Below, one piece after another: positions 1 to 35,953 of a stretch of 35,953 nt of DNA (positions within the stretch are counted from its first letter, which is position 1; every line of letters begins with the position of its first letter). This stretch comes from an uncultured Ruminococcus sp. GTDB taxonomy: Bacteria > Bacillota > Clostridia > Oscillospirales > CAG-272. Below the pieces are notes generated by a model that was given only the letters and a program-made list of their open reading frames with translations, made no database searches and was not told the origin of the DNA. The position numbers were made by a program, and so were the translations under genes. Location of the stretch: positions 1 to 35,953 of the forward strand of contig CAZISZ010000002.1 of assembly GCA_964542035.1 (NCBI GenBank), read 5' to 3'.

Positions 1-2
1 TC

Positions 3-695
3 GTGCAGATCATCCCCAAGATGGTCCATGCCGATATGGCTCACGAGCGCGAGCTTATAGCCGCTCCCGCCAAAGAGGCAAAAGCTTCGGACGGCAAAAA
101 GAAAAAGCTTATCGAGCTTGATGAGTTCGGCTTCGGTGCTTTCGGTCTTGCCATTGTTCTCGGCATACTGCTCGGTTCCATAAAGATCCCGCTCACAAGC
201 GCGGGATACGATGGTGCCACATTCTCGCTCGGAACCACGGGCGGTCCGCTTATCGCGGCTCTTATTCTCGGTCATTTCGGGCACATTGGCAGGATCTCCC
301 TGCGCATTCCCGATGCGACACTTAAGGTCTTCCGCGAGTTCGGACTTATGCTCTTCCTTATCGGTGCGGGCGTTGAGGGCGGCGTTGAGCTTGTTGCTCA
401 GGTGTCCGCGTCCGAATACGGCATTATGCTTGTTGTTTACGGCTTCCTTGCGGGCGTAGTTATTACCGCGGTACCCATGATAGTGGGTTACCTCATGGCA
501 AAGTATGTCTTCAAGCTGCCTCTTCTCAACAACCTCGGGTCCATTACCGGCGGTATGACCAGTACTCCCGCGCTTGGTACGCTTGTAGGCGTTTCCGGTA
601 CGGATAACGTGGCATCGGCATATGCTTCCACATATCCGATAGCGTTGGTACTTGTCGTTTTGTTCTCTAACCTTATAGGAACATTCCTCGGTTGA
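3..695 (+). CDS. YidE/YbjL (AspT-type) family transport protein, C-terminal part; 5' end lies outside the window
   Basis: The ORF runs from the window edge. It is a polytopic hydrophobic protein with GGPLIAALILGHFG and GSITGGMTSTPALG motifs, typical of the Asp-Al_Ex duplication domain of YidE/YbjL permeases. A hairpin terminator follows. Confidence 0.7.
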   Translation: MQIIPKMVHADMAHERELIAAPAKEAKASDGKKKKLIELDEFGFGAFGLAIVLGILLGSIKIPLTSAGYDGATFSLGTTGGPLIAALILGHFGHIGRISLRIPDATLKVFREFGLMLFLIGAGVEGGVELVAQVSASEYGIMLVVYGFLAGVVITAVPMIVGYLMAKYVFKLPLLNNLGSITGGMTSTPALGTLVGVSGTDNVASAYASTYPIALVLVVLFSNLIGTFLG

Positions 696-723
696 GTTAA
701 GATCGGGGACAAAATAAAAAATT

Positions 724-747
724 CGGGGACGCCGTACGGCGTCCCCG
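724..747. terminator. Bidirectional intrinsic terminator between convergent genes
   Basis: Perfect 10-bp GC-rich stem cggggacgcc/ggcgtccccg with a 4-nt loop. An A-run lies upstream and T-rich sequence downstream. It sits between a + gene ending at 695 and a - gene ending at 794. Confidence 0.6.
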
Positions 748-793
748 ATATTTATATATAAGATGTACAACGCGGTCTTACCGGTGGAAGATA

Positions 794-1564
794 TCAGTTC
801 ATTTCCGCAAATATATCAAGCGCGGGTCCGATGTGTTTATCCCAAAATTTCCATCTGTGGTTGCCGGGCGCGGAGGTGAAATCAAAGTCTATGCCGGTGC
901 CTTTGGCGCGTTCGCAGAACAAAAGATTTCCGTTATACAAACTGTCTTCTGTGCCGCAAACGGCAAAAAGACGCGGGCGCGGCGCATCGGCGGGCTTTTC
1001 GCGATAGGTGTCAAGCAGGTGCAAAAGGTCGCCGTCGCTGCCCGGCAGTGTGGTGTTGCAATCCTCACCCCAAATTGCGGTCGCCTGCGGTAGCCAATCG
1101 CATTCGGGGAGGGCGGTGGCGATATCGAGACAGCCGGAAAGCGATGCCGCCGCCGCGTATTGCTCGGGACAGCGCAGTGCAAGCAAAAACGCACCGTAAC
1201 CGCCCATAGAGAGTCCGGCAATGAACGTCCGCTCGCGGCGGCGGCTGAGTTTGAATATGCGGCGGGTGTAGTCAACCAACTCACGCGAAACATAGCTGAA
1301 GTGCCGCTTGCCGTACTTCATATCGGTGTAAAAGCCGTTCTCTCCGTCGGGCATAACTATTGCCAAACGTCTGTCCGTGGCGTAACGTTCAATGGATGTT
1401 TTGCGGCACCATGATGAATGGTCTCCGTGCATGCCGTGCAGAAGATAAACGGTTTTAATGTCCTCTTCGGGACAATCTTCCGGTAGGATCACGTTTATTA
1501 ACGTTTCCTGCTCAAGTTCTGCGGATCTGAAATTTGCGGTAATGAGTGCCATTGTTGCTATCAT
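794..1564 (-). CDS. Esterase family protein (esterase D / tributyrin-esterase-like alpha/beta hydrolase)
   Basis: 256 aa with the nucleophile elbow GLSMGGYGA, an HGMHGDHSSW motif and a C-terminal GNHRW, consistent with the putative esterase family (PF00756-like). An alternative start at 1552 is possible. Confidence 0.75.
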   Translation of the reverse strand: MIATMALITANFRSAELEQETLINVILPEDCPEEDIKTVYLLHGMHGDHSSWCRKTSIERYATDRRLAIVMPDGENGFYTDMKYGKRHFSYVSRELVDYTRRIFKLSRRRERTFIAGLSMGGYGAFLLALRCPEQYAAAASLSGCLDIATALPECDWLPQATAIWGEDCNTTLPGSDGDLLHLLDTYREKPADAPRPRLFAVCGTEDSLYNGNLLFCERAKGTGIDFDFTSAPGNHRWKFWDKHIGPALDIFAEMN

Positions 1565-1640
1565 GCCTCGCCAAAGGCGAGGCTGCCTTTCGTAATTATA
1601 TTATTTCACTGTAATATTACAATAGATCTGTAATATGGTT

Positions 1641-1973
1641 TTAAAATTTACCTTTTGCCGTCAGAGCGATCAAAAGATCTATATCGTCCGGCTGAACATT
1701 CGCTTCATGTGCCGAACGGCAGCGCTTTACAGCGCCGCATTTTTGACAGCGGTGAGTTATAATAAATCCCCGCCGCGCATCCGGTTCGGCGGATATCGGT
1801 TCAAGCAGACCTCCGCATTCACAGGCGCGGTCGCCGGGATTTTCGTCAATATGTATTGACCACAGGCAAAAAGGGCAATGGTTACGCGAGGAGTACCCGA
1901 GCGGCTCTACTTTTTTGTGGCAGTGTGCGCACACAAAACCCGAATCATTTTTTAAAAATCTTTTTGTTTCCAT
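1641..1973 (-). CDS. RNHCP domain-containing zinc-ribbon protein
   Basis: 110 aa containing the literal RNHCPFC motif plus CAHC, CECGG and CQKCG cysteine pairs. A GGGAGA RBS lies 8 nt upstream of the ATG. Confidence 0.75.
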   Translation of the reverse strand: METKRFLKNDSGFVCAHCHKKVEPLGYSSRNHCPFCLWSIHIDENPGDRACECGGLLEPISAEPDARRGFIITHRCQKCGAVKRCRSAHEANVQPDDIDLLIALTAKGKF

Positions 1974-2200
1974 TAAAACAGTCTCCCGAGATGACGAAAG
2001 TACAAACTTTTTTGCAAAAAAACGCGAAAATTTGCATTCCGCTCTTTATTCCTGCCGATTTTTATAGTATAATAAATATGTATACTTATACGGTTGCGAA
2101 GCAAAATATTTCGCCCGATAATATTATACAATGTTTTTGGATGATAATCAAGCGGCGATGCGAAAAAATCGCCGTATGTGTGAAAGGACGGCGATAAAAC

Positions 2201-2554
2201 ATGGCATTAAAGCAAAGATATACGGTAACTGTAGCCGGATACGAGATGAATGTCAGATCGGATAATACTGCTGATGAAGTGGAGGAGATAGTCGGCGCGC
2301 TTGATCGCGGAATACGTGATGTGTGCGCGCGCAATCGCAATCTGCCGCGCAATGAGGCGATAATTCTTTGCGCGCTCGACGCATATTCCGAAAAGCGCCG
2401 CGCTGTTGCCGAAACACGCGCCCTTGAAGCTCAAATGGCAAGGGTTGAGCATGAAAACGATCTTCTGCGCGCCTATATTGAGCGCCACACAAAACAGCCC
2501 GCCGTCGATGACAGTGCGGAGGATATGTCCGCGCACGAGGTGGACGAGCAATGA
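2201..2554 (+). CDS. zapA: Cell division protein ZapA
   Basis: 117 aa. The N-terminal pattern YTVTVAGYEMNVRSD...VEEIVGALDRGIRDV followed by a C-terminal coiled-coil-like region resembles ZapA. The stop overlaps the next gene's start (ATGA). Confidence 0.65.
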   Translation: MALKQRYTVTVAGYEMNVRSDNTADEVEEIVGALDRGIRDVCARNRNLPRNEAIILCALDAYSEKRRAVAETRALEAQMARVEHENDLLRAYIERHTKQPAVDDSAEDMSAHEVDEQ

Positions 2555-4332
2555 CGGTACTGCCCGAACTTTTGGCTCCCGCAGGATCGCCGGAGGCACT
2601 GCGTGCGGCGGTGGCGGCGGGAGCCGACGCCGTATATTTCGGCGCGTCCGGTTTTAATGCCCGCGCCGGTGCGCGCAATTTTTCGGACGCGGAGCTTTGT
2701 CGCGCCGTAGAGCATTGCCACGCAAACGGTGTACGGGTGTACCTTACTCTAAACACGTTGGTGTATGACAGAGAGATGCGCGATTATCTTGCCGCGGCAG
2801 AGCGTGCGTATCTTGCGGGAGTGGACGCCTTGATTGTTGCCGATTTCGGCGGTGCCGCGGCAATACACCGTACATTTCCCGATTTTGAGCTTCATGCATC
2901 AACGCAAATGTCGGGGCATTCGGTGGCGGCGGCTCGCGAATTGGAAAAACTCGGTTTTTCCCGAATGGTATTGGCGCGCGAACTGTCGCGCGAGGATATA
3001 TTCGAATTCACAAAAAATTCGCCGATAGAGGCGGAGGTGTTCGTGCACGGTGCGCTGTGTGTTTGCCATTCGGGGCAGTGCCTGTTTTCATCGATGGTAG
3101 GCGGTCGCTCGGGGAATCGCGGCGAGTGCGCGCAACCCTGCCGATTGCCGTATAACGGAGGTAAATACCCGCTGTCCCTCAAGGATAATTGCCTTGCCGC
3201 GCATATTCCGGATCTGATAGAAGCCAAAGTTGCGTCGCTGAAGATAGAGGGCAGAATGAAAGGCGCGGATTATGTCGGCGGCGTGGTATCGGTATACCGC
3301 CGTTTGCTTGATGAGCGCCGCGCGGCAACTCCGCGTGAGATATCGGCGCTTGAGGGCATTTTTTCTCGGTCCGGGTTTACCGACGGCTATTTTTGCGACA
3401 GGATCGATCACGATATGCTCGGCATACGTACCGAACGAGATAAAAGGCGAACCTCTGCCTCGTCGCTCACCGCGCCCGCGCACACGGTGCAGCCTGTCGG
3501 CGAGCCGATAGAGACTCCGAAAAGAGAGCCGCATGCCGAAGAATATGCACCGATCCGCCCCTGTGGTCGTTCGGCGGTAATGCGCACGGCGCAAATGCAT
3601 TCGATACGCCAGCTGACGGCAGAGGCTCGCGCATATTTTGATATATGCTTTATACCGCTTCGCGACGCGGCAAAGTTATCCGTTCCCGCCGCGGGAAGTC
3701 ATGGGTATGCCGCGATAGGCGCGGTATTGCCGCCGGTCATTCCCGACAGCGAACTCTCCGGTGTTCGCGCCGAACTTTCGGCGGCATGTGAGCGCGGAGT
3801 GCGCGATCTTTTGATCGGTAATATAGGGCACCTTTCTTTGGCGCACGAGTTTGAAATGCGCCCGCACGGGGATATGCGGCTTAACATATGTAACCGCGAG
3901 AGCGCGGCGGCGTATGAGGCGTTGGGATTTGAAGATATGATCCTCTCGCCCGAGCTTACTCTGCCGCGACTGCGCGATATCGGCGGCAGGACGCTTAGCA
4001 TAGTTTACGGTCGCATTCCGCTTATGGTAACCGAAAAATGCGCGGGACGTGAGTGCGGAAGTTGCCGCGGCTGTGCAGACGGAAAAAACAAACTTATCGA
4101 CAGGCGCGGCGTGTCGTTCCCTGTCCTGCGTGAGGCGCGCCACCGTTCGCTTATTGTCAACAGCTTGCCCACGTCTATGTCGGATAAGCAAAAGACGCTT
4201 GACGAATACGGCTTGCGCGGTCGCCATTTTATCTTTACGACAGAAAGCGCGGCAGAGGCAGACGACGTTATTCGTGCTTTTAAGGCACGAGCGGCGATAG
4301 GCGGCGAATGCCGCCGCATAGCGCAAAAGTAA
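2551..4332 (+). CDS. U32 family peptidase-like protein (RlhA/UbiU-type Fe-S enzyme family)
   Basis: 593 aa. N-terminal ELLAPAGS...GADAVYFG, LKIEGRMK, and the U32 cysteine motif CVCHSGQC...GECAQPC. Translationally coupled to zapA. Confidence 0.85.
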   Translation: MTVLPELLAPAGSPEALRAAVAAGADAVYFGASGFNARAGARNFSDAELCRAVEHCHANGVRVYLTLNTLVYDREMRDYLAAAERAYLAGVDALIVADFGGAAAIHRTFPDFELHASTQMSGHSVAAARELEKLGFSRMVLARELSREDIFEFTKNSPIEAEVFVHGALCVCHSGQCLFSSMVGGRSGNRGECAQPCRLPYNGGKYPLSLKDNCLAAHIPDLIEAKVASLKIEGRMKGADYVGGVVSVYRRLLDERRAATPREISALEGIFSRSGFTDGYFCDRIDHDMLGIRTERDKRRTSASSLTAPAHTVQPVGEPIETPKREPHAEEYAPIRPCGRSAVMRTAQMHSIRQLTAEARAYFDICFIPLRDAAKLSVPAAGSHGYAAIGAVLPPVIPDSELSGVRAELSAACERGVRDLLIGNIGHLSLAHEFEMRPHGDMRLNICNRESAAAYEALGFEDMILSPELTLPRLRDIGGRTLSIVYGRIPLMVTEKCAGRECGSCRGCADGKNKLIDRRGVSFPVLREARHRSLIVNSLPTSMSDKQKTLDEYGLRGRHFIFTTESAAEADDVIRAFKARAAIGGECRRIAQK

Positions 4333-4372
4333 ACTTCGGTGGGCATTTTGCCCGACGACAAGGAATACGGCA

Positions 4373-5275
4373 ATGAAAATAAACGGAAAATTTAAAAGCT
4401 TTACCGATGGACTTGCGATTTTTTTGGCGGTGCTTATCGCCGTGTATATCCTAACGGGATATATCAAGAGCGATTCCGGCAAAAATACTTCAATGACCAT
4501 GTCGGAAAAGATAGAAAAACTTATAACCACATCATCCTACCGCATATATATTAATATATTTCTGCTTTTGGTCTTTTCGGCGGCGGTTGGGATACTTTTG
4601 CGGCGATGGCCTGTGCTCGGCGCCATGGCGTCGGTTTTGCCATTGGCGTATGAACTGTTTTTGCTTACTCAAAAGCTACTTACAAAATACCCTACGGCTG
4701 TTATACTGTTCACTGCGGCGCACGCCGCCGGTGCGCTGCTTTATGCCGAGTTCAGCGACAGAGCAGGTCGCACAAATTTTGCGCACCCTGCTGCCACAGC
4801 ACTTGTCGGAACGCTCGGCGCGGCTTTTTCAGCCCATACCGCCGTCCTTTGCGGGCGGGTCTTGTCGTCTGCCGAAACGATGGCAAAACTAAAAAGTCAC
4901 GGGCTGGCGCCTTCCGCCGCGGTCGGAACGATACGCGGCGCCGTTGATAGGATATACGCCGTTTATCTTACCGAGGGGTCCTCTACCGCACGCACACTTG
5001 GTTCGGATTATCTTAAATCGCTTGGCGATTCGGGCGTTCGAGCCGCATTCAGGCGAACGGTGGAGGGGGATCAGTTCTCTGCCTATCTCGGTGCGTCGGT
5101 TTTGCTTTTCGGCGCGGCGATCTTGGTCTTTTACCTGTCCTCGAAAAAACTCGTGTGGGTAAAAACTCTTGTCGCCTGCGTACCCCTCGCTGTGATATCC
5201 GTTTTGCTGATATGTGAATCGCTCGGTGCGGCTGGAATCGTTTTGCTTTTGGCGGCGCTTTATCTTATAATTTAA
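4373..5275 (+). CDS. Hypothetical polytopic membrane protein
   Basis: 300 aa with several hydrophobic helices and an AAGGAA RBS. I recognised no family motif. A terminator follows. Confidence 0.55.
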   Translation: MKINGKFKSFTDGLAIFLAVLIAVYILTGYIKSDSGKNTSMTMSEKIEKLITTSSYRIYINIFLLLVFSAAVGILLRRWPVLGAMASVLPLAYELFLLTQKLLTKYPTAVILFTAAHAAGALLYAEFSDRAGRTNFAHPAATALVGTLGAAFSAHTAVLCGRVLSSAETMAKLKSHGLAPSAAVGTIRGAVDRIYAVYLTEGSSTARTLGSDYLKSLGDSGVRAAFRRTVEGDQFSAYLGASVLLFGAAILVFYLSSKKLVWVKTLVACVPLAVISVLLICESLGAAGIVLLLAALYLII

Positions 5276-5300
5276 AATATAAAGACGATCTGTCTTTCAA

Positions 5301-5340
5301 AGCCCTGCGGAGGATTTTTCCCCGCGGGGCTGTTTGTTTA
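5301..5340 (+). terminator. Intrinsic terminator
   Basis: Stem agccctgcgg/ccgcggggct with one G-U pair, followed by gtttgttt, 26 nt after the stop at 5275. Confidence 0.6.
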
Positions 5341-5483
5341 GTTTGGGTTTAGTTTTCGGGTGTAATATAATGTCGAAAAAATATATACAAAGTGACAACA
5401 CGCGATTGCCGCAATGTATAAATACGGCGATCATGTATTCGATTGTTATATCGGATTCGGCTTTTGAGCGGAGGATTATTTTT

Positions 5484-7184
5484 ATGAATACAAAAACTAC
5501 AACTATCGACGGCGCCGCGCTTATGCGTATGCTCGGCGGAGGCGCGGAATTTTTATCCGAGCACACCGAGGAACTTAACGCGCTGAATGTTTTTCCGGTC
5601 GCCGACGGCGATACCGGTACCAACATGCTTCGCACCATGGAGGGCGGTATAGGCGCTTTGGGAGGTACCGCGGACGGGGCGCCCATCGGCGACACCGCGC
5701 AAAAATTTGCACGAGAAGTTTTGCTTTCCGCGCGCGGAAATTCCGGAGTTATACTTTCGCAGATATTCGCGGGTATAGGCGATGGATTGGCAGGGCTTGC
5801 TTCCGCTACGGCGCGTGAACTTGCCGAGGCATATCGGCACGGTATCGAACGCTCATACGCCGCCGTTCGCAAACCGGTGGAGGGGACTATTCTTACGGTT
5901 TTCAGGGAGAGCACCGAGTATGCGCTGGCAGGTATTTCGGAAACCTCCGGCATAGAGGATTTTTTTCGTTTGCACATAGAGGAGGCGCATCGTTCGCTTG
6001 AGGCAACGCGTGAGCTTTTACCCGTGCTTACCGAATCGGATGTTGTGGATTCGGGCGCGGCAGGCTATCTTTGCATTGCCGAGGGAATGTATCGCGCACT
6101 TGAGGGGAGCGGCGGCGAGTATCGTATTGGCGCGGTATCGGTACGTCAACCTTGTACCGATATTGAACTTTTCACACGCAAAAGTGTGCTTCGCGAGGGG
6201 TATTGTACCGAATTTTTGCTTCGCCTTACCGAATCAAAGACGGATATCGATAACTTTTCGATCGATACCGTCATTTCCCGCCTTGACGCGCTTGGCGGAG
6301 AGAGCGTTGTGGCGATGCTTGACGGAGATATTCTCAAGGTACACGTCCACACGCACACACCGGGGAATGTGCTTGCGGCGGCGCAGGAGTGGGGCGAATT
6401 TTTAACGGTAAAGATAGAAAATATGGATCTCGGTCACTCCGACAGTTCCGCGCGTCCACAAGTTTCAAGTGCGCTCGTAAAGGCAAAAGCCAAACAGGCA
6501 AAGCCGGCAAAGCCGGTAAAACCGTATTCCGTTGTCGCGGTAGCGTCCGGCGACGGAATGGAAGCCCTTTTTTACGAGCTCGGAGCTGATAGGGTAATAA
6601 GCGGCGGACAGTCGCTTAACCCGTCGGCGGCGGAATTTGCCCGCGCGTTTGCGGAATGCGATGCGGGGGAAATAATCGTTTTGCCCAACAACAAAAATAT
6701 CATAATGGCGGCGCGGCAGGCGGCGGAAATTTACACATCCGCACATGTACACGTGCTTGAGACCCGCAGTATGACTGAGGGCTATTCGGCGCTTTCGGTT
6801 ATAACTCCCGGGATAAAGGATATAGATCAGCTGATAAGCGGGGCGGCGAATGCCGCACGCGGCGTATGTGACGGTGAAGTTACGCGCGCTGTGCGCGATG
6901 CTGTGATAGATGGACATAAGATCTCCTGCGGAGAATGGATGGCGCTGTCGCACGGCGAACTTATCGCGCTTGCCGAAAACGCCGAAGACGCGCTGATGGC
7001 TCTGACGGAGCACTTAAACGCGGACGGTATGGGCGAGCTTATAACGGTATTTGCGGGGCGCGATGTTGCCGACGAACGCCGCGCCGTCGTGACCGAGCGT
7101 CTGCGTGTCGCGCATCCGGATTGTGAGGTTACCGTTTATTGCGGCGGGCAGGATGTTTACGATTATCTTGCCGCGATAGAATGA
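5484..7184 (+). CDS. fakA: DAK2-domain fatty acid kinase subunit FakA (YloV family)
   Basis: 566 aa counted from the ATG at 5484, which has a GAGCGGAGGA RBS upstream. The track ORF extends to 5334, but that extension has no RBS and an implausible sequence. The DhaL/Dak2 hallmark DGDTGTNM is present, followed by ARGNSGVILSQ and a C-terminal DegV-like half. Confidence 0.8.
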   Translation: MNTKTTTIDGAALMRMLGGGAEFLSEHTEELNALNVFPVADGDTGTNMLRTMEGGIGALGGTADGAPIGDTAQKFAREVLLSARGNSGVILSQIFAGIGDGLAGLASATARELAEAYRHGIERSYAAVRKPVEGTILTVFRESTEYALAGISETSGIEDFFRLHIEEAHRSLEATRELLPVLTESDVVDSGAAGYLCIAEGMYRALEGSGGEYRIGAVSVRQPCTDIELFTRKSVLREGYCTEFLLRLTESKTDIDNFSIDTVISRLDALGGESVVAMLDGDILKVHVHTHTPGNVLAAAQEWGEFLTVKIENMDLGHSDSSARPQVSSALVKAKAKQAKPAKPVKPYSVVAVASGDGMEALFYELGADRVISGGQSLNPSAAEFARAFAECDAGEIIVLPNNKNIIMAARQAAEIYTSAHVHVLETRSMTEGYSALSVITPGIKDIDQLISGAANAARGVCDGEVTRAVRDAVIDGHKISCGEWMALSHGELIALAENAEDALMALTEHLNADGMGELITVFAGRDVADERRAVVTERLRVAHPDCEVTVYCGGQDVYDYLAAIE

Positions 7185-7232
7185 TTCGCGGACTGACATA
7201 AGACATAAAAACAAGAAAGGACTAAAGACGAA

Positions 7233-8204
7233 ATGGTAAAGATAATTATCGATACACAGGGCAGCGATCGCGGTGCGGCAACGATAATACGCGGCGCGGG
7301 CGCGGCACTGCGAAAATTTTCGGATCTTTCGGCAGAACTTGTCGGTGATATCGAAGAGATGAAAAAAACGGCGGAGGAGATCGATCTTCCCGCCGACCGA
7401 GTGGAATTTTTACACGCGCCAACGTCAATCACAAATTTCGACGACCCCGCAGAGGCGATATTTAAAAAGACGGATTCATCTATGTTACGCGGTCTTGGGG
7501 AACTGTCGCGACGAGACGATGTCTCCGGCATGCTCAGTGCGGGTAACACGGGTGTGCTTTTGGCGGGCACGGTGCGTTATCTTTTGTGTGCCGATCGTAC
7601 TCGTCCCGCTATGGCGGCACTGCTACCCGCGGCGGACGGTTCGTTTACATGTCTTGTGGACGCGGGTGCCACCATTGACTGTACGCCGCAAATGCTTTGT
7701 CATTTCGCGCATCTCGGTACCGATACCATGAGGCGTATGTATTCGATAGAATCGCCGCGTGTGGGTCTGCTTTCAAACGGTGCCGAGCCGACAAAGGGCA
7801 ATAAACTTGTTAAGGAGACGCATGTAAAACTCGCCGAGGATCCCGATATCAATTTTATCGGTAATGTCGAGGGCAACACGGCGCTCTCCGGCGTTTGCGA
7901 TGTTTTGGTGTGCGACGGATTTGCCGGCAATCAGGTGCTTAAAGTTACCGAGGGAACCGCCGCGCGCATTATGCGCGATATAATCAAGTATGCGCACACT
8001 CATAACGGCGGCGAGGCGATAAGCGCATTGGCGGCGGAACTTATGGGCAGATATGATATAGCGTCCCTTGGCGGCGGAATTATACTCGGTGCGGCAAAGC
8101 CGGTAATAAAGCTGCGCGGCAGTTCGGGAGAGGATGCCGTTGTAAATACCGCGGAGATGATCATAAATCTTTCGCGCGGTCGTACCGTATATGATAAGGA
8201 ATAA
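7233..8204 (+). CDS. plsX: Phosphate acyltransferase PlsX
   Basis: 323 aa with SAGNTGVLLA, FIGNVEGN and DVLVCDGFAGNQVLKVTEG motifs, characteristic of PlsX. Confidence 0.85.
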   Translation: MVKIIIDTQGSDRGAATIIRGAGAALRKFSDLSAELVGDIEEMKKTAEEIDLPADRVEFLHAPTSITNFDDPAEAIFKKTDSSMLRGLGELSRRDDVSGMLSAGNTGVLLAGTVRYLLCADRTRPAMAALLPAADGSFTCLVDAGATIDCTPQMLCHFAHLGTDTMRRMYSIESPRVGLLSNGAEPTKGNKLVKETHVKLAEDPDINFIGNVEGNTALSGVCDVLVCDGFAGNQVLKVTEGTAARIMRDIIKYAHTHNGGEAISALAAELMGRYDIASLGGGIILGAAKPVIKLRGSSGEDAVVNTAEMIINLSRGRTVYDKE

Positions 8205-8232
8205 AATCTCAAATAAAACAGGAGAAACATCG

Positions 8233-9129
8233 ATGTCAAAAATAAAAATAATGTGCACATCTACCGGTTGTATTGAATACGCTCCGGCGCGTTATCGTGA
8301 ACTCGGAATAGAAATAATACGCATACATGTGTTTTTTGAGGGCAAAGAGTATCGCGAAGGATTGGATCTTGATCCGGTTGAATTCTACAAACGGCTTGAA
8401 ACCATAGAGGATCCGAAAAATAATTTGCCGCATACCGGCATGCCGGATACCGAGGAGATACGCGCGGCGTTTGACCGTGCAATCCGGGAGGGCTGTGATG
8501 AAGCTATGGTGTTTGTTCTTTCATCTGCCCTCGGCGGTACATATGACAAGATATGTCTTATTGCCAAAGAATACACCGCAAAACTTAAGATAAATGTGAT
8601 CAATACCGAGATAACCTGTTTCGGAGAGGGACTTTTGGCTATCAAGGCGGCGGAATTTGCCACGCACGGTATGGCCTCCGACGAAATTTTGCGCGAGATA
8701 CATTGGATGATGGCGCGTCAGGAATTTATAGGCGTTGACGGCAAGCTTGATTACCTTATATATAACGGCCGTCTTAAAGGCGGTAAGGCGTTTATGGGAC
8801 AGCTCCTCAGCATTTGCCCGGTTATTCACTTTGAGGGCGGCGAGATAGTTCCGCTTGAAAGCGTTCGCACCCCCAAAAAGGCGCTGGCTCGCACCTGCGA
8901 GATATTGCGTGAAAAAATAGGCGATCGCTCGCCGGATGATTACCTGCTTTGGCATATATACACGGGTCCCTCGCTTATCGGTCAGCTGTGCGAGATAGAA
9001 AAGAAATACGGCATCGAGACAAATCACGAGTCCGTGATAATGTCCCCCGTCAGCGGCTGTCATAACGGTCCGTGGCTTGCGGGGTACGGTCTTGCATTCC
9101 TCCGCCGCGATGATGAGCCTTTGGAGTGA
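8233..9129 (+). CDS. DegV family (FakB-like) fatty-acid-binding protein, divergent
   Basis: 298 aa counted from the ATG at 8233, with an AGGAGA RBS at 8219-8224. DegV layout is recognisable: IKIMCTSTG, LPHTGMP and VLSSALGGTY replace the usual TDST, PKTSQPS and SSxLSGTY motifs. Confidence 0.75.
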   Translation: MSKIKIMCTSTGCIEYAPARYRELGIEIIRIHVFFEGKEYREGLDLDPVEFYKRLETIEDPKNNLPHTGMPDTEEIRAAFDRAIREGCDEAMVFVLSSALGGTYDKICLIAKEYTAKLKINVINTEITCFGEGLLAIKAAEFATHGMASDEILREIHWMMARQEFIGVDGKLDYLIYNGRLKGGKAFMGQLLSICPVIHFEGGEIVPLESVRTPKKALARTCEILREKIGDRSPDDYLLWHIYTGPSLIGQLCEIEKKYGIETNHESVIMSPVSGCHNGPWLAGYGLAFLRRDDEPLE

Positions 9130-9132
9130 GAT

Positions 9133-10257
9133 ATGTCGAATATTTATGTAACAGAGGTGAAAACACGGGCGGATGTGCGTGCGTTTGTGCGTTTTCCGTT
9201 GGAGCTGTACCGCTCCTGCCCTTATTTTGTGCCGCCGCTTTACGGCGACGAAATGAAACTCGTATCGACCGGGGGAGATACGAAAAGTTCGGATTCGGTG
9301 TTTTTTCTTGCCACCCGCGACGGCAAGACCGTAGGGCGCATACAGGGTATAATCCAACATCAATACAATAAAATACACAGTGCGGCGCAGGTACGCTTTA
9401 CAAGGTTTGATTCCATTGACGATACCGAAGTGTCGCGCGCGCTGTTCGGAGCGGTCGAAAAATGGGGACGCGAGCGCGGCATGCGCGAAATGTGCGGTCC
9501 GCTGGGATACAGCGATCTTGACCGCGAGGGATTGCTTATCGACGGCTTCGGTGAGAATTCCACTTTTGAGGAGCAGTATAATTATGAATATTATGCCGCG
9601 CTTTGTGAGGATTTCGGACTTGCTCGCGATGCCGATTGGCTTGAATACGAACTGCGCCGTCCAAGCGAGCGCAACCGGATGCTCTCTCGCGTGGCTGAAA
9701 GAACGCTTGAACTCAATCATCTGCACGTTGCGGACACAAGATTGTCGAAGCGCAAATATATAGAAAAATATCGCGACGGCTTTTTTGAATGTCTTGATAG
9801 GTGTTACAGCCATCTTTACGGTACCGTTCCTCTCACGCGCGCCGAGCAGGATGAGCTGATATCACAGTTCATGCTTATCGTCAACAAGGAATACGCCGTT
9901 TTCATTTGCGATGAATCCGAGCGCGTGGTGGCGTTCGGTCTCTGCTTCCCGGGTATCGGCGACGCTGTGAAAAAAAGCGGTGGGAGGTTGACACCGGCAA
10001 CACTTTGTCGTATAATAAAGACGGTAAAGAACCCCCAAACCATTGATCTCGGTTTGGTGGCTGTATTGCCGGAATATCAAAACGCGGCAATAAACGCCGT
10101 TGTGCTTGATCGCTTGCTTGATGTGCTTGAGAGCGGCGAGGTGGAGCGGTGCGAGACCAATTTGAATCTTGAGGATAATACGGCGGTGCAGGCGCAATGG
10201 AAATACTTTGATTCGCGCAGGCACAAAAAAAGAAGATCGTACAAAAAGGAAATTTAA
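9133..10257 (+). CDS. GNAT-fold acyltransferase-like protein of unknown function (~370 aa two-lobed family)
   Basis: 374 aa. The start is 3 nt after the degV stop. The N-terminus (VRFPLELYRSCPYFVPPLYGDE, FFLATRDGKTVGRI) and the C-terminus (VLPEYQNAAINAVVL...ETNLNLEDNTAVQAQW) match my recollection of a widespread uncharacterised GNAT-like family. Confidence 0.55.
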   Translation: MSNIYVTEVKTRADVRAFVRFPLELYRSCPYFVPPLYGDEMKLVSTGGDTKSSDSVFFLATRDGKTVGRIQGIIQHQYNKIHSAAQVRFTRFDSIDDTEVSRALFGAVEKWGRERGMREMCGPLGYSDLDREGLLIDGFGENSTFEEQYNYEYYAALCEDFGLARDADWLEYELRRPSERNRMLSRVAERTLELNHLHVADTRLSKRKYIEKYRDGFFECLDRCYSHLYGTVPLTRAEQDELISQFMLIVNKEYAVFICDESERVVAFGLCFPGIGDAVKKSGGRLTPATLCRIIKTVKNPQTIDLGLVAVLPEYQNAAINAVVLDRLLDVLESGEVERCETNLNLEDNTAVQAQWKYFDSRRHKKRRSYKKEI

Positions 10258-10258
10258 T

Positions 10259-10480
10259 ATGCTTGAAAAATTAAAAACTCTGCTTGGTCGCGTGTTGCCC
10301 GATGTTGATATGTCGGGGGTGACCGAGGATACAAGGCTTATAGAAGATCTCGGGTTTGACTCGCTCGCGCTTATGATGCTGTCGATGGAGATAGAAGATG
10401 CGTTCGGTTTTAAGTTTACCGAGTTCGTTCGTTTTGAAACGGTTGGGGACGTTTGCGGATATCTTGAATGCCGCATATAA
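10259..10480 (+). CDS. Acyl/peptidyl carrier protein-like (orphan ACP)
   Basis: 73 aa counted from the ATG at 10259, 1 nt after the preceding stop. It carries a phosphopantetheine-attachment-type motif LGFDSLALMMLSMEIEDAFG with helix-bundle spacing like ACP or DltC. It is not the acidic housekeeping AcpP type. Confidence 0.7.
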   Translation: MLEKLKTLLGRVLPDVDMSGVTEDTRLIEDLGFDSLALMMLSMEIEDAFGFKFTEFVRFETVGDVCGYLECRI

Positions 10481-10539
10481 ATATCCGATTTTAAAACTTC
10501 GTTTTACAATCGGCTAACTTTAAAAATTGGGAGATAAAA

Positions 10540-11451
10540 ATGAAACGCTCGGATATTCGCATACGTGATCCGTTTATTGTAAACGACGGAGGAATCTATT
10601 ACATGTACAGCGCGACCTGCTCGGCTGACGGTCGCACCATAGAAGTATATCGCAGCCGCGATCTTGAAGAATGGGATGATCCCACAGTGGTATACAGACT
10701 TGATACCTCCACATGGCGCGAGCGCGAGCTTTGGGCACCCGAGGTACATAAATACCGCGGCAGGTTTTATCTTTTGCTTTCCATACTTGGTAAAGAGGGA
10801 CTGCGCGGCACGGAGATATCCGTCAGCGATACGCCGGACGGGATGTTTTTGCCCATTTCCGATGCTCCCGCCACGCCTGCCGGGCAGAGCTGTATTGACG
10901 GAACTTTGTGGGTGGACGGCGATCGCCCTTATATGATCTACTCGCACGATTGGCCGGATAATTACGATGCCGAGAGCGATTCATACATCGGTCAGATATG
11001 CGGCGTGGAGCTGAGCGAGGATCTTACACACGAAGTCGGCGAGCCGTTTGTGATGTTTGATTCTTCCGATGTGCCATATTCCGCAGCCGCGCCTTCAAAA
11101 GCCTTGAGAGGCGGCAAAACGCTGACTCGCTACGGTTCCGACGCGCCGTTTATAAACAGGCTGGCAGACGGCAGACTTCTGCTTACATGGTCGCCTTATC
11201 CCGGTAACAATTATGTGGTATTGGGGGCTGTTGCAGAGGATATTCGCGGGCCGTGGCTGCATTTTGAACAACCTATATACGACGGCAACGGCGGTCATGC
11301 AATGTTTTTCCGCGATTTCGGCGGACGTCGCATGATCTGCATGCATCAGCCCGAGCATTGCCCCGATGAGCGAGCAATGATACTGCCGTTGTTGACTTCA
11401 TCCAAGCTTTTTCTGCCGGATGACATAAAAAAACTATTGACGGACGATTGA
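10540..11451 (+). CDS. Glycoside hydrolase family 43 protein (arabinofuranosidase/xylosidase-like), no signal peptide
   Basis: 303 aa with IRDPFIV..GIYYMY, ELWAPEVHKYRGRFYLL and CIDGTLW, typical of five-bladed propeller GH43 enzymes. Confidence 0.8.
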   Translation: MKRSDIRIRDPFIVNDGGIYYMYSATCSADGRTIEVYRSRDLEEWDDPTVVYRLDTSTWRERELWAPEVHKYRGRFYLLLSILGKEGLRGTEISVSDTPDGMFLPISDAPATPAGQSCIDGTLWVDGDRPYMIYSHDWPDNYDAESDSYIGQICGVELSEDLTHEVGEPFVMFDSSDVPYSAAAPSKALRGGKTLTRYGSDAPFINRLADGRLLLTWSPYPGNNYVVLGAVAEDIRGPWLHFEQPIYDGNGGHAMFFRDFGGRRMICMHQPEHCPDERAMILPLLTSSKLFLPDDIKKLLTDD

Positions 11452-11465
11452 TTTAATGATATAAT

Positions 11466-11496
11466 AGGGTCATGATATTATCTTGACCCTGTTTTT
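11466..11496 (+). terminator. Probable intrinsic terminator of the fakA-to-GH43 transcription unit
   Basis: 7-bp stem agggtca/tgaccct with an 11-nt loop, then gTTTTTg, 15 nt after the GH43 stop. Confidence 0.5.
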
Positions 11497-11548
11497 GACG
11501 GATCAAATACGGATATGCCGCCGCAGTGCGGCGGAGGGAGTTTTTAAA

Positions 11549-11704
11549 ATGGTAAAGCAAAGCGTAAAAACCAAAATTACGCGCATCGTGTGCATTGCGT
11601 TGGCTGCCCTTATGGTGGTAGGCGTTGCAGCGGTATTGGTCTACTCCGGATCCGGCGACCATGATCACGATCATGATGAGCTCGCCGTTGCCGTTGCTAT
11701 TTGA
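11549..11704 (+). CDS. Small single-pass membrane protein with an Asp/His-rich tail (hypothetical)
   Basis: 51 aa (MVKQSVKTKITRIVCIALAALMVVGVAAVLVYSGSGDHDHDHDELAVAVAI). A GGAGGGAG RBS lies about 10 nt upstream, and a very strong terminator follows. Confidence 0.45.
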   Translation: MVKQSVKTKITRIVCIALAALMVVGVAAVLVYSGSGDHDHDHDELAVAVAI

Positions 11705-11720
11705 ACGCGGTTTAATAAAA

Positions 11721-11770
11721 GGCTGTCGCCGATGCTTTGAAATCAGCATCGGCGACAGCCTTTTGTTTTT
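11721..11770. terminator. Bidirectional intrinsic terminator
   Basis: Perfect 16-bp stem ggctgtcgccgatgct/agcatcggcgacagcc flanked by an A-run and ttttgttttt. It lies between the small + ORF and the convergent surE. Confidence 0.85.
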
Positions 11771-11791
11771 GCGGTCGTAAACGGCGGATCT

Positions 11792-12556
11792 TTATCCTAT
11801 ATCCTGCCGCAGTGCGGCAAGAAGAGCCGCGTCTGTACGTTCTGTCATGAGCGGAGTTATGGAGATGAAACCGTCGGAGACTGCGTCGGTATCCACGGTG
11901 CTGTTGTGACGGTTTTGAAAAACCTTTACCCCCTCCGGTTTAAACATTCCGTCTCCTATATCGCGAAAAACGTCGCGGTAAAAGGGACCGCCCTGACGTG
12001 TCAGGGTTATCTCCCCCGCCTGCGGAGGTATGTTTATGTTGTAAAGCGTGCCGCGATCAAGCAGTCTGTTTTGCGATATGTAATCCCAAACGCGGTCAAG
12101 CGTCTCGGCGCTTACCGGCGGGGTTGATAAGTCTTCACCGACGGCACGATAGTGGGCGGAAAACGCCAGAGAGCGGCGCCCTAACAAGCCTGATTCAAAC
12201 ACCGCGCCCGCGGTACCGGAATAAACGATGTCGGCACCGAGGTTATAACCGCGGTTGATGCCGGAAAATACAAGGTCAAACCTGCCTTCTGCCGCCTCTA
12301 CGGTTGAAAGACCGAAACGCACGCAATCGGCGGGGGTGGAGTCAACATAATAAACGGCGTGCGCGCCGAGGTAGTCCCCAACCGAGGGGAGTTTTTTTAT
12401 TTCAACCGCATCCGTGATATTGATCGAATGGCTCATGCCGCTCTGTTGACGTTTTGGAGCCACAATCGTAACCTCGCCGAGTTTTTGCGCCCAACGGGCA
12501 AGCGTTTTTATGCCTATCGCGTCAATGCCATCGTCATTGGTAATAAGGATTCTCAC
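11792..12556 (-). CDS. surE: 5'/3'-nucleotidase SurE
   Basis: 254 aa with the classic N-terminus MRILITNDDGIDA and a GINRGYNLG motif. The start overlaps the stop of the upstream DHH gene. Confidence 0.9.
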   Translation of the reverse strand: MRILITNDDGIDAIGIKTLARWAQKLGEVTIVAPKRQQSGMSHSINITDAVEIKKLPSVGDYLGAHAVYYVDSTPADCVRFGLSTVEAAEGRFDLVFSGINRGYNLGADIVYSGTAGAVFESGLLGRRSLAFSAHYRAVGEDLSTPPVSAETLDRVWDYISQNRLLDRGTLYNINIPPQAGEITLTRQGGPFYRDVFRDIGDGMFKPEGVKVFQNRHNSTVDTDAVSDGFISITPLMTERTDAALLAALRQDIG

Positions 12557-13572
12557 TTTACACCTCTGTTTTGCTCTTTAAAATCGCAAAGCATAGCGTC
12601 CGCGTCCGCGAGCAACAGTTCTATTTCTTCGGGAGAATAAAGCGTTGCGCCGCTGGCGCGATCATGTCCGCCGCCGCGATATTTGTTTGCGAGCTTATCT
12701 ACAGTCACATAGCGGGAGCGCAAACGCACGCGGATCGTCTCTCCGTCAGAATTGTCGATAAAAGCTATCCATATCGGTGATCCCTTTATGGAATCAAGAC
12801 AGCTGACGGTTGCGGACGCCTCTTCGTCGCTCAGCGAAAAGCGTTCTTTTATCTCGCGGTTTATATAGATATATGCCACGCCGTTTTTTGTCATTTTGAT
12901 ATTGTCGTAAACGAATGCGCGGAGCTTAAGCGAATCAAGTTCTTCAAGATACAGTTCGGCAAACAGTTCTTCCGTGTCAACACCGCCTTCAAGCATGGCG
13001 GCGGCACAGCGAAGAGTTGCGGGGCTTACACTGCGAAATCTAAAACGTCCGGAATCCGTTACCATGCCGGCATATATCGCCGTGGCAGCCTCGCGTGTGA
13101 GAGTAAGCTCATTTTCGAATGTCATGTAAAAGTCCGCTATCATTTCGCAGGTGGCGCAGCGTTCCTCTTCTACCCACGCAATATCGCCGTAGGGGGCAAT
13201 ATCTATGTGGTGGTCTATCTTTATCACTTCGCAGCCGCGATCCCACCGCTTGTTGGATATGCGTTCAACGGTGGCGGTATCAAGCACGATAATGAGCGCG
13301 GAGGCATAAAAATCATCGTCAGGCTGACCCGATTCGCATCCGAGAAATGCGGTGTAATCGGCATAGTCGGAGTTTACCACGCGCACGTCTTTTGAGGGGA
13401 AGCTTGCGGATATCAAACGCGCAAGTCCCAAAGTTGAGCCCACGGCGTCGCCGTCCGGGCGAATGTGGCGGGAGATGATTATACGGTCGTACTCGCGTAT
13501 TTTGTCAAGTATCAGTCGTTTGGTTTCGTAATTATCGTCGTTGGTTTTATTGTTTGTACGTTCGTCTGACAT
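12553..13572 (-). CDS. DHH/DHHA1 family phosphoesterase (NrnA-like nanoRNase/pAp phosphatase), paralogue 1
   Basis: 339 aa with RHIRPDGDAVGS, VLDTA, KIDHHID and GGGHDRASGA motifs. Confidence 0.8.
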   Translation of the reverse strand: MSDERTNNKTNDDNYETKRLILDKIREYDRIIISRHIRPDGDAVGSTLGLARLISASFPSKDVRVVNSDYADYTAFLGCESGQPDDDFYASALIIVLDTATVERISNKRWDRGCEVIKIDHHIDIAPYGDIAWVEEERCATCEMIADFYMTFENELTLTREAATAIYAGMVTDSGRFRFRSVSPATLRCAAAMLEGGVDTEELFAELYLEELDSLKLRAFVYDNIKMTKNGVAYIYINREIKERFSLSDEEASATVSCLDSIKGSPIWIAFIDNSDGETIRVRLRSRYVTVDKLANKYRGGGHDRASGATLYSPEEIELLLADADAMLCDFKEQNRGVK

Positions 13573-13618
13573 TTTATATTTCTTTCCTTGATTTTGTGTT
13601 CTTGCAGCCGGAATGTTC

Positions 13619-14557
13619 TCAGGCGTTTGACGCCATGGCGTCGAGATCGCCGAGCAATGCCATGGCGTGCTCGCGGTCGGGGAGGGTTGCGCCGCTTGCC
13701 ATGGCGTGACCGCCTCCGCCGTATTTTACGGCTATGGGGTTGATGTTATATTTGTTTGAGCGTATCTCGCAAAGCACGCCGTCATCGGTTTCGGTAAAGT
13801 TTACCCAAATATTTACGCCTCGAACGTCTGACATAACGCCAACCATCCCGCGGGAGGCGGTAAAGGAATCAAGCCCCGATGCCGCAAGTTCGGCGCGGTC
13901 GGTATATATGTATCCTACGCGGTGAGCTGTAAAGCGTACCCGCATAACAAATGAGGCGCGGGCGCGTATCATTTCAAAATCATCGGCATAAAGGGCGGAA
14001 TATATAGCGCCGGTGTCGATTTGCCTATTCATAAGATATGCGGCGCGCTCAAACGTTGCGGCGGTGGTTGAGGAGTAACGAAAACGTCCCGAGTCGGTAA
14101 CCATTCCCGTGTATATAGCCGTTGCGGCGTCATCGGAAAGTTGCCAACCGCACTCGCGGGAAAGTTCGGCTATAAGTCCCGCGCAACTTTCAAAGGAAGT
14201 ATCGACCACTTCGGTGTCCGCTATCTTTTCGATAAAAAGATGGTGGTCTATTCGTACGGTCTCGTCGGCAAGGCGCCAACGATCGTCGGATATCAGCGCG
14301 GGGGATGATGTATCAAGTATTATTGACAACGCGCCGCGATAGTATTCATCGGGGATCTCATGGCATTCGGCACCCGCGATAAAGGCATATCTGCCCGCAG
14401 GGTCGCCTACCGTATAGACTTCCTTGTCGGGCAAGTTGTCCGCAATCAGGCGACATAGCCCCGATTGGCTGCCGATTGCGTCGCCGTCCGGTTTTTTGTG
14501 GCGGTGGATTATTATGCGCGGGTATTTTTGTATTTTAGCCGCTATCTCTTCAAACAT
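13619..14557 (-). CDS. DHH/DHHA1 family phosphoesterase (NrnA-like), paralogue 2
   Basis: 312 aa counted from the ATG at 14557, which has an AGGAG RBS. The longer track ORF to 14713 has no support. Motifs HRHKKPDGDAIGS, ILDTS, RIDHHLF and GGGGHAMASGA are present. Confidence 0.8.
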   Translation of the reverse strand: MFEEIAAKIQKYPRIIIHRHKKPDGDAIGSQSGLCRLIADNLPDKEVYTVGDPAGRYAFIAGAECHEIPDEYYRGALSIILDTSSPALISDDRWRLADETVRIDHHLFIEKIADTEVVDTSFESCAGLIAELSRECGWQLSDDAATAIYTGMVTDSGRFRYSSTTAATFERAAYLMNRQIDTGAIYSALYADDFEMIRARASFVMRVRFTAHRVGYIYTDRAELAASGLDSFTASRGMVGVMSDVRGVNIWVNFTETDDGVLCEIRSNKYNINPIAVKYGGGGHAMASGATLPDREHAMALLGDLDAMASNA

Positions 14558-14706
14558 GTAATTCTCCTGTAAAGCCGCGGAGAGAACGGAAAATGTTGCC
14601 CGCGGTTCTGCTTTTTTGATTTTTGGGAAATCAAATATATTAGATATATCCGAAAGCACGGCGCAAACGGAAAATTGTAAATTTCGGTAAACCCTCGCCC
14701 GCGCCC

Positions 14707-14735
14707 TTGCCAAAGCGAAAAAAATGTTGTATAAT
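14707..14735 (+). promoter_or_regulatory. Sigma-70-type promoter (TTGCCA-17 nt-TATAAT)
   Basis: -35 TTGCCA at 14707-14712, a 17-nt spacer, and -10 TATAAT at 14730-14735. It lies about 85 nt upstream of the CDS starting at 14818. Confidence 0.55.
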
Positions 14736-14817
14736 GGATATAGAATATATATGATAATATATTATAGCGTAAAAACAGATTCGGGTCAAGCCCGAAAAAA
14801 GAGATCGGAGCAAAATA

Positions 14818-15945
14818 ATGAGAAAATACCGTCTGCGCGTAGGACTTGACGTTGACGATACACTTTACGAGTGCAATGCATACGCACTTTCGATAATAAA
14901 TTCCCGCTATCCGGACGAAGCGCCGGTAAGTATAAACGAAATAACCGGGTGGGGGCATTACGGCCGCCACGCGGAGGAGCGCATGGCGCTTTACGGCGAT
15001 CCGGATTTTGTTCGCACGCAACCGGTGATACACGGTGCCAAAAAATTTGTACGCGAACTTTCCCGCCTTGCCGATATATTTTTTATTACTGCCGTACCGC
15101 CGGCATGTATGACGGCGCGCGCCGAGCGCCTTAGAGAGGATTTTCCCGAGGTGCCGCCGGAAAACATAATAATCGGTACGCGCAAGGACGTTATGGCGGT
15201 GGATATATTGCTTGATGACGCAGCTCACAATATATCAAGTTCCCGCGCGGCGTATCCGGTGCTTTTTCGCAAGCCGTGGAACACCGATATGACCGGTCTT
15301 TTGGCGGTTAACAGCTATGACGATTTTTTGCATCTTTGCAAAATGGTGCGAAATTCTTTTACCGAAAAGGTGCCCGATCTTTCGCACGGCGGCGTGGTTT
15401 GCTTGGTTGGACCGTCCGGTTCGCTTAAAAACAAAATCGCGCATGAACTTATGAGTTTTCCGCGCTTTGAAAAGCCGCTTACCTCCACCACACGTCCCTG
15501 CCGCGCGGAAGAAGGCAGTGACGCATACAGGTTTATCACCGAGGAGAAATTTTTGGCGGAAAAAGACGAGGGGAAGTTTATAGAGACCACCGTTTACAGC
15601 AGATATTATTTCGGCACATCCGACAGCGAGATAGCGCCCATTGTCGAGCGAGAGGGGCTGGCCGTGATACCGATTGATATTTGCGGAGCGCTTACGGTCA
15701 AAAATTTATATCGCAACCGCGCCATGCTTGTGTTTTTAAATCGCGAACGCAGCGAGGTGATACTCGATATTATCAGTCGCGATACAAAAGCGGAGGATAA
15801 AATGCGACGCATAATGTCGCTTGATTTTGAATATCGCAATGCCGAAGTGTGCGACTGCGAGATAAGAGTAGGTTCCGATCCCGCGGCAGCCGCCCGTGAG
15901 CTTGTGGAAAAAATAAGATCTGCATCGGCAGGTACAAAAAAATGA
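14818..15945 (+). CDS. Fusion protein: N-terminal HAD-type 5'(3')-deoxyribonucleotidase (NT5C-like), C-terminal guanylate kinase-like domain
   Basis: 375 aa. The N-terminal half has the DxDxT motif (GLDVDDTLYE) and ILLDDAAHNI...LFRKPWN. The C-terminal half has TTRPCRAEEGSDAYRFITEEKF and YYFGTS (guanylate kinase fold), with an atypical P-loop GPSGSLKN. Confidence 0.7.
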   Translation: MRKYRLRVGLDVDDTLYECNAYALSIINSRYPDEAPVSINEITGWGHYGRHAEERMALYGDPDFVRTQPVIHGAKKFVRELSRLADIFFITAVPPACMTARAERLREDFPEVPPENIIIGTRKDVMAVDILLDDAAHNISSSRAAYPVLFRKPWNTDMTGLLAVNSYDDFLHLCKMVRNSFTEKVPDLSHGGVVCLVGPSGSLKNKIAHELMSFPRFEKPLTSTTRPCRAEEGSDAYRFITEEKFLAEKDEGKFIETTVYSRYYFGTSDSEIAPIVEREGLAVIPIDICGALTVKNLYRNRAMLVFLNRERSEVILDIISRDTKAEDKMRRIMSLDFEYRNAEVCDCEIRVGSDPAAAARELVEKIRSASAGTKK

Positions 15946-16805
15946 AACGTTTTTTGATAGTTGACGGTCACAATCTTTTGTTCAGAATGTTTTACGGTAT
16001 GCCATCCCGCATAAATGACAGCACGGGGCAGCCGGTTCATGCCGTTGTTGGGTTTATAGGCGCATACCTTAAGCTTTTGCGCCTCAGTGGCGCCGAGTAT
16101 ACCGCCGTGATATTCGATGGCAAGCACCCGAGCACGAGAATAAAATTGCTGCCCGAGTACAAGATAGGCAGGCGGAATTATTCGGATACTCCGCCGGAGG
16201 GGTCTCCCTACTCGCAGTTACCGCTTATCAAAACTGTGCTTGATGAGCTTCGTGTTTATCATACCGAAACCGCCGAGGGCATGGAGACAGATGACGTTAT
16301 AGCATCCTGTGCCAAAAAGTTCTCCGATACGTTTGAGGTGCTTATAGCTTCGCAGAATCGCGATTTTTTCGGTATTGTAAATGATCGCATTAAGCTGTTT
16401 GACTTTCACGGCGATCAAAGCGTTATCTGGGATGCCGATCACATTCGTCTCCGCTACGGTGTGGATCCCGAGTTTTTTGCCGACTTAAAGGCACTCACCG
16501 GGGATAGATCGGATAATATTCGCGGCGTTACGGGGGTTGGCGAAAAGACCGCCGTGATGCTGATAGCAAGGTTTGGGCATTTTGATACCATACTTAAAAA
16601 TGCCGACAGGATAAAACGCTCAAACGTTCGCGAGGCTATACTTGCCGAGGCTGGCATGGTGCGTAACAATCTGCGCCTGATAAGTCTTACAGACCGCGCG
16701 GTGCCGCCGTTTTCCCAACCGCCGGAGGTTACATTCGATCCTGCCGCCGCTATCACCGTTAATTTGCTTGAGGATGTGGGGATAGTTTTGCAACGCCGTG
16801 CTTAA
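15942..16805 (+). CDS. 5'-3' exonuclease (FEN / Pol I N-terminal domain-like)
   Basis: 287 aa with N-terminus MKRFLIVDGHNLLFRMFY, an acidic-cluster motif, and the H3TH region LTGDRSDNIRGVTGVGEKTA. ATGA overlap with the upstream gene. Confidence 0.85.
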   Translation: MKRFLIVDGHNLLFRMFYGMPSRINDSTGQPVHAVVGFIGAYLKLLRLSGAEYTAVIFDGKHPSTRIKLLPEYKIGRRNYSDTPPEGSPYSQLPLIKTVLDELRVYHTETAEGMETDDVIASCAKKFSDTFEVLIASQNRDFFGIVNDRIKLFDFHGDQSVIWDADHIRLRYGVDPEFFADLKALTGDRSDNIRGVTGVGEKTAVMLIARFGHFDTILKNADRIKRSNVREAILAEAGMVRNNLRLISLTDRAVPPFSQPPEVTFDPAAAITVNLLEDVGIVLQRRA

Positions 16806-16852
16806 GTGACATATAATCGCATGCGCAAATAAAAAAGAATAAAACAGTAAAA

Positions 16853-16886
16853 AGCTCGGATGCCTAAAAGCATCCGAGCTTTTTTG
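16853..16886. terminator. Bidirectional intrinsic terminator
   Basis: 11-bp perfect stem agctcggatgc/gcatccgagct flanked by an A-run and TTTTTT, between convergent genes. Confidence 0.8.
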
Positions 16887-16983
16887 ATTTCGGCTGATGT
16901 TTTTACGTGATCAGAGATCTGTATTTTTTCGGCGCGAAAGCGCGAATATGTATCTCTTTGTGTGAATTCCGTATGCGTGAATT

Positions 16984-18324
16984 TTAATTTATAAGGCTTA
17001 AATCCAAAAACTCGGCGGGTACGTTTTCTTTTATGATTCGGAGCACGGATTCGACTGTATACGGTGCTTCGCCCACGGCAAGTTCGGAGTTGCTGTAGTG
17101 CGCCGCAACCAGATCGTCGGTAATATGATTTATTGTATATATCTTGGCGTTACGCTTGTCTTTGTCGTGAAAATTAAATATCGGTACTATGCTGTCCGCC
17201 TCAACACGACGACCGTTTTCGTCGATAACAAGATCAAATCTTGCAATGTAGCCTATGTTGTTTGCAAACGTCTCTTGGTTGCTTATAAGGTTTCCGAGCG
17301 AATAGTAGCAAAGCATTCTTCCGCCGTCCGGACGGTCGTACCACTCCGCCGATTGTACCACATGCGGGTGCGTTCCAATTACCACATCCGCGCCGCCGTC
17401 CGCCAAAAGGCGTGCAAGTCTGCGCTGTTCGTCATTTACCGTATGGCTGTTCTCGGTGCCCCAGTGCATAGATACGATAACAAAATCGGCGTTTTCCCTT
17501 GCCGCGGCAAGTTGTCTTTTTATTGCTCTGTCGAGAATTATCGGTAAATAAACGCCGTCTGCGGGAGTTTTATCCTGCCAATATGCGTTGGTGGCATAGG
17601 TGTATGCCAAAAATGCTATTTTCACACCGTCAATGTTCATATAGCGAATGGTTTCGTAGTCCTCAAAACTGCGGTAAAGACCGAGGATCAATGCGTCGAG
17701 CGTGTCGGTATAGTCCATCATGTCTGTCATGGCGCGACCGTTAAGTTCGGGATCGTTTTGTTTCATTTTGTCCGCCATGTGATTGTTGGCAAAGCAAAGT
17801 ACGTCAAAACCGAGATCTATCATATCCTTGCCGAGCTCTTGCGGAGAGTTAAAGCGCGGCCAACCCGCATATCCGTAACGTTCGCCGCACAGGGGCGTTT
17901 CCTGATTTATAAAGGCAATGTCCGCCGTGGATACCATATCGGCTATTTCGTCGTATTTTGAGATAAAACTGTAACTGCCGTCCGCCTGCTTTGCGTCCGC
18001 GATTATTCCTTCGTGAATGAGGTTGTCTCCGGCTGCCACAACCGAAAGGCGCGTTTCCGCGGGTGCGGGCGGCTCGGTTACAGGCTCGGTGATGGGTTCG
18101 GTGTCCGAAACGGCAGGCGGATCGGTTTCCGTATCCGTTTCTGTCTCCGATGTCGGTAAAGAGTTTGTTGAATCACCTTCGGTATCGGCAGAAAGCACGG
18201 GAAGCGGAGAGGATGTGTTTTCGCTGCCGGATGTAAGAGCCGATTGCGGTCCTTTGTCGGAACATGACGCCAGCGATATGATCAGAATACAGCATAAAAG
18301 TAATATCGATGTTGCTTTTTTCAT
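16984..18324 (-). CDS. CapA family (PGA_cap metallophosphatase-like) lipoprotein
   Basis: 446 aa. Lipobox LIISLASC, a Thr/Glu/Pro-rich linker, then AAGDNLIHEG, SMHWGTENS and GTHPHVVQ motifs. Confidence 0.8.
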   Translation of the reverse strand: MKKATSILLLCCILIISLASCSDKGPQSALTSGSENTSSPLPVLSADTEGDSTNSLPTSETETDTETDPPAVSDTEPITEPVTEPPAPAETRLSVVAAGDNLIHEGIIADAKQADGSYSFISKYDEIADMVSTADIAFINQETPLCGERYGYAGWPRFNSPQELGKDMIDLGFDVLCFANNHMADKMKQNDPELNGRAMTDMMDYTDTLDALILGLYRSFEDYETIRYMNIDGVKIAFLAYTYATNAYWQDKTPADGVYLPIILDRAIKRQLAAARENADFVIVSMHWGTENSHTVNDEQRRLARLLADGGADVVIGTHPHVVQSAEWYDRPDGGRMLCYYSLGNLISNQETFANNIGYIARFDLVIDENGRRVEADSIVPIFNFHDKDKRNAKIYTINHITDDLVAAHYSNSELAVGEAPYTVESVLRIIKENVPAEFLDLSLIN

Positions 18325-18388
18325 GATTTCCTCCGTGAAAATTGTACTTTTTCCGAATGTAAAACGGTGGTTGTTTTTGTTTGCGCGA

Positions 18389-19195
18389 TCACATTATGAT
18401 ATCCGAATTATCGCGGCGGAATTTACCGGGAGTAACACCCGCCTCGCGGCGAAAAACATCGGTGAAATAGGATTGCGAGTCAAATCCGCAGAGTCCGGCG
18501 ATTTCAGAGAGTGGCAGAGATGTGTTAATGAGCAGTTTTTGCGCTTCTCTCATGCGTACGTCAAGCAGATAATGCGCGGGGGTGACTCCTATGGAGTTTT
18601 TAAATATAAGGTGAAAATACGATGGGCTTATATGCGCCGAGGAGGCGATATCGTTTAGAGTGAGCGGAGAGGCGTAATTTTCGCGCATGAATTCGGTGGC
18701 ACTGATGATATTGCGCGAAAAACGGCGATATTTTTCGTCGATTGAGCCGAGCAGTTTGCCCGCCGAATAAATGGCGCTTATCAACTCCATAAGCTTGCCT
18801 ACGCAGTACAGCTCGTAGCCCTCTTCACGTTTTGCCCATGCTCCTGTCAGTGCGCGAAATATGTGCGGGGCACGCGTTTCGTCGCAAAGGCGCAAGCTTA
18901 CCTGAAGCGGGCGCAGATATTTATCTTCAAATGCGCGGTCGTGGCAGATAAAATGCACAAATTGACATTCAAAATGCCCTTTGGTGTATCTGCGCGCGCC
19001 GGGACGCGCCACAAGTATGCGTCCCACCTCGCATGGAAATGCTTCGCCGTTAACAAAATTCACCCCGCCGCCGATATCGGCTGTACACAGTTCTATTTCG
19101 TATGCCGGTACAGTGCGTTCTGCCGAATAAAGAGTTTTTCTTACATCGGTTGAGTTGTAGGTGCGGGTCTTTAATATCTCAAGCCCGAATTCCAT
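18389..19195 (-). CDS. AraC family transcriptional regulator
   Basis: 268 aa with an N-terminal cupin-like sensor half and a C-terminal double HTH (LTLNDIASSAHISPSYFHLIFK...SEIAGLCGFDSQSYFTDVFRR). It is divergent from the sugar operon. Confidence 0.85.
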   Translation of the reverse strand: MEFGLEILKTRTYNSTDVRKTLYSAERTVPAYEIELCTADIGGGVNFVNGEAFPCEVGRILVARPGARRYTKGHFECQFVHFICHDRAFEDKYLRPLQVSLRLCDETRAPHIFRALTGAWAKREEGYELYCVGKLMELISAIYSAGKLLGSIDEKYRRFSRNIISATEFMRENYASPLTLNDIASSAHISPSYFHLIFKNSIGVTPAHYLLDVRMREAQKLLINTSLPLSEIAGLCGFDSQSYFTDVFRREAGVTPGKFRRDNSDIIM

Positions 19196-19448
19196 TGCGA
19201 CCTCCTCTTGTCCGTGCGGCGTACAATAATATGATTTTCATATTTTTTCGTACTATTTTGATATAAAAGCATATCTCATAGCAGTATAATGTTCATGTAA
19301 GATTATAATACATATTTTCCGTAAAGTCAATACCGATGACAGAATTACGCGCGCTTTTTAAGAAAACATTCCTTTTAAGTAATAAAAAGACAATTGCGCG
19401 GTGCGTGGCGAGTGATTTCCCCAAAAAAGATAAAAGGAGAAAATTTAA

Positions 19449-20882
19449 ATGAATGCAATTCACGGAAGACCGAAGATAGGTGTGCTTTTGATCGAAGCGG
19501 AGCGTTTTCGCGCACTGGGCGATGGGACGGCTCGCGGTCTTTACTCCGAGCGAAAGGATGCCGAAGCGGCATCGTATATAAAAAGAATTTCCGAATTTGC
19601 CGATGTGGTCTACCCCGGTCCCGTTTGGGAACGCGACGGAGCGGAGCGCGCGGCGCGACTCTTTTATAATGAGGAATGCGATTGCGTTGCCGCGGGTTTT
19701 CTCTCATGGGCGGAGGATTTTGCGTGGATACGTTTTTTGCGCGAGCTGCCGCCAATGCCTTTGTTTTTTATGTCGGTGGTTCGGGACAGTCTGTCGATAA
19801 CCGATACAAATGACGAAGATCAATTTATAGATTTCCTCTCCGCGGGCGCACTTGTGGGCTTTCAGGAGGCAAGCGGATCCTTTCGCCGTTTTGCGCGACC
19901 CATGAGCGAAATGGCGATAGGCACGCTTGAAACCGTTGTGAAAAGACTTGAGGTATTTGCCGCGGCGGCAAGGGTACGCGCCGTTCTTCGCCGCTCCCGA
20001 CTTTCTCTCCTTTCCTGTTTTAACGAGGCGATGTGGGCGACATATGTCGATCCATATAACCTGTTTATGAAAATGGGACCTGAAATACATTTCATCTCGG
20101 TTTCCGAACTTGTAAATGAGATAAATTCCACGCCCGATGAAACGGTGCGGCGCATAGTAGGCGAGCTTACCTCCGTTCACACGGTTTTTCCGAACGTGGA
20201 TATGGCAAAGCTTGACGCATCCGTGCGCGCATCCTACGCCATGGAGCGCGTGGCTGCCGCGGCGGGTACAGATCTTTTGGTGCTTAACGATATCGATACG
20301 GTTCTTTTCCGTGAAGTCGGATTGCGCCCGGGATTTGCGCCCACCTCTGCCGATTCGCCGCTGGTGACCGTTCCCGAGGGAGATATCGGCGGCGGTCTTG
20401 CCACATATATATTGCACGCCCTAACCGGGCGGCGCGCCAACTTTATCGAGCCTTTTTATATTGATCACGTGCGCGGCACGTTTGCTGCGGGTCATGCGGG
20501 ACCCAACGATTATCGCGATCCTGCGGGCAGCATGATAATAGCGCGCGATGAGCGCTTTGCCAAAAGCGGTTGGAAGTACGCGGGCGCGCCGTTTGCATGG
20601 TATGTCTTCCCGGAGGGGGAAAAGACCATGCTGCACATGTCGGAACAAAACGGCAGGATGAAGATGGTGTGCACTGTGGTGGAGTGTTTGCCCACCAAGC
20701 ATTATCTTGCGTCCTATTCCCATGCCGATTTCGCACCGCGCGGAATGTCGCCCGAGGAGCTTTTCCACCGTATCGGATCATGCGGAGTAACACAGCACTA
20801 TGCCATAGCGCCCGGCAACGTTACCGCGGAGCTTTGCGATCTTGCCGCTATGCTTGATTTGGATTTTACGTTGATAGAATAA
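19449..20882 (+). CDS. L-arabinose/L-fucose isomerase family protein (substrate unknown)
   Basis: 477 aa. The N-terminal Rossmann-like part (CDCVAAGFLSWAEDFAWIRFL...PLFFMS) parallels AraA's CAGVITWMHTFSPAKMW region. The C-terminal part (FAAGHAGPND ... GVTQHYAIAPGN) parallels the metal-binding half. Assigned by eye only. Confidence 0.5.
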   Translation: MNAIHGRPKIGVLLIEAERFRALGDGTARGLYSERKDAEAASYIKRISEFADVVYPGPVWERDGAERAARLFYNEECDCVAAGFLSWAEDFAWIRFLRELPPMPLFFMSVVRDSLSITDTNDEDQFIDFLSAGALVGFQEASGSFRRFARPMSEMAIGTLETVVKRLEVFAAAARVRAVLRRSRLSLLSCFNEAMWATYVDPYNLFMKMGPEIHFISVSELVNEINSTPDETVRRIVGELTSVHTVFPNVDMAKLDASVRASYAMERVAAAAGTDLLVLNDIDTVLFREVGLRPGFAPTSADSPLVTVPEGDIGGGLATYILHALTGRRANFIEPFYIDHVRGTFAAGHAGPNDYRDPAGSMIIARDERFAKSGWKYAGAPFAWYVFPEGEKTMLHMSEQNGRMKMVCTVVECLPTKHYLASYSHADFAPRGMSPEELFHRIGSCGVTQHYAIAPGNVTAELCDLAAMLDLDFTLIE

Positions 20883-20930
20883 TACAGATCGAAAGCAAAG
20901 ATCCTGTCCGAAGGAGATGATATTATAATT

Positions 20931-21440
20931 ATGGAAAAAAAGATACTGCTAATAACGTATGATAACAGCGACGACAGCGAGGTACTGTACCCGCTGTACC
21001 GTATGCGCGAGGCGGGATACACCGTGGATGTTACATCGCTTGAGCGGCGTGTGATAAAATCAAAATATCACTTTACGGTCACCGCCGATCTGTTGCCCGA
21101 AGATGTGGATCCCTCAGCTTATAGCGGTCTTATTCTGCCCGGCGGCACAGCGCCCGAAAAATTGCGGCAAAACGAGGATGTACTTCGTATCGTACGGTAT
21201 TTCGATAAAAATCACCTGCCCATTGCGGCTATCTGTCACGGTCCGCAAATACTTATCAGCGCGGGAATTATCGGCGGTCGCCGTGCCACCTGTTACCCGG
21301 GTATTCGCGACGATCTTATAAACGCAGGCGCACTTTATGAGGATAGCGAGGTCGTGCGCGACGGAAATACGGTAACCTCCCGCCGTCCCGAAGATCTTCC
21401 GGCGTTTATGCGCGAATTTGTTCGCCTGCTCGGTGAGTGA
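20931..21440 (+). CDS. DJ-1/PfpI family protein (PfpI-type intracellular protease/deglycase-like)
   Basis: 169 aa with the nucleophile-elbow motif AAICHGPQILISAG and GGTAPE. Confidence 0.85.
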   Translation: MEKKILLITYDNSDDSEVLYPLYRMREAGYTVDVTSLERRVIKSKYHFTVTADLLPEDVDPSAYSGLILPGGTAPEKLRQNEDVLRIVRYFDKNHLPIAAICHGPQILISAGIIGGRRATCYPGIRDDLINAGALYEDSEVVRDGNTVTSRRPEDLPAFMREFVRLLGE

Positions 21441-21515
21441 GCGATAACACATTGAAATAAATCTGTTGATAACACAACAAAACATTAAGTTAAAAGCCAA
21501 AAAGGAGAAAAAACC

Positions 21516-23330
21516 ATGTCTTTTATGTTCAATCCATTTCCGTATGACGATCCATCGGCTGTAAATAAAATAGACGCACGCGGAATAGATACATCCTGCG
21601 CCGCTGTCGGTAACACAGCGGTGGAAAAGGCGCTTGCGGATGTTTTAAGTCGAGGCGGTATTGTTGCCATCGACGGCTATACGACCGCGCCTTTCGAGTC
21701 TGTTCTTGCAATGGCGAAAAATGTTAAGACCGTTGCAGTATCTTCGATATACAAATCCGCGGATGAACTTCGCGAGCTTTTTCGCGATAATTTGCCGGAG
21801 GACAGAGAAAAAGATCCGGTTTTGCTTTACGGCAAGCTTTTTAAAGAGGGCTATGCGGGGATATTCGACTCCGAAAAGCTTGCGGCGCTTTGTGAAAGTT
21901 TGAAAGCCGCCAAGGCGTCCGGAGATGCGATACTTCTTTGGGGATTCGGCGCACTCTCCGATGAGCTTGCTCCGCTTTCGGATATCAAAATCTTTTGCGA
22001 TATTACGCCCAAGTGTGCGGTACTCAATATCAAACGCGGCGGATTTTTAAACCTTGGCTCGGACAGCGAAATGCCTTTTAAAGTCACAATGCGACGTTGC
22101 TATTACGTTGATTTTGAATTGGCGTTTTCCCTGCGTTCCAAACTTTTGGCATGCCGCGGGATAGATTACTACATTGCGGGCGACGATCCCGCGGCGCTGA
22201 CCATGCTCTCCGCCGAACTGCTTTATTCGCTTATCGATCGAGTAACGGATTCGCCGTTCCGTCAGCGCCCGGTTTATCTTGAGGGCGTTTGGGGCGGATA
22301 CTACACTATGGGTGTGCGCAAATTGCCGGATACCATGAAAAATTGCGCGTGGGTATTCGATATGATCCCAATGGAGGTCTCCACCGTTATAGATGCAGGC
22401 GATTTTACGCTTGAGGTTCCTTTTTACACCGTTGTTTCCTCGGTAGGCGAAAAACTGATGGGGCGTAAGTGCCTTGAAGAATTCCACGGATTTTTCCCGA
22501 TCCGTTTTAACTATGACGATACTTTCCATGCTGCCGGAAATATGTCGGTACAGCTTCATCCGGGCGAAGACTTTGTGACAAGTGAGAACGGCGAACTCGG
22601 GCGTCAGGATGAGAGTTACTATGTTTTTGTCACGGGGCAGGGCGCGCGTACCTACCTTGGTTTTCGCGACGGAGCGGATGTTGACGAATTTGTGGAGGAA
22701 GTGCGCCGCAGCGAGCGTGAGCATACCGAGATCGACTACAAGAAATATATTTACGGAGTTCACAGCGAGCCCGGCACACAGGTGATGATTCCCGCAGGCA
22801 CCATACATGCATCCGGTCAAAACCAGGTGATCTTGGAGATAGGTTCACTGACTGTCGGTTCGTATACATACAAAATGTACGATTATCTGCGCCGCGATCT
22901 TGACGGCAACCCGCGCCCCATACATTCTTATTACGGTGCGCTTAACCTCAATCACGCAATGACCGAATCTTATGTTAAGGAGAATCTCGTAAACGGTCGC
23001 AGCCGTGTTTTGCGCGAAGATGAAAACGGTCGCGAGATAGTAGTGGGCGAGTGCGATCAACTGTATTTCTCGCTTCGTAACCTTGTTTTCGGAGATTACT
23101 TTACAGATGATACAAAGCGATATTCGGAGAGCGGTGACTTCTTTGTATATGCTCTCGTTGACGGTGAGGATGTTACCGTACGCAGCAAGGCGGATCCCGC
23201 GCGCGCTTACAGAATGAAATACATGGATATGGTTGTTATTCCCGCGTCTATGGGTGAGGTTGAACTTATAAACAACAAGCCCGGAACATGGACGGTTATG
23301 CACAAAACAATGCTTAAACGCGAAGTTTGA
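21516..23330 (+). CDS. Class I mannose-6-phosphate isomerase-like cupin protein with a long N-terminal extension
   Basis: 604 aa. It has the PMI-type motifs MSVQLHPGEDF, ESYYVF, IPAGTIHASG and SYTYKMYDYLRRD. The first ~250 aa match nothing I recognise. Confidence 0.6.
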   Translation: MSFMFNPFPYDDPSAVNKIDARGIDTSCAAVGNTAVEKALADVLSRGGIVAIDGYTTAPFESVLAMAKNVKTVAVSSIYKSADELRELFRDNLPEDREKDPVLLYGKLFKEGYAGIFDSEKLAALCESLKAAKASGDAILLWGFGALSDELAPLSDIKIFCDITPKCAVLNIKRGGFLNLGSDSEMPFKVTMRRCYYVDFELAFSLRSKLLACRGIDYYIAGDDPAALTMLSAELLYSLIDRVTDSPFRQRPVYLEGVWGGYYTMGVRKLPDTMKNCAWVFDMIPMEVSTVIDAGDFTLEVPFYTVVSSVGEKLMGRKCLEEFHGFFPIRFNYDDTFHAAGNMSVQLHPGEDFVTSENGELGRQDESYYVFVTGQGARTYLGFRDGADVDEFVEEVRRSEREHTEIDYKKYIYGVHSEPGTQVMIPAGTIHASGQNQVILEIGSLTVGSYTYKMYDYLRRDLDGNPRPIHSYYGALNLNHAMTESYVKENLVNGRSRVLREDENGREIVVGECDQLYFSLRNLVFGDYFTDDTKRYSESGDFFVYALVDGEDVTVRSKADPARAYRMKYMDMVVIPASMGEVELINNKPGTWTVMHKTMLKREV

Positions 23331-23349
23331 GGCAACCGATGTCGACAAT

Positions 23350-24273
23350 ATGACAATGAAAAAATGCATTTACGCTCTCGATGCGGGCGGAAGTTTTTTA
23401 AAAAGCGGGCTGGTGGATACCGATACAATGGAGGTCATCAACGGCACCCGCGATTCGGAGGCTGTAAATTCTGCCAGCGGCACTGTGCCCGAGATACGTG
23501 CGGCGTATGCCTCGATTGCCGCGCGTGCTAAAGTAAATGCCGAAACGCGGGGGTACGAAATAACGGCGGTGGGGATGGATACGCCGGGGCCTTTTGAGTA
23601 TTCAAGCGGGACATTTTGCATGCGGCACAAATATACTGCGCTTTACGGCATTTCGGTTTTGCAGTGGTTTGCCGAGGATATCCCATGCGTGCCCGTACAT
23701 ATAATTCACGATTCCTCCGCGTTTATACTTGGCGCGTCCCGCGCTGTGTCCCCCGAGCGGCGGGCGCACGACACTCTTGGCGCCGTTATGATAGGAACCG
23801 GGCTTGGTTTTTCTTTAATGCGAGACGGTGTACCGCTTACAAATGAGGTCGGCGGACCGAAAGTCAGTATCTATCGTAATCACATTTGCGGCACGGAAGC
23901 GGAGGAGCTGATTTCCGCGCGCGGTATTACAAACAGATACGCCGCGCTGGCGGGGATATCTGGTGAACATCTGGATGCAAAAACGGTTGCCATACGCGCA
24001 CGTTCTGGGGACGGTGCGGCGCGTGAAGTCTATGCGGAAACCGGTAGATTGCTTGGCAAGTTGTTGCAACCTATACTGAGTGAATATGATGCGCACACTC
24101 TTTTACTCGGCGGGCAGATCTCGCGTGACGCCGAATTGTTTACGCGCGAGTTGAGCGCCGCCCTGCGCGGGGTGGATGTTATGCCCGCGGTCGAACTTGA
24201 CGACGCCCATCTTATAGGCGTTGCCGTGAGTTTTTCCTTGACAGCAGGTAACAACGGCGGGATCTGCAAATAA
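23350..24273 (+). CDS. ROK-like / ASKHA-fold sugar kinase
   Basis: 307 aa with IYALDAGGSFLKSGLVD (phosphate-1), HDSSAF and IGTGLGFS. The usual ROK CxCGxxGC zinc motif is absent. An alternative start at 23356 is possible. Confidence 0.6.
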   Translation: MTMKKCIYALDAGGSFLKSGLVDTDTMEVINGTRDSEAVNSASGTVPEIRAAYASIAARAKVNAETRGYEITAVGMDTPGPFEYSSGTFCMRHKYTALYGISVLQWFAEDIPCVPVHIIHDSSAFILGASRAVSPERRAHDTLGAVMIGTGLGFSLMRDGVPLTNEVGGPKVSIYRNHICGTEAEELISARGITNRYAALAGISGEHLDAKTVAIRARSGDGAAREVYAETGRLLGKLLQPILSEYDAHTLLLGGQISRDAELFTRELSAALRGVDVMPAVELDDAHLIGVAVSFSLTAGNNGGICK

Positions 24274-24291
24274 TTTTTGTACTTATATAAA

Positions 24292-24346
24292 AAACAGGCT
24301 GTTCCGAATGCGAGTCAAGCATCGGTAACAGCCTGTTTGTTTATTT
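24292..24346. terminator. Bidirectional intrinsic terminator
   Basis: Long stem aacaggctgttccga / tcggtaacagcctgtt with one bulge, flanked by an A-run and tttgtttattt, between convergent genes. Confidence 0.75.
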
Positions 24347-24354
24347 GTGTGCGA

Positions 24355-25776
24355 TCAATACTCGCAAGTGGCACTGATTTTACCGTCGCCGGTCATTTCG
24401 ATGACGGTAAGACCGCGGTCGCTGACGATATAATGCTCAATGCCGAGGTTTGCCAGCTTCTCGGCAAAACTCGTCCACGGTGCGTCGTCACTGTCGGATA
24501 TCAGTATGCGCGGGGAGACGGCTGAGATCCATTCATCGGTATTGGATGTAAACAGCCCGTGGTGGTTGGTCTTGGCGATGTCGGCGTGAAGCGCCTCGCC
24601 GAGATCTTTTGCTAAACGGCGTTCGCGACTTGCGTAAAGATCGCCCGATGTAAGATATTTAAGATCGCCGAAGTTAAATATCATGCCAAGGGAGGTGTTG
24701 TTGACACCTTCTGTATCGGTGATGCGCTCGGCCGATGACTCAACTTCTTCTCGGCTCGGATTGAATATATCTACCGCGACCTCTCCGAACTCCAAACGAT
24801 CGCCCTCGCAAATATTACACCGCAACACCGCTCCCTGCGCGGCAAGCAGTTTTTTTATTTTTTTATCAAGGCCTTTGTGCGCGTAGCCGGAATAAATGAA
24901 TTCGCCTATCCTGCCGCCGCGCGATGCAATGTAATCGATAACCTTGTTTATGCCGCCGAAATGGTCGCTGTGCGGGTGGGAGAGAACAAAATAATCAATG
25001 GATTTCAGCCCCATCGCGTCGATAAGTTCGATCACGTGTACAAAGCACGCGGGAAGCCCCGCGTCTATCATTATCGTTTTGCCGTTGGGCAGGACGATAA
25101 CGGTACAATCGCCGGATTTACCGTTGACTCCCGGTACGCTGAGGTCGGGGGCGACGATATGCATGTTTCCGTCGCCTCCGCGGCGCACGATATCACCTGC
25201 GGCGGAGGCAAGTTCGTAGTATCGTTTTGAATGAGCGCGATAGTAGAAGTGCGCACCCAAAAGTCCGTCGTTGCCGCGTGCGGATGTGCCGACGCGTACG
25301 CGGCGGCGCCACTCAAGCTCTGTTCCGGCATATCTTACGGTTTTTATGGCGGCGTCGTGCATAAAGCATTTAAAATCCACCGCTCGCAATGAGGACGGTA
25401 ATTCTATATATTCAAGGCTTTTGCAGTTTTCAAAAACCTTGGGAGCGAGCACTCGCACGCCCTCCGCAAATCTTACACTGCGCAGACGCGGACATTCGGA
25501 AAAAGAGCGGTACGCAACGATATCCACACTGCCTGCAATATCAATGCGAACAAGTGCGGGAAAACCGCTAAAGGTCAACTCGCCGATTTCCGTTATTCCA
25601 TTCTCTATCTTTATTTCTTCCACCTTGTCGCGAAAAGGGAGAAAAGGTGAGCTGTCGGTGTTTTTAAATGGGGCAAGCGCCCCCTTGCCGGATACGGTAA
25701 GCACGCCGTTTGAAAATTCAAACACCGCCTGCTCTCCGCACTTTCCGCGAATGTTGTCGTGTACGTTTATCTTCAT
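24355..25776 (-). CDS. Fusion protein: BspA-type leucine-rich repeats (N-terminal) plus MBL-fold metallohydrolase (C-terminal)
   Basis: 473 aa. The N-terminal ~160 aa are LRR units (ITEIGELTFSGFPALVRIDI..., cap VRYAGTELEW). The C-terminal part has TVIVLPNGKTIMIDAG, HPHSDHFGG (HxHxDH) and KTNHHG. No signal peptide is visible. Confidence 0.75.
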   Translation of the reverse strand: MKINVHDNIRGKCGEQAVFEFSNGVLTVSGKGALAPFKNTDSSPFLPFRDKVEEIKIENGITEIGELTFSGFPALVRIDIAGSVDIVAYRSFSECPRLRSVRFAEGVRVLAPKVFENCKSLEYIELPSSLRAVDFKCFMHDAAIKTVRYAGTELEWRRRVRVGTSARGNDGLLGAHFYYRAHSKRYYELASAAGDIVRRGGDGNMHIVAPDLSVPGVNGKSGDCTVIVLPNGKTIMIDAGLPACFVHVIELIDAMGLKSIDYFVLSHPHSDHFGGINKVIDYIASRGGRIGEFIYSGYAHKGLDKKIKKLLAAQGAVLRCNICEGDRLEFGEVAVDIFNPSREEVESSAERITDTEGVNNTSLGMIFNFGDLKYLTSGDLYASRERRLAKDLGEALHADIAKTNHHGLFTSNTDEWISAVSPRILISDSDDAPWTSFAEKLANLGIEHYIVSDRGLTVIEMTGDGKISATCEY

Positions 25777-25788
25777 CGGTGCATCTCC

Positions 25789-27009
25789 TTAAATATCGGC
25801 TGCATCGCAAAGGATGCGCACAAGTATGTCGGCTACCGCCTCAAGCGATTCAACTGGGAGGTATTCAAAACGAGAATGAAAATTCTCGCCGCCGGCGCAA
25901 AGGTTGGGACAGGGTAGACCCATGTATGAAAGGCGTGCGCCGTCAGTACCTCCGCGAATGGGAACGATTTTGGGTTCAACTCCCACCTCGCGCATAGCTG
26001 CGGCGGCGCGATCGACTATAAACAGGTGATCTTTAATAATCTCGCGCATGTTGCGGTAGGAATCGGTTATTTTACAGGTTGCCGAACCCGCGCCGTACTT
26101 GGCATTTATAAAGTCGGCGGCTGCGGCAAACAGGCGCTTGCGTTCTTCAAAACGAGCGGCGTCGTGGTCGCGGATAATATATTCAACACGGGCGTGCTCA
26201 AGTTCACCGTGCAACTCGTCCAGATGATAAAAACCCTCGTATCCTTCGGTATGAGCGGGATCCTCCGCCGCGGGGAGCAGTGATACGAATTCCGCCGCCA
26301 TAAGCGCGGCGTTTTTCATTTTGCCTTTGCCGTAGCCGGGATGAATGGCAACTCCGGTAAAATCTACGGCAGCCGCAGCGGCGTTAAAGCATTCGTATTC
26401 TATCTCGCCGAGTGCACCGCCGTCAACGGTGTATGCGTAATCCGCGCCGAATGCGGCAACGTCAAAGTGATCCGCTCCCGCGCCTATCTCCTCGTCGGGG
26501 GTGAAACAGATTCGCAGGCGGCAGTGAGGAATATCCGAATTTTTGAGGCGTTCGGCGGCGGTAACGATGGCGGCAATGCCCGCTTTGTCATCGGCGCCGA
26601 GCAGCGTCTTGCCATCGGTCACGATCAGGTGTTTTCCGTGATATTCGCCAAGGCTCGGGTAGTCCTCCTCTCGCATGACGACGCGCGGATGATCGCATAG
26701 CGTTATATCGCCGCCCGCGTATTCGACTATGCGCGGGCATATCGGCGAATCGGGCGCCTCGTCCGATGTATCCATATGCGCTATAAGACCGACGGTGGGT
26801 GCCGATTCATATCCCGCGGTGGCAGGCAGAGTGGCGCTTACGTAGCCGTTGGGGTCAAGAGTGACGTCGGAAAGACCTATTTCGCGCAATTCGTCGGCAA
26901 TATATTCAGCCAAAACCAGCTGACTTTCGGTGCTGGGGCAGGTTTCGGAGTGCTTATCCGACATAGTGGGAAAGGAAACGTATTTTAAAAATCTTTCGGT
27001 GATATTCAT
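25789..27009 (-). CDS. pepT: Peptidase T (tripeptide aminopeptidase, M20B)
   Basis: 406 aa counted from the ATG at 27009 (MNITERFLKYVSFPTMSD, the normal PepT N-terminus), with IAHMDTSDE and GADDKAG motifs. The track ORF start at 27048 (ATGA overlap with the upstream stop) is the alternative. Confidence 0.85.
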   Translation of the reverse strand: MNITERFLKYVSFPTMSDKHSETCPSTESQLVLAEYIADELREIGLSDVTLDPNGYVSATLPATAGYESAPTVGLIAHMDTSDEAPDSPICPRIVEYAGGDITLCDHPRVVMREEDYPSLGEYHGKHLIVTDGKTLLGADDKAGIAAIVTAAERLKNSDIPHCRLRICFTPDEEIGAGADHFDVAAFGADYAYTVDGGALGEIEYECFNAAAAAVDFTGVAIHPGYGKGKMKNAALMAAEFVSLLPAAEDPAHTEGYEGFYHLDELHGELEHARVEYIIRDHDAARFEERKRLFAAAADFINAKYGAGSATCKITDSYRNMREIIKDHLFIVDRAAAAMREVGVEPKIVPIRGGTDGARLSYMGLPCPNLCAGGENFHSRFEYLPVESLEAVADILVRILCDAADI

Positions 27010-27044
27010 TGATGTTTTTACCTTTTCGTTTATTGTGATGAGGA

Positions 27045-28100
27045 TCACCCCAATGTTTTTAGCTCCGCTTGTGCGTTAAGCGTTTCGGCGTCATCGCCGA
27101 GGAGCGACAGAAGTTCCTCGCGTGTGCCGGCATAGTTTATGGTTTTAAGATGTTCGCAGCCGACCAATGCTCCGGATTCGATTTTTCGGAGAGAGGCGGG
27201 CAATGTTATGCTTTCGATAGCCGAACATCCCCCAAAGGCGCGGTAGCCCAAAAACTCGACGCCCTCGCCGAGTGTAATATCGGTCAGCGCCGTGCAACCG
27301 TCAAATGCGCGTTGATTTATCGTAATAAGCCCGGTGCCGAATGTTACGCTTTCGAGAGATGTGCATACACTGAATGCTTTTTCGCCTATAACCGTTACGT
27401 TGTCGGGTATGGTGACGGAGGTGAGCTTTTCGCAACCGTAAAACGCTCGTTCGCCTATTGTTTTTATAGACGGCGGCAGTGAAACGGAGGTTAAAAACTC
27501 GCATCTGTAAAAGGCGCGTTCGGCAATGCCGCGCACAAGCACACCGTCAAAAACATCCGGAACGATTATATTTCCGCCGCCTTTGTACAGTTCGGAGTCG
27601 AATGTTAACATGCCATCTTCATTCGTATCGGTATCAAAGGAGAACCACGGCGTGTCGGCGGTGCTGCCTACCACCACATCGTCGCGACCCGCGAGGGTGC
27701 GCGCCTGTTCCAAAATACACCGCTCAACATAATCGTCGCTGTCGCGGTAGTTGCCCATTTCGTCAAAAATATCAAGCGCGCGCATATATTCGCCCTCATC
27801 AAACAGTGCTACGGCATTGTTGTAATTGCGGTTGGGAATTATCACGCGGTCAAACAGTATCACTGCGCCTACGGTTACGGCTATGAGACTAAAAGCCGCA
27901 GTAGATATGGCAATCGTCAATCTGCGTTTTTTCTTTTTCTGTGTGGAGAGGGTGGCACGGCGCCGATGCTTGGCGCGTTCGCGGTAGATTTGTTGACGTT
28001 CGGCGCTCGTCAGGTGGCGGCGCGGAGCATCGGCGGTTGAATTTGTGTCGGAGCCGTTATCCGCGTTTTTTTCGCGAGAATCAAACTCGGGTGCGGTCAT
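27045..28100 (-). CDS. Single-pass membrane protein with an extracellular BspA-type leucine-rich repeat domain
   Basis: 351 aa. It has a basic N-terminus (KHRRR...KKKKRR), one TM helix, and about six ~23-aa repeats (FYGCEKLTSVTIPDNVTVIGEKAF...) ending in INYAGT. ATGA overlap with the upstream gene. Confidence 0.7.
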   Translation of the reverse strand: MTAPEFDSREKNADNGSDTNSTADAPRRHLTSAERQQIYRERAKHRRRATLSTQKKKKRRLTIAISTAAFSLIAVTVGAVILFDRVIIPNRNYNNAVALFDEGEYMRALDIFDEMGNYRDSDDYVERCILEQARTLAGRDDVVVGSTADTPWFSFDTDTNEDGMLTFDSELYKGGGNIIVPDVFDGVLVRGIAERAFYRCEFLTSVSLPPSIKTIGERAFYGCEKLTSVTIPDNVTVIGEKAFSVCTSLESVTFGTGLITINQRAFDGCTALTDITLGEGVEFLGYRAFGGCSAIESITLPASLRKIESGALVGCEHLKTINYAGTREELLSLLGDDAETLNAQAELKTLG

Positions 28101-28987
28101 ACGGCGGTCTCCTTTTTTATATATGTGGGTGATGTGGGCTTAGGCTCGCGCGGCAATATGCGGCAATCGACGTATATCGGGCAGTGATCTGAAGCGTCCA
28201 GTGCCTCCTGCTCGGTAACAACGTCAAAGGTGCGTACATCAAGCCCCTCGCGACCGTAAACGAACATATGGTCGATGGCTTGGAGGTGGGAGCCGCGCGG
28301 CATGGGACCGTTTATATATTCTCCGCTTTCGGGGTCATATACGGCATATGGGTGATGTGTGTTGGAGCGTGACGCATATTCCACCGCCGCCATGCGCATG
28401 TCCATGGCTCCGTCGGATATCATTGCGTTGTAGCCGTCGGCGCCTATTCTCATGTTAAGATCACCCATCACGACCACGGGGACATTGTATTCCGTAGCGA
28501 TAAAGCGAGCATATGCGCCGAGCTGGCGGGCATCGTAAACGCGTGCGGTATCGGATTCGGGACCCTTTTGCCACCAGTAGTGGGTGGATATAACGCCTAT
28601 CATCTCGCCGTTCTCGATTCGGCGCAGTACCGCCCATGCAAGACTCTTGCTTGCGTGGTTGTTAAGTCCGTCGTAAAGGTGCCAACCGCACTTTACGGTT
28701 TCAAATACGCCGCGTCGGATAAGCAGGGGGGTATTGTCAAGCATTCCGTCCGTCTCGGGGCGCAAAAGTTCGTATTGTTCGCCAAGCAATGAGAGCAGTC
28801 GGGAATCGTAAAGATTTTGCGTCATTTCCTGCAAGCCGAGAATATCCGGCGCGTAGCGCAGGTAGATATTTGCAAGGTGGGTATCGCGATTGTACACCGC
28901 ACCGCACCAAATGTTGTGGGACATTATCCTGATGTCAGATCTTTTTTCGCAGCTCATTAAAAACACATCCTTTTCTTTCGCCCGCAT
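28097..28987 (-). CDS. Endonuclease/exonuclease/phosphatase (EEP) family protein
   Basis: 296 aa with IMSHNIW, ILGLQE, VMGDLN and SDHCPI motifs. The start could be 28957 instead. Confidence 0.8.
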   Translation of the reverse strand: MRAKEKDVFLMSCEKRSDIRIMSHNIWCGAVYNRDTHLANIYLRYAPDILGLQEMTQNLYDSRLLSLLGEQYELLRPETDGMLDNTPLLIRRGVFETVKCGWHLYDGLNNHASKSLAWAVLRRIENGEMIGVISTHYWWQKGPESDTARVYDARQLGAYARFIATEYNVPVVVMGDLNMRIGADGYNAMISDGAMDMRMAAVEYASRSNTHHPYAVYDPESGEYINGPMPRGSHLQAIDHMFVYGREGLDVRTFDVVTEQEALDASDHCPIYVDCRILPREPKPTSPTYIKKETAV

Positions 28988-29059
28988 TTGCGAGACGTGT
29001 AAAATATCAGCTTACTGTCGGTCATGGTCTGCTATCGACCGCCGGATCGCATCATATAT

Positions 29060-29088
29060 ATTTTATCACATAGCGTTTGGAATGTAAA
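29060..29088 (-). promoter_or_regulatory. Sigma-70-type promoter for the EEP/LRR/pepT/LRR-MBL operon
   Basis: On the minus strand: TTTACA, a 17-nt spacer, then TAAAAT preceded by TGa (extended -10). It lies about 70 nt upstream of the ATG at 28987. Confidence 0.55.
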
Positions 29089-29131
29089 TAGAAATATTCG
29101 CATTTTTATTTGAAAGTTGGGCGATGGATGG

Positions 29132-29160
29132 TTGACTTGTCGGTAAAAATGGTATATAAT
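29132..29160 (+). promoter_or_regulatory. Near-consensus sigma-70 promoter driving the riboswitch operon
   Basis: TTGACT at 29132-29137, a 17-nt spacer, and TATAAT at 29155-29160. Confidence 0.7.
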
Positions 29161-29204
29161 AATATATGGATGTCGGCGGTTTGTCCGTTGACCGAAAAAA
29201 CAAA

Positions 29205-29405
29205 TACATCGCGGTTCCGCGGCACACGCCGCAGGATCAGGGGGAAGTTCGGTGAAAATCCGTCGCAACGACCATTACCGTAATTGAGCCGCAGCTCATA
29301 AGTCGGAATACCTGCCGTGATGTTATAAGGGTAAGCTCTTGGGTAAGAAGACAGCTGTTCCGACTCGCACCGCGGTGGAGGAGGCAAAAAATGCGCTCTC
29401 TGCCG
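29205..29405 (+). promoter_or_regulatory. Cobalamin (B12) riboswitch
   Basis: Core motifs appear in the canonical order: GGGAAG at 29242-29247, GGTGAAAATCC at 29251-29261, ACCGTAA at 29276-29282, and the B12 box AGTCGGAATACCTGCC at 29301-29316. The helix cacg..gcagg (29225-29235) pairs with cctgccgtg (29311-29319). The boundaries are approximate. Confidence 0.8.
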
Positions 29406-29423
29406 GGGCTTTTCGGGTTGTGT

Positions 29424-29463
29424 GCGTCTTATTTCCGAGGTGAAGCGAAATAAGGCGTTTTTT
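29424..29463 (+). terminator. Riboswitch expression-platform intrinsic terminator
   Basis: Stem gcgtcttatttc/gaaataaggcg with one G-U pair, followed by TTTTTT at 29458-29463, just upstream of the first RBS of the operon. Confidence 0.75.
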
Positions 29464-29497
29464 GTTGCCTTTTCAAAACATTGTGAGGAACCCCGAT

Positions 29498-29788
29498 ATG
29501 GAATATACAAAAGAATATTGCATAGCACTTCTCGTAAATATGGGAGCGCTGCTTGCCGAGGCGGGAGAGCAGCGGTTACCCCGAAGATCCGATTTTTCGG
29601 AACGCGAGGTGTGTGCCATTAAAGCGCGTCTCGGTCCGTGGCCTCGTGCGCTTGAGGAGGCGGGATTAAAAGCTCCGCGAGACGGCGATCACGCGGAACG
29701 TAACCGAGAAAAGCGTATACGCGCCAAGCGCAAAATAAACGCCGCACGCCGCGCCGCAAAACAAGATATACCTTTGGATAAAGAATAA
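29498..29788 (+). CDS. Small basic protein with a single homing-endonuclease-associated-repeat-like (HNH_repeat-like) helical domain
   Basis: 96 aa counted from the ATG at 29498, with a GAGGA RBS about 8 nt upstream. YTKEYCIALLVNMGALLAEAG..LPRRSDFSE....RLGPWPRALEEAGL resembles the '...FGSWnkALeeAGL' repeat. The tail is Lys/Arg-rich. Confidence 0.5.
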   Translation: MEYTKEYCIALLVNMGALLAEAGEQRLPRRSDFSEREVCAIKARLGPWPRALEEAGLKAPRDGDHAERNREKRIRAKRKINAARRAAKQDIPLDKE

Positions 29789-29839
29789 TCGCCGGCATAT
29801 GCCGCGTTATTATATAATATAAAAAGGAAAAGGACAAAA

Positions 29840-30646
29840 ATGAAAACAGCAAGATTGATCACGATTTTACTCACTTTGGTATTGCTCGCAATGTCGCTCT
29901 CGCTCGGTGTGTCGGCGTCTGAGAACCCCACTGTATATGTTACGGTGTCAAATAGCACGGTAAAGCTTGCGCACTCGCCTGTGCAGGTCACCGATGTTGA
30001 CGGCGACGGTAAACTTACGATAAACGACGCGCTTGCTTCGGCGCATGACGCGTATTTCGAGGGTGGCGCTGCTGCGGGTTATTCTTCCGCCGCAAGCGAG
30101 TGGGGACTTTCCCTTACCCGCCTTTGGGGCGTTGAAAACGGAGGCAGTTACGGCTATTATCTCAATAATGCCGCCGCAATGAGTCTTGCCGATCCTGTTG
30201 TCGATGGCGACAGCATCTATGCCTTCGTTTATACCGATACCGTCGGATTTACCGATATCTATTGCTATTTTGACAAAAATACTCTGAGCGCCGAGACCGG
30301 GGAGAGCGTTACTCTCACGCTTTCAAGCGCAGGATACGACGCCAACTGGCAGCCTGTCACCGCGCCCCTTTCCGGTGCCGTTATTACCGTTGACGGCAAG
30401 GTGACCGATGTAAAAACCGATGAGGCGGGTCGCGCCACTCTTACGCTTACCGAGGGCGAGCATTCTATAAGTGCGGTTCATGACGAAAAACATATAACAC
30501 CTCCCGTTTGTGTGGTAACGATAACCTCGGGAGATGCTCCGCAGACCGGAGATAACGGCGTGGTTTATACCTGTCTTGTTGCCATCGCAACGATTACGGT
30601 AGGTCTCGGTGCGTTTATTGCACACCGTAAGGATAATGCGGCGTAA
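29840..30646 (+). CDS. Cell-wall-anchored surface protein: signal peptide, DUF4430 (transcobalamin-like beta domain)-like module, Ig-like module, sortase-type sorting signal
   Basis: 268 aa. Signal peptide ...SLGVSASE. GLSLTRLWGVENGGSYGYYLNN....ADPVVDGDSIYAFVY resembles the DUF4430 signature. The C-terminus is APQTGD, then a hydrophobic helix, then HRKDNAA. Confidence 0.6.
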   Translation: MKTARLITILLTLVLLAMSLSLGVSASENPTVYVTVSNSTVKLAHSPVQVTDVDGDGKLTINDALASAHDAYFEGGAAAGYSSAASEWGLSLTRLWGVENGGSYGYYLNNAAAMSLADPVVDGDSIYAFVYTDTVGFTDIYCYFDKNTLSAETGESVTLTLSSAGYDANWQPVTAPLSGAVITVDGKVTDVKTDEAGRATLTLTEGEHSISAVHDEKHITPPVCVVTITSGDAPQTGDNGVVYTCLVAIATITVGLGAFIAHRKDNAA

Positions 30647-32321
30647 GTTAAATATAAAGCAGAGTATCATCGCAATTTTCTCGGCGGTGATACTTGCTTT
30701 TTCGTTTGTCGTTCAAGCGTCGGCTGTTTCTTCAACCTCCGAAATCGGTGTCGGAGGCAACTACGATCTTGACGGTGAGGCAGAAGCGATCTTCGCGGAG
30801 CTTTGCCGCGCGGACGGCGCGGAGAGTCTCGCCGAGTGGGTTGAAACCTCTCTTGCACCGCGTGCGGGTGACGGTGTCGAATGGTATATTATAGCTCTGC
30901 GGCAGGCGCACCCGGAGGTTGATCTTTCGGTATACGCGAACGTTCTTGAGACGCGCATGCAGAGCGGCGAGATAAAAGGTGCGGTGGCGCGCCAACGTTG
31001 CGCGCTCGCATTGACGGCATGCGGCAGAGGAGATTCGACGACGGTATCCTCGGTTATGGATGAAACTATCGGTGGGCTTGGGCTGATGAGTTACATTTTC
31101 GGGTTAAATCTTATGAATTCCGGAATTGCTTCGCACACCCGCACGTCGGATGATGTGATAGACGCCATTCTTGCGGCTCGCCTTGAGGGCGGCGGCTGGG
31201 CAATTATCGGACACGTTGCGGAAGCCGATGTTACCGCCATGGCGGTTCAGGCATTGGCGCCGTACCGAGAGCGGCGCACGGATGTGAAAGAGGCAACCGA
31301 TACGGCAATCGAATTATTGATCTCCGATATGCGTGACAGCGGCACATATATCAGTTACGGTACGGAAAACCCGGAATCGGCGGCGCAGGCGGCAATGGCA
31401 TTTGTCTCTTGCGGTATTGACCCGGAGTATGATTCGCGCATGGAGGGACGGCGCACGCTTATTGACGGTATTTTTGCTTTTCGCTTGGCGGGCGAGGGCT
31501 TTTCACACACCGCGGGCGGCGGATATAACGCAACCGCTACCGTGCAGTCTCTTTTGGCGCTCATCGCCGTGAGCCGCGCGCGCCGCGGCATTGGCGGTAT
31601 GTATGTTTTTGATACCGAGTCGGAGTTGACCGGAACCGCCGAATCCGTTGGAACAGATATAACGGATACGATATTTGCGAACAGTATGGCGGCAACGGTT
31701 GAATCTGTCACGACCGCCGCAGAGGATTCGTTACGATCTCACGCAGACGGTGAAAAAATAAAATTTTGGATAGTTACGGGCATTGTTGCGGCGGCTGTAG
31801 TTGCGGCGGTGTGTTTTTATGTTCGCGGTTGGCGGCATAAGAAGAATTTTGTTTTTATTGTTTTCACGGCGGTTGCGGCGGTGATGTTGGTTTTACTTGC
31901 CGATATCAGAACGGCAAACGATTACTACGCAGGTACAACTTCAATTGACGGTGATGTGCCGAGAATCGGTGTGAGTATATCGATTCGATGCGATGAGGCT
32001 CTCGGGGTTGTTGAACTTGAAAGCCTCCCGACCGACGGTGTGATACTGAATGAGACGGTGATTGATATCGCCTATGACGGCACGGTGCTTGACGCGCTCA
32101 CGGAAGCGGCGAGAGTCTACCGTTTGCAACTTGAATATTCGGGCGGCGGCAGTATGGCGTATGTCTCGGGTATAGAATATCTTTACGAATTCGACGGCGG
32201 AGAGCTTTCAGGGTGGATATACCGAGTAAACGGAGAGGCGCCGAGCGTGGGATGCGGGGGGTACAAGCTTTCGGACGGCGACGTCATTGAGTGGGAGTAC
32301 ACTCTCGTTCCGAAATATTGA
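30636..32321 (+). CDS. Membrane-tethered transcobalamin-like protein: signal peptide, alpha/alpha-toroid (prenyltransferase/terpene-cyclase-like repeats), TM hairpin, C-terminal DUF4430 domain
   Basis: 561 aa counted from the ATG at 30636 (MRRKLNIKQSIIAIFSAVILAFSFVVQASA). Toroid-type repeats are present (EGGGWAIIGH..DVTAMAVQALAP; NPESAAQAAMAFVSCG; YNATATVQSLLALIAV). Two TM helices flank RGWRHKKN. The C-terminus is YVSGIEYLYEFDGGELSGWIYRVNGEAPSVGCGGYKLSDGDVIEWEYT, the classic DUF4430 pattern. Confidence 0.7.
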   Translation: MRRKLNIKQSIIAIFSAVILAFSFVVQASAVSSTSEIGVGGNYDLDGEAEAIFAELCRADGAESLAEWVETSLAPRAGDGVEWYIIALRQAHPEVDLSVYANVLETRMQSGEIKGAVARQRCALALTACGRGDSTTVSSVMDETIGGLGLMSYIFGLNLMNSGIASHTRTSDDVIDAILAARLEGGGWAIIGHVAEADVTAMAVQALAPYRERRTDVKEATDTAIELLISDMRDSGTYISYGTENPESAAQAAMAFVSCGIDPEYDSRMEGRRTLIDGIFAFRLAGEGFSHTAGGGYNATATVQSLLALIAVSRARRGIGGMYVFDTESELTGTAESVGTDITDTIFANSMAATVESVTTAAEDSLRSHADGEKIKFWIVTGIVAAAVVAAVCFYVRGWRHKKNFVFIVFTAVAAVMLVLLADIRTANDYYAGTTSIDGDVPRIGVSISIRCDEALGVVELESLPTDGVILNETVIDIAYDGTVLDALTEAARVYRLQLEYSGGGSMAYVSGIEYLYEFDGGELSGWIYRVNGEAPSVGCGGYKLSDGDVIEWEYTLVPKY

Positions 32322-32357
32322 AATGAAAAACACAGCTTCACGATCGAAGAAAGGAAA

Positions 32358-33236
32358 ATGCAAATGTGCGAATTCGGCAGATATCATCCGCTGGTGACGT
32401 TTTTATATTACCTTTCCGCGGCATCGGCGATCATGTTTTGCCATGATCCTCGTATCATCGTCACGGCGCTGTGCGTCGGCATCATCGAGCGCGCGGCGAT
32501 ACATCGCGATGCGGCATGTATGGGATGGACGGCGCTCATTATTTCGGTATCAGCTATCCTCAACGCCGCCGTTTCGCATAACGGTAAGACCGTTTTGTTC
32601 TTTGTCGGCGATATGCGCATCACTGCGGAGGCGTTGCTTTACGGCGTTTCGGCAGGCGCGGCGATTGCCGCCGTGCTGAATATTTTTAAATCATTTTCAA
32701 ATTATATGACTTCGGATAGACTTCAGTGCCTACTTGGAGTCGTTTCTCCCAAACTGGCGCTTATGCTTTCGGTGGCACTGAGGTATATTCCGTATCTTTG
32801 GCGGCGGTCGGGCGATGTTCGGCTTGCACAGCGCGGCGCGGGACTTTACCGTGACGGCAGCCTGCCCGAGCGTATAACGGGGGATGCGCGTGTGTTTTAT
32901 TCGCTTGCCGCAGGCGCGCTTGAGGACGGTATAGTGACCGCCGACAGTATGAGCGCACGCGGCTATGGAACGGGGCGGCGTACGTCTGTTTCGCTCTATC
33001 GTTTCGGATGGCGGGATGCGTTGTTTTTGCTTCCGGTTGCGGTAATCGACGCTATCCTTATAGCGGCGGGCGGTTGCGGATATCTCGAATTTGAATTTTA
33101 TCCGACGCTCGGTATGCCGAACGGTGATACGATTGCGCATATCGCTTGCGCGGCGTTTGCTTTTTTGATGCTTATGCCGCTTATAAATGATGCCGCAGAG
33201 GTGATAAGATGGAAATACTTGCTCTCAAAAATTTAA
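32358..33236 (+). CDS. ECF transporter transmembrane (T) component, CbiQ/EcfT family
   Basis: 292 aa polytopic protein with two coupling-helix Ala-Arg-Gly type motifs (LAQRGAG, MSARGYG). It overlaps the ATPase gene. Confidence 0.75.
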   Translation: MQMCEFGRYHPLVTFLYYLSAASAIMFCHDPRIIVTALCVGIIERAAIHRDAACMGWTALIISVSAILNAAVSHNGKTVLFFVGDMRITAEALLYGVSAGAAIAAVLNIFKSFSNYMTSDRLQCLLGVVSPKLALMLSVALRYIPYLWRRSGDVRLAQRGAGLYRDGSLPERITGDARVFYSLAAGALEDGIVTADSMSARGYGTGRRTSVSLYRFGWRDALFLLPVAVIDAILIAAGGCGYLEFEFYPTLGMPNGDTIAHIACAAFAFLMLMPLINDAAEVIRWKYLLSKI

Positions 33237-34861
33237 GTTTTTGTTATGCGGGGGAAAGTGTTACGGCACTGGACGGGATAGATCTTTCCGTTCGTGCGGG
33301 GGAAGTTATACTGCTTGCCGGAGGAACGGGGAGCGGTAAATCCACCCTTTTGCGTTTGATAAAAAGAGAACTTTCACCTCGCGGCGAACTGCGCGGGGCG
33401 ATAGAGTTTTTCGGTCGCCCGATATCGGAACTTGCCGACCGCGAGGCGGCTGCGCGCATAGGATATGCGGCGCAACGTCCGGAGGAGCAGATAGCGACAG
33501 ACCGCGTATATCACGAGTTGGCATTCGGTGCCGAAAGTCTGGGGTGGAGTCCGAATCTTATTCGTCGTCGCGTTGCCGAGGTGGCATCCTATTTTGGCAT
33601 AGACGAGTGGTTCGAACGCCCCACATCGGAACTTTCCGGAGGACAGCGACAGCTTTTAACGGTTGCGTCGGTTATGGTGACCGACCCCGATATCCTTTTG
33701 CTTGATGAGCCCACCTCACGTCTTGATCCGATTGCGGCGGCAGATTTGATGTCCGCCGTTTTGCGCCTTAATCGCGAACTCGGAACCACGCTCATCATAG
33801 CCGAGCATCGTATGGAAGATATTCTGCCATATGCCGACAGGCTTATGGTTTTGGACGGCGGTAGGATGACGATATGCGATGCTCCGCGCCGTGCGGCGGC
33901 AGCGTTGTCGTTGCAATCTCCCGTCTTTGCTTCGCTTCCCGCCGCGGCAAGGCTTTGGAGGGAGTCAGCAGATGCGTGCGGCACTGTGTGTGATTGTCCG
34001 TTGAGCGTTAAGGAGGGGCGAGAATTTTTTGCCGAATGTATGAATACCGAGCCTGTTACGCACGCCGGATCTCAAAAAGCCGAAAAGCCGAAAGCGCCGC
34101 AAAAGCGGGATTCGGCGATAGAGTTAAGAGATGTATTTTTCAGGTATTCTCGTGATGGGGATGACGCACTTCACGGACTTAACGTGAAGATATTCAAGGG
34201 CGAAATATACTGTTTTCTCGGTGGTAACGGATCGGGCAAATCCACTGCTCTTTCGGTAGCGGCGGGACTTCGCCGTCCGTATGTCGGCAGTATACGCATC
34301 TTCGGTCGCCGCCCCGCGGCGTGGGGAGAGCAACTTTACAGCGGCATTGTGGGATATCTTCCGCAGGAGCCGGAGATGCTTTTTCTGTATGACAGCGTGG
34401 AGGAGGAACTTGCCTCGGCAGGACTTTCGATAAAAGACCTGCCGCCCGAACTTGTCTTGCCCGCGGCTCGTCATCCGTTTGATCTTTCCGGCGGTCAGCG
34501 CGAGATGTTGGCGCTTGCCAAGGTACTTGCTCGTCGCCCACGTATTTTAATGCTTGACGAACCCACTAAAGGGCTCGACGCCTCGGCACGCGCCGCGCTT
34601 TCCGCGCTTCTTTGCCGCCTGCGCGATGAAGGCATAACGGTGATAGCCGTTACACATGACGCCGAATTTGCCGCCGAGACGGCAAACAGATGCGGTTTTT
34701 TGTTTCGAGGCGAATTGATATCCGAGGGAGAAGTGCGGGGATTTTTTGACGGTAACGCCTTCTACACCACCCCCGCCGCGCGTATCACGCGCGGTATGGC
34801 TCGCGGTTGCGTGACCGTCGCTTCGGCGCGCGAACTGATATCGGTCGGTAGCGGCGCATGA
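33209..34861 (+). CDS. ECF transporter fused double ATPase (EcfA-EcfA' / CbiO-type)
   Basis: 550 aa with two complete ABC cassettes: GGTGSGKST / LSGGQRQ / LLLDEPTS and GGNGSGKST / LSGGQREM / LMLDEPTKGLD. Confidence 0.9.
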   Translation: MEILALKNLSFCYAGESVTALDGIDLSVRAGEVILLAGGTGSGKSTLLRLIKRELSPRGELRGAIEFFGRPISELADREAAARIGYAAQRPEEQIATDRVYHELAFGAESLGWSPNLIRRRVAEVASYFGIDEWFERPTSELSGGQRQLLTVASVMVTDPDILLLDEPTSRLDPIAAADLMSAVLRLNRELGTTLIIAEHRMEDILPYADRLMVLDGGRMTICDAPRRAAAALSLQSPVFASLPAAARLWRESADACGTVCDCPLSVKEGREFFAECMNTEPVTHAGSQKAEKPKAPQKRDSAIELRDVFFRYSRDGDDALHGLNVKIFKGEIYCFLGGNGSGKSTALSVAAGLRRPYVGSIRIFGRRPAAWGEQLYSGIVGYLPQEPEMLFLYDSVEEELASAGLSIKDLPPELVLPAARHPFDLSGGQREMLALAKVLARRPRILMLDEPTKGLDASARAALSALLCRLRDEGITVIAVTHDAEFAAETANRCGFLFRGELISEGEVRGFFDGNAFYTTPAARITRGMARGCVTVASARELISVGSGA

Positions 34862-35544
34862 TCGTAATAAAAAACGCGCGCCTGAGGCGCGCACTGTCGA
34901 TCGTGCTTCCGTTTGTTATTATTCCCGCGGTGGTGGCAATAGGCGTTTGGGTGTTTGACGAAAAATACTATGCCGCTGTGTCGGCGGTTGTGGCGCTGCT
35001 GTCTTTGTTGCTTTTTGCCGCGGGTTTTGAACGCAAAAAAACAGGATCGCGGCGACTTGTTGTGCTATCGATAATTACAGCACTTTCGGTGGCGGGGAGA
35101 TTTATTCCGCTTTTTAAACCCATTACCGCGCTGACTGTTCTTACCGCCGTCCACCTCGGAGGCGAGGCGGGTTTTCTGGTGGGCGCTATGTCGGCACTCA
35201 TTTCCGACCTGTATTTCGGCATGGGACCGTGGGCACCTTTTCAAATGCTTGCGTGGGGGCTTATCGGGCTGATAGCGGGTTATCTCGGACGTTCGATGCG
35301 CCGCCGTATGTGGTTTACGGTCGTATACGGTGCACTTGCCGGTGTGATGTTTTCGCTTATTATGGATGTGTGGACGGTTTTGTGGTATAACGATGGATTT
35401 TCCGCCGAGCTGTACGTCGCCGCGTGCATAAGCGCGCTGCCGCACACTGTGCTCTATGCCGTTTCGAATGTGATCTTTTTGCTTCTTCTTGCCAAACCGT
35501 GGGCAAAACGTATCGAGAGACTAAAACTGAAATACGATATTTAA
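34858..35544 (+). CDS. ECF transporter substrate-specific (S) component, probably corrinoid-related by context
   Basis: 228 aa with about 6 TM helices and the motif GMGPWAPFQMLAWGLIGLIAG seen in S components. ATGA coupling to the ATPase gene. A terminator follows. Confidence 0.65.
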   Translation: MIVIKNARLRRALSIVLPFVIIPAVVAIGVWVFDEKYYAAVSAVVALLSLLLFAAGFERKKTGSRRLVVLSIITALSVAGRFIPLFKPITALTVLTAVHLGGEAGFLVGAMSALISDLYFGMGPWAPFQMLAWGLIGLIAGYLGRSMRRRMWFTVVYGALAGVMFSLIMDVWTVLWYNDGFSAELYVAACISALPHTVLYAVSNVIFLLLLAKPWAKRIERLKLKYDI

Positions 35545-35570
35545 AGAATCTTAACCGTATAAATAAAAAG

Positions 35571-35611
35571 GACGACTGTCATGTGCCGAATATGACGGTC
35601 GTCACTTTTTT
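35571..35611 (+). terminator. Intrinsic terminator of the riboswitch operon
   Basis: 12-bp stem gacgactgtcat/atgacggtcgtc with one G-U pair, followed by cTTTTTTg. Confidence 0.75.
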
Positions 35612-35624
35612 GTATTGTTTGCGC

Positions 35625-35660
35625 TTTAAAAAGCGGGCTGAGTCCGAGACTCAGCCCGCA
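35625..35660 (-). terminator. Intrinsic terminator of the convergent nifJ-like gene
   Basis: Stem gcgggctgagtc/gactcagcccgc. On the minus strand it is followed by TTTTTaaag, and it lies 12 nt after the stop at 35672. Confidence 0.7.
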
Positions 35661-35671
35661 GGGGAGGATTA

Positions 35672-35953
35672 TCATTCAAAAAGTCTGCCGTATTTAAGCA
35701 ATCTTTCGTATTTTTCGCGAGCCGCGGTTTCCGCTTTTTCAAACAGCTTTTCCGCACGATCCGGGAACTGCTGAGCCAAACGGCTGTAGCGAGTTTCGCT
35801 TGTGATAAAGTCGCGGTAGTTCGCTGTCGGCTCCTTGGAGTCAACGGTCAGCGGGTTTTTACCCTCTGCCTTAAGCGCGGGATTGTAGCGGAACATCTGC
35901 CAGTAGCCTGCGTCAACCGCACGCTTCATCTCCTGCTGGCAGTTCTGCATGCC
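35672..35953 (-). CDS. nifJ: Pyruvate:ferredoxin (flavodoxin) oxidoreductase, C-terminal end; the gene continues beyond the window
   Basis: The C-terminal sequence GYWQMFRYNPALKAEGKNPLTVDSKEP...ETRYSRLAQQFPDRAEKLFEKAE matches the conserved PFOR/NifJ tail. Confidence 0.85.
   Translation of the reverse strand, partial: GMQNCQQEMKRAVDAGYWQMFRYNPALKAEGKNPLTVDSKEPTANYRDFITSETRYSRLAQQFPDRAEKLFEKAETAAREKYERLLKYGRLFE

Follow-up and report, generated by a model that had tools for sequence, protein, structure and literature searches.

The window analyzed here, a whole stretch of 35,953 nts, comes from an uncultured clostridial gut bacterium whose nearest relatives are MAGs labelled Ruminococcus or Oscillospiraceae. 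It carries a six-gene co-directional operon (g1 to g6, + strand, 29498-35544) that is preceded by a B12 riboswitch and encodes a B12-type ECF importer together with two predicted transcobalamin-like surface proteins (Table 1). A first-pass annotation of this DNA had named these components and all of them were recovered, as were the proposed overlaps between the T and A genes (28 nt) and between the A and S genes (4 nt, ATGA). No B12-dependent enzyme was found within the 36-kb window.

Table 1. Features of the operon, its riboswitch and its borders (positions in the window)
Feature	Position	Strand	Evidence
Sigma-70-type promoter-like site, TTGACT-17 nt-TATAAT	29132-29160	+	11/12 consensus matches only
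Cobalamin riboswitch aptamer, short form	29195-29333	+	RF00174, 40.7 bits, E 4.3e-7
Intrinsic-terminator-like hairpin (~12 bp) and T6 run	29424-29463	+	Sequence, folding
g1, 96-aa cytoplasmic HNH_repeat-like protein	29498-29788	+	PF18780, 26.2 bits vs cut-off 26, marginal
g2, secreted surface protein	29840-30646	+	Signal peptide, predicted beta-grasp fold, Ig-like domain, putative sorting signal
g3, membrane-tethered transcobalamin-like protein	30636-32321	+	PF14478, E 1e-17; toroid; TM hairpin
g4, EcfT (CbiQ family) transmembrane coupling subunit	32358-33236	+	PF02361, 27.4 bits vs 25
g5, fused EcfA-EcfA' double ABC ATPase	33209-34861	+	Two ABC_tran stretches, E 6e-51
g6, CbrT-like ECF S component	34858-35544	+	PF07155, 61.5 bits vs 26.7; PF12822, 35.7 bits
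Closing terminator-like hairpin (14 bp) and T run, 3' end of operon	35571-35612	+	Terminator scan, sequence
Convergent terminator of downstream gene	35633-35659	-	

For the promoter placed upstream of the operon in the first-pass annotation, a promoter-like site was recognized by its match to the consensus. The riboswitch claim was borne out by a score above the gathering score of the cobalamin riboswitch family RF00174 (31.5; Rfam clan CL00101), with an alignment that spans the full model (1-189). The aptamer contains GGTGAAAATCC, and its conserved core includes the B12 box AGTCGGAATACCTGCC at 29301-29316 and the GGUGAAAAUCC hairpin. Only 8 nt are present in place of the 61-nt P6 extension of the Rfam consensus, as in class II forms of the cobalamin riboswitch, and the orthologous leaders of R. 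flavefaciens match RF01689. The core motifs are conserved across 70 matches upstream of homologous operons. The terminator expected after the riboswitch consists of a hairpin (29424-29458) and a TTTTTT run (29458-29463) that comes after it. An automated terminator scan missed it because the loop of the hairpin exceeds 8 nt, but the hairpin formed in every unconstrained thermodynamic fold of the leader. It is presumed to be the expression platform. Thermodynamic folding of the leader revealed no clear antiterminator, so that the switching logic was inferred from the riboswitch family: when intracellular cobalamin is plentiful, the aptamer would be bound and transcription would end at the hairpin and T run before g1, and when corrinoid is scarce all six genes would be transcribed.

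Hundreds of gut Clostridia share this architecture. A relative of g3 is encoded in no fewer than 582 stretches from species-representative genomes, and 80 loci were kept. The genes g2 to g6 are colinear in 61 of these, and in 67 the first gene is closely preceded by a cobalamin riboswitch; among the 13 riboswitch-less loci, 6 end within ~500 nt upstream of the first gene. The same gene order and the riboswitch are shared by dozens of species, which lies far outside what chance would produce.

The assignment of g1 as HNH_repeat-like stood, by a marginal score (Table 1). Third-codon-position bias backs g1 as a coding sequence, and orthologues are present in 50 of the 80 related loci. Its sequence includes the motif LGPWPRALE.AG.K, which is invariant, and a tail of basic character; no nuclease domain was found in it. 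The profile of the g1 family matches HNH_repeat proteins built from multiple repeats, in which up to 14 stretches are hit (P0376, E 9e-32). A riboswitch precedes members of the g1 family in 89 of the 119 metagenome contigs, and they follow a cobalamin riboswitch in 87% of the sampled contigs with sufficient upstream sequence. In some contigs the family is fused to CobT or CbiK, and it is also found adjacent to CobT, then CobU. The g1 product is probably an accessory protein that acts in the cytoplasm as part of clostridial B12 regulons, and its family is the freshest result of the analysis.

The g2 product had been described as a sortase-anchored DUF4430-like protein. The first part of this description agrees with a sortase-type signal: the protein has one N-terminal and one C-terminal hydrophobic segment, and the latter belongs to a putative sorting signal composed of APQTGD, a TM segment and HRK (hydrophobic stretch 242-260, then HRKDNAA). 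The [AST]PxTG motif is conserved throughout the g2 family, and the Pfam Gram_pos_anchor model matches 14 of 49 homologues (best E 2e-5; E 0.031 for g2 itself). No sortase gene was found within the 36-kb window. The protein is predicted to be extracytoplasmic. The second part did not hold as a Pfam assignment, as DUF4430 (PF14478) matched neither g2 nor any of the 49 homologues, hhalign gave nothing between g2 and the g3 beta domain (probability 0.5%) and a profile search of the PDB gave no match; g2 as a member of Pfam DUF4430 was therefore ruled out. On the basis of its predicted fold alone, however, g2 may resemble a transcobalamin beta domain. With a model of pLDDT 90.5, Foldseek aligned g2 to 5no0 with a TM-score of 0.62, an rmsd of 3.4 Å, 24% identity and E 2.6e-3, and the matches to 5no0 and 5np4 together cover E 2.6e-3 to 5e-3, TM-scores of 0.60-0.62 and 23-24% identity (TM-scores target-normalised); the two structures come at ranks 13 and 30, behind Ig-domain matches. 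The predicted beta-grasp domain carries a DxDxDG loop. The Ig-like and EF-hand-like features of g2 are typical of surface adhesins.

For g3, the earlier reading as a membrane protein joining a toroid to a DUF4430 domain was confirmed. Translation most likely starts at ATG 30636 rather than at GTG 30609, because of an SD-like TAAGGA and of a database protein (P0001) of 561 aa, and g3 therefore overlaps g2 by 11 nt. The protein consists of a signal peptide or anchor, an alpha/alpha toroid (~45-331), a disordered linker, a TM hairpin (370-421) and the DUF4430 domain (443-556); in the 570-aa GTG-start ORF, PF14478 matches residues 492-565 (E 9.7e-18). With E between 1e-8 and 6e-7, the first 15 fold matches of the g3 model are all full-length transcobalamin, intrinsic factor or haptocorrin, and the beta domain alone matches 5no0 (TM-score 0.78, target-normalised) as well as 3u7z. 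The relative orientation of the domains in the model differs from that in the crystal structures (rmsd 9-17 Å). The toroid is related to terpene cyclases: homologues carry PF13243 and PF00432, the family profile matches terpene cyclases (E 3e-12), and its sequence is closer to terpene cyclases than to transcobalamin. The two-helix TM hairpin between the domains is present in 48 of 48 homologues, and its loop RGWRHKKN obeys the positive-inside rule. Like g2, g3 is predicted to be extracytoplasmic.

The identities given to the last three genes as EcfT, a fused EcfA-A' and an S component agree with their Pfam matches. The g4 product has 6 hydrophobic segments and its synteny is conserved. The best models of g5 are TIGR04521 (E 4e-84) and TIGR04520 (E 5e-80), both under their curated equivalog cut-offs. 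EcfT, two EcfA ATPase domains and an S component are thus encoded together by overlapping genes, as in group I ECF transporters. The g6 product has two extra N-terminal TM helices, and its best PDB match is CbrT (6fnp_A, E 5e-8, aligned over 162 residues), the next S component being 4hzu_S (E 0.03). No NCBIfam equivalog scored above its cut-off for g6, and orthology to CbrT is consequently probable but not certain. Import of cobalamin and cobinamide by the CbrT family was first predicted and later shown; ECF-CbrT of Lactobacillus delbrueckii (PDB 6FNP) transports both without competition from hemin (Santos et al. 2018, PMC5997447).

Corrinoid capture and import as the function of the operon is supported by the riboswitch in 67 of the 80 loci, the CbrT match of g6, the transcobalamin-like g3 and the predicted extracytoplasmic location of g2 and g3. 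The locus is thus best explained, with good confidence, as a dedicated corrinoid uptake operon of the group I ECF-CbrT type. Judging from fold, topology and context, two extracellular binders would concentrate corrinoid. The g2 product would be attached to the wall through its sortase-type signal and would present its transcobalamin-beta-like domain on an Ig stalk. The g3 product would be a bacterial counterpart of full-length transcobalamin, with the toroid and beta domains both facing outward and the central two-helix hairpin holding them at the membrane. B12 would be bound by g2 and g3 and handed to the CbrT-like g6, which, as a member of its family, would import it by toppling, powered by EcfT and the fused ATPase. 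More speculatively, the two extra helices of g6 may serve as a docking site for the g3 hairpin.

This explanation could be refined, without being replaced, by assuming that the cargo consists of incomplete or foreign corrinoids (cobinamide, other cobamides) that are salvaged or remodelled and passed to nucleotide-loop enzymes. Haptocorrin-like binders accept diverse corrinoids, and the fusions of the g1 family to CobT and CbiK as well as its position next to CobT and CobU point in the same direction, as does the transport of cobinamide by ECF-CbrT (PMC5997447). However, no corrinoid salvage enzymes were found within the 36-kb window, and control by the riboswitch does not tell these cargo types apart; we consider this reading possible but rather unlikely. 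It is less probable still that g2 and g3 do not feed the transporter, but act in surface sequestration (storage, depriving competitors) or as receptors or adhesins, the ECF module working alone. ECF transporters normally need no extracytoplasmic binding protein and that of L. delbrueckii works without one (PMC5997447), g2 has adhesin-typical features, and relatives of g3 are also encoded by themselves, with neither ECF genes nor a riboswitch in the vicinity (L005, L007 and L064; neighbours scanned for L007 and L064). Nevertheless, in 61 of the 80 loci a single riboswitch serves g2, g3 and the ECF genes together, g2 and g3 remain linked to ECF genes where the order is permuted (L072, L076 and L080), the membrane hairpin of g3 is conserved, and the BtuG-BtuB system provides an analogy for feeding.

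Import of heme or of another non-corrin tetrapyrrole, with the transcobalamin-like proteins scavenging heme, appears very unlikely. The homologous genes lsa1836-1840 of L. sakei were studied experimentally and heme uptake was claimed, as their deletion had an effect on heme content and a docking analysis indicated a fit for heme (bioRxiv 10.1101/864751); moreover, in the operon of Latilactobacillus curvatus the T, A-A' and S genes come in the same order. This evidence from L. sakei is indirect, however, and the cobalamin riboswitch present in the window and in 67 of 80 related loci was not found at the Latilactobacillus locus. In addition, the best structural relative of g6 is CbrT, in which hemin is no competitor of B12 (PMC5997447). 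Finally, a B12-controlled ECF transporter for cobalt (CbiMNQO-like) can be practically dismissed: g4 matches Pfam CbiQ, g5 matches cobalt-transporter models and B12-riboswitch regulation is common among cobalt transporters, but CbiM and CbiN are absent, the S component is of PF07155/PF12822 and nearest to CbrT, and transcobalamin-like binders would make no sense for a metal ion.

Whether the architecture had been described before was a question left by the first-pass annotation. It was predicted in 2007, together with its interpretation, and is hence not new: Burroughs, Balaji, Iyer and Aravind (PMC1796856) predicted B12 scavenging for bacterial SLBB proteins of the transcobalamin type from their Gram-positive anchors, their fusions to toroids and to Ig domains, the presence of another, paralogous SLBB protein in the operon and the neighbouring CbiO/CbiQ genes. 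That study is purely computational, and its passages on these proteins mention neither the riboswitch nor the TM hairpin between toroid and SLBB domain, the S component or g1. The operon described here resembles ECF-CbrT (called CbrUVT by Rodionov et al.) in its S component, EcfT and two ATPase domains. It differs in having a dedicated ECF module, with fused ATPases, among its own genes, whereas the module of L. delbrueckii is shared, and in the extra helices of g6, the two extracytoplasmic transcobalamin-like proteins and g1; it is presumably riboswitch-controlled, while the L. delbrueckii genes lie in an nrdJ-cbrS-cbrT-pduO context. The locus of L. curvatus (CP117684.1, L201) presents the same order of surface proteins, EcfT, fused ATPase and S component, with 28% identity to g6 for the S component, 26% to g3 for the toroid and 44% for the DUF4430 domain. 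There, however, alpha and beta parts are encoded separately, as a toroid-Ig protein with an LPQTG anchor and a DUF4430 protein whose anchor is a single N-terminal helix, and neither a g2-type protein nor g1 is present. Mammalian transcobalamin, intrinsic factor and haptocorrin share with g3 the alpha6/alpha6 toroid and the beta domain and are its best whole-model matches at a sequence identity of 11-14%, but g3 is tethered to the membrane by a hairpin in the interdomain linker and the bacterial system has no receptor-mediated endocytosis. The likeness to BtuG-BtuB of Bacteroides is a functional analogy only, in which a high-affinity corrinoid binder at the surface feeds a transporter and the loci are controlled by riboswitches. 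As had been proposed, the parts are unrelated: BtuG is a beta-propeller outer-membrane lipoprotein that works with a TonB-dependent barrel and is not homologous to g2 or g3, which are predicted to be built from beta-grasp and Ig domains and from toroid and beta-grasp domains, respectively.

Six genes, g1 to g6, make up the operon, which spans 29132-35544, and its features are collected in the table below. The first-pass annotation had described a near-consensus promoter, a B12 riboswitch and a terminator ahead of six packed genes on the same strand, and each of these elements was recovered. The sigma-70-like site precedes an aptamer that exceeds the gathering score of RF00174, the sole gathering-level Rfam match across the 36-kb window, which identifies it as a cobalamin riboswitch; the presumed leader terminator lies downstream. 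The aptamer is of a short form, with 8 nt in place of the 61-nt consensus P6 extension, and MFE folding of the window leader, constrained or unconstrained, did not reveal an antiterminator. The spacings between successive genes from g1 to g6 are 51, -11, 36, -28 and -4 nt, which include the overlaps of 28 nt between the T and A genes and 4 nt (ATGA) between the A and S genes that had been claimed. SD-like motifs are found at five of the six genes, and because the start of g6 sits within ATGA, the sequence suggests that g6 is translationally coupled to g5. The operon is bordered by a divergent gene upstream and a convergent gene downstream, and a scan of the other genes of the window, all housekeeping, gave no B12 link. 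Two BspA-type leucine-rich-repeat proteins are encoded upstream of the operon (24355-25776 and 27045-28100, both on the - strand), one of them fused to a metallo-beta-lactamase-fold domain.

Features of the operon in the window, predicted parts of the g3 protein and giant surface proteins encoded after a riboswitch and g1 on metagenome contigs
Feature	Position	Strand	Basis or description
Sigma-70-like site, TTGACT-17-TATAAT	29132-29160	+	consensus match
Cobalamin riboswitch, RF00174	29195-29333	+	40.7 bits vs gathering score 31.5, E 4.3e-7
12-bp hairpin running into TTTTTT	29424-29458; T run 29458-29463	+	presumed leader terminator
g1, HNH_repeat-like	29498-29788	+	
g2, surface protein	29840-30646	+	
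g3, toroid + DUF4430 protein	30636-32321	+	
g4, EcfT	32358-33236	+	
g5, fused EcfA-A'	33209-34861	+	
g6, S component	34858-35544	+	
Terminator-like hairpin, 14 bp, end of operon	35571-35603	+	sequence scan
g3 N-terminal signal helix	first part of model		AlphaFold2
g3 toroid	residues 45-331		AlphaFold2
g3 disordered linker	between toroid and transmembrane helices		AlphaFold2
g3 transmembrane helices, two	residues 370-396, 402-421		AlphaFold2
g3 beta domain	residues 443-556		AlphaFold2
Giant surface protein, contig L112	1025-5017		beta-propeller (PQQ_2-like) + cadherin-like domains
Giant surface protein, contig L145	1-3999	-	beta-propeller (PQQ_2-like) + cadherin-like domains
Giant surface protein, contig L117	1067-7072		Ig-like domains, GLUG motifs
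Giant surface protein, contig L192	4190-8206		Ig-like domains, GLUG motifs

The last three genes had been read as EcfT, a fused EcfA-A' and EcfS, and Pfam bore this out. g4 is EcfT (PF02361), g5 is a fused double ABC ATPase whose top NCBIfam matches are ECF ATPase models, and g6 is an ECF S component (PF07155, PF12822). Among all PDB sequences, the closest to g6 is CbrT of the ECF-CbrT structure (6FNP; E 5e-8 over 162 residues), the second-ranked S component giving E 0.03. The transporter is a member of the ECF and CbrT families. ECF-CbrT of L. delbrueckii imports cobalamin and cobinamide, and hemin is no inhibitor (PMC5997447). Compared with CbrT, g6 has two additional N-terminal hydrophobic helices (residues 15-57, window 34900-35028); its tblastn matches span ~684 nt, near full length, in most related loci, and the Latilactobacillus S component (235 aa) likewise has an N-terminal extension. 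A reading of these genes as a cobalt transporter was rejected, as neither CbiM nor CbiN is present.

The description of g3 as a membrane protein combining a toroid with DUF4430 proved accurate. Its C-terminus carries DUF4430 (Pfam, E 1e-17), its homologues also match prenyltransferase and squalene-cyclase toroid families, and a PDB search with the g3 family profile retrieved terpene cyclases at E 3e-12. The most likely start is the ATG at 30636, giving 561 aa, and the structure was modelled with AlphaFold2 (mean pLDDT 85), including the two transmembrane helices. When the model was submitted to Foldseek, ranks 1-15 were occupied by full-length transcobalamin, intrinsic factor and haptocorrin (E 1e-8 to 6e-7), and the isolated transcobalamin beta domain reached a TM-score of 0.78, normalised to the target; the modelled fold is transcobalamin-like. 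The central two-helix hairpin is present in all 48 aligned homologues. Given a cleaved signal peptide and a cytoplasmic RGWRHKKN loop, both predicted ligand-binding domains of g3 are predicted to face outward. Single-sequence PDB searches with g2 and with g3 gave nothing significant, and only the family profile and fold searches were informative. Toroid-hairpin-DUF4430 relatives also stand alone, without ECF genes or riboswitch, in three loci (L005, L007, L064), with unrelated neighbours in the two that were scanned, L007 and L064.

No Pfam family reaches threshold for g2. Its family, 1481 relatives at E<=1e-3, has in common a signal peptide, a conserved N-terminal domain whose DxDxDG loop is invariant, a CarboxypepD_reg/Ig-like domain and, at the C-terminus, an [AST]PxTG motif ahead of a hydrophobic stretch and a basic tail. 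An extracytoplasmic topology is predicted for g2 as for g3. The g2 model (pLDDT 90.5) has Ig domains among its fold matches and resembles the human transcobalamin beta domain (Foldseek, target-normalised TM-score 0.62, rmsd 3.4 A, 24% identity). Profile comparison of g2 with DUF4430, including domain-level hhalign, found no relation, and hhalign of the entire g2 and g3 alignments paired the signal peptides only. The earlier label 'DUF4430-like' thus stands for the modelled fold of g2 only and falls as a sequence-profile relation. The predicted beta-grasp domain of g2 also contains a canonical EF-hand/dockerin-type loop, DVDGDGKLTIND (residues 52-63, window 29993-30028), in which D52, D54, D56 and G57 are invariant across 49 homologues. 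This loop scores weakly with Pfam Dockerin/EF-hand models and with calcium-binding proteins of the PDB, and suggests that g2 may be a calcium-dependent surface protein.

The neighbourhood survey proposed in the first-pass annotation was carried out on loci encoding a g3 relative. With one genome per species scanned, at least 582 genome stretches encode such a relative, and the operon family is represented in several hundred species or more of Ruminococcus, Oscillospiraceae and Lachnospiraceae. The 80 loci kept all belong to Clostridia or unclassified MAGs, cultured Ruminococcus flavefaciens strains among them, and their gene content was established by tblastn with the six window proteins. The cultured R. 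flavefaciens strains Y1, MA2007 and YL228 (L015, L024, L040) have the operon but lack g1. The complete g2-g6 set is found in 65 of the 80 and is colinear, in the order g2-g3-g4-g5-g6, in 61; the ECF genes lie ahead of g2-g3 in three loci (L072, L076, L080). Of 24 loci examined with Rfam, 11 gave an RF00174 or RF01689 match directly 5' of the operon. A covariance model, R1, was built from the window leader and six Rfam-verified leaders, using the helices of the Rfam alignment, as the RNAalifold consensus had P4 wrong. R1 matched on the same strand, directly 5' of the first gene, in 67 of the 80 loci, and GGGAA, GGUGAAAAUCC, GCAAC, ACCGUAA and the B12 box are present in all of its matches. Nine matches under the Rfam gathering score, six of them strong (L013, L019, L025, L035, L037, L068, all of the short class without P6) and three weak (L012, L015, L028), were counted since all core motifs are present, and are not Rfam-certified. 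The leaders form two classes, a short one (~110-160 nt) that lacks the P6 extension and a long one (~190-220 nt); those of R. flavefaciens and relatives (L021, L024, L040) match RF01689 (AdoCbl-II) rather than RF00174. Among the 13 loci without an R1 match, six end within ~500 nt upstream of the first gene, three are the g3-alone loci and one (L011) is a short contig with only g3 and part of g6; no R1 match was found at L044, L049 and L054 despite room upstream. With R1 matches this frequent, linkage of the riboswitch to the operon characterises the family and is no peculiarity of the window.

Some loci depart from this layout. At L070, the operon is split into two units under separate control, each with its own cobalamin riboswitch: g2-g3 behind the one at 5937-6107 and g1-g4-g5-g6 behind the one at 8810-8942. 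L009 has a second strong cobalamin-riboswitch match (14114-14313), ~1.2 kb beyond the downstream end of the operon; no ORF of 60 aa or more begins on the + strand in the ~590 nt that follow this match. Its possible roles are those of an orphan element, of an antisense regulator or of a leader for a short ORF. At L028 (12309-12598), the S-component gene is immediately followed by group II intron domains (RF02001, RF01998), and at L068 (18-231, - strand) two tandem Gut-1 sRNA copies (RF01706) lie upstream of the related operon.

The Pfam match of g1 is marginal. g1 is nevertheless a real gene: 50 of the 80 loci have an orthologue, always with the basic tail and the invariant motif LGPWPRALE.AG.K, third codon positions differ about twice as often as first or second ones, and g1 stays linked where its position has moved (after g6 in L025; in L070 between g3 and g4, where the second riboswitch precedes it). 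Searching 1.84 billion representative proteins with a g1 profile returned 494 clusters, mostly solo proteins of ~100 aa, some being classical multi-repeat HNH_repeat proteins; fusions include CbiK-g1 (protein P0375), g1-DUF2284 (P0377) and g1-CobT (P0379 and contigs L104, L194, L196). Metagenome contigs were scanned for the signature peptide LGPWPRALEAAG, and the first 120 matching contigs were taken irrespective of similarity to the window. Among these, 119 gave a g1 match, and in 89 a same-strand cobalamin riboswitch lies upstream of g1, at 97-425 nt (median 183 nt), with g1 as the first ORF after it. Among the matches listed, 102 contigs extend 350 nt or more upstream of g1, and in 87% of these a riboswitch precedes g1; g2, g3 or ECF genes lie downstream of g1 in 75 contigs. 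CobT is a partner either by fusion, followed by CobU in L104, or as a separate gene (L190); further downstream partners are DUF2284, a DUF4430 protein and giant surface proteins of 1300-2000 aa, and the beta-propeller placed under B12 control in a Gram-positive (L112, L145) recalls BtuG. The g1 alignment contains no conserved Cys or His, and no paper on the association of g1 with riboswitches was found in the literature. Our guess is a nucleic-acid-binding or adaptor role; g1 could be a regulator or adaptor that ties corrinoid import to nucleotide-loop assembly or gene control, and it would be produced only under corrinoid scarcity. Its family is a cheap and testable lead to a putative player in B12 homeostasis.

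Combined, the best-supported reading of the window locus is a corrinoid-repressed uptake operon. When corrinoid is plentiful, the riboswitch would turn the operon OFF by transcription termination, a terminator being present. g2 and g3 would bind corrinoid outside the cell and hand it to g6, and the g3 hairpin might, speculatively, dock on the extra g6 helices. The capture and import of corrinoid put forward in the first-pass annotation is judged correct given the riboswitch, the CbrT-like g6 and the transcobalamin-like g3, and it is the binding and the hand-off that we infer. To our knowledge, ECF transporters are by definition devoid of an extracytoplasmic substrate-binding protein; docking of g3 on g6, if true, would give one of them a bona fide example. 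That this docking takes place and that g1 is also an unrecognised component of the clostridial B12 regulon is, taken jointly, a rather doubtful proposition.

The operon finding is real and ecologically widespread, and it bears on the largely open question of how Gram-positive gut anaerobes acquire corrinoids; identifying B12 transporters in many gut genomes is an open problem (Rodionov et al. 2019). The near-universal cobalamin riboswitch argues that bacterial transcobalamin homologues really handle corrinoids. This link bears on the heme claim for the Latilactobacillus homologue, on the proposed bacterial origin of animal transcobalamin and on the dogma of ECF transporters without extracytoplasmic binding proteins. 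The main value lies in comparative evidence fixing the substrate class, in cultured strains and constructs for biochemistry, and in the g1 lead.

Burroughs et al. 2007 (PMC1796856) described a bacterial transcobalamin-like SLBB clade with signal peptides and Gram-positive anchors and predicted B12 scavenging for it. They noted Ig fusions as well as fusions to a toroid, placed before or after the SLBB domain, and in the gene context CbiO/CbiQ neighbours and, within one operon, a second SLBB paralogue. CbrUVT is among the B12 transporters listed by Rodionov and colleagues. Experimental work on DUF4430/transcobalamin-like surface proteins or HNH_repeat proteins was not found in the literature. 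In L. sakei, lsa1836-1840 encode an S component, a fused A-A', a T component, a beta-like protein and an alpha-like protein, for which the authors proposed heme uptake (bioRxiv 10.1101/864751). The L. curvatus homologue (CP117684.1) has the same gene order and is 28% (S component), 26% (toroid) and 44% (DUF4430) identical to the window proteins. Unlike the window operon, it lacks g1 and a g2-type protein, and no cobalamin riboswitch was found there even at E<=1; the regulatory evidence of the window favours corrinoid over heme. The window operon is thus a further member of a kind already predicted, its concept anticipated in 2007 and in part already treated in the studies of ECF-CbrT and L. 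sakei. In L. curvatus the transcobalamin-like halves are separate, as an LPQTG-anchored toroid protein and a single-helix-anchored DUF4430 protein, whereas the arrangement proper to the window fuses the alpha and beta domains through a hairpin and adds an extra beta-Ig protein that is predicted to be wall-anchored.

Follow-up and report, generated by a model that had tools for sequence, protein, structure and literature searches.

How can the two lobes of a transcobalamin-like protein be joined through a membrane, and which ligand and transporter would such an arrangement serve? The question is raised by a 561-aa protein encoded in the window (i.e. the whole stretch of DNA analysed here: 35,953 nt of contig CAZISZ010000002.1, assembly GCA_964542035.1, from an uncultured Ruminococcus sp. 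(CAG-272), forward strand), in which a signal peptide is succeeded by a 12-helix alpha/alpha toroid, a disordered Thr/Ser/Glu-rich linker, a TM-RGWRHKKN-TM hairpin and a DUF4430 domain (Table 1). Its open reading frame was listed as 30609..32321, and translation from the ATG at 30636 yields the 561 aa. An alternative GTG start at 30609 would add length to the n-region of the signal peptide and nothing else.

Table 1. Coordinates, in the window, of the transcription unit and of the segments of the 561-aa protein
Feature	Position (nt)	Strand	Evidence or remark
Promoter-like site TTGACT-17-TATAAT	29132..29160	+	11/12 consensus matches, upstream of riboswitch; consensus scan alone
Cobalamin riboswitch aptamer (RF00174)	29195..29333	+	40.7 bits vs gathering 31.5, E 4e-7
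Candidate expression-platform terminator	29424..29464	+	12-bp hairpin GCGUCUUAUUUC...GAAAUAAGGCG, then U6
Small basic cytoplasmic protein, 96 aa, HNH_repeat (PF18780)	29498..29788	+	Pfam E 1e-5
268-aa wall-anchored surface protein	29840..30646	+	directly upstream of the 561-aa protein gene
561-aa transcobalamin-like protein (whole ORF incl. stop)	30636..32321	+	ATG overlaps the upstream gene's stop by 11 nt
Signal peptide, aa 1-30	30636..30725	+	predicted cleavage ASA|VS
Alpha domain, aa ~40-326, 12-helix alpha/alpha toroid	30753..31613	+	AF2, Foldseek, family profile
Disordered T/S/E/A-rich linker, aa 327-374	31614..31757	+	pLDDT <50
TM helix 1 (out-to-in), aa 375-396	31758..31823	+	hydrophobicity, AF2
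Cytoplasmic basic loop RGWRHKKN, aa 397-404	31824..31847	+	family consensus KKRxxKN
TM helix 2 (in-to-out), aa 405-422	31848..31901	+	hydrophobicity, AF2
Juxtamembrane segment	31902..31961	+	YY at aa 430-431, about 90% conserved
Beta domain, aa 443-556, DUF4430/SLBB (transcobalamin-like beta-grasp)	31962..32303	+	Pfam, AF2, Foldseek
EcfT (CbiQ family) transmembrane coupling subunit	32358..33236	+	PF02361, E 3e-6; conserved in related loci
Fused EcfA-EcfA' double ATPase	33209..34861	+	two ABC_tran domains; TIGR04521/04520
CbrT-related ECF S component	34858..35544	+	6fnp_A E 5e-8, aligned to aa 64-225
Operon terminator-like hairpin	35571..35603	+	14-bp stem, then T run

The first-pass annotation had proposed a cleavable signal peptide, and the N-terminus (MRRKLNIKQSIIAIFSAVILAFSFVVQASA|VSS) indeed combines a basic n-region, a hydrophobic core (KD 2.32) and an A-S-A site. 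It had further assigned ~330 aa to a terpene-cyclase/prenyltransferase-style toroid: the type of fold was upheld by the family profile and by the Pfam matches of homologues, whereas the size had to be revised to ~290 aa. The Thr/Ser/Glu-rich linker that it described (T9 S6 E5 D4 A7 among the 45 residues of aa 327-371, pLDDT <50), the two TM helices around RGWRHKKN (nt 31758-31901) and the C-terminal DUF4430 domain (PF14478, aa 483-556, E 9.4e-18, 64.9 bits vs a cut-off of 23.8) were all recovered. Across the family the linker is the most variable region (entropy 2.89), and the TM helices (2.0-2.25) are more variable than the domains (1.5-1.7). The alpha domain holds the motif EADVTAMAVQALAP (family consensus SDVDVTAM..QALAP, with D198 and M202 invariant), the flanks of the hairpin (YK and YY) are conserved, and the near-invariant residues of the beta domain are C452, C540, W527 and Y555, the first of these being 99% conserved and kept even where C540 is lost.

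AlphaFold (AF2) modelled the protein at pLDDT 84.8 and pTM 0.68. The alpha domain (12 main helices over aa 45-316 at pLDDT >90) is confident and all-helical, the TM hairpin has a pLDDT of ~93, and the beta domain too is modelled with confidence. When this model was compared with the PDB by Foldseek, the best 15 matches were all transcobalamin (TC), haptocorrin (HC) or intrinsic factor (IF) (E 5e-8 to 8e-7), in alignments of ~555 columns covering both domains, which bears out the claim of a transcobalamin-like two-domain fold; glucuronyl hydrolase, prenyltransferases and terpene cyclases ranked lower (E 2e-4 to 2e-3). The Foldseek RMSDs are large (9-15 A), and different entries of one and the same protein gave TMt values between 0.52 and 0.63; the beta domain set against that of TC (5no0) gave a TMt of 0.78, and it also matches 3u7z. 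At the level of sequence, the alpha domain (aa 1-355) had no Pfam match even at E<=10 (PF01122 included), and the family profile, run against PDB sequences, found no transcobalamin and matched terpene cyclases alone (SQHop_cyclase_C structures 7xqz/8zg5, E ~1e-12); homologues of the protein carry precomputed PF13243/PF00432 matches. As neither a PF01122 match nor a transcobalamin profile match was obtained, the 561-aa protein is, as judged by sequence, outside the eukaryotic cobalamin-binding family.

Since a cleavable signal peptide occurs together with a loop between the TM helices that is strongly basic (positive-inside rule), both lobes are predicted to be extracytoplasmic and linked through the membrane, in agreement with the outward orientation originally suggested for them; all 80 loci retain the signal peptide as well as the basic loop. 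The family comprises 5,683 clusters (50% identity) at E<=1e-30 and occurs in 572 species genomes or more, which are essentially all from rumen/gut Clostridia. The layout of signal peptide, toroid, linker, TM helix, basic loop, TM helix and DUF4430 was found in 52/52 database homologues (33-69% identity), in all 80 loci from different species genomes (loop with 3-6 K/R and 0-1 D/E) and in 142 of the 146 top representatives of the 5,683 clusters at 50% identity, and because it is kept throughout these sets the hairpin is genuine and no artefact. Among toroid relatives, P0055, P0056 and P0063 carry one C-terminal TM helix and a basic tail, P0059 a PATGD anchor, and P0061 a lipobox together with a direct alpha-beta join that has no TM helices. 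Most plausibly, the hairpin originated when a C-terminally TM-anchored alpha protein was fused to a beta protein with an N-terminal signal anchor.

The gene belongs to a single transcription unit (riboswitch, HNH_repeat protein, 268-aa protein, 561-aa protein, EcfT, EcfA-A' and S component), which has one promoter-like site and one terminator. The cobalamin riboswitch is the sole Rfam match in the window; downstream of it, the MFE fold contains the hairpin of the candidate expression-platform terminator, although the region has no significant z-score. The 96-aa HNH_repeat protein is encoded by the first gene 3' of the riboswitch, a position that it also occupies in about 50/80 related loci and at L081. 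Among solved structures, the S component is closest to CbrT, from the B12 importer ECF-CbrT (6fnp_A, E 5e-8), and it further possesses a conserved extra N-terminal TM pair (aa 15-33 and aa 39-57). The cassette (small protein, 268-aa protein, 561-aa protein, EcfT, EcfAA' and EcfS) is conserved in most of the 80 species loci, and the gene for the 561-aa protein directly precedes EcfT in most of them. A cobalamin riboswitch was found upstream of 22 of the 29 related loci tested, and two split loci (L059 and L074) have a separate one for each half. Moreover, the pair formed by the 268-aa protein and the 561-aa protein is riboswitch-controlled where it lies away from ECF genes (L035, L043, L057 and L068), as are alpha-only relatives at L081 and L082. 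In 3/80 loci (L004, L007 and L042) the gene stands alone: neighbouring ECF genes are missing and no riboswitch reaches the gathering threshold. The link to B12 that had been drawn from the sequence is thus supported by the riboswitch that heads this operon and the related loci, and by the CbrT-like S component.

The 268-aa protein is composed of a signal peptide, a ~115-aa N-domain, an Ig-like domain and PQTGD followed by a TM helix and a basic tail (a sortase-type wall anchor; Gram_pos_anchor E 0.03; AF2 pLDDT 91.2). In the AF2 model its N-domain has a beta-grasp/SLBB-like strand order, b-b-a-(b-hairpin)-b-b-b, and hhalign aligned it collinearly but weakly (E 0.05) with the beta domain of the 561-aa protein; the 268-aa protein had no DUF4430 match in Pfam, and its Foldseek matches were to Ig/FN3 only. 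Its family (1,481 matches) pairs with the 561-aa protein in about 74/80 loci, and we propose that it is an outer corrinoid binder.

Taken together, these observations make it likely, in our judgement, that the 561-aa protein is the membrane-tethered extracytoplasmic corrinoid-capture subunit of a dedicated ECF-CbrT-type importer repressed by a B12 riboswitch. In such a system the signal peptide would export the toroid, TM1 would stop the transfer so that the basic loop remains cytoplasmic, and TM2 would re-initiate export and place the DUF4430/SLBB beta domain outside; the hairpin would consequently double as inter-domain linker and membrane anchor, a role in which transcobalamin employs a flexible soluble loop. 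By analogy with TC/IF/HC, we infer that the toroid face and the beta domain would close on a single corrinoid beside the transporter, and that this would then be handed to the CbrT-like S component for import by EcfT/EcfA-A', while the wall-anchored 268-aa protein would probably act further out, in a wall-to-membrane-to-transporter relay. Against a capture subunit it has to be counted that ECF S components normally operate without an extracytoplasmic binding protein, and that ECF-CbrT works without one (PMC5997447). We also counted against it that the alpha domain matches terpene cyclases by sequence and not transcobalamin, that the gene stands alone in the three loci mentioned above, and that the L. 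sakei operon, the sole related one studied by experiment, has been reported as a heme importer.

The last of these points touches the choice of ligand. The same domains in the same location could serve a ligand other than B12 (a different tetrapyrrole, e.g. heme, or incomplete corrinoids such as cobinamide only), and in the related L. sakei operon deletion and overexpression did alter heme content (10.1101/864751), cobinamide being moreover also imported by ECF-CbrT (PMC5997447); we nevertheless regard this as decidedly improbable, given the cobalamin riboswitch on the window operon and on the 22/29 related loci (including those in which the accessory pair is alone), the CbrT-like S component, and the lack of any sign of a heme- or iron-responsive element. 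Unlikely, if to a lesser degree, is that the hairpin is a fusion scar and anchor with no coupling to a transporter, the protein being a free-standing surface B12 store or a binder that starves competitors. The single TM helix and basic tail that end the alpha-only relatives P0055, P0056 and P0063, the moderate conservation of the TM helices, and the loci in which the pair lies away from ECF genes or the gene is alone would all suit such a reading; the retention of the hairpin in nearly all of the best cluster representatives, the conservation of its loop (KKRxxKN) and of its YK and YY flanks, and the position of the gene directly before EcfT speak for coupling, as does the conserved two-TM extension of the S component, which is absent from CbrT and could be a docking partner.

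Could the toroid instead be an enzyme, either a terpene-cyclase/prenyltransferase relative acting on lipids or isoprenoids, or a corrinoid-modifying protein (a decyanase via Cys452, cf. BtuM)? The family profile matches SQHop_cyclase_C (E 1e-12), D198 is invariant, C452 is conserved as described, and the consensus SDVDVTAM resembles the DxDDTA motif of class II cyclases, which we counted in favour of an enzyme. The catalytic DxDD motif of class II cyclases is, however, absent from the family motif D-V-D-V-T-A-M: its third Asp is replaced by Val (in 110/132 sequences, with Asp not among the four commonest residues), and its first is Glu in the window protein (E-A-D-V-T-A-M). Furthermore, the domain is predicted to be exported, away from isoprenoid diphosphates, its best structural matches are non-enzymatic B12 carriers, and the operon contains transporter genes but none for biosynthesis, which leaves an enzyme very improbable. 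Even less credence is given to cleavage at TM2 as an internal signal peptide, by which one gene would yield two products, the alpha protein staying anchored via TM1 and the beta protein being released. Although TM2 ends L-L-A|D in the window sequence, in line with a loose -3/-1 rule, and the alpha-like and beta-like proteins of L. sakei are separate polypeptides (10.1101/864751), the -1/-3 residues vary from one homologue to the next (LV|D, LL|D, LT|R or FT|N), the hydrophobic stretch of 18-19 residues exceeds a typical cleaved h-region, and AF2 gives a continuous helix. That two neighbouring genes were joined artificially, through misassembly or a frameshift, was assigned a negligible probability, and nothing but the unusual layout speaks for it; such an artefact is ruled out by the uninterrupted layout in independent genomes of all 80 species and in 142/146 best cluster representatives, from many studies.

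The capture subunit favoured here would put a transcobalamin-like binder and an ECF importer of the CbrT type under the control of a B12 riboswitch, in a family that is unnamed and very abundant. If binding and hand-off hold true, the system would be a Firmicute counterpart of the BtuG/BtuH capture machinery of Bacteroides, a new way to join the two lobes of a ligand clamp (i.e. through the membrane) and a bacterial relative of the human B12 carriers that lends itself to experiments. ECF transporters are the textbook case of ABC importers without an extracytoplasmic binding protein. It is conceivable, though we consider it doubtful, that the hairpin docks onto the two-TM extension of the S component, which would give the first ECF importer with a permanent extracytoplasmic binding subunit and, with the wall-anchored 268-aa protein, a three-step Gram-positive B12 relay from wall to membrane to S component, analogous to BtuG/BtuB in Bacteroides. 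On the same doubtful reading the family would be the closest living bacterial form of the TC/IF ancestor, and Cys452 might even serve as cobalt ligand or decyanase, as in BtuM. In a 2019 survey the B12 transport systems of many gut genomes were still to be identified (PMC6593275), and the family could improve predictions of B12 auxotrophy and uptake in microbiome models.

Among known systems, class II terpene cyclases and prenyltransferase beta subunits share with the 561-aa protein a toroid of detectable sequence similarity, whereas its own domain is predicted to be extracytoplasmic. Bacteroides BtuG/BtuH, surface high-affinity binders that feed a membrane transporter in a competitive gut niche, offer a functional analogy alone, and the same applies to the wall-to-membrane relay logic of the Staphylococcus Isd heme system: folds (beta-propeller, NEAT), envelopes and transporters (TonB/BtuB or type II ABC) are all unrelated to those considered here. 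TC, IF and HC (PDB 2bb5, 4kki, 2pmv and 7qbg) have in common with it an N-terminal 12-helix toroid followed by a C-terminal SLBB/DUF4430 domain, an extracellular location (predicted for the 561-aa protein) and B12 biology; their short soluble linker is replaced in the 561-aa protein by about 45 disordered residues and TM-loop-TM, and the protein is membrane-anchored rather than secreted, with a predicted delivery to an ECF transporter instead of an endocytic receptor.

That toroid and SLBB proteins scavenge B12 is an idea known since 2007, when Burroughs, Balaji, Iyer & Aravind described, in silico, a transcobalamin-like clade of such proteins in low-GC Gram-positives, encoded in CbiO/CbiQ operons and predicted to be B12 scavengers, and proposed that animals obtained transcobalamin and intrinsic factor from a bacterial ancestor (PMC1796856). 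The signal peptide and the combination of toroid and SLBB recur here: the 561-aa protein has both the signal peptide and the SLBB-toroid fusion, with EcfT and the double ATPase encoded directly downstream. That clade often has a second extracellular partner protein too, for which the 268-aa protein is the candidate here. In the 2007 text, toroids fused at the N- or C-terminus and anchors of the Gram-positive kind are described; a TM hairpin between domains and a link to a riboswitch or a CbrT-type S component are absent (PMC1796856); what is new is the through-membrane linker, which appears to be undescribed. In L. sakei, the exported TC beta-like and alpha-like proteins Lsa1839/Lsa1840 were proposed to capture a ligand and pass it to the S component of the ECF transporter Lsa1836-1838 (S, A-A' and T), which the same operon encodes (Verplaetse et al., 10.1101/864751); there alpha and beta are made as two polypeptides and heme was reported as the substrate, whereas the 561-aa protein is one chain, with lobes predicted to be joined through the membrane, under cobalamin-riboswitch control. 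Finally, ECF-CbrT of Lactobacillus delbrueckii (6FNP; Santos et al. 2018, PMC5997447) is an ECF-type importer of B12 and cobinamide with a homologous S component, and its type of components (EcfT, EcfA/A' and a CbrT homologue) is present in the window together with a cobalamin riboswitch. CbrT relies on an ECF module of the shared kind (group II), and no extracytoplasmic accessory protein is known for it (PMC5997447), in contrast to the window system, which possesses a dedicated operon, two accessory surface proteins and an S component with two extra N-terminal TM helices.

The transcobalamin-like gene belongs to a unit on the forward strand (see table) that begins with a promoter-like site and a cobalamin riboswitch, the sole Rfam match in the window, and continues through a small cytoplasmic protein, a surface protein and the target (which overlaps the preceding gene by 11 nt, from its own ATG to the stop codon of that gene) to the components of an ECF importer. 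A candidate terminator hairpin exists behind the riboswitch, although the z-score for its folding falls short of significance. The remainder of the window carries ordinary housekeeping genes; the opposite strand encodes, a short way upstream of the operon, two BspA-type LRR_5 proteins (24355-25776 and 27045-28100, one of them fused to a metallo-beta-lactamase domain), in all likelihood surface proteins with no connection to the target.

Features of the riboswitch-headed operon and of the transcobalamin-like protein (target) encoded within it
Feature	Position	Strand	Basis or remark
Promoter-like site, near-consensus	29132-29160	+	upstream of riboswitch
Cobalamin riboswitch	29195-29333	+	Rfam, 40.7 bits
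Candidate terminator, 12-bp hairpin + U6	downstream of riboswitch	+	folding
96-aa basic protein, HNH_repeat	29498-29788	+	PF18780, E 1e-5
268-aa surface protein	29840-30646	+	
Target, open reading frame	30609..32321	+	ATG at 30636, 561 aa
Target	30636-32321	+	
Target, signal peptide	aa 1-30	+	ends VVQASA/VSS; sequence and Kyte-Doolittle scan
Target, T/S/E/A-rich linker	aa 327-371	+	sequence and Kyte-Doolittle scan
Target, TM1	aa 375-396, nt 31758-31823	+	Kyte-Doolittle scan
Target, basic loop RGWRHKKN	aa 397-404, nt 31824-31847	+	sequence
Target, TM2	aa 405-422, nt 31848-31901	+	Kyte-Doolittle scan
Target, DUF4430 domain	aa 483-556	+	Pfam, E 9.4e-18, 64.9 bits (cut-off 23.8)
EcfT/CbiQ	32358-33236	+	
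Fused EcfA-A' double ATPase	33209-34861	+	
ECF S component	34858-35544	+	
Strong terminator-like hairpin	35571-35603	+	closes the unit

Sequence inspection and the Kyte-Doolittle scan place a long soluble region after the signal peptide of the target, and the first-pass annotation proved accurate both in its position for the transmembrane hairpin (about 31758-31908, found at 31758-31901) and in its C-terminal DUF4430 domain, which Pfam recovers. The AlphaFold2 model, built from an alignment of 52 homologue sequences (A1; mean pLDDT 84.8, pTM 0.68), has 12 main helices across aa 45-316 (pLDDT >90); the linker is disordered from aa 328 to 370 (pLDDT <50) and leads into a pair of long helices (aa 372-396 and 402-421, pLDDT ~93), with a confident alpha/beta domain at aa 443-556. 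The proposed likeness to transcobalamin was borne out by a Foldseek search of the PDB, in which ranks 1-15 (15 of the 15 best matches) are all transcobalamin, haptocorrin or intrinsic factor (E 4.6e-8 to 7.5e-7; alignments of ~530-570 columns across both domains; target-normalised TM-score 0.52-0.63), with unsaturated glucuronyl hydrolase, prenyltransferase beta subunits and class II terpene cyclases ranked lower (E 2e-4 to 2e-3). The same model also matched 5no0, the beta domain of transcobalamin on its own (TMt 0.78), and 3u7z, a DUF4430 protein from structural genomics. At the sequence level, PDB searches with the protein and with its family profile returned SQHop_cyclase_C-type terpene cyclases only (best E 1.3e-12) and no transcobalamin, so that the relationship rests on the fold and on DUF4430; no Pfam family matched aa 1-355 even at E<=10, and by sequence the target falls outside the eukaryotic family PF01122. 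We consider that the protein, as modelled, is built like transcobalamin, and that it would probably also work like one.

Within the toroid, the family consensus SDVDVTAM (EADVTAM in the window protein) reads as a vestige of the cyclase DxDDTA motif, DxDD being the motif of class II cyclases. Val stands at the position of the third Asp, and two residues, D198 and M202, are invariant. Near-invariant positions of the alpha domain are H291, H158, M151 and M202. In the beta domain, Cys452 (nt 31989-31991) is 99% conserved and Cys540 (nt 32253-32255) 92%; since Cys452 is kept in the 11 of 132 sequences that have no Cys540, it must be more than a disulfide partner, and by analogy with the Cys of BtuM a role as cobalt ligand is conceivable.

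The combination of an N-terminal signal peptide with two internal transmembrane helices is present in all 52 homologues (33-69% identity). When each species was represented by one genome, relatives turned up in at least 572 genomes. The 80 best come exclusively from Clostridia MAGs of gut and rumen origin (Ruminococcus, Oscillospiraceae, Lachnospiraceae, Acutalibacteraceae, Christensenella and others); each of the corresponding 80 loci encodes the hairpin, with a loop (consensus KKRxxKN) in which 3-6 residues are Lys/Arg and 0-1 are Asp/Glu. Searched exhaustively with the profile, 1.84 billion cluster representatives yielded 17,141 proteins at E<=1e-3, of which 5,683 reached E<=1e-30, and the best 150 matches align nearly all end-to-end with the profile; the hairpin was found in 142 of the 146 representatives checked among them, the other four being giant multi-toroid proteins of 1.5-2.2 kaa. 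These giants (P0209, P0210, P0224 and P0324), which hold several toroid copies, in some cases with one DUF4430 domain, and no hairpin, seem to be multivalent forms of the binder at the cell surface. Mean column entropy (TM1 2.25, TM2 2.04, linker 2.89, alpha domain 1.73, beta domain 1.47) shows that conservation of the transmembrane helices is intermediate, between that of the linker and those of the domains. The flanks of the hairpin are conserved as well (YK ahead of TM1; YY at aa 430-431, ~90%, past TM2); a YY motif common to this juxtamembrane segment and to an outer loop of the S component (DEKYY) was dismissed, as it is not conserved in S homologues.

With regard to topology, the cleavable signal peptide would export the toroid, TM1 would act as a stop-transfer helix, and TM2 would act as an N-in signal anchor exporting the beta domain. 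The inter-helix loop is predicted to be cytoplasmic because it is the most basic segment (positive-inside rule); a cytoplasmic loop and a signal-anchor TM2 together would make both lobes extracytoplasmic. The outward orientation proposed earlier for both modules is thus in agreement with these sequence rules. The hairpin would take the place of the soluble linker between the transcobalamin domains and also of the anchors of relatives, which comprise one C-terminal transmembrane helix with a basic tail (P0055, P0056 and P0063), a PATGD anchor (P0059) and a lipobox in a protein whose alpha domain is joined directly to the beta domain (P0061). Because relatives carry such other anchors, it is plausible that the hairpin arose by fusion of a C-terminally membrane-anchored alpha protein with a signal-anchored beta protein; as no split alpha/beta gene pair was found, we only infer this origin.

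Comparison of the cassette (phmmer of six window proteins against the ORFs of the 80 loci) revealed that most loci hold the small protein, the 268-aa protein, the target, EcfT, EcfAA' and EcfS in the same order, while five (L026, L044, L047, L051 and L070) have a permuted order (T-AA'-S-268-target) and two (L059 and L074) a split cassette. Among the 29 loci covered by the Rfam scan, 22 have a cobalamin-class riboswitch directly upstream. In the split cassettes each half (268-aa protein and target; small protein, EcfT and EcfAA') has its own riboswitch, in four loci (L035, L043, L057 and L068) the 268-aa/target pair stands alone under a riboswitch with no adjoining ECF genes, and the loci of alpha-only relatives (L081 and L082) are likewise riboswitch-controlled; therefore, the accessory proteins are themselves tied to corrinoid availability. 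Three loci (L004, L007 and L042) hold a solitary target gene, and no riboswitch reached the gathering threshold there; the copy of L004 has unrelated neighbours (HD/OB, PfkB, deacetylase), with no alternative transporter beside it. Furthermore, one operon (L019) has a riboswitch of the AdoCbl-II class (4067-4141) ahead of it in place of the classic cobalamin aptamer, another locus (L009) has a second cobalamin riboswitch (12114-12313) downstream of the cassette and ahead of another gene, and a third (L020) carries a group II intron (D1-D4 domains, 10798-11087) immediately 3' of the ECF S gene. Homologues of the small protein hold the first position after the riboswitch in about 50 of the 80 loci, stay with the ECF half in both split cassettes, and also head the alpha-only locus L081.

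The 268-aa protein belongs to a large unnamed family (1,481 hits); together with the target, it is under the control of a cobalamin riboswitch of its own even where the ECF genes sit elsewhere. Its AlphaFold2 model (pLDDT 91.2) consists of a signal peptide, an N-domain, an Ig-like domain and, behind the motif PQTGD (PxTGD in the family consensus; weak Gram_pos_anchor match, E 0.03), a C-terminal helix, which by this motif is a predicted sortase-type anchor. The modelled N-domain shows the element order of the transcobalamin-like SLBB clade (beta-beta-alpha-(beta hairpin)-beta-beta-beta). Whole-alignment hhalign of the two families aligned the signal peptides only, and the domain-trimmed comparison with the beta domain of the target was non-significant (E 0.05, 27% identity, 81 collinear columns), a likeness that is only suggestive of a second SLBB paralogue. 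Foldseek of the model returned Ig/FN3/Rib matches and none for the N-domain, for which neither a Pfam model nor a PDB match was found. Invariant residues of the family are D52, D54, D56, H69 and W96.

The best solved relative of the S component is chain A of 6FNP (E 5e-8), that is, CbrT of ECF-CbrT, an experimentally characterised B12/cobinamide importer (PMC5997447). The window protein has ~60 additional N-terminal residues (aa 1-60, 34858-35040, forward strand) forming two transmembrane helices (aa 15-33 and 39-57), which are kept in 66 homologues and missing from CbrT (6fnp_A), and this extra pair might be the membrane partner of the target hairpin.

Given the observed architecture, fold, conservation, operon and regulation, the best-supported reading, which we regard as fairly probable, is that the target is a membrane-tethered corrinoid-capture subunit, with topology, ligand, clamp geometry and hand-off as presumed here: a single cobamide would be clamped between the toroid and the beta-grasp domain at the outer face of the membrane, next to the ECF complex, the clamped cobamide would pass to the CbrT-like S component, and the 268-aa protein, anchored in the wall, would pick up ligand at a greater distance from the membrane. 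A different tetrapyrrole as ligand would have a precedent in the Lactobacillus sakei operon, which was reported as a heme system, but the cobalamin riboswitch data speak against it. An enzymatic toroid is at odds with the degenerate DxDD motif and with export of the domain, and splitting of the chain by signal peptidase after TM2 is unlikely, given a hydrophobic stretch of 18-19 residues and the lack of conservation at positions -1 and -3. The view of the hairpin as a pure anchor, or as a fusion scar with no coupling role, is partly compatible with the data, and an assembly artefact as source of the layout is refuted by its fixation across a very large family.

Proteins of this kind are already known in silico: Burroughs, Balaji, Iyer and Aravind (2007; PMC1796856), who defined the SLBB superfamily, described bacterial SLBB domains of the transcobalamin-like clade in fusion with alpha/alpha toroids; the proteins have signal peptides or Gram-positive anchors, and their operons contain CbiO/CbiQ-like genes and often another extracellular SLBB protein. 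These authors predicted a role in scavenging B12 and proposed low-GC Gram-positives as the source of animal transcobalamin. The central idea of the first-pass annotation is supported and, in view of that prediction, not new. In the searchable literature we found no description of a transmembrane hairpin as inter-domain connector, of its near-universal conservation across thousands of clusters, of riboswitch control of the 268-aa/target pair, or of a CbrT-type partner with an extra transmembrane pair. In the ECF operon of L. sakei (Verplaetse et al., 10.1101/864751) the transcobalamin alpha-like and beta-like modules reside on separate proteins, whereas in the target both are carried on one chain.
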